From: a virus | Lineage: Duplodnaviria; Heunggongvirae; Uroviricota; Caudoviricetes | Direction: 5' to 3' (one strand) | Virus record (IMG/VR): IMGVR_UViG_3300029878_000286 | Coordinates: 1-8,831 of that record | Length of the DNA: 8,831 nucleotides | Shown: in pieces, positions 1 through 8,831 of the stretch | Layout of the letters: each line of letters begins with the position of its first letter | Position numbering within the stretch: the first letter of the stretch is position 1 | The notes under the pieces: generated by a model | What the model was told of the DNA's origin: nothing | The model's input: the letters and a program-made list of their open reading frames with translations, nothing else | Databases searched by the model: none | Made by a program: the position numbers and the translations under genes

Positions 1-333
1 CTAACGGATAGAACCATCAGGATATAAGTACACGCCACCCTCTAGATACATTGGCTCACCATCTTCAACTGCAATATCTTGATAAAGTTCAGCCAGTTCA
101 TTAGATTCATTTTTTACAAGATTATATGTATCAACATCATACCCAAGGATTTTTAACTCATCATCTGAGGTTGCTCCTTGTTTTTGCTTAAGCGCAACAA
201 TATCAAAAATCCACTTTTTGCCATCTTTAACGTAGTACGCCCCAGAATCATAACCACGATCGTCAAGTACTTTTTCAAATCCCATCGATAATGCTTTTTT
301 GACAGTATGTTTTTTTACGGTAATGATAGCCAT
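1..333 (-). CDS. Hypothetical acidic protein, 110 aa, no family recognised; possibly accessory cargo
   Basis: Complete minus-strand ORF: ATG at 333-331, stop TAG at 3-1 (reverse complement of cta at the window start). Weak AG-rich patch upstream (aagagat). The locus is visibly AT-rich compared with the core genes to the right. The translation is rich in D/E and has no hydrophobic segment. I do not recognise the family. Confidence 0.5.
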   Translation of the reverse strand: MAIITVKKHTVKKALSMGFEKVLDDRGYDSGAYYVKDGKKWIFDIVALKQKQGATSDDELKILGYDVDTYNLVKNESNELAELYQDIAVEDGEPMYLEGGVYLYPDGSIR

Positions 334-441
334 GTAATCTCTTAATATATTGAATAAAAGTGAACTTATATACTGATAAAAGTTTACTCTGACGCAATTA
401 ACTCAGCTAGTGGAGAATGATGTTATTTTTGCACCAGTAGA

Positions 442-1458
442 TCACACTTCTAGCGTTGCGAGGGGGTTGAATCTCAGAGCCGTCTCAAGATGATCGGGTG
501 CTAAATGGGCATAGCGCATAGTCATTTTTATATCGTGATGTCCGAGGATTTTTTGCAAAGCAAGGATATTTCCACCCGACATCATGAAGTGCGCCGCAAA
601 CGTATGGCGCAGAACGTGTGTCAGTTGACCGCGAGGGAGCACGATAGACGTTTTTTCCATCACGGATAAAAATTGAAAATAGCAGTCTGTAAAGAAATTG
701 AACCCATCAAGCGCCATGATCTCTTCGTAAAGCTCTTTACTGATAGGGATGCTTCTGTTTTTCTTCCCCTTCGTTCTTACAAAGGTAATTCGGTATTTGG
801 TCACTTGCGAGCGGGTAAGATTTATTGCTTCTCGCCAGCGTGCGCCTGTGCTTAGGCATATCTTGACTACCAGTGCCAGAATTGGGTCCTGACGTTTGCA
901 ATCAGCCAGCAGTTCAACAATCTGCTCATGGGTAAGCCATGCCATCTCTTTTTCTGCGATGGTGAATTTTCGCATGTTCTCCAGTGGGTTCGGATACGAC
1001 CATTCGCCCAGGCGGGATAGTTCGCTAAAAACACTACTTAGATAGCTTTGCTCCAGGTTAATGGTGACCGGGCTTGCTCCTTTCTTCCATTTCTCGCTGA
1101 AGTAGATCTCACCTGTCAGGCGTTTATCTCGATAGTGGGCAAACATTTTAGAGGTTAGATCAGTTGCAAGGGGATTGCCCAGAGCGTCAACCATCAACAG
1201 CAGTTTGTCATAGACATGCTGCCCAGCTGTCAGAGATTTACCATGTAGTTTGAACCATAGCTCAATCACGTCTTTCAATGTCCGACGATCCACTGATTCG
1301 CCCAGCCAGGGCTTTGCTTCGGTTTCTTCCATCGTGTGACGCTCAAAAGCCAGAGCTTCGCCTTTGGTGGCGAATTGTTTACGCACACGACGTCCACTAC
1401 GTCCGGCGGGGTAACATTCGCAAAGCCATTTTCCTGTGGTGAGTTTTCGTACTGCCAT
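442..1458 (-). CDS. int: Tyrosine recombinase / phage integrase of the P2-186 family (338 aa)
   Basis: In-frame ATG at 1458-1456 preceded by ggaggg (minus strand); stop TGA at 444-442. The ORF track starts 26 codons upstream at a non-ATG codon. The N-terminus (MAVRKLTTGKW...RKQFATKGEALAFERH) resembles the arm-binding domain of P2/186 Int as I recall it. The C-terminal part carries a tyrosine-recombinase catalytic signature (R...HxLRHT...Y, here ...LTHVLRHTFAAHF...MRYAHL). Confidence 0.9.
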   Translation of the reverse strand: MAVRKLTTGKWLCECYPAGRSGRRVRKQFATKGEALAFERHTMEETEAKPWLGESVDRRTLKDVIELWFKLHGKSLTAGQHVYDKLLLMVDALGNPLATDLTSKMFAHYRDKRLTGEIYFSEKWKKGASPVTINLEQSYLSSVFSELSRLGEWSYPNPLENMRKFTIAEKEMAWLTHEQIVELLADCKRQDPILALVVKICLSTGARWREAINLTRSQVTKYRITFVRTKGKKNRSIPISKELYEEIMALDGFNFFTDCYFQFLSVMEKTSIVLPRGQLTHVLRHTFAAHFMMSGGNILALQKILGHHDIKMTMRYAHLAPDHLETALRFNPLATLEV

Positions 1459-1644
1459 AAAAAATGCCCTCCAGTAGAGAGCATTTTTACTGTATGTATA
1501 ACCAGTGTCAATGTATGAAATCCTGCGACCATACATCTCACTGAAGCCATAATGAAGTTAGCTATTTTTTGCTATGTGAGTATGTGACTTTTGCGGTTAG
1601 CCTGCGGCTCATTGTTATATTAGGCGCAGATATAAAAGCAAAAT

Positions 1645-1836
1645 TTATCGCGAGTTTTTAGTACAGATTTTTTTTGATTTACTAATAGTTCCATCATTGC
1701 AAACGAACTTTCCATCGGAGGTACAGTGAGAGACACCTCCCTTTTTCCCAGAACAAGGATAATTTTTAGCATAGGTAGTTAGTGGGTTTAATAACAAAGA
1801 GCATGATAAAACCACAAAAAATACCTTACCAAGCAT
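1645..1836 (-). CDS. Small secreted cysteine-rich cationic protein (63-aa precursor, predicted Sec signal peptide, about 40-aa mature peptide); candidate moron / lysogenic-conversion gene
   Basis: ATG at 1836-1834 with a strong SD (gggagga) about 5 nt upstream on the minus strand, 15 nt downstream of the cI stop. The N-terminus [23 protein letters not shown] has a positive n-region, a hydrophobic core and a TYA cleavage-type motif. The predicted mature part [40 protein letters not shown] has 4 Cys and 8 Lys. The locus is AT-rich. Confidence 0.6.
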
Positions 1837-1851
1837 AGTTTCCTCCCGGTA

Positions 1852-2421
1852 TTACCTAACGTACTTAATTGTTAAACTTATAATTTTCCCAATTATTTCA
1901 ACATCTTCTATCTTGCACTCGAAGGCTCTGTTTCCACCCTCGACGAAGATTCTTCCACCGGGTAAACGAGTAATGTCACGGATCGTTATTTCGCCATCAA
2001 TACTTATTACCCATTTACCATCACGTATATCATCAAATTCCTTATCACAAATAAATTCAGAATTATTATCTGTGATTACAAAAAGATTCTTGAATGCCGA
2101 CGGTAGAAATTCTCTATCGAAAATATAAAAACCGTCTTCACACAAGGCCCCATCAGATAATACATATTTAGCAACTTCCATAGTATTTGTATTACCTGAA
2201 GTTTGCTTTGAACCATGCCCGGTTGTGAGCCAATTAAGCGAGGTGCCTGTTTCAAGGGCGCACTGGATTACCCATTCTGCTGGGAATGAGTCACGCATGT
2301 AGCGTGTGGCGAGTGTACTTTTAGAGATTCCTAAATGATCGCACAACGCCTGTCGAGTCTTGAATCCATAAGCTTCTACCATGCGCTCTATAGCGCCTCG
2401 TCCGCCTTTCTCCAAATTCAT
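1852..2421 (-). CDS. cI: Phage immunity repressor, 186 CI-like (N-terminal HTH, about 189 aa)
   Basis: The ORF track starts at GTG 2427-2425. The in-frame ATG at 2421-2419 has GGAG 5 nt upstream (minus strand) and is preferred. The length is close to coliphage 186 CI (about 192 aa, from memory). The N-terminal segment ...QALCDHLGISKSTLATRYMR... looks like an HTH. I see no LexA-type GDSM / Ser-Lys autocleavage motif. The gene is divergent from the apl/cII operon and co-directional with int, as in 186. Confidence 0.75.
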   Translation of the reverse strand: MNLEKGGRGAIERMVEAYGFKTRQALCDHLGISKSTLATRYMRDSFPAEWVIQCALETGTSLNWLTTGHGSKQTSGNTNTMEVAKYVLSDGALCEDGFYIFDREFLPSAFKNLFVITDNNSEFICDKEFDDIRDGKWVISIDGEITIRDITRLPGGRIFVEGGNRAFECKIEDVEIIGKIISLTIKYVR

Positions 2422-2445
2422 GGTCACTCCAAGTGAACTTTTATC

Positions 2446-2474
2446 TTGACGATTTCACTGTGCGATCGTATGTT
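2446..2474 (+). promoter_or_regulatory. Candidate rightward lytic promoter (pR-like): -35 TTGACG (2446-2451), 17-bp spacer, -10 TATGTT (2469-2474)
   Basis: Sigma70-like hexamers with canonical spacing, located 70-100 bp upstream of the apl-like start and close to the cI start. This matches the face-to-face pR/pL arrangement known for 186 and P2. GTGAAC / GTTCAC half-sites flank it at 2433-2438, 2453-2457 and 2482-2487. Confidence 0.35.
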
Positions 2475-2546
2475 TATGGTGTTCACAAAATACAAACGAT
2501 CCGTATTCGTCCTGATTAATCATCATTAAACGAGGAATGTTGCATC

Positions 2547-2768
2547 ATGAGACCTAACATTTCAATCACTCTTACCACCCCTCATGTGACTATTGAACGC
2601 TATAGCGAGCTGACAGGGCTATCCATCGATACCATCAATGACATGTTGGCTGATGGACGCCTTATCCGTCACCGTCTGCGCAAAGATAAAAAACGCGAAA
2701 AAGTGATGATCAACATAGCAGCAATGACCGTTGATGCGCTTTCAGAATGCAATCTAAACCTTAATTAG
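2547..2768 (+). CDS. apl: Apl/Cox-like excisionase-transcriptional regulator (73 aa, HTH)
   Basis: ATG at 2547 with gagga about 10 nt upstream; stop TAG at 2766-2768. It is the first gene of the rightward operon, directly opposite cI, which is the position of apl in 186 and cox in P2. The segment [25 protein letters not shown] is HTH-like. The assignment is by position and size. Confidence 0.6.
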
Positions 2769-2800
2769 TTCGATTCTGAAATACATCAGAGGCATTGACC

Positions 2801-3310
2801 ATGTTTGATTACCAAGTTTCCAAACATCCACATTTTGATGAAGCCTGTCGTGCATTCGCATTGCGCCACAACCTGGTGCAACTGGCAGAACGTGCTGGCA
2901 TGAATGTGCAGATTCTGCGGAACAAGTTGAACCCAGCGCAACCTCATTTATTAACCGCACCAGAAATCTGGCTGCTTACCGATCTGACTGAAGATTCAAC
3001 GCTGGTAGATGGTTTTCTGGCTCAGATTCACTGCCTGCCATGCGTACCGATTAATGAGGTGGCAAAAGAGAAACTGCCACATTACGTCATGAGTGCAACC
3101 GCAGAGATCGGGCGTGTTGCTGCAGGTGCGGTATCTGGCGATGTAAAAACCAGTGCAGGTCGTCGTGATGCTATCAGCAGCATTAACTCTGTAACACGAC
3201 TGATGGCGTTGGCTGCTGTTTCATTGCAGGCCCGTTTACAGGCTAACCCTGCGATGGCGAGTGCAGTTGATACCGTGACTGGCCTCGGTGCTTCATTCGG
3301 TTTGCTGTGA
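2801..3310 (+). CDS. cII: CII-like lysogeny-establishment activator (169 aa), 186 CII family
   Basis: In-frame ATG at 2801 (the ORF track starts at TTG 2795) with agagg upstream. The translation [24 protein letters not shown]...[15 protein letters not shown]...[21 protein letters not shown] matches my recollection of coliphage 186 CII almost along its whole length, and the length is the same (169 aa). Confidence 0.8.
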
Positions 3311-3317
3311 GGTGCTT

Positions 3318-3518
3318 ATGCTGACGAAAGAACCATCATTTGCATCGCTGCTGGTAAAGCAAAGCCCGGCGATGCACTACGGTCACGGCTGGATCATGGG
3401 TGAGGATGGAAAACGCTGGCATCCGTGCCGTTCACAAGATGAATTGCTGGCAGAACTATCTACGAAAAAACGGGGGAACAAATGGCTATTGAAGGCGCTG
3501 CGGCGACTGTTCCATTAA
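3318..3518 (+). CDS. fil: Fil-like small early protein (66 aa); 186 Fil is a cell-division inhibitor
   Basis: ATG at 3318 preceded by gaggtg, 7 nt after the cII stop. The ORF track extends upstream to a GTG inside cII. Position after cII and the MLTKEPSFASLLVKQSP...HPCRSQ sequence fit 186 fil as I recall it. Confidence 0.55.
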   Translation: MLTKEPSFASLLVKQSPAMHYGHGWIMGEDGKRWHPCRSQDELLAELSTKKRGNKWLLKALRRLFH

Positions 3519-3823
3519 GACCCGGTGAACGCCTGAATGGACTTAATCATATTGCGGAGTTAAGGGCGAAAGTTTTTGGTTTGAATATTGAGTCAGAGCT
3601 TGAGCGGTTTATTAAAGATATGCGTGATCCACGGGATATCAATAATGAACAAAATAAACGGGCACTGGCTGCCATATTCTTTATGGCAAAAATTCCAGCT
3701 GAACGTCATAGCATCAGCATTAATGAGCTGACCACTGACGAAAAGCGGGAGTTGATTAAAGCAATGAATCATTTTCGTGCAGTGGTGAGCTTATTTCCCA
3801 GACGGCTAACCATGCCGAATTAA
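3482..3823 (+). CDS. Hypothetical phage early protein (113 aa)
   Basis: ATG at 3482 with ggggga 4 nt upstream; stop TAA at 3821-3823. It overlaps the end of the fil-like ORF by 37 nt in another frame and is co-directional within the early operon. No family recognised. Confidence 0.5.
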   Translation: MAIEGAAATVPLRPGERLNGLNHIAELRAKVFGLNIESELERFIKDMRDPRDINNEQNKRALAAIFFMAKIPAERHSISINELTTDEKRELIKAMNHFRAVVSLFPRRLTMPN

Positions 3824-3890
3824 CCAACTAATGAAATTAATGGCGTAAACCCGCCGGGCATCCCTTTATCTAAATTCAGGAGAATTGCTT

Positions 3891-4124
3891 ATGCGTAATA
3901 TTGAAACCCTCACGACCAAAACCGGACCGGATGATGCAGGTCTTAATCTTTTACTGACAGAGGCTCGTCTGGAAGAACGCCGGGCAAGGGCTGAAGCAAT
4001 GGCTGCTCGCCTCGATAGCCTGGCGTGTCATATCACCTCCCGCCAGCTAAACCACGTCGAAGCGGCAGAACTGCTGCGTGTGACTGCTGAAGCAATCCAG
4101 AACGAAGCGCAGGAGATCCACTGA
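3891..4124 (+). CDS. Hypothetical phage early protein (77 aa), predicted helical
   Basis: ATG at 3891 preceded by aggaga (the ORF track starts at TTG 3885). Its stop TGA (4122-4124) overlaps the ATG of the next gene (TGATG), suggesting translational coupling. Confidence 0.55.
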   Translation: MRNIETLTTKTGPDDAGLNLLLTEARLEERRARAEAMAARLDSLACHITSRQLNHVEAAELLRVTAEAIQNEAQEIH

Positions 4125-4351
4125 TGGCTGATGCAATGGATCTCGTACAGCAGCGCGTTGAAGAAGAACGCCAACGCCATATCCGTGCTGCCCGTGCCAA
4201 AACGCCGGGCGTGTCCCGCGTGCTTTGCGTTGAGTGTGAAGCGCCAATTCCGCCAGCACGCCGCCGTGCCATTCCTGGAGTGCAGCTTTGCATTACCTGC
4301 CAGGAAATCGCAGAGCTGAAAGGCAAACATTACAACGGAGGTGCTGTATGA
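4124..4351 (+). CDS. TraR/DksA-family C4 zinc-finger protein (75 aa)
   Basis: ATG at 4124 with aggaga 7 nt upstream. The translation has CxxC-(17)-CxxC (CVEC...CITC), the spacing typical of the DksA/TraR zinc finger. Small TraR-like ORFs occur in the early regions of P2-like and lambdoid phages. Confidence 0.7.
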   Translation: MADAMDLVQQRVEEERQRHIRAARAKTPGVSRVLCVECEAPIPPARRRAIPGVQLCITCQEIAELKGKHYNGGAV

Positions 4352-5220
4352 GCACCATCCTGAAATGGGCGGGTAATAAAACCGCCATTATGTCCGAACT
4401 GAAAAAATACCTTCCTGCTGGCCCGCGACTGGTTGAACCTTTCGCGGGTTCTTGTGCTGTGATGATGGCGACGGATTACCCCAGCTATCTGGTTGCGGAT
4501 ATTAATCCTGATTTAATCAACCTCTATAAAAAGATTGCCGCTGATTGCGAAGCGTTTATATCTCGTGCCAAAGTTTTATTTGAGGAAGCAAACAGTGAGC
4601 TGGCTTATTACAACATAAGACAGGAGTTTAATTACTCAACTGAAATTACTGATTTCATGAAGGCGATATATTTCCTGTATCTCAATCGTCACGGTTACCG
4701 TGGTTTATGTCGCTATAACAAGAGCGGGTATTTCAACATTCCCTACGGTAATTATAAAAATCCGTATTTCCCTGAAAAAGAAATTCGCGCATTTGCAGAG
4801 AAAGCCCAGCGGGCAACGTTTATCTGCGCGAGCTTTGATGAAACGCTGGCGATGCTGCAGGTGGGGGATGTGGTGTATTGCGATCCGCCGTATGACGGTA
4901 CGTTTTCCGGCTACCTGGTGGGTACGGATGAAAACGTGCTGGTACTTAATCGCACTTATGCCAACCGGAGCAACGCCGAACGAGCGGCGAAAATGCAGTG
5001 GGAACGCCTGCAACGCGGCGTTGCGTCATTCTCGCTACAACTGGCAGAAGGGCGGGCAGATCTCTACACGGAAATGCCAGTGAAAGTCAGTGGCTTTAAA
5101 CAGCCGATAGATGATGCGGAATGGACCATTACGACTCTGACGCATACCGTCAGCCCGGATAACGGTTTTACGACCAGTCTGGAGCTTGAAGTGAGGATTG
5201 ATGATTTCGAAATGGAATGA
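4348..5220 (+). pseudogene. Chimeric in-frame ORF (290 aa): N-terminal about 182 aa of a Dam-family N6-adenine DNA methyltransferase fused to the C-terminal about 100 aa of P2-type tail protein D; likely a deletion scar rather than a functional gene
   Basis: ATG at 4348 overlaps the upstream stop (ATGA), with ggagg 6 nt upstream. Residues 1-182 carry Dam-like motifs: ILKWAGNK at the N-terminus, PFAGSCAV (motif I-like) and DPPY at 179-182 (nt 4882-4893). The roughly 95 residues that follow DPPY in Dam enzymes are missing. From about residue 186 (nt about 4903) the sequence ([19 protein letters not shown]...[53 protein letters not shown]...GFTTSLELEVRIDD) matches my recollection of the C-terminus of P2 gpD. 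The next gene is ogr, as it is after D in P2. Confidence 0.65.
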
Positions 5221-5310
5221 TTCTTCGCAATGGAGAACTTTTAAGTTTGCAAAATGGAATAATGCGGTATCATTATTGTGAATTTAGCAAAAATGGGGAG
5301 AACTCGAAAA

Positions 5311-5529
5311 ATGATGATTTGCCCACTGTGTGGAAGTGCCGCCCATACTCGCAGCAGTTTTCAGGTATCTTCATTGACCAAAGAGCGTTACAACCAGTGC
5401 CAGAACATTAACTGCAGCCATACTTTTGTTACCCATGAAACTTTTGTTCGTTCGATTGCAACGCCAAAAGAGTCAAATCCGGTTCAGCCGCATCCAATTA
5501 AATCAGGACAGGTGGCGCTCTCTCTTTGA
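5311..5529 (+). CDS. ogr: Ogr/B-family late-gene transcriptional activator (72 aa, zinc finger)
   Basis: ATG at 5311 with gggaga about 9 nt upstream (the ORF track starts at GTG 5278). The translation MMICPLCGSAAHTRSS...KERYNQCQNINCSHTF...PHP..SGQ has the CxxC-(22)-CxxxxC finger and a KERY.QCQN.NC core as I recall for P2 Ogr; the length is identical (72 aa). It sits after the D fragment as in P2. Confidence 0.85.
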   Translation: MMICPLCGSAAHTRSSFQVSSLTKERYNQCQNINCSHTFVTHETFVRSIATPKESNPVQPHPIKSGQVALSL

Positions 5530-5609
5530 CGCCGCCGCCATTTTGTCGCCATCGTTAAAAAACAGTTTTTCTAACATCATGATTTTAAACAGCTTAAATT
5601 TCAGGCAAC

Positions 5610-5652
5610 AAAAAACCCATCAACCTTGAACCGAAATGGCGGGGTTGATGGG
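5610..5652 (-). terminator. Rho-independent terminator-like hairpin downstream of ybjL
   Basis: A 10-bp perfect inverted repeat, cccatcaacc (5616-5625) and ggttgatggg (5643-5652), with a 17-nt loop. On the minus strand it is followed by a 6-nt T run (plus-strand A run 5610-5615). It lies about 110 bp past the ybjL stop. Confidence 0.5.
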
Positions 5653-5764
5653 CTCCACAAAATGGGGACATCAAAGAAAAGCAGTGGCACTAATTAAGAC
5701 TGATGCCCTGCGGAAAAGTTCTGCGGTTGTGCAAAAAAATTTCATTTTCAGGGCAACTTCAGTT

Positions 5765-7450
5765 TTATCCTAATCCTGGCCATACCATGACGATGATTGT
5801 CCCTGCCAGCGTCAGCAGGACGTTGGCGATTGCGTAGGTGCCCGCATAGCCCAGCGCAGGGATGTTACTGCGAGCTGTATCACTGATGATCTCCATTGCC
5901 GGCGCGCAGGTGCGTGCGCCCATCATTGCGCCGAACAACAGTGCGCGGTTCATTCGCAATACATAAGCACCGAACAAGAAACAGATAACCACGGGCACAA
6001 GACTGACAATTAATCCGGCAATCAACATCTGACCGCCAATCGCGCCCAGGCCGTTATTAATACCGCTACCGGCGCTCAGACCAACGCCTGCCATAAACAC
6101 CATCAAGCCGAACTCTTTCACCATGCTTAATGCACCTTGCGGAATGTAACCGAAGGTCGGGTGGTTAGCACGCATAAAGCCCAGCATAATTCCGGCGAAT
6201 AACAACCCGGCAGCGTTCCCCATGCCGAAACTGAATGTGCTGAACTGGAAGGTGATCATCCCGATCATCAGCCCAATAACAAAGAAGGCGCAAAATGCCA
6301 GCAGGTCAGTGACCTGGCTGTGAATCGAGATAAAGCCGATGCGATCGGCGATGGTTTTTACGCGACGGGCATCACCGCTGACTTGTAAAACGTCACCTTT
6401 GTTAAGCACGACGTTGTCATCTATCGGCATCTCAATCTGGCTACGAATGACGCGGTTAAGGAAGCAACCGTGATCGGTCAACTTCAGTTGTGCGAGACGT
6501 TTACCTACAGCGTTATGGTTTTTAACGACCACTTCTTCAGTGACGATACGCATGTCGAGAAGGTCACGATCGAAAACTTCTTTACCGTTACGGAAGCTGG
6601 GATCGAGTCGGGCATGGGCGTCGGGATAGCCTACCAACGCTATTTCATCGCCCATTTGTAGCACGGCATCACCGTCTGGATTTGCCAGAATCCCGTTACG
6701 TCGAATACGTTCAATGTAGCAGCCGGTTTGTCGATAAATACCCAGTTCACGCAGATTTTTGCCGTCGGTCCAGGCCACCAGCTCCGGGCCGACGCGATAG
6801 GCGCGGATCACCGGTAAATAAACCTTACGGTTGGCATCAGTGTCCAGGCCACGTTCGCGGGCGATTTGCTGGGCGCTGGTCTGTAAGTCCTGATGCTGCA
6901 ATTTCGGCAAGTAACGCGCACCAACAATCAAACTCACCAGACCGATTAAATAGGTTAAGGCATACCCGAGGCTCAGATTATCCAGTGCCAGTGAGAGCTG
7001 CCTGCTTTCCATGCCGGAATGACGCAGTGTATCGCCAGCACCGACCAGAACCGGTGTCGACGTCATAGAGCCTGCTAACATACCGGCCGTCAGGCCAATA
7101 TCCCAGCCAAACAGCTTACCTAACCCTAAGGCGATCACCAGCGCACTGCCAACCATCACCAGTGCTAACATTAGGTAATTTTTCCCATCGCGAAAAAAAA
7201 TGGAAAAAAAGTTCGGTCCGGCTTCAACCCCAACACAGAAAATAAACAGCATAAAGCCAAGATTAAGCGCATCGGTGTTAATGCTGAAATGATGTTGGCC
7301 TAATAACAGCGATACGACTAAAACGCCAATGGAATTACCCAGTTGGATCGAACCAAGTCGTAACTTTCCGAGACATAGCCCAAGCGCGAGGACCACAAAT
7401 AATAACAGAATGTAATTCCCATTTAACAATTCGGCGACGTTTATATTCAC
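5765..7450 (-). CDS. ybjL: Putative transport protein YbjL (561 aa; AAE-family transporter with two TrkA-C-like domains)
   Basis: The translation [33 protein letters not shown]... matches E. coli YbjL as I recall it, with multiple hydrophobic segments and a central soluble region. The start is GTG at 7450-7448. Confidence 0.93.
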
Positions 7451-7719
7451 GGAGGCTAACTTCTTGTTTACTAGTAAGCTGTTGAAAGAAATGGTAATTT
7501 ACGATAATGTTTTTTACCAGAATTCAGGGCGCAGATTCATTCAGCGCACCTAAACGATAGTAAAGTAACAATATATTTTACTAGTGTAATCACATTAGGT
7601 ATCAACGGCTATATGAATTGCGTTGGCCTATATTAGCATGGAATGCGAAGCGGCTTTATCTTACTGAACGCCACACTGGCGAAAAATGTGTTCGATAGAC
7701 GCAGTGTCAGGAGGAACGA

Positions 7720-8097
7720 GTGAAACATAAACAACGTTGGGCGGGGGCAATCTGCTGTTTTGTCCTCTTCATTGTGGTGTGCCTTTTTCTGGCGACGCAC
7801 ATGAAAGGCGCTTTTCGGGCTGCCGGGCATCCTGAAATCGGCTTGCTGTTTTTCATTCTTCCTGGAGCAGTTGCCAGTTTCTTTTCACAGCGTAGAGAAG
7901 TCCTGAAACCTCTGTTTGGCGCAATGCTGGCGGCACCCTGTTCAATGCTTATTATGCGGCTGTTTTTTTCACCGACCCGCTCATTCTGGCAAGAGCTGGC
8001 ATGGTTACTAAGCGCGGTGTTCTGGTGTGCGCTGGGGGCACTGTGTTTCTTATTTATCAGTAGTTTGTTTAAACCACAGCACAGAAAAAATCAGTAA
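7720..8097 (+). CDS. ybjM: Inner-membrane protein YbjM (125 aa)
   Basis: GTG start at 7720 with aggagga 5 nt upstream; stop TAA at 8095-8097. The hydrophobic translation MKHKQRWAGAICCFVLFIVVCLFLATH... matches E. coli YbjM as I recall it. Confidence 0.88.
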   Translation: MKHKQRWAGAICCFVLFIVVCLFLATHMKGAFRAAGHPEIGLLFFILPGAVASFFSQRREVLKPLFGAMLAAPCSMLIMRLFFSPTRSFWQELAWLLSAVFWCALGALCFLFISSLFKPQHRKNQ

Positions 8098-8117
8098 AGC
8101 CCTCAACGTGAGGGCTT
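8097..8117. terminator. Hairpin between convergent ybjM and grxA, possible bidirectional terminator
   Basis: aagccctca / tgagggctt form a 9-bp stem with a 3-nt loop (acg) immediately after the ybjM stop and 10 nt before the grxA stop. The flanking U-runs are weak on both strands. Confidence 0.4.
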
Positions 8118-8126
8118 GTCAGACGA

Positions 8127-8384
8127 TCAGGCGTCCAGATTTTCTTTCACCCATGCAGCAAAATCGGTATAGCCGCCGATATGTTGCTGATCGACAAAAA
8201 TCTGCGGCACGGTTTCTACGGGTTTACCTGCCTTTTGTTGTAGATCTTCTTTAGTGATCCCTTCCGCACGAATATCAACATACTGATACTGAAAATCATC
8301 GCGTTCATTGCTCAATTTCTCAGCCAGATCTTTTGCACGCACACAGTAAGGGCAACCCGGACGACCAAAAATAACGGTTTGCAT
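8127..8384 (-). CDS. grxA: Glutaredoxin 1 (85 aa)
   Basis: ATG at 8384-8382 with gaggag 7 nt upstream on the minus strand (the ORF track starts 5 codons further upstream, inside that SD). The translation MQTVIFGRPGCPYCVRAKDLAEKL... has the CPYC glutaredoxin active site and matches E. coli GrxA. Confidence 0.95.
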   Translation of the reverse strand: MQTVIFGRPGCPYCVRAKDLAEKLSNERDDFQYQYVDIRAEGITKEDLQQKAGKPVETVPQIFVDQQHIGGYTDFAAWVKENLDA

Positions 8385-8543
8385 TATTTCTCTCCTCATA
8401 GATTTATGCCTGTAATGATCACGCTAAAATGTATTCGCTGAAAGTAGGTTTAACCTGTTGCATTAATTGCTAAAAGCTATAACTGTTAAACACAATACAG
8501 TGAAAAGTTTTAGACTGAAGGCTCACTTTGCAGAGGGAAGCGT
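8385..8543. promoter_or_regulatory. Divergent promoter region for grxA (leftward) and ybjC-nfsA (rightward); individual sites not mapped
   Basis: A 159-bp AT-rich intergenic region between divergent start codons. In E. coli grxA belongs to the OxyR regulon and nfsA (co-transcribed with ybjC) to the SoxS/MarA/Rob regulon. I could not place the hexamers or activator boxes confidently by eye. Confidence 0.4.
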
Positions 8544-8831
8544 ATGCGCGCGATCGGTAAATTGCCTAAAGGCGTGTTGATACTGGAATTTATCGGAATG
8601 ATGCTACTGGCGGTGGCGCTGCTGTCGGTAAGCGACTCCCTGTCGCTGCCTGAGCCATTTTCTCGGCCAGAAGTGCAGATTCTGATGATTTTTCTCGGTG
8701 TTTTGCTCATGCTTCCCGCTGCGGTGGTGGTTATTCTTCAGGTGGCAAAACGTCTTGCCCCACAGCTGATGAACCGTCCACCGCAATATTCACGTTCAGA
8801 AAGAGAAAAAGATAATGACGCCAACCATTGA
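8544..8831 (+). CDS. ybjC: Inner-membrane protein YbjC (95 aa)
   Basis: ATG at 8544 with gaggga upstream; stop TGA at 8829-8831. The translation MRAIGKLPKGVLILEFIGMMLLAVALL... matches E. coli YbjC. Its last 17 nt overlap the nfsA start. Confidence 0.9.
   Translation: MRAIGKLPKGVLILEFIGMMLLAVALLSVSDSLSLPEPFSRPEVQILMIFLGVLLMLPAAVVVILQVAKRLAPQLMNRPPQYSRSEREKDNDANH
8815..8831 (+). CDS. nfsA: 5' end (first 5 codons) of oxygen-insensitive NADPH nitroreductase NfsA; truncated by the window edge
   Basis: ATG at 8815 followed by acg cca acc att ga, giving MTPTI(E), the N-terminus of E. coli NfsA as I recall it. It overlaps the ybjC 3' end out of frame, consistent with the ybjC-nfsA operon. Confidence 0.6.

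Follow-up and report, generated by a model that had tools for sequence, protein, structure and literature searches.

A 110-amino-acid cargo gene between the integrase and the attachment site of a 186/P2-type prophage

ORF110, a gene for a 110-amino-acid protein, is accessory cargo of a 186/P2-type prophage and is located between the integrase gene (int) and the attachment site. It occupies positions 1–333 (minus strand) of the stretch of viral DNA analyzed here, which is 8,831 nucleotides long and is referred to as the window. The attachment-site core and the P′-arm sites lie beyond the ORF110 stop codon, so ORF110 is inside the prophage. We consider the following overall explanation highly probable: ORF110 is cassette cargo, it is the last gene of the lysogenic operon, its product is a partner-binding protein of biological conflict, and the repeated motifs in its upstream region are chance similarities.

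Results

Extent of the prophage and its attachment site

The gene next to ORF110, at 442–1458 (minus strand), encodes a 338-aa P2/186-family tyrosine integrase, as assigned by Pfam Int_N and Phage_integrase and by the BL21 annotation. Rightward of int, the window carries a 63-aa YdcA-family ORF, the CI repressor gene, a Cox/Apl-like gene, cII, a dam::D′ fusion, ogr, rybB, and ybjL. According to Pfam, PHROG, and the annotations of related genomes, the switch genes are of the 186 type, comprising a CI with the CI_C domain, a Cox/Apl-like protein, and CII; the CI gene (1852–2421, minus strand; Pfam Phage_CI_repr and Phage_CI_C) would be the first gene of a leftward lysogenic operon.

The attachment core was mapped by aligning the empty site of K-12, the left junction of a B strain, and the right junction of the window. 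This three-sequence comparison gave a 14-bp core, AACAAAAAACCCAT, at 5606–5619 (plus strand) as attR, which consists of the last 11 nt of rybB and 3 nt downstream; the same core is present at attL of E. coli B (positions 11838–11851 of the locus L001) and once in the K-12 empty site. The rybB sRNA gene, the 3′ end of which is the attachment site, was located at 5607–5685 (minus strand) by Rfam RF00110 (105 bits) and the K-12 annotation. A pattern search found tandem 186-type Int arm-type sites of the P arm (cgccGCCAttt and tgtcGCCAtcg) at 5533–5554 (plus strand), while the tandem P′-arm sites, tgccGCCActt and tgtcGCCAttt, are at L001 11947–11968, between the attL core and the ORF110 stop codon and 32–53 bp past the latter. 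The arm sites of both the window and L001 agree with tgccGCCActt, published as the consensus of 186-type Int arm sites (PMC3448106), and with the YAYCGCCAYTY of the annotated phage 186 record.

The attL site is outside the window and was placed via the 71 genomes that carry an identical cassette. In E. coli B, the attL core is 149–162 bp left of window position 1 and adjoins rcdA, giving the order rcdA–core–arm sites–ORF110–int; in BL21(DE3), the order is rcdA, 179 bp, ORF110, and int. K-12 has rcdA, rybB, and ybjL with nothing between, confirming the statement in an earlier note on this DNA that the rcdA flank of K-12 does not carry ORF110. The leftward extension and empty-site comparison proposed in that note placed the junction ~150 bp left of the window, with a 14-bp att duplication. 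The note had also expected the DNA left of 442 to be host chromosome; this was not borne out, as the att core and arm sites lie beyond the 3′ end of ORF110. This placement removes the seeming anomaly of a gene "outside" int, as the prophage boundary is in rybB, beyond ORF110.

Judged from its sequence, the element is a 186-type P2-family prophage in the 3′ end of rybB, and it is the Rybb* of E. coli B, W, and Crooks. In the sections that list the element, one paper documents rybB as a P2-like integration site, occupied by "Rybb*B" carrying the retron Ec86 (PMC3032704), and another gives rybB as defence-island hotspot #29, with Felsduovirus prophages (PMC10121019); ORF110 is not described in those sections of either paper. 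The window element resembles the Rybb*/Felsduovirus prophages in its rybB 3′-end site and its int–cI–apl–cII module. The B-strain Rybb* element carries Ec86. The window copy differs in being a far shorter remnant with a fusion of dam to part of D′.

ORF110 occupies a variable slot between int and the arm sites

The 441-bp region formed by ORF110 and its upstream spacer was found at 99.5% identity in 71 of 5,426 complete E. coli genomes, with BL21(DE3) and REL606 among them. In all 71, ORF110 lies between int and attL/rcdA and is joined to both, in support of the suggestion that it is cargo of the same island; the proposed check for copies in prophage-free genomes thus left the cargo status standing, each of the 71 copies being joined to int. 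An ordinary chromosomal gene was ruled out by the same joining of all 71 copies to int and attL.

Across the 5,426 genomes, three states of the slot were distinguished, with ORF110 in 71, a cassette encoding an 89-aa protein in 209, and an uninterrupted junction of int with the arm sites in at least 770. ORF110 is thus present, absent, or replaced among otherwise homologous prophages. The statement that P2-family integrase genes normally abut att is true of the commonest allele, that of the at least 770 genomes. In many other E. coli prophages with the same int, the similarity to the window begins at 452 or 491, and in sequenced Klebsiella and Escherichia phages it likewise begins past the ORF110 cassette, at ~452.

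The three alleles differ in how the integrase gene ends. The int of strain TUM12357 continues without a break into the arm sites, with arm-site DNA encoding its last 14 codons (ATL|PSGDKVAAAVGITP*). In strain LR-27, the slot holds the unrelated 89-aa gene, and the integrase ends in ATL|PTSIASF*. In the window, it ends in ATL|EV*, the last codons being supplied by the cassette, the right boundary of which is at ~452. Both cassettes are at an identical insertion point, after the …ATL codons of int on one side and at gtcgccac/ttg on the other. These comparisons suggest that a cassette of ~480 bp, comprising ~30 bp of 3′ flank, ORF110, the 108-bp spacer, and two new int codons with a stop, was inserted between int codon ~336 and the P′ arm-type Int sites, which would have put ORF110 inside the element, ~150 bp from the attL core. 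Given that two unrelated cassettes share one insertion nucleotide and that both leave the arm sites and the catalytic portion of Int intact, the last 14 Int residues appear dispensable.

The int–ORF110–attL–rcdA layout was also found in Atlantibacter and in a metagenomic contig (L031) with a complete-looking 186-like prophage, and a decayed version of the arrangement is present at the same locus in Franconibacter.

A gene in a comparable position is orf69 (CP69) of phage 186. Similar to ORF110, it lies directly downstream of int and before the P′ arm-type sites in the same orientation, belongs to the leftward lysogenic operon, and encodes a small protein without an assigned function. However, Orf69 is an 83-aa YVGGxxxLAPDGT repeat protein with a PD40-like match, and has no convincing homology to ORF110. 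The ORF110 tail YLEGGVYLYPDGS resembles one repeat unit of Orf69 (E ~0.1), which is regarded as a curiosity and not as homology.

ORF110 is a real gene under purifying selection

ORF110 is complete, with its stop codon at 1–3 on the minus strand, and its protein is identical to WP_000974872.1 of E. coli B strains, which is annotated in BL21(DE3) as a hypothetical protein; the gene carries the locus tag ECD_RS04380. The coordinates given earlier for a complete, AT-rich 110-aa ORF were exact: the GC content is 36.3% for ORF110 and 29.6% for the spacer at 334–441, compared with 47.1% for int and 51.1% for ybjL. The description of the protein as acidic is right for the whole (pI 4.7) but misses that the charge is lopsided, as residues 1–55 are basic (pI 9.65) and residues 56–110 have a pI of 4.05.

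A Shine-Dalgarno sequence, AAGAGA, was read at 338–343 (minus strand), 4 nt before the ORF110 ATG, and AAGAG(G) is kept at the same position in the Atlantibacter, Franconibacter, and Providencia orthologues. Pairwise dN/dS values of six ORF110 orthologues were 0.08–0.24. With homologues down to ~30% identity, these dN/dS values, and the conserved Shine-Dalgarno sequence, ORF110 is a real gene under purifying selection; a non-coding or spurious ORF was ruled out by the dN/dS values.

The motifs repeated in the int–ORF110 spacer

The 108-bp spacer between int and ORF110 (334–441, minus strand) is part of the cassette and is homologous in four lineages, namely E. coli, Atlantibacter, the metagenomic prophage L031, and Franconibacter, which were aligned. 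The earlier note had pointed out switch-like motifs in it. The positions of both pairs were exact: the 10-mer AAGTGAACTT is present at 358–367 (plus strand) and at 2431–2440, beside the candidate pR, and nowhere else in the window on either strand, and ATAAAAGT is repeated directly at 354–361 and 376–383, 22 bp apart. Their frequency and conservation, however, did not exceed what chance would give. An exact match of at least 10 nt to another part of the window was found for 141 of 162 tiles of 108 bp (87%), and the spacer itself has an unrelated 11-mer match elsewhere in the window. A 10-mer match to the switch region, for which 2400–2560 was picked post hoc, had a frequency of about 4% both among shuffles (4.2%) and among other real tiles (3.9%), and an 8-mer direct repeat occurred in 14–19% of the spacer shuffles. 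Moreover, the 10-mer is in the most variable stretch of the orthologous spacers, its coding-strand counterparts in the three other lineages being AAGTTCATTT, CAGTCCA-TT, and CAATTGT-TT.

According to the earlier note, the DNA left of int could be host or junction DNA in which attL is marked by the motifs at 334–441, acting as Int arm-type or Apl sites. In favour of this, the commonest allele does have int next to the arm sites, 186 Apl binds both the switch and the att region (PMC7498355), and the pR region has the 10-mer in common with the spacer (nominal p of ~0.04). Against these points, no G(C/T)CGCCA or CCGCCA arm-type sequence was found in 334–441 on either strand; the spacer is ~500–600 bp from the att core, and the core (~150 bp) and the arm sites (32–53 bp) are beyond the ORF110 stop codon. 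Binding of Apl needs at least three adjacent operators at a spacing of 10–11 bp (PMC7498355), while the spacer has two 8-mers 22 bp apart and no such array of direct repeats. The Apl-like protein of the window is only weakly similar to 186 Apl, and is too distant from it for the TTGCCA-type Apl sites of 186 to be transferable. In phage 186, the five Apl sites and the Int arm sites are on the core side of Orf69 and not on its int side. In addition to the variability of the motifs in the orthologous spacers, the spacer is missing altogether from prophages that combine the same cI/apl with other cargo. This reading is thus hardly credible.

An operator-like role of the 10-mer, for example as a CI half-site that couples ORF110 expression to the immunity switch, was also weighed. 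GTGAAC/GTTCAC elements flank pR (GTGAAC at 2433 and 2481), AAGTnnACTT is quasi-palindromic, and 186 CI has the distal single operators FL and FR (186 record). Nevertheless, the 10-mer is not kept in the Atlantibacter, L031, and Franconibacter spacers; L031 has a different immunity region, without a counterpart of the 10-mer, and without a matching change; and a single hexamer is weak evidence, with a p of ~0.04 that is post hoc. We regard such a role as very improbable.

Taking together the statistics, the variability in orthologues, the absence beside the same cI/apl, and the spacing requirement of Apl, the repeated motifs are best explained as fortuitous resemblances within AT-rich DNA rather than as att or switch sites.

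As a separate observation, two blocks of the spacer, TCAGAGTAAACT (392–381, minus strand; partly overlapping the second 8-mer) and TTTTATTCAA (359–350, minus strand), are invariant over the four aligned lineages, and they count against the best explanation.

Predicted expression from the lysogenic operon

A minus-strand scan of the spacer 334–441 for promoters and terminators gave none at the threshold of the tool, and the promoter candidates found by hand were poor, for example TTATCA-17-TATTCA. The RNA fold of the spacer had a z of −0.6 with no terminator-like structure. A hairpin followed by a U-run was found 150 bp past ORF110 on the coding strand, where the P′ arm and the core form AACCCGUUU-ACAU-AAAUGGGUU; this attL hairpin, CCCGUUUACAUAAAUGGG-U6, has 9 bp, −9 kcal/mol, and a z of −2.0.

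ORF110 points in the same direction as cI, the 63-aa gene, and int. Judging from the lysogenic operon in the phage 186 annotation, these four genes probably form one leftward operon, cI–63-aa gene–int–ORF110, in which ORF110 comes last and would be expressed in the lysogen from a pL-driven transcript. ORF110 most likely has no strong promoter of its own, while a weak promoter in the spacer might contribute; its translation would start from its own Shine-Dalgarno sequence, and the transcript would end at the hairpin and U-run of the P′ arm and att core. We infer both the co-transcription and the terminator.

ORF110 represents a two-module protein family

Homologues of ORF110 comprise 29 close and ~120 distant ones, with identities down to ~30%. 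The close homologues are confined to Enterobacterales, and the ~120 distant ones were added by profile searches as cluster representatives, including those of Pseudomonas and Pasteurellaceae; the distant relatives that have source names are all called "hypothetical". Overall, the family spans Enterobacterales, Pseudomonas, and Pasteurellaceae. A search for related loci with a narrow alignment returned 4 loci. In the phage and plasmid collections, no record with ORF110 was found, the single "phage" match being a Salmonella chromosome contig, and a literature search with the protein accession found nothing.

Two modules make up the protein: an N-domain of ~65 residues, which is basic, and a C-tail of ~35 residues, which is acidic. 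Some proteins of 70–90 aa consist of the N-domain (residues ~8–75) alone, and some of ~300 aa contain it in tandem. The C-tail (residues ~76–110), LYxDLxVEDGEPVYLxxGMYLxPDGSI, is also found C-terminally on one PIN_8 protein and on several unrelated N-domains. The positions invariant in the family, L48, Y65, W41, I42, and Y70, are hydrophobic or aromatic.

The earlier view that the protein could not be placed in any known family proved right, as searches of ORF110 against Pfam, NCBIfam, PHROG, and PADLOC gave nothing significant. A Pfam scan of 64 family members with E up to 10 revealed no recurrent family, and PADLOC gave no match for ORF110 or 9 relatives. Scans for fusion partners with Pfam and PADLOC returned PIN_8, IF2_N, and eukaryotic AP2 repeats only; the lone match in the PADLOC scan was ZorA for the PIN_8 protein P0136, which at E 0.008 is not significant. 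AlphaFold models of moderate confidence (pLDDT ~72) gave nothing significant in a fold search against PDB and BFVD, and PDB sequence profiles gave nothing, so that the proposed profile and structure search matched no known family or solved fold. Scattered Foldseek matches to Hjc, EcoRV, NucS, and R2 RLE all had E > 1. An active PD-(D/E)xK nuclease was ruled out, as D25, D37, and K39 vary across the family.

A further lead was AP2. The family profile matched a multi-AP2 protein (hmmsearch E = 3e-4), and hhalign against AP2 repeats gave P = 6e-4 at a probability of just 29%. The likeness is a weak one, between G-x-Y-F-x-K-x-x-K-K-W-I…LG…Y-D of ORF110 and YxGVxWxKxxRKWxAxI…LGxF…AYD of AP2/ERF, while the predicted secondary structure of ORF110 diverges after the hairpin. 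These matches could mean that ORF110 is a DNA-binding accessory of recombination or regulation that works with Int at att, through an AP2-like N-domain similar to the arm-binding domains of integrases, and the basic N-domain and the recurrence of the family near att sites and integrases are in line with this. Besides the low hhalign probability, however, there was neither a Pfam AP2 match among the 64 family members nor an AP2-like fold match, and most prophages with the same int lack ORF110, which indicates that it is not needed for recombination. This accessory role is therefore considered decidedly unlikely.

The conserved residues would be non-catalytic, and from its two-module, non-catalytic make-up, the ORF110 product looks like a non-enzymatic binding protein that probably binds a partner.

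Genomic neighbourhoods and possible roles

Outside the rybB prophages, relatives of ORF110 were found in diverse settings. In Providencia, a family member is between int/HNH and the element end of a lambdoid prophage, and in another lambdoid prophage, one is beside a T5orf172 gene, between a DnaB-family replication-helicase gene and a Q antiterminator gene. Those of Salmonella and Kluyvera are beside tRNA-SeC, at the edge of SPI-3-like islands with RhuM, DUF4942, Rap1a, and SymE. Others are in an AbiE–RhuM–ORF–deaminase island and in an island beside a P4-type D5 primase gene, while a Pseudomonas member is the outermost gene of a Pycsar-carrying island; one Mannheimia member is among housekeeping genes. 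In the variable regions of mobile elements, the neighbours of the relatives include AbiE, RhuM, McrBC, HNH, SNIPE/T5orf172, Pycsar, and SymE. These neighbours and this habitat suggest a role in phage–host or phage–phage conflict. As there is no constant neighbour, the family gene appears to act alone.

A two-gene toxin–antitoxin system was ruled out, no neighbour being constant across contexts. The neighbours differ from locus to locus, so that guilt by association is loose.

In such a conflict, the lysogen might express ORF110 as a protein that confers anti-phage defence or superinfection exclusion on its own, a possibility that we hold only tentatively. It would agree with the reported use of the slot as a minor defence hotspot, the co-orientation of ORF110 with the lysogenic operon, the relatives beside Pycsar, AbiE, McrBC, HNH, and T5orf172 genes, and the sharing of the C-tail with a PIN_8 nuclease-like protein. 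On the other hand, ORF110 has no PADLOC match, and its product has neither catalytic nor membrane features. The broad phage sensitivity of E. coli B also speaks against a strong, wide-ranging defence by ORF110.

The earlier note had guessed from the acidity that the protein might be of an anti-restriction or immunity type, for which no positive support was obtained. An anti-defence role, for example as an anti-restriction DNA mimic or immune inhibitor that aids establishment of the phage, would suit a small protein with an acidic C-terminal half (pI 4.05) encoded by a phage-borne single gene with variable neighbours. ORF110 is, similar to the DNA mimics ArdA and Ocr, small, net acidic, and on a mobile element; however, it has no sequence or fold similarity to them, nor similarity to other known inhibitors, and its acidity is limited to the C-terminal half, the basic N-terminal half being unlike a DNA mimic. 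An ArdC_N match (E 0.024) in 1 of 64 family members was noise. The end of a lysogenic operon is also atypical for early anti-defence genes, and we consider an anti-defence function improbable.

Discussion

According to a 2026 survey, 3% of the systems of P2-like prophages are located in the int–att interval, a minor defence hotspot, and cargo there is atypical yet mobilised with the phage (PMC13586616). ORF110 is in exactly that interval, and the interval is polymorphic. In contrast to the systems of that hotspot, ORF110 matches no recognised defence system, and its membership is purely positional.

Beyond the partner-binding cargo protein favoured above, ORF110 might found a hitherto undescribed two-module family of small proteins borne by mobile elements, the tail of which is a portable partner-binding or sensing module, and thus a new single-gene player in defence or counter-defence that entered via the int–att slot; we put this forward as a speculative, rather doubtful extension.

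With its slot cleanly defined, ORF110 is a candidate for functional screening rather than a discovery. Its family is conserved, under purifying selection, and unannotated, and is present in BL21 and REL606, and the C-tail that it has in common with PIN_8-type proteins may be a portable interaction module.

Alternative genes in the int–att and cI–int intervals

Among 5,426 E. coli genomes, the int–att slot was found to be filled in 209 by an 89-aa gene (WP_001032044.1) that is unrelated to ORF110 and found no match in the family search; in E. coli LR-27 it lies at 4609-4878 of locus L015, in the slot equivalent to window 1-452. The insertion nucleotide is identical for the 89-aa cassette and the ORF110 cassette, and with the former, Int ends in PTSIASF*, a third C-terminal version of the protein.

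Between cI and int, the window carries a 63-aa gene of the YdcA family (1645-1836, minus strand; phrog_6000, NF007463), the product of which has an N-terminus resembling a signal peptide, whereas in the metagenomic 186-like prophage L031 this position is taken by a 324-aa protein with weak, coiled-coil-type matches. Variable content thus marks a second slot, the cI–int interval.

Putative terminator, repeats, and promoter-region elements

In the E. coli B locus L001, the P′ arm and att core together form, on the minus strand that also encodes int and ORF110, a 9-bp hairpin with a U-run behind it (L001 11836-11885, ~115-165 bp left of the window). This arrangement suggests that the phage brings its own terminator, which would overlap the crossover core, while the native rybB terminator would be restored by attR. 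Further, the stretch that separates the attL core from the arm-type sites contains two copies of the direct repeat AAAACAATAAGTT, 19 bp apart (L001 11871-11883 and 11890-11902), and in phage 186 the corresponding region is occupied by annotated IHF and Apl sites. By analogy, the repeats are candidate excisionase or IHF sites, and better ones than the 10-mer and 8-mer repeats of the ORF110–int spacer (334-441), which an earlier note had proposed as Int or Apl sites.

In L031 (8480-8520), the DNA directly past the attL core (gcctgaaattt…) resembled the beginning of the phage P arm and not the rcdA flank of E. coli; elements arranged in tandem, a remnant element, or a host flank of another kind may account for it.

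The −35/−10 hexamers of pR (TTGACG-17-TATGTT, window 2446-2474) are bracketed by GTGAAC (2433-2438), TTCAC (2454-2458), and GTTCAC (2481-2486), which are possible CI operator half-sites for the immunity type of this prophage. Promoter-like hexamers also occur on the plus strand, within the 5′ end of ORF110 and immediately upstream of it (299-327 and 323-351; TTGACA-17-AATGAT, 10 of 12 matches), directed antisense into int, and these may be a mere product of AT-rich sequence.

A fused gene at an apparent deletion breakpoint

The plus-strand ORF at 4288-5220 opens with DNA adenine methylase sequence and closes with the C-terminal part of tail protein D; its breakpoint lies near 4913, where sequence identity with the prophage of E. 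coli B breaks off. Apparently, one large deletion took out the genes for replication and morphogenesis along with those of the retron, reducing the prophage to a remnant of ~5.6 kb.

The acidic C-tail of ORF110

Phage 186 Orf69 (L039 1658-1909), which occupies the same slot in a related phage, consists of six YVGGxxxLAPDGT-type repeats and has a PD40-like match; the ORF110 tail YLEGGVYLYPDGS (residues 92-108) resembles one of these repeat units (BLASTP E ~0.1). The acidic tail also recurs at the C-terminus of a 456-aa PIN_8 protein (P0136; phrog_9788) and at that of several proteins with unrelated, unannotated N-domains (P0111, P0122, P0144, P0146, and P0140). This recurrence behind a PIN_8 protein and unrelated N-domains suggests that the acidic C-tail of ORF110 is a portable module.

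Follow-up and report, generated by a model that had tools for sequence, protein, structure and literature searches.

An ordinary remnant of a 186-like prophage in the rybB gene of Escherichia coli, probably derived by a single internal deletion

The 8,831-nucleotide stretch of DNA analyzed here (the window) carries an element of ~5.78 kb, integrated in the 3′ terminator end of the small RNA gene rybB, between rcdA and ybjL. The element is an ordinary decaying remnant of a 186/P2-type prophage common in rybB of E. coli. In all likelihood it arose by deletion from a 186-like prophage of the P2 family (Peduoviridae) and is now grounded; its gene set needs no special selection, since a single internal deletion always spares both ends. 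Its sole unusual feature is the deletion breakpoint, which recurs in unrelated strains.

The retained left part comprises, in order, attL, orf110, int, orf63, cI, the switch region, apl, cII, fil, three small early genes and a truncated dam gene (dam′), and the right part consists of D′, ogr and attR/rybB (Table 1). All 12 ORFs of the element are intact. The int, cI, apl/cox-like, cII and ogr genes lie where the initial annotation had placed them, as open, full-length ORFs, and neither frameshifts nor premature stops were found in int, cI or ogr of the window. The annotation was mistaken, however, in stating that nothing else had been kept, because orf110, a YdcA-family ORF, fil, the DUF5347, DUF2732 and TraR/DksA genes and an in-frame Dam′::D′ fusion are also present.

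Table 1. Features of the element and of the adjoining host gene (window coordinates).
Feature	Position	Strand	Basis or description
orf110, 110-aa cargo ORF between attL and int	1..333	-	hypothetical protein WP_000974872.1 in REL606 and ZYB62
int, P2/186-type tyrosine integrase, 338 aa, full length	442..1458	-	Pfam Int_N 2.6e-32, Phage_integrase 8e-22
orf63, 63-aa YdcA-family protein	1645..1836	-	phrog_6000; NF007463, 116 bits; PF27300 YdcA
cI, 186-type immunity repressor, 189 aa	1852..2421	-	Pfam Phage_CI_repr 2.8e-33, Phage_CI_C 8.7e-27
Lysis-lysogeny switch region	2422..2546	.	putative pR: -35 TTGACG at 2446, -10 TATGTT at 2469
Operator-like GTGAAC repeats in switch region	2432-2459, 2478-2485	.	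sequence motif
apl/cox-like excisionase and transcriptional switch protein, 73 aa	2547..2768	+	phrog_575 'Cox-like excisionase and repressor', E=6.1e-31; syntenic with 186 apl
cII, establishment activator, 169 aa	2801..3310	+	Pfam Phage_CP76 3.4e-42; 69% to 186 CII over full length
fil, 186 Fil-family cell-division inhibitor, 66 aa	3318..3518	+	Pfam Phage_186_Fil 2.5e-24; 82% to 186 Fil
DUF5347 early gene	3482..3823	+	Pfam 8.7e-33; phrog_602
DUF2732 early gene	3891..4124	+	Pfam 4.1e-29; homologue of 186 and P2 orf80
TraR/DksA-type C4 zinc-finger early gene	4124..4351	+	Pfam zf-dskA_traR 4.4e-11; 68% to 186 homologue
dam′, codons 1-189 of 285 of phage orphan Dam methylase	4348..4913	+	Pfam MethyltransfD12, profile positions 1-190 of 253
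Deletion junction, dam to D	4912..4913	.	TA microhomology; 18,384 bp missing relative to REL606
D′, last 102 codons of tail gene D	4914..5220	+	Pfam Phage_GPD, weak; 96% to KP12 D residues 265-366
D-ogr spacer	5221..5310	+	putative ogr promoter: -35 TTTGCA at 5246, -10 TATCAT at 5268; invariant dyad 5258-5277
ogr, Ogr/Delta zinc-finger late-gene activator, 72 aa	5311..5529	+	PF04606 Ogr_Delta; NF007241
attR	5530..5620	.	phage P arm with GCCGCCATTTTGTCGCCAT (Int arm-type-like repeat) and 14-nt core AACAAAAAACCCAT at 5607-5620
rybB sRNA gene (host)	5607..5685	-	Rfam RF00110, 105.3 bits (threshold 40), model positions 1-79, full length

Gene content and synteny with 186 uphold the earlier assignment to a 186-like remnant of the P2 family. 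Among the hallmarks of the Peduoviridae, the element carries a P2-type tyrosine integrase beside the att site together with a Cox/Apl-type excisionase; an Ogr/Delta zinc-finger activator 3′ of tail gene D and adjoining att, the order D′-ogr-attR being that of 186, P2 and KP12; and a CI plus CII module of the 186 type, syntenic with that of 186. The rolling-circle initiator gene A with its internal origin, cos and the head, tail and lysis operons are absent from the element, all of them falling within the 18.4 kb by which it is shorter than the REL606 copy. Nothing resembling cos or ori was detected in the window, both being present in the deleted part of REL606/KP12. Since A/ori, cos and these operons are gone, the element represents a remnant of a family member rather than a functional member.

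The gene order corresponds to that of the lysogeny module of coliphage 186 (Eganvirus; NC_001317), which shares the arrangement D - B/ogr - att - int - cI - (pL/pR) - apl - cII - fil - ... - DUF2732 - DksA-like zinc finger. Amino-acid identities to 186 amount to 56% for Int, 69% for CII, 82% for Fil, 68% for the zinc-finger protein and 54% for B/Ogr, and the CII site, at the beginning of cII, is conserved as well. In contrast, CI is just 32% identical and the operators differ, 186 is integrated in a tRNA-Ile gene (ileY) rather than in rybB, and it carries dhr where the element has the DUF5347 gene and lacks dam. The apl/cox-like protein gave no Pfam match and no BLASTP match to 186 Apl.

At the left end, orf110 is low in GC (34%), and its product had no match in Pfam, PHROGs, PADLOC, NCBIfam or PDB sequences. 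Full-length identities of Int are 99.4% with the KP12 and 55.7% with the 186 protein. The orf63 gene occupies a variable cargo slot between int and cI, which in other elements holds KAP NTPase, DUF4041 or AAA ATPase genes. As had been proposed, the module for immunity and establishment looks complete, with the CI and CII domains, the switch region and the CII site all in place; the start of cII holds a region that aligns with the 186 CII-binding site/pE, the CII site being conserved between the two. At least 1000 contigs encode the exact CI protein. Where the cI allele is a different one, elements have GGGTAC-type repeats in place of the GTGAAC repeats, and the repeats of the switch region thus appear to behave as expected for immunity-specific operators.

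The attachment sites were defined by alignment of the K-12 attB, the REL606 attL and attR and the window, and by comparison with the KP12 attP and with the attL of the same locus in GCA_040163885.1 (L004). The attachment core is the 3′ end of the rybB terminator, and rybB of the window is at the same rcdA-ybjL position as in K-12, where it is annotated at the empty site. In L004, attL lies 150-163 nt to the left of the window edge, so that the 110-aa ORF at 1-333 is inside the prophage. Of the boundaries originally suggested (334-5609), the right one therefore stands, the attR core at 5607-5620 being within rybB, but the left one does not, as attL is outside the window. Together, attL and attR carry the P and P′ arms of the KP12 attP. 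With int, apl and both att sites intact, the suggestion that the element is excisable in principle is plausible.

The origin of the element is best seen against REL606. Positions 1-4913 of the window are 99.9% identical to 20001-24913 of the REL606 locus (L001), and positions 4912-6527 are 98.4% identical to 43298-44913. The intervening REL606 sequence encodes A, ori, cos, retron Ec86, portal, terminase, head, lysis and tail genes and the 3′ part of dam. The dam′ gene, colinear with REL606 up to 4913 and 93% identical to KP12 Dam residues 1-189, is cut just past the DPPY motif, and is fused in frame to D′ as a single ORF (4348-5220; Dam residues 1-189 plus the last 102 residues of D). One illegitimate deletion of ~18.4 kb, with a 2-nt TA overlap, would have joined dam codon 189 to D codon 265. 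Lost in this event would have been cos, replication gene A together with its ori, every head, lysis and tail gene, and the cargo, which in the E. coli B relative is retron Ec86. The names Rybb*B, Rybb*W and Rybb*Cr have been given to P2-type prophages at the rybB ncRNA site in E. coli strains B, W and Crooks, respectively (Archer et al. 2011, PMC3032704). With Rybb*B, the REL606 copy, the element shares the att site, a left 4.9 kb of 99.9% identity, and int, cI, apl, cII, fil, the early genes and ogr, which are identically ordered. Unlike Rybb*B, it lacks the 18.4 kb (the 3′ part of dam, A, retron Ec86, portal, terminase and the remaining head, lysis and tail genes), and its D′-ogr end is 2.2% diverged. 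Divergence from REL606 is 1-2% in the right part (D′-ogr-ybjL) versus ~0.15% in the left part; the element therefore did not descend directly from the REL606 prophage itself, and there has been recombination near the junction.

Deletion endpoints of such prophages recur to the nucleotide in independent lineages, the D breakpoint of the window included. Sequence-directed breakage and joining, rather than random illegitimate recombination, is a possible account that we hold tentatively; it concerns the origin of the deletion and is compatible with the deletion-derivative reading. The proposed sites, at TA positions, follow GCAGGTGCGGTA in cII, precede TACCTGGTGG in D, fall between TA and GATGATG in D and follow GTGCGGGTA in A, with joining via 2-4 nt of homology. 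The D breakpoint of the window is common, to the nucleotide, to AH21, where gene A is the partner, and to PSJ-16, where it is gene O; 12-20 nt of 693 differ between the right ends of these sharers, a divergence equal to that of random pairs. At least 6 different partners are joined at the cII breakpoint (3 of them from an independent metagenome scan), the A-gene site acts as left end in AH21 and as right end in L026, and TA directly precedes the retained part in all right-hand parents. On the other hand, TA is absent at two junctions, A::D of TUM12357 and O::K of REL606, and at the second deletion of ET896; the hot spots resemble neither the att core nor the P2/186 ori nick nor invertase crossover sites; Chi is wrongly oriented, the hairpin context is inconsistent and no enzyme was identified. 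Sampling of short remnants also favors endpoints close to the prophage ends. As a recurrent hot spot, the D breakpoint indicates that the deletion was not a uniformly random event, which counts against the deletion-derivative reading.

The frequency of the element was surveyed in 5,426 complete E. coli genomes (RefSeq). An element of this kind occupies rybB in ∼20% of them, and ∼98% of these elements exceed 12.5 kb. The int gene was found in 1,118 genomes and the ogr-rybB junction in 1,105, so that the idea of preferential retention of the ogr end is not borne out. The rybB locus is contiguous within 12.5 kb in 4,325 genomes, which leaves ~1,101 with a large insertion. Short remnants number roughly 20, or ∼2% of the rybB elements, and have many different junctions. 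The exact dam::D junction was present in none of the 5,426 complete genomes, but was found on 52 contigs (98 index blocks) in one conserved context, and the remnant is accordingly not confined to one isolate.

These figures bear on whether the host keeps the module by selection, as a domesticated island that protects against 186/P2-like phages through CI immunity and perhaps mistiming by Ogr. Such a role is unlikely. The intact ORFs, the spread of the junction over the 52 contigs and the very common cI allele would accord with it, as would the short remnants themselves: cI is kept in 19 of the ~20 inspected, and the Ogr protein is identical in all. The cI, apl and fil genes differ from their REL606 counterparts by synonymous changes alone (n = 3, no power), as would fit purifying selection or simply a recent deletion. 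Yet the same Ogr and CI proteins are encoded by large prophages that are presumably active, and their conservation therefore predates the remnant state. The short remnants are rare and have a separate junction in each lineage, the exact junction is missing from the complete genomes, and the ogr end is retained no more often than the int end. Decay is evident elsewhere: the strain E3 remnant has an internal stop in int, that of AH21 has lost cI-apl-cII-fil, and in some other short remnants cII is truncated. Conservation of the remnant at the locus, as initially envisaged, is thus not observed. No known defense proteins were found, PADLOC-DB v2 (10 proteins) matching solely the truncated Dam, to orphan and type II methyltransferase models, and the notion of a defense island is not sustained. 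Nor does the argument that what survives is not random hold, since any single internal deletion keeps both att-proximal ends; by a simple uniform-endpoint estimate, ∼78% of single deletions in a 33-kb prophage would keep int-cII plus ogr.

The C-X2-C-X22-C-X4-C motif of Ogr is intact, and identities of the protein are 98.6% with KP12 Ogr and 54% with 186 B. Repression of the B promoter by CI involves two operators in 186. Comparable control of ogr in the present element is conceivable: GAGAACTTTTA, upstream of the ogr -35, resembles the switch motif GTGAACTTTTA. Yet the ogr promoter region does not covary with immunity type, the spacer being invariant in elements with GGGTAC-type switch operators and practically unchanged in 11 elements of different immunity type. 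As had been noted, K-12 carries a D′-ogr remnant at another locus, the cryptic prophage PR-X (yegZ = D′ plus ogrK) at cyaR (PMC3032704, Table 2). In both, a D′ fragment and an intact ogr lie directly against the 3′ end of the sRNA gene that serves as att site. However, PR-X is P2 proper (97% to P2) and has lost the whole int/immunity side, its left edge being a truncated att core fused to D, whereas the present element keeps both ends.

The Ogr homologue Delta of P4, together with int, psu, sid, alpA, epsilon and alpha, belongs to the core set of P4-like satellites, to which a cos site is added (Moura de Sousa & Rocha 2021, PMC8628076). The element could accordingly be imagined as a satellite, which is excised and mobilized at the expense of a helper whose late genes are turned on by Ogr. 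It shares with P4-like satellites the integrase and Ogr/Delta-family activator, the small size and the reliance on P2-like phage biology, and it has an excisionase and both att sites. Nevertheless, scans of all ORFs with Pfam and PHROGs recovered 2 of the 7 P4 core components on that published list (int and the Ogr/Delta homologue). A cos-like site, an origin, the alpha primase/helicase, sid, psu, epsilon and alpA are lacking, and the element is colinear with the prophage minus one deletion, not with P4, and is not an independently organized genome. The satellite reading is largely refuted by this anatomy and is highly improbable.

As a deletion derivative, the element may nevertheless retain some activities, judging from its genes. 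Should Ogr be expressed, it could work in trans at the late promoters of P2-like phages or P4-like satellites that enter the cell. Int and Apl could excise the element, as a dead-end circle only, because neither replication nor packaging would be possible. CI would hold pR shut and thereby silence apl, cII, fil and other early genes, and residual CI immunity, in the form of superinfection immunity against phages of the same immunity type, is probable. Deletions extending past attR would damage rybB. In a TraDIS study, the repressors of P2-like prophages, including one degenerate prophage, were required for growth (PMC3632133), and the 186 record states for fil that 'overexpression blocks cell division'. 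The cI gene would probably be held in place for as long as the pR-driven fil remains.

The cryptic P2/186-type prophage stub in the window is real but ordinary, an element of a known kind at a known hot spot, the E. coli small RNA gene rybB. P2-type prophages at the rybB ncRNA have already been published as Rybb*W, Rybb*B and Rybb*Cr, of which Rybb*B carries retron Ec86 (Archer et al. 2011, PMC3032704). In the empty site of K-12, rybB sits between rcdA and ybjL; in the window, phage DNA occupies the whole of the region to the left of rybB, while the right third is E. coli core DNA. The att core, a stretch of 14 nt (AACAAAAAACCCAT), corresponds to the 3' end of the rybB terminator, as aligned among K-12 attB, attL and attR of REL606 (an E. 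coli B strain carrying Rybb*B), the window and attP of the intact relative phage KP12.

The right boundary proposed in the initial annotation (5609) falls within attR, whereas the left one (334) was placed too far inward. In locus L004 (the same locus from assembly GCA_040163885.1), which differs from the window by 1 nt and is otherwise identical, attL lies 150-163 nt to the left of window position 1, so that orf110 belongs to the element, whose total length is about 5.78 kb. The P and P' arms of KP12 attP were found at attL and attR alike and, since int and apl are also intact, the element is plausibly still excisable. In both P2-family stubs examined (rybB here and cyaR in K-12), the 3' terminator end of an sRNA gene serves as the attachment site, in the fashion of tRNA genes, and the phage brings an identical 3' end, such that the sRNA is unchanged (cyaR, ogrK and yegZ at positions 1615-2321 of the K-12 locus, L023).

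The integrase, repressor, Apl/Cox-like, cII and ogr genes listed in the initial annotation are all present as open, full-length reading frames. Its statement that nothing else was kept does not hold, for the element also encodes a YdcA-family protein, fil, DUF5347 and DUF2732 genes, a TraR/DksA gene and dam'::D', a fusion of the orphan methylase gene dam and the tail gene D. Among relatives, the proteins of KP12 are 99% (Int), 95% (CII) and 99% (Ogr) identical to those of the element, in contrast to 54% for CI, whose immunity type thus differs. Identities to phage 186 are 56% for Int, 32% for CI, 69% for CII and 54% for B/Ogr.

Features of the window, by position and strand
Feature	Position	Strand	Remarks
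orf110	1-333	-	110 aa; 34% GC; attL-int slot
int	442-1458	-	open, full length
orf63	1645-1836	-	63 aa, YdcA-family; between int and cI
cI	1852-2421	-	open, full length
apl/cox-like	2547-2768	+	phrog_575, "Cox-like excisionase and repressor", E=6e-31; without Pfam match
cII	2801-3310	+	open, full length
fil, DUF5347, DUF2732, TraR/DksA zinc-finger gene	within 334-5609
dam'::D'	4348-5220		Dam residues 1-189 joined in frame to the C-terminal 102 residues of tail protein D
ogr	5311-5529	+	open, full length
attR	5607-5620		alignment with K-12 attB, REL606 attL/attR and KP12 attP
rybB	5607-5685	-	sRNA gene; complete Rfam match, 105 bits
ybjL	5765-7450	-	E. coli core DNA
ybjM	7720-8097	+	E. coli core DNA
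grxA	8127-8384	-	E. coli core DNA
ybjC	right edge of window		start only; E. coli core DNA

Two positions in these elements vary in content among strains. The slot between attL and int, occupied here by orf110 (without a match in Pfam, PHROGs, PADLOC, NCBIfam or PDB sequences), is filled differently elsewhere, e.g., by a Panacea-domain protein in strain BE2-5 (L015), and it therefore looks like a variable cargo position. The int-cI slot, which holds the YdcA-family gene, is a second cargo hot spot; relatives carry there a KAP P-loop NTPase with a second CI-like gene, a DUF4041 protein, an AAA ATPase or an SMC-like ATPase (loci compared: L006 5774-7450, L009 1094-3560, L016 1505-3238 and, for DUF4041, L021/L022), all of them candidate defence genes. 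A motif, AAGTGAACTT(A/T)TAT..., which includes the putative operator half-site GTGAAC, occurs at 358-376 and 2431-2449, directly upstream of the minus-strand genes orf110 and cI; this could be a coincidence, or the orf110 promoter could be a further target of CI.

The element arose from a larger prophage by internal deletion. Positions 1-4913 of the window are 99.9% identical to the REL606 prophage at the same locus, and the match resumes, for 4912-6527, at REL606 position 43298. The intervening 18,384 bp, present in REL606, comprise the 3' part of dam, the replication endonuclease gene A (with ori), a DinI-like gene, retron St85/Ec86, and the portal, terminase, scaffold, lysis and tail genes. 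With a slash marking the breakpoint, the parental sequences are ...TTCCGGCTA/TCACAC in dam and ...GGGCGATTA/CCTGGTGG in D, and the product, ...GGCTACCTGG, shows a 2-nt TA overlap with the reading frame kept. The divergence from REL606 steps up at this junction, from 0.1-0.2% in the left-hand host flank and prophage part (99.8-99.9% identity) to 2.2% in D'-ogr (97.8% identity; 6 nt and 1 aa differences in D', 2 nt and 1 aa in ogr) and 1.1% in ybjL (98.9%). The REL606 copy is consequently not the literal parent, and the jump in divergence indicates a recombination breakpoint at or near the deletion junction, separating 4914-6527 from 1-4913.

The initial annotation considered the surviving genes a non-random set and offered, besides a decaying prophage, a satellite-like element or a domesticated immunity/defence island; neither non-random survival nor a satellite-like behaviour finds support. 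In common with satellites, the element has only int and the Ogr/Delta homologue; neither cos (the 186 19-mer and the cos-flanking region) nor an ori-like sequence was found within the window, both being present in the segment of REL606 and KP12 that is deleted here. As for a defence island, the truncated orphan methylase was the only PADLOC match in the window. Nor does the survival of this gene set call for selection, as a single internal deletion would leave both ends by construction: given uniform endpoints in a 33-kb prophage, an estimated ∼(29/33)^2 = 78% of deletions spare int-cII and ogr. A deletion extending beyond attR would harm rybB, and cI would plausibly be held so long as pR drives fil, overexpression of which blocks cell division according to the 186 record. 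The sole remnant without cI, that of strain AH21, has also lost pR, apl, cII and fil, and an IS5-family element lies where cI, apl, cII and fil are missing. Transposon sequencing (TraDIS) showed that growth requires the repressors of P2-like prophages, one degenerate prophage among them (PMC3632133). Between the window and REL606, cI, apl and fil together show three coding differences, all synonymous; so small a number gives dN/dS no power, and the differences that separate more distant elements are older than the remnant state. The retained gene set is accordingly read as geometry plus constraint, not as domestication.

Of 5,426 complete E. coli genomes surveyed for such elements, 1,118 had the integrase (counted at ≥80% coverage) and 1,105 the ogr-rybB junction, so that about one in five E. 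coli carries an element of this sort at rybB. The two ends are thus kept equally often, contrary to the suggestion that the ogr end is preferentially retained. A 24-kb K-12 empty-site query was contiguous (insertion ≤12.5 kb) in 4,325 genomes, which leaves ∼1,101 with a larger insertion; short remnants were present in only ∼20. In the 18 short-remnant loci inspected, the junctions varied and multiple deletions were common. Decay has gone further in some: besides the losses in AH21, cII is truncated in many, and strain E3 has a stop codon inside int. The dam::D junction of the window was found in none of the 5,426 complete genomes, and the exact fusion protein occurred on 52 contigs (98 index blocks), in one context throughout; the remnant is therefore lineage-restricted, not unique.

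The K-12 D'-ogr remnant mentioned in the initial annotation does lie at another locus. This cryptic prophage, PR-X, consists of yegZ (D', 219 nt) and ogrK, abuts the 3' end of cyaR and is 97% identical to P2. At its left edge (L023 ∼2312-2330) the stub reads ...AAAAAATAAGCCCGTGTA where P2 has ...GGGGCGTTGCGGAG. The joining of a truncated P2 att core to D suggests that PR-X may have arisen by an integrase-mediated deletion, from attL to a secondary site in D.

In 186, the promoter of the late activator is directly repressed by CI (record annotation). The D-ogr spacer of the present element contains a sigma70-like promoter, and upstream of ogr lies GAGAACTTTTA, a motif similar to GTGAACTTTTA of the switch. 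Elements with switch operators of the GGGTAC type have essentially the same spacer, which leaves a 186-like control of ogr by CI unproven. A dyad, AATAATGC-GGTA-TCATTATT, at 5258-5277 overlaps the -10 of the putative ogr promoter, is invariant in 11 of 11 elements compared, whatever their immunity type, and could be a site for a conserved regulator to bind. According to a report of 1992, the cryptic ogr genes of K-12 and B complement P2 ogr mutants. CI immunity, excision and Ogr action in trans are reasonable as putative functions of the remnant. Such stubs probably still confer CI immunity and, through a potentially active ogr, could affect P2-like phages and P4-like satellites on their entry, by complementation or by perturbation; both points are of some relevance to work on phage-host range in E. 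coli. As a genetic element the stub carries little weight, its retained genes following from the geometry of an internal deletion.

When the junctions of the rybB remnants were placed on common references, independent remnants were seen to share deletion endpoints to the nucleotide, at TA (window 4912-4914; REL606, L001, ∼23133 in cII and ∼26507 in A; L011, L013, L014, L017-L019, L021, L026, L027 and L030). The recurrent endpoints are ...GCGGTA/ in cII, /TACCTGGTGG and TA/GATGATG in D, and ...GCGGGTA/ in A. The D breakpoint /TACCTGGTGG is common to the window, AH21 (partner A, ...GTGCGGGTA/) and strain PSJ-16 (partner O, ...GGCGGTA/). The right ends of these three differ by 12-20 nt in 693, the same as random pairs, and the events were thus independent. 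The cII breakpoint (...GCAGGTGCGGTA/) is joined to at least six different partners. D833, U185 and D∼1479 come from the mapped loci; an independent metagenome scan added the A-gene site named above, a partner in the portal/terminase region and one at D nt ∼125. Of the 10 loci from that scan, the other 7 were fortuitous 20-mer hits in unrelated DNA and were discarded. The TA/GATGATG endpoint is common to E3 and strain ZYB62, and the A endpoint ...GTGCGGGTA/ forms the left end in AH21 and the right end in L026. In all right-hand parents TA directly precedes the retained part; the exceptions to the TA rule are A::D of TUM12357, O::K of REL606 and the second deletion of ET896.

None of the mechanisms considered fits these breakpoints. 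The att core, the ori nick of the P2/186 A protein and the crossover site of Cin/Gin-type invertases bear no resemblance to the sequences, Chi is in the wrong orientation (by inspection), and no single-strand DNA hairpin is common to the sites. That the prophages are cut and joined at TA sites by a specific activity, of the host or of the phage, the grounding of P2-like prophages being directed rather than random decay, is a tentative and somewhat doubtful proposal; if true, it would also explain the recurring D'-ogr stubs. The recurrent endpoints are the part of potentially larger importance than the element itself, as, with their appearance in independent lineages, the inactivation of prophages would be deterministic in part and amenable to experiment.

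Follow-up and report, generated by a model that had tools for sequence, protein, structure and literature searches.

What is the short open reading frame (ORF) that lies between the repressor and integrase genes of this 186-like prophage, and what might its product do for the lysogen? In the window, which is the whole 8,831-nucleotide stretch of Caudoviricetes DNA that was analysed (IMG/VR record IMGVR_UViG_3300029878_000286), cI and int are separated by 393 bp, as compared with one boundary base common to both genes in phage 186 and a separation of 69 bp in the P2 record. The first-pass annotation, made by a model from the letters alone, had described a gap of about 390 bp carrying a 63-codon ORF that begins 15 nt beyond the cI stop and is preceded by a gggagga Shine-Dalgarno sequence. 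The locus is arranged exactly so: the cI stop occupies 1852-1854, the ATG of the ORF is at 1836, and the core GGAGG of the Shine-Dalgarno sequence ends 5 nt ahead of that ATG. The ORF, which we refer to as ydcA, is a genuine protein-coding gene, and its coordinates are collected with those of the neighbouring features in Table 1.

Table 1. Features of the ydcA locus, with positions in the window and the basis of each assignment.
Feature	Position	Strand	Basis
tyrosine integrase (int)	442..1458	(-)	Pfam Int_N + Phage_integrase
terminator-like hairpin, core stem 1465-1483	1459..1488	(-)	RNA folding + alignment
promoter-like element TTGACA, 17 nt, AAAAAT	1483..1511	(-)	consensus scan + alignment
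lineage-specific non-coding spacer	1548..1644	(.)	blastn; position of extra cargo gene in relatives
ydcA-family gene, 63 codons + stop	1645..1836	(-)	ORF list; NCBIfam, PHROG and RefSeq names
mature 40-aa YdcA domain, 4 Cys, net charge +7	1648..1767	(-)	motif, pN/pS, AF2 model
signal peptide (predicted Sec/SPase I), codons 1-23	1768..1836	(-)	n-, h- and c-regions, T-Y-A cleavage motif
Shine-Dalgarno GGGAGGA of ydcA	1841..1847	(-)	read from sequence
186-type cI repressor gene	1852..2427	(-)	Pfam Phage_CI_repr + Phage_CI_C; RefSeq start equivalent to 2421

The family of the product had at first gone unrecognised. It belongs to the YdcA family, which is catalogued (Pfam PF27300; NCBIfam NF007462-NF007464; PRK10040; PHROG 6000) but functionally uncharacterised, and RefSeq annotates the gene as 'YdcA family protein' or 'hypothetical protein'. 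The window protein scores 116.1 bits against NCBIfam NF007463, for which the curated cutoff is 93, covers model positions 1-58 of 58, and matches PHROG 6000 at E 4.6e-34. Because PF27300 is newer than the Pfam copy that was scanned, the direct Pfam-A scan of the ORF gave no family match and returned only a sub-threshold similarity to GULLO2-like_3rd (E 0.068), which was rejected as chance. A PF27300 match is on record for P0001, the 97%-identical representative of the cluster that includes the exact window protein, and also for syntenic homologues. Relatives of the ORF fall into 469 clusters at 50% identity, and a search with a 45-column alignment of the domain returned stand-alone short proteins only. 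Many family members are chromosomal and located outside prophages. In E. coli the gene is annotated by RefSeq in 654 of 5,426 complete genomes (about 12%, roughly 1 in 8), including those of BL21(DE3), REL606, ATCC 8739 and HS. One retrieved 36-residue YdcA-type domain sequence is, we presume, that of E. coli K-12 YdcA, which resembles the window protein in having a Sec leader and, after it, a ~35-aa domain that shows the pattern PCSGxKGGxxHC...FVCNDGxxSxSKKxC. E. coli K-12 ydcA is a chromosomal stand-alone gene, whereas the window gene is prophage-borne and linked to cI; the window protein also matches the NF007463 subgroup better than NF007462, and its charge of +7 compares with a family mean of +3.8. 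The idea that the domain resembles DUF3761 and YHYH motifs in a circular-permutation-like manner was dropped as HMM support was absent. Most other literature under the name 'ydcA' concerns unrelated same-named genes in Bacillus, F-type plasmids and a gonococcal island.

A Sec-type signal peptide and a positively charged mature part of 40 aa with four Cys had been proposed for the product, and this prediction is borne out by residue-level features. In the leader, Lys4 is followed by a hydrophobic core spanning residues 5-16 (Kyte-Doolittle >2); a Pro occupies -6, and T-Y-A fills positions -3 to -1. Ala at -1 is conserved in at least 90% of the family and the remainder of the leader varies freely; K or R is found near the N-terminus in 251 of the 271 members checked, and a lipobox-like motif in only 7 of them. 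A lipoprotein reading of the product was rejected because Cys12 is not conserved, being missing in close homologues from a related locus (L012) and from Haemophilus phage HP2. A lipoprotein-type exclusion factor resembling Cor, Llp or TraT was likewise rejected, as V-L-S-C at residues 9-12 misfits [LVI][ASTVI][GAS]C. The mature part contains eight Lys, one Arg, two Asp and no Glu, giving a pI of 9.6 and a net charge that rises to +8 if His is counted. The family alignments show no variation, or almost none, in the motif PCSGxKGGxxxC...FxCxDGxxSxSKxxC, and the window protein, with its signal peptide and four-Cys motif, carries every invariant column of three such alignments. The AF2 model of the mature core is a beta-hairpin with a pLDDT of ~87-92. 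From these features, together with established Sec/Dsb biology, we infer that the 23-residue leader would direct Sec export, that signal peptidase I would cut after T-Y-A, and that the 40-residue basic product, beginning at K24, would fold in the periplasm into a small domain with a beta-hairpin, stabilised by two disulfides. Its predicted mass is ~4,261 Da, which is 4,265 Da less 4 H for the disulfides.

The mature sequence is nearly identical in Escherichia, Haemophilus, Moraxella and Herbaspirillum. Its pN is 0.03-0.07 where pS is 0.74-0.90 (synonymous sites are saturated), and between relatives pN reaches 0.4-0.5 in the leader and 0.19-0.26 in the adjoining cI, values that indicate extreme purifying selection on the mature peptide. 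From Escherichia to Haemophilus the mature peptide is more tightly conserved than the repressor beside it, implying an important, chemically invariant target.

As had been claimed, the gene is located in the lysogenic operon directly after cI, and because the gap is just 15 nt there is no intervening terminator. The lysogenic (pL-type) transcript that makes CI would thus be expected to make the YdcA peptide as well, and we infer co-expression of the two genes from this arrangement. In comparison with a related locus (L008), cI and ydcA form one contiguous DNA block of 70% identity (window 2500-1653), and int forms a separate block that is 91% identical. The int gene with ~89 nt upstream is 91-96% identical to prophages carrying different cargo, suggesting that it is a separate recombining module; the alignments likewise indicate that ydcA is inherited as a single module with cI in 186-like prophages. 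The region had been regarded as an AT-rich insert. Its AT-richness was confirmed (GC 0.369 for 1459-1851 and 0.349 for the ydcA ORF, versus 0.462 for the whole window), but its independence was not: cI is AT-rich too (0.406), and ydcA appears to be part of the cI immunity module because the two genes share one homology block. The first-pass annotation had proposed looking for homologues between repressor and int genes elsewhere, and such recurrence is seen in other P2/186/HP-like prophages. The arrangement cI-ydcA-(cargo)-int is found again in prophages of Escherichia, Klebsiella and Hafnia, and HP2 also has the cI-ydcA order, with ydcA as an unannotated ORF whose start overlaps the cI stop; the HP2 gene after ydcA specifies a protein in which a signal peptide is combined with an OB-fold 'tRNA_anti-like' domain. 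Siphophages of Moraxella and Acinetobacter have the homologue among their tail genes, outside any lysogeny operon. The prophage within the window is reduced to ~5 kb, yet ydcA is intact; the BL21 prophage is degraded.

The non-coding stretch between ydcA and int had been presumed to hold a terminator and an int promoter, and a conserved terminator-like hairpin and a promoter-like element were both found there. A minus-strand terminator scan returned nothing after ydcA, and the hairpin emerged only by folding and alignment. RNA folding of 1440-1660 gave z = -4.06. Six int modules preserve the stem, which in L008 shows a compensatory replacement of C-G by U-A, and the hairpin exists in two versions that differ in loop length. 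The U6 run ends at the int AUG, and the 3' arm includes the int Shine-Dalgarno sequence (GGAGGG). The promoter-like element fits 10 of 12 consensus positions in a region where the total number of such sites equals chance expectation; TTGAC and ACAGT are invariant among relatives that are otherwise 66-91% identical. The spacer between this element and ydcA had no blastn match in any related locus retrieved, and the unmatched stretch extends to ~1652, within the 3' end of ydcA. At the position of the spacer, relatives carry either the gene of a KAP NTPase (PDC-S20) or one that encodes 347 aa.

The other proteins in which the domain occurs bear on what it might bind. A YdcA domain sits N-terminally on three unrelated secreted nuclease folds (SNase, Endonuclease_NS and PLDc_2), in rare metagenomic proteins with 1-3 members each, and occurs as tandem repeats in other proteins. 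The C-terminal extension of longer family members matches PBCV_basic_adap (PF08789) in 2 of 58 cases (best E 1e-4); the Pfam scan gave no PF08789 match for the window protein, and a literature search for 'PBCV-specific basic adaptor' found no paper. One YdcA subfamily is encoded inside a type VI secretion system (T6SS) cluster, and one family member is fused to a VasL segment. A search of the PDB with the family profile gave a weak match (E 0.0018) to Dis2 (7muc_AN), and hhalign of YdcA against Dis2 gave E 2e-5. Foldseek against solved structures also placed Dis2 first (probability 0.85, TM 0.64, E 0.19), with the next hit at a probability of at most 0.11; against the BFVD viral structures it found nothing above a probability of 0.21. 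In addition, a Dis2-like protein carries PF27300. [quoted passage not shown] Both proteins have a signal peptide followed at once by C-x-x-K-x-G-G-[IV]-x-x-C ... V-C-N-[ND]-G-x-x-S, and both are disulfide-rich, the window protein by prediction. The YdcA domain would form both lobes of Dis2, which has five disulfides, sits under the outer membrane and is a stoichiometric component of its secretion apparatus; the window protein is single-lobed, with four Cys. By these comparisons Dis2 is the sole YdcA-domain relative with a solved structure, and the similarity is weak. The nuclease fusions, the occurrence in a T6SS cluster and the weak similarity to Dis2 are new observations on the YdcA domain, and from its domain architectures it would seem to be a periplasmic binding or adaptor module.

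Which ligand such a module would engage in the lysogen is where the possible explanations part. We tentatively propose, as a possibility rather than a probability, that the YdcA peptide binds a polyanionic ligand in the periplasm and hinders the entry of foreign DNA. The free domain would bind a conserved polyanion, for which the DNA phosphate backbone is the simplest candidate, through its invariant Gly-rich G-x-K-G-G loop and its S-x-S-K motif. Such binding would impede incoming foreign DNA, for instance that of superinfecting phages, and this exclusion at the envelope would complement CI immunity; superinfection exclusion, which the first-pass annotation had already suggested, is our best guess at a function for YdcA. 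A binding module of this kind is suggested by the nuclease fusions, the PBCV_basic_adap-like C-terminal module, the basic charge of the family (mean +3.8) and the OB-fold neighbour in HP2. The defence genes found between cI and int in relatives, together with the precedents of Glo and HxsA that are described below, also count in favour of exclusion. Against the proposal, the nuclease fusions fit an anchoring domain equally well, the solved relative Dis2 binds lipoproteins and not DNA, many members are chromosomal, and the siphophage homologues lie among tail genes. Tailed phages, moreover, may eject their DNA without exposing it to the periplasm. Among the defence families of PADLOC-DB v2, YdcA matches none at E up to 1e-3.

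It is conceivable, although we lean against it, that the gene is instead a lysogenic-conversion factor for envelope fitness, its product aiding the host envelope or acid/organic-acid tolerance with no anti-DNA role. The chromosomal ydcA of E. coli K-12/W has been linked to tolerance of acid and of 3-hydroxypropionate (3-HP): regulation by YdcI at acid pH is reported for this paralogue, and E. coli W becomes sensitive to 3-HP once it is deleted (PMC7642389). The family, moreover, is widespread beyond prophages, and the gene is intact in the reduced window prophage and the degraded one of BL21. The 3-HP paper is the only one that our literature search returned on YdcA function, however; it offers no mechanistic explanation for the phenotype and itself calls the function unknown (PMC7642389), and envelope fitness would account neither for the nuclease fusions nor for the close association with cI, at a site that in other cases is taken up by defence genes. 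The contacts that Dis2 makes with lipoproteins in the T4SS cap (PMC8486379, PMC12716638) point to another reading, in which the domain binds proteins, namely outer-membrane lipoproteins, peptidoglycan-associated proteins or trans-envelope machines; a free prophage copy would then mask or perturb a structure of this kind, such as a phage receptor complex, a secretin, a T4SS or a T6SS, and the nuclease fusions would use the domain as an anchor. The subfamily in the T6SS cluster and the VasL-fused member fit such docking, as does the name 'conjugal transfer protein' borne by some UniRef entries for the window protein. We nevertheless consider it distinctly unlikely: the similarity to Dis2 is weak, T4SS and T6SS genes are absent from the window, and the mature sequence is near-identical across hosts whose envelope proteins differ, which favours a chemically invariant ligand.

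The remaining explanations concern the nature of the ORF and its peptide. The first-pass annotation had also raised a bacteriocin-like, signalling or protease-inhibitor peptide, and a secreted antimicrobial would be of the same kind; a small, cationic, cysteine-rich product that is predicted to be exported invites such ideas. They have become very improbable, as no immunity, maturation or dedicated export genes adjoin the gene in any context examined, the leader is of an ordinary Sec type, no inhibitor or bacteriocin family was matched in Pfam, NCBIfam or the PDB, and the domain is reused in tandem repeats and as the N-terminal module of large secreted enzymes. A chance ORF or a decayed remnant without function, as might be suspected of a short, AT-rich ORF in a prophage remnant, is scarcely credible. 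It is refuted by the curated family cutoff that the protein passes, by the 469 clusters of relatives and by the coding signature of a mature part in which purifying selection is strong while synonymous sites are saturated, and synteny is conserved from Escherichia to Haemophilus.

Should the YdcA peptide indeed keep DNA out, it would rank with the smallest known exclusion factors encoded by a single gene, and the classic 186/P2 immunity region would gain a layer at the envelope. A broader version of the proposal, which we regard as unlikely, holds that the YdcA domain is an unrecognised, disulfide-stabilised periplasmic mini-domain of ~35 residues that binds phosphate or DNA and acts as a single-gene barrier to phage ejection, transformation or conjugation. 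If true, ~12% of E. coli genomes, BL21 and REL606 included, would have a second, envelope-level arm of prophage immunity, and the domain would target secreted nucleases to their substrate and would explain Dis2, a 'Legionella-specific' T4SS component. Even if it does not block DNA entry, YdcA is still a tractable 4-kDa domain, and its ligand would annotate hundreds of protein clusters. In the literature searchable here, the cI-linked prophage gene, the N-terminal modules of secreted nucleases and Dis2, an orphan component of the T4SS, had not previously been connected.

Among known systems, the proposed barrier to incoming DNA most invites comparison with exclusion and defence at the envelope and in the cI-int interval. 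Glo of the Vibrio cholerae phage K139, which is also P2-related, is likewise made from the lysogenic transcript, by a gene located between cI and int; Glo has a signal peptide and acts in the periplasm, as YdcA is predicted to. Glo has 137 aa, its gene comes after orf2 and immediately ahead of int, whereas ydcA is the next gene after cI, and an exclusion phenotype is on record for Glo only. Homology of the two was rejected (hhalign probability 0.2%; tblastn of YdcA gave no Vibrio phage match), so that YdcA would be analogous to K139 Glo, not homologous. A further likeness, in function only since the sequences are unrelated, is to HxsA of the HXS anti-phage system; HxsA is periplasmic and has been proposed to halt incoming DNA by an electrostatic interaction with it (PMC13128918). 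HxsA needs rSAM maturation and has a peptidoglycan-binding domain, whereas YdcA, as far as its sequence indicates, is a single unmodified product. Finally, the cI-int interval has been described as a defence hotspot in P2-related prophages (PMC9122126), and PD-Lambda-1 or PDC-S20 occupies the same slot in relatives of the window prophage. Such cargo (PD-Lambda-1, the KAP NTPase PDC-S20) consists of large cytoplasmic enzymes that are freely swapped, whereas ydcA stays with cI and co-diverges with it.

The small open reading frame (ORF) lies on the minus strand directly behind a 186-type repressor gene: the cI stop codon (1852-1854) is followed by 15 nt that include GGGAGGA (1841-1847) and then by the ydcA ATG at 1836, with the integrase gene int further downstream and divergently transcribed cox/apl-like and cII genes beyond cI. 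The cI-int distance is 393 bp, compared with 69 bp in a P2 record and a shared boundary base in phage 186, and the GC content of the ORF is 0.349 versus 0.462 for the window. In the leader of the encoded peptide, Lys4 precedes a hydrophobic core (residues 5-16), and Pro and T-Y-A occupy positions -6 and -3 to -1, respectively; the mature part consists of 40 amino acids with four Cys, eight Lys, one Arg, two Asp, and no Glu (pI 9.6). These observations confirmed the first-pass annotation in its description of the ORF, its position, leader, Cys content and charge, and of the widened cI-int gap. The leader features and the behavior of the family predict a signal peptide, and by established Sec, LepB, and DsbA biology the product would be exported by Sec, cut after A23, and oxidized to two disulfides. 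Since family members do not conserve the leader residue Cys12 and just 7 of 271 family leaders have a lipobox-like motif, a lipoprotein was rejected and the product is predicted to be a soluble periplasmic protein.

Features of the window and of related loci fetched for comparison
Locus	Feature	Position	Strand	Remarks
Window	ydcA-family ORF	1645..1836	minus	63 codons
Window	cI, 186-type	1852..2427		upstream of ydcA; Pfam Phage_CI_repr, Phage_CI_C
Window	tyrosine integrase int	442..1458		downstream of ydcA; Pfam Int_N, Phage_integrase
Window	hairpin and promoter-like element (putative insulator)	1459-1515	minus	
Window	slot sequence without match	1548-1652		~105 nt
Window	AT-rich ORF	1-333	minus	110 codons, GC 0.36; between int and host gene rcdA, att side of int
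Window	Dam-type methyltransferase ORF	4288-5220	plus	fused in frame to C-terminal ~70 residues of tail protein gpD
Window	host genes	5765-8831		Asp-Al_Ex/TrkA_C transporter, YbjM, DUF1418
L003 (phage vB_EcoM-813R9)	slot cargo, PD-Lambda-1	1291-2967		annotated 'chromosome segregation ATPase'
L008 (relative aligned to window cI-ydcA)	slot cargo	4198-5529		
L002	slot cargo	1851-2900		
L012	slot cargo	4247-5290		
L005 (Moraxella phage Mcat13)	YdcA homologue	3438-3617		just upstream of long tail gene, annotated 'tail protein'
L006 (Acinetobacter phage Ab11510-phi)	YdcA homologue, unannotated	about 3501-3599		just upstream of long tail gene, annotated 'hypothetical protein'
L018 (Psychrobacter plasmid pA40P1)	cargo operon	2399-4091		5.4-kb plasmid
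L019 (Citrobacter plasmid NZ_CP053574.1)	YdcA-related protein	4926-5327		133 aa

The ORF is a real gene with a secure family assignment. The window protein scored 116.1 bits against a cutoff of 93 with NCBIfam NF007463 (PRK10040.1-2), matched PHROG 6000 (E 4.6e-34), and belongs to a 90% cluster of 355 member sequences whose representative has a precomputed PF27300 match (named 'YdcA'). Of 5,426 complete E. coli genomes, 654 carry the gene, among them those of BL21(DE3), REL606, ATCC 8739, and HS, and RefSeq labels it 'hypothetical protein' or 'YdcA family protein'; with gene and family already in databases, the feature is not in itself new. When 1.84 billion representatives were searched with a profile, 469 clusters of relatives were obtained at E up to 1e-3. 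In the family alignments, the leader is variable and ends in a nearly invariant Ala, and the mature motif PCSGxKGGxxHC...FVCNDGxxSxSKKxC is nearly invariant, with all four Cys retained. Nei-Gojobori counts for the window gene against syntenic homologues gave pN of 0.03-0.07 and pS of 0.74-0.90 (saturated) for the mature part, pN of 0.4-0.5 for the leader, and pN of 0.19-0.26 for the adjacent cI; against Haemophilus phage HP2, the mature part had a pN of 0.22 and cI one of 0.47. With its lower pN, the mature peptide is therefore under strong constraint, exceeding that on the repressor.

The search for homologues between repressor and int in other prophages, suggested by the first-pass annotation, was positive in Escherichia, Klebsiella, Hafnia, and Haemophilus. 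Diverged homologues (62-70% overall identity) are located directly 3' of cI in 186-like prophages, and are followed by a KAP NTPase and int in Escherichia and Klebsiella and by a 347-aa gene without assigned function and int in Hafnia. Haemophilus phages HP2 and S2 contain an unannotated 60-codon homologue, its ATG overlapping the cI stop, and then orf1 and int. By blastn, a single continuous block of ~70% identity spans cI and ydcA (window 2500-1653); int with ~89 nt upstream makes up another block, 91-96% identical, that is common to prophages with other cargo. ydcA is therefore part of the immunity module, co-inherited with cI and placed for translation from its transcript, and the freely exchanged slot is the ydcA-int interval. 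This slot (in relatives that lack ydcA, the entire cI-int gap) is occupied by PD-Lambda-1 in phage vB_EcoM-813R9, and in relatives also by the KAP NTPase (PADLOC candidate PDC-S20) or by genes without assigned function. In the window, the slot is empty save for a short segment that matched none of the fetched loci by blastn. Two kinds of ~350-aa cargo protein without family match occur in the slot and may be uncharacterized defense genes. Defense hotspots have been described in the cI-int interval of P2-related Vibrio phages (PMC9122126) and, as minor ones, in the int-primase and int-att intervals of P2-like prophages (PMC13586616). The AT-rich ORF on the att side of int, annotated as hypothetical protein WP_000974872.1, matched nothing in Pfam, NCBIfam, or PADLOC, and PHROG only weakly. 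The prophage in the window is a remnant of only about 5 kb; other strains, S10 and BL21 among them, have longer versions that include replication genes and a retron.

The spacer before int had been guessed to hold a terminator and an int promoter, which its fold and conservation support. The minus-strand fold of 1440-1660 (z = -4.06) has a hairpin of 12-13 bp, AAAAAUGCUCUC-UACUG-GAGGGCAUUUUUU, which runs up to the int AUG and whose 3' arm includes the int Shine-Dalgarno sequence. When six int modules with flanks 66-96% identical were aligned, the GC-rich stem, a U5-6 run (U6 in the window), and the start codon were kept in 6/6; the stem occurs in two versions, with a two-sided (compensatory) change from C-G to U-A in L008. 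Just upstream of the hairpin, TTGAC...ACAGT.AAA.T is almost invariant and fits a promoter with a 17-nt spacing, TTGAC(A/C)-17-(A/T)(A/T)AAAT, whose -10 element overlaps the hairpin 5' arm. As the total of promoter-like sites in a scan of the region equaled chance expectation, support for this promoter comes from its conservation and not from the scan. Hairpin and promoter together look like a terminator/promoter insulator between cargo slot and int: read-through lysogenic transcripts would end at the hairpin, or the int ribosome-binding site would be sequestered, and transcripts from the int-proximal promoter would begin within the hairpin and so avoid it.

In most relatives the domain stands alone, in proteins of 55-75 aa; among the longer ones, it is duplicated or triplicated in tandem in proteins P0079-P0083. 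In rare metagenomic proteins it also comes right behind the leader at the N-terminus of nucleases with three unrelated folds: SNase (P0119), Endonuclease_NS (P0181, P0185, and the fragment P0208), and PLDc_2 (P0206). A PBCV_basic_adap-like C-terminal module is present in 2/58 members, a VasL segment is fused to the domain in P0107, and the related Citrobacter plasmid protein is encoded inside a T6SS cluster, adjoining a GIY-YIG nuclease. The domain is mostly basic: its net charge averages +3.8 (range -1 to +9; +7 in the window copy). Further plasmid homologues are found in Acinetobacter, Psychrobacter, and Rhizobium; pA40P1 is a minimal Rep/Mob plasmid whose single cargo operon encodes a 150-aa lipoprotein, the 57-aa YdcA homologue, and a protein of 319 aa without family match. 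In Moraxella and Acinetobacter siphophages the homologue is encoded amid tail genes, in Mcat13 and Ab11510-phi among late/tail genes and beside small genes of the moron type (bPH plus SHOCT, DUF4236). The gene that follows ydcA in HP2 specifies a protein with a signal peptide and a 'tRNA_anti-like' domain, a class of OB fold.

AlphaFold2 predicted a core of a short helix or turn and a beta-hairpin, with pLDDT of about 85-92 (full-length) and 87-88 (mature-only) for the central residues. The best match of the domain profile among all PDB sequences was 7MUC chain AN (E 0.0018), which is Dis2 (Lpg0823) of the Legionella Dot/Icm T4SS outer-membrane cap, through the segment CCSKMGGINYC..SAGRLVCNNGFYST; a second partial repeat matches too. 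The same chain ranked first when the mature model was compared with 350,542 PDB chains by Foldseek (probability 0.85, TM 0.64, 38% identity), and no other chain in that set exceeded a probability of 0.11. hhalign against a Dis2-like protein, itself with a PF27300 match, gave a probability of 76% (E 2e-5; related proteins P0329 and P0330). Each single statistic is modest, and together they suggest that the widespread YdcA family includes Dis2 as a divergent member with two lobes. Dis2 has been described as without structural neighbors and as Legionella-specific; it is dispensable, consists of two similar lobes pinned by five disulfides near the outer membrane, and contacts DotK, DotC, and DotD (PMC12716638).

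In outline the locus is ordinary, with a predicted periplasmic protein encoded by a prophage in its lysogenic operon. The literature that could be searched yielded no account of the cI-ydcA module, of the architectures with nucleases or T6SS, or of the relationship with Dis2. Conservation of the peptide is unusually high, it lends itself very well to experiments, and its ligand would provide an annotation for a large orphan family. Because the domain is basic, is fused to three nuclease folds, and retains an invariant Gly-rich K-G-G and S-x-S-K, we propose that the free domain may bind a conserved polyanion in the periplasm, for which the DNA backbone is the simplest candidate, and that this binding would impede the entry of foreign DNA. 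The defense nature of the slot also argues for such exclusion, which we hold only tentatively. Against it, YdcA had no PADLOC match, and many copies lie outside prophages, including the ydcA of K-12/W with its acid/3-HP phenotype; a role in envelope fitness seems somewhat unlikely. Also against exclusion, Dis2 binds lipoproteins and not DNA; we consider it rather improbable that YdcA serves as an adaptor of an envelope machine or of the outer membrane. The rest of the probability falls to something not yet considered.

Two known systems offer precedents for exclusion in the periplasm. Glo of Vibrio phage K139 is periplasmic, is encoded between cI and int, and is involved in phage exclusion; it is not homologous to YdcA, however, which counts against the proposal. 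In the anti-phage system HXS, incoming DNA is proposed to be arrested electrostatically in the periplasm (PMC13128918).

Follow-up and report, generated by a model that had tools for sequence, protein, structure and literature searches.

An in-frame Dam–gpD fusion in a P2-like prophage remnant of Escherichia coli as a highly probable by-product of prophage decay through a large internal deletion

The stretch of DNA analysed here (the window; 8,831 nucleotides) is a piece of the Escherichia coli chromosome, of which the left two-thirds hold the early arm of a P2-like prophage and the right third the host genes ybjL, ybjM, grxA and ybjC. Apart from the open reading frame (ORF) at 4348-5220, which is treated separately below, the locus features the following elements.

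1..333, minus strand: hypothetical ORF of 110 aa between attL (outside the window) and int; hypothetical also in E. coli REL606 and absent from the empty rcdA-ybjL site of K-12 DH10B
442..1458, minus strand: P2-type tyrosine integrase (Pfam Int_N and Phage_integrase; annotated as phage integrase in REL606)
1645..1836, minus strand: small YdcA-like ORF of 63 aa between int and cI (PF27300 YdcA on the matching locus L004)
1852..2421, minus strand: 186-type CI immunity repressor (Pfam Phage_CI_repr and Phage_CI_C)
2547..2768, plus strand: Cox/Apl-like excisionase-repressor, first gene of the early lytic operon (phrog_575, E 6e-31)
2801..3310, plus strand: CII-like regulator (Pfam Phage_CP76, E 3.4e-42)
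3318..3518, plus strand: Fil-like gene (REL606 annotation; PF10893 on L004)
3482..3823, plus strand: DUF5347 gene (Pfam)
3891..4124, plus strand: DUF2732 gene (Pfam; coordinates by REL606 annotation)
4124..4351, plus strand: TraR/DksA-type zinc-finger gene (Pfam zf-dskA_traR, E 4.4e-11)
5311..5529, plus strand: intact ogr, zinc-finger activator of the late genes (Pfam Ogr_Delta, E 6.8e-22; REL606 coordinates)
5595..5620, plus strand: attR core TAAATTTCAGGCAACAAAAAACCCAT (26-bp overlap between the empty K-12 site and both prophage ends)
5765..7450, minus strand: ybjL, chromosomal flank (annotation of matching loci)

Promoter-like sites lie upstream of the Cox/Apl-like gene (2446-2474) and upstream of ogr (5246-5273), and the PHROG profile search returned no match for the 110-aa ORF at 1..333. 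Comparison with the empty rcdA-ybjL site of K-12 DH10B defined the attachment core, which had escaped a search for direct repeats of at least 14 nt; its attL copy precedes the window start by 150-175 bp. On a GenBank contig differing from the window by 1 nt (locus L004), the element measures 5,795 bp (~5.8 kb) from attL to attR and is located between rcdA and ybjL. In line with P2-like phages (Peduoviridae), it is flanked by att sites and carries a P2-type integrase, a switch composed of CI, Cox/Apl and CII, and ogr, whereas gene A with its origin as well as the capsid, packaging, lysis and tail gene sets are missing. Retained are int, cI, cox, cII, fil, traR and ogr, and no genes for replication, packaging, lysis or the virion were found within these 5,795 bp, compared with a genome of 33,540 bp in Klebsiella phage 4LV2017 (Peduoviridae), the closest sequenced phage. 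The element is a P2-like prophage remnant and not a prophage.

Between the TraR/DksA-type gene and ogr, an earlier note on this DNA had described an in-frame fusion of the 5' part of a phage dam gene with the 3' end of tail gene D. This description was borne out by comparison with both parents, and the ORF (4348-5220, plus strand; 290 codons plus stop) is composed as follows.

4348..4913, plus strand: dam', 188 codons plus TA of codon 189, D12-class adenine methyltransferase (100% identical to dam of the REL606 prophage as far as nt 4913, unrelated beyond)
4912..5220, plus strand: 'D, last 102 codons plus stop of the tail/baseplate-hub gene D (corresponds to D nt 793-1101; nucleotide sequence 96-99% identical to the D genes of 4LV2017 and the REL606 prophage)
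4912..4913, plus strand: deletion joint, 2-bp microhomology TA common to dam (GGCTA|TCAC) and D (GATTA|CCTGG), from three-way alignment of the window with both parents

At the protein level, the first part is 100% identical to the 285-aa Dam of the REL606 prophage up to residue 189 and diverges thereafter, while the second part is identical at 97 of 102 positions to gpD residues 265-366 of 4LV2017, stays in the frame of D and terminates with the D stop codon shortly before ogr. Hence, the ORF is confirmed as a chimera of Dam codons 1-188 and the last 102 codons of D. The methyltransferase motifs named in the earlier note were all located, namely ILKWAGNK from codon 4, the FxGxx-type motif (PFAGS, residues 31-35) and DPPY at the stated codons 179-182. 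The overlap expected for the proposed coupling of the start to the TraR-like gene is likewise present, the ATG sharing an ATGA at 4348-4351 with the TGA of that gene, with a GGAGG at 4337-4341, 6 nt 5' of the start.

Profile searches gave a consistent picture of the two halves. Residues 7-185 matched Pfam MethyltransfD12 (PF02086; profile positions 1-190/253, E 2.7e-59) and residues 1-189 the PHROG family of DNA methyltransferases (phrog_56, E 6e-82), and in comparison with solved structures, residues 4-183 align with residues 7-185 of the 278 of EcoDam (E 5e-55). Altogether, family matches to Dam (Pfam, NCBIfam, PHROG, PDB) end at residues 183-189 of the chimera. For the second half, Pfam Phage_GPD was found on residues 203-269 (profile 237-302/305, E 2.6e-5) with 24 bits, i.e., under its cut-off of 30.1, and the C-terminal part aligns to residues 246-319/329 of the pyocin R2 hub protein (6u5h_C, E 3.4e-6). 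Clearer than Pfam, the PHROG matches, with the tail protein family phrog_12925 on residues 187-290 (profile positions 123-225/227, E 2.9e-56), are decisive for the identity of this half, and together with the identity to gpD of 4LV2017 they agree with the earlier claim that the C-terminal 100 or so residues resemble gpD.

Judged by its domains, the ORF counts neither as a Dam enzyme nor as gpD, because completeness fails for both. From the Dam class it has the region of the AdoMet-binding motif I (FxGxG), the target-recognition domain and the motif IV DPPY, but the complete catalytic domain is missing, as the conserved C-terminal third after DPPY (helix-strand-helix-strand-strand) is gone; of the hub protein, which is about 366 aa long when complete, it has residues 265-366 only. 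The earlier statement that everything after DPPY is lost holds for this C-terminal third but goes slightly too far, since six or seven residues (DGTFSG and the shared Y) are still retained.

In AdoMet-dependent methyltransferases, the segment following motif IV completes the seven-stranded catalytic sheet with its final strands and helices. The fold has been described with DPPY placed on a loop adjoining strand beta-4 (PMC5173035). While the intact phage Dam aligns with EcoDam over residues 7-270, the alignment of the chimera stops at EcoDam residue 185, and the about 97 Dam residues that are lost have their counterpart in EcoDam 191-270, within the catalytic domain that was crystallised. All of the 22 columns after residue 189 that are invariant among 25 Dam homologues are absent from the chimera. 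Moreover, a variant of the chimera with one substitution (P0002) carries P132L at a position which is invariant in 25/25 homologues and aligns with EcoDam P134, as would be expected for sequence under relaxed constraint. Given the early stop of the EcoDam alignment, the loss of invariant columns, the known fold and the P132L variant, the chimera is very probably inactive as a DNA methylase. Modelling with AlphaFold2 yielded mean pLDDT values of 46 for the intact Dam and 50 for the chimera, and these low-confidence models were left unused; the loss of the fold is therefore judged by aligning the sequence to solved structures and by what is generally known of the methyltransferase fold. The ORF is part of the rightward early lytic operon, downstream of the Cox-like gene, which by analogy with the 186/P2 paradigm is presumably repressed by CI, so that little of it would be transcribed in a lysogen. 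Upon derepression, some chimeric polypeptide could be made, because a good Shine-Dalgarno sequence and the ATGA coupling are kept.

The joint itself could be placed exactly. Positions 1-4913 of the window correspond to REL606 880691-885603 (99.9% identity, 5 mismatches), from the left prophage end into dam, and positions 4912-8831 to REL606 903988-907907 (99.0% identity), from inside the truncated D through ogr to ybjL-ybjC, so that both homologies overlap in the window by the 2 nt TA at 4912-4913. In the three-way alignment, dam reads TTTTCCGGCTA|TCACACT and D reads CAGGGCGATTA|CCTGGTGGG, while the window reads TTTTCCGGCTACCTGGTGGG. The shared TA sits inside a Tyr codon in both parents and the joint falls in codon 189 (Tyr189), about 10-15 nt further right than the earlier estimate (nt 4894-4906, about codon 186), which had correctly recognized the fusion but not its exact position. 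Alignment with both parental sequences revealed no filler DNA, extra bases or IS element at the joint; flanks from distant loci, few shared bases and the lack of a mobile element or filler are all features of a microhomology deletion scar. The earlier note had also asked for microhomology relative to an intact relative, and these 2 bp (TA) are what was found.

In the intact 4LV2017 genome, dam (5984-6841) and A (6838-9252) are separated from D (31940-33040) by all the late genes. The joint maps to 6549 | 32732 on this genome, i.e., dam nt 566 | D nt 793, and the 26,184 bp missing in between take in the dam 3' end, gene A for replication, cargo genes and every late gene as far as D codon 264. 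Relative to the REL606 prophage, which is already defective, the loss amounts to 18,386 bp. Both comparisons agree with the earlier claim on what has been lost, i.e., the 3' part of dam, the replication gene and the late region up to the last 100 or so codons of D, which may have been removed by one single deletion.

We propose that a P2-like temperate phage with 186-type CI/Cox/CII immunity genes integrated between rcdA and ybjL of E. coli and that the prophage then lost about 26 kb of internal DNA by illegitimate recombination on the 2-bp TA microhomology, with the left break after dam nt 566 and the right break before D nt 793. The joint reads through in frame because both breaks fall in a Tyr codon at the same phase, and the predicted product consists of Dam residues 1-188, a tyrosine and gpD 266-366 up to D's stop codon. 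It is highly probable that prophage decay through such a large internal deletion gave rise to the 290-codon ORF as a by-product; both parental sequences, the exact joint and the content of the missing DNA are directly visible in the alignments, and the identical chimera recurs in many independent assemblies.

Alternatively, the joint may have arisen in several steps, through at least two successive deletions or recombinations, e.g., inside a defective prophage of the E. coli B type or inside a longer dam'-'D chimera, which we consider possible but rather unlikely. At the same chromosomal site, REL606 already features an invertase'-'D joint at D nt 699 and a scaffold'-lysin' deletion, and the window's D break (nt 793) falls inside the D fragment that REL606 has kept. 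Furthermore, two chimeras from other lineages, P0004 (Dam 1-252 plus D 145-366) and P0006 (Dam 1-189 plus D 279-366), have one dam allele and one set of cargo genes in common, and P0006 could be a nested deletion of P0004. The two arms of the window also differ in their identity to REL606, being 99.9% on the left and about 98% in the right prophage arm (15 mismatches over 4912-5595). On the other hand, the window needs no more than one event, as its two-parent junction is clean and without filler DNA, and an intermediate with the right-arm allele of this strain was not recovered. Because the right arm has diverged by ~2% compared with 0.1% in the left arm, the immediate ancestor was a different mosaic and not the REL606 prophage itself, and its history may include recombination or more than one deletion. 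Prophage decay is in any case common at the rcdA-ybjL site. D-ogr adjoins ybjL in 927 of 5426 complete genomes (about 17%), many with internal deletions or IS1, and examples include IS1-mediated loss, A'-'D and terminase/'D joints and the multiply deleted B prophage.

Deletion ends in related elements were found to recur at certain positions. D nt 345 forms the right end in P0003 (left end at dam nt 734), in EC-07 (left end at A nt 1212), in FG31-1, where the prophage occupies the ssrA site and the left deletion end lies in the tail-fibre region, and probably in P0005. This reuse represents at least three events with differing left partners, D alleles and chromosomal sites, the D allele of P0003 being unlike the others. 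Six further deletion ends fall in D nt 699-837, a stretch largely encoding a purine-rich Lys/Arg/Glu linker. On the dam side, ends cluster within 40 nt (558-595) shortly behind the DPPY codons, including the window (566), P0006 (567), P0018 (558), P0014 (595) and the module swap in P0010 (577); the independent deletions among them end 1-30 nt from the window's dam position, which hints at a break site in dam that is not random. In addition, D345, D699, D793 and the dam-side break of E. coli AF44 (nt 130) are each situated exactly 5' of TACC, a tetramer occurring only five times in D.

In break-point simulations, which were simple and relied on uneven ascertainment so that their P values are suggestive only, three of eleven events within 3 nt gave P of about 0.003, the dam cluster P of about 0.02, and the TACC coincidence P of 1e-4, or about 0.03 once it is considered that the tetramer was picked post hoc from 256. 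Such non-random break points could stem from a phage or host activity that breaks and joins DNA at preferred sites, but we regard this as doubtful. If true, the reduction of P2-like prophages to a stub of int, immunity and ogr would be semi-programmed rather than random erosion.

Several candidate causes of the breaks were considered and rejected. The nick site of the P2 A protein (GCGCCTCG|GAGTCC, NC_001895:29892) and its counterpart in A of 4LV2017 (about nt 2023) resemble no break site, arguing against a pseudo-origin, and the nick site is also off for EC-07, whose break in A is at nt 1212. For invertases of the Cin/Pin type, the true crossover site is TTCTCCCAAACCAACGTTTATGAAAA, and a half-site-like TTTCGGGAAACC is present just left of D nt 345, but the position of the crossover does not fit. 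Hairpin-induced slippage was likewise discarded, as DNA folding in 80-nt windows at the dam break, D nt 345 and D nt 793 gave z-scores of about 0.

That the chimera has been kept for a function, e.g., binding of GATC or AdoMet without catalysis, a dominant-negative partnership with the host Dam, or supply of a free gpD C-terminal domain, appears very improbable. Frame, start codon, Shine-Dalgarno sequence and traR coupling are all intact, the protein still contains the helical domain for DNA recognition (residues about 54-114) together with the beta-hairpin region, and at least four other in-frame Dam'-'D chimeras (P0003, P0004, P0005 and P0006) exist in other E. coli lineages. However, these four were found by a search of protein databases, which sees in-frame products only. 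Among joints found by DNA search regardless of frame, with the phase computed from annotated coordinates, all five same-strand joints are out of frame (AF44 dam'-'D, EC-07 A'-'D, REL606 invertase'-'D, PSS-10 J'-'D and KL53 O'-'D). As these joints give no support to selection for in-frame fusions, that explanation was rejected, and the kept frame in the window's chimera looks like chance, a one-in-three accident. A short dam'-'D remnant of any kind was found in 1 of 5426 complete genomes, namely in AF44, where the joint is independent and out of frame. The lineage of the chimera is, furthermore, clonal, consisting of one protein cluster and one variant, and it is an invariant DNA-contact proline that this variant alters; its position in an operon expected to be under CI repression also argues against a function.

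A protein search covering 5.8 billion proteins returned 7087 homologues. Among these, full-coverage matches were limited to the same protein (52 contigs), the one-substitution variant P0002 (5 contigs) and deletion chimeras such as one of 275 aa with a different joint, whereas with ordinary Dam proteins (282-295 aa) the coverage of the query was only 65%; a single known family matching over the full length, which would have spoken against the earlier note, was thus not among them. The identical 290-aa protein occurs on 52 contigs in 98 index blocks (NCBI, ENA, JGI and Logan), including one contig of 4.63 Mb, and always in the same context. In 5426 complete RefSeq E. coli genomes, the exact joint was found in none, and the carrier lineage is rare in E. 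coli. An exact-match scan for the joint in a collection with one genome per species gave no match either, but is uninformative for a joint at the strain level.

A natural Dam variant with an alternative C-terminal domain, acquired by domain swap, is refuted by the structure of the locus and can practically be dismissed. Module swaps at this position of Dam do exist, as in P0010, where Dam 1-192 is followed by an unrelated region of 229 aa and then an intact A gene. In the window, however, the C-terminal part is the D 3' end nucleotide for nucleotide, with D's stop codon followed by ogr and attR, and A and every late gene are missing. An assembly artefact, in which contigs collapsed between two parts of an intact prophage, has an equally negligible chance, because the identical protein with its joint recurs across several archives in the same context, and a shared TA of 2 bp is too short to cause such a collapse.

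The chimera is an ordinary scar of prophage decay that matters in practice mainly because its functional annotation misleads. NCBI already lists this exact protein under the name "Dam family site-specific DNA-(adenine-N6)-methyltransferase", because it passes the cut-off of TIGR00571 (245 bits compared with 114.85) by matching profile positions 1-195/267 only. Orphan methylases would be over-called in surveys of methylomes or restriction-modification systems that count entries of this kind. What is understood of Dam and of P2 biology is not altered by any of these findings. The remnant documents the decay of a common E. coli prophage to a stub still equipped with an immunity repressor and Ogr, and the reuse of break points, if real, would be a modest, yet testable clue to the origin of prophage deletions.

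In comparison with EcoDam and other D12-class (alpha-group) N6-adenine methyltransferases, the chimera shares the AdoMet-binding FxGxG region, the DNA-recognition domain and DPPY, but lacks the whole segment by which the intact phage enzyme matches EcoDam 191-270. E. coli AF44 (NZ_OZ547155.1) resembles the window in that dam and D are joined at the same site, which makes it the sole such short remnant among the 5426 complete genomes, but its joint (dam nt 129 | D about nt 770) arose independently and is annotated by PGAP as two pseudogenes. The cryptic prophage PR-X of K-12 (yegZ pseudogene and ogrK) is a remnant of the P2 family as well, with a C-terminal D fragment and an intact ogr beside the attachment site; unlike the element described here, it spans 629 bp only, resides at another chromosomal site, has lost the whole int-immunity arm and carries its D fragment unfused. 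The ogr genes of K-12 and B are reportedly functional. The closest counterpart is the defective P2-like prophage of E. coli B (REL606/BL21), which occupies the same rcdA-ybjL attachment site, has a left arm that is 99.9% identical over 4.9 kb (int, cI, cox, cII, fil, traR and the dam 5' part) and likewise ends with a truncated 'D followed by ogr. In contrast, the B prophage keeps full dam, A, the retron St85 and many late genes, and its D, cut at nt 699, is fused out of frame with what is left of an invertase gene. Relative to this prophage, the window's element is missing a further 18.4 kb, with dam joined straight to D nt 793.

Besides the chimera of the window, at least four in-frame Dam'-'D chimeras (275, 496, 472 and 456 aa) occur independently in other E. 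coli lineages. DNA was recovered for P0006 (locus L010), P0003 (L011) and P0004 (L012), and P0005 is known from the protein alone; all three chimeras with DNA lie at the rcdA-ybjL site, in prophage variants differing in their cargo genes. At this site, 927 of the 5426 complete genomes of E. coli have a P2-like D-ogr end. Several of the examined prophages, residing either there or at ssrA, are remnants with differing internal losses (L007 (NZ_CP019213.3), L008, L009, L019, and L020). The losses seen in the examined remnants include IS1-mediated, A'-'D, terminase/'D, J'-'D and O'-'D events, and the terminase/'D joint at D nt 986–989 appears to mark a widespread lineage. Along with the deleted DNA, the remnant in the window has lost defence cargo, i.e., the retron St85 (effector and reverse transcriptase), which intact relatives carry in the interval from gene A to the portal gene:

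L001 11103–12814 / L003 54–941, retron St85
L005 (intact reference Klebsiella phage 4LV2017) 10905–12888, retron St85

With respect to the break points, at least three deletions that arose independently terminate on their right side at one and the same nucleotide, D nt 345 (L005 32284):

L011 3735, break at D nt 345
L008 (EC-07, A'-'D) 3001–3003, break at D nt 345
L018 1507, break at D nt 345

The left partners of these deletions differ (dam nt 734, A nt 1212 and the tail-fibre region), and one of them belongs to a prophage at the ssrA site. The motif TACC directly follows, on the 3' side, D345, D699 (the break in REL606) and D793 (the joint in the window), exactly in all three cases; no mechanism behind the shared D nt 345 end and the TACC-adjacent breaks was found. 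The dam gene was itself broken by five independent rearrangements inside 40 nt directly past the DPPY codons (window 4904–4941, dam nt 558–595; also L013, L014, and L016). Among these, the P0010 rearrangement is a module swap and not a deletion, joining Dam 1–192 to an unrelated region of 229 aa, with an intact gene A downstream.

In public records, the chimera (window 4348–5220) is named a Dam family methyltransferase because its score of 245 bits against the NCBI TIGR00571 'dam' model clears the cut-off of 114.85 bits, despite matching only profile positions 1–195 of 267. The sub-lineage P0002 (five contigs) carries the substitution P132L in its chimera (codon 132, window 4741–4743); Pro132 is invariant across 25 Dam homologues and aligns to Pro134 of EcoDam.

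Three further features accompany the chimera in the window:

1–333, minus strand, 110-aa ORF within the element, in the attL–int interval
1645–1836, minus strand, 63-aa YdcA-family ORF with hydrophobic N-terminus, between int and cI
5246–5273, sigma-70-like site TTTGCA-16-TATCAT, downstream of the D stop codon and upstream of ogr

The 110-aa ORF, which had no match in Pfam or PHROG, is conserved in REL606 and missing at the empty K-12 site, and the YdcA-family ORF may represent a lysogenic-conversion (moron) gene. Between the chimeric ORF and ogr no terminator-like site was found, so that early-operon transcripts may now run on into ogr. Compared with the REL606 prophage, i.e., the defective P2-like prophage of E. 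coli B at the same site, the right arm ('D-ogr-attR, window 4912–5595) diverges by about 2%, whereas the left arm (334–4913) differs by 0.1%, so that the ancestor was a mosaic other than the B prophage.
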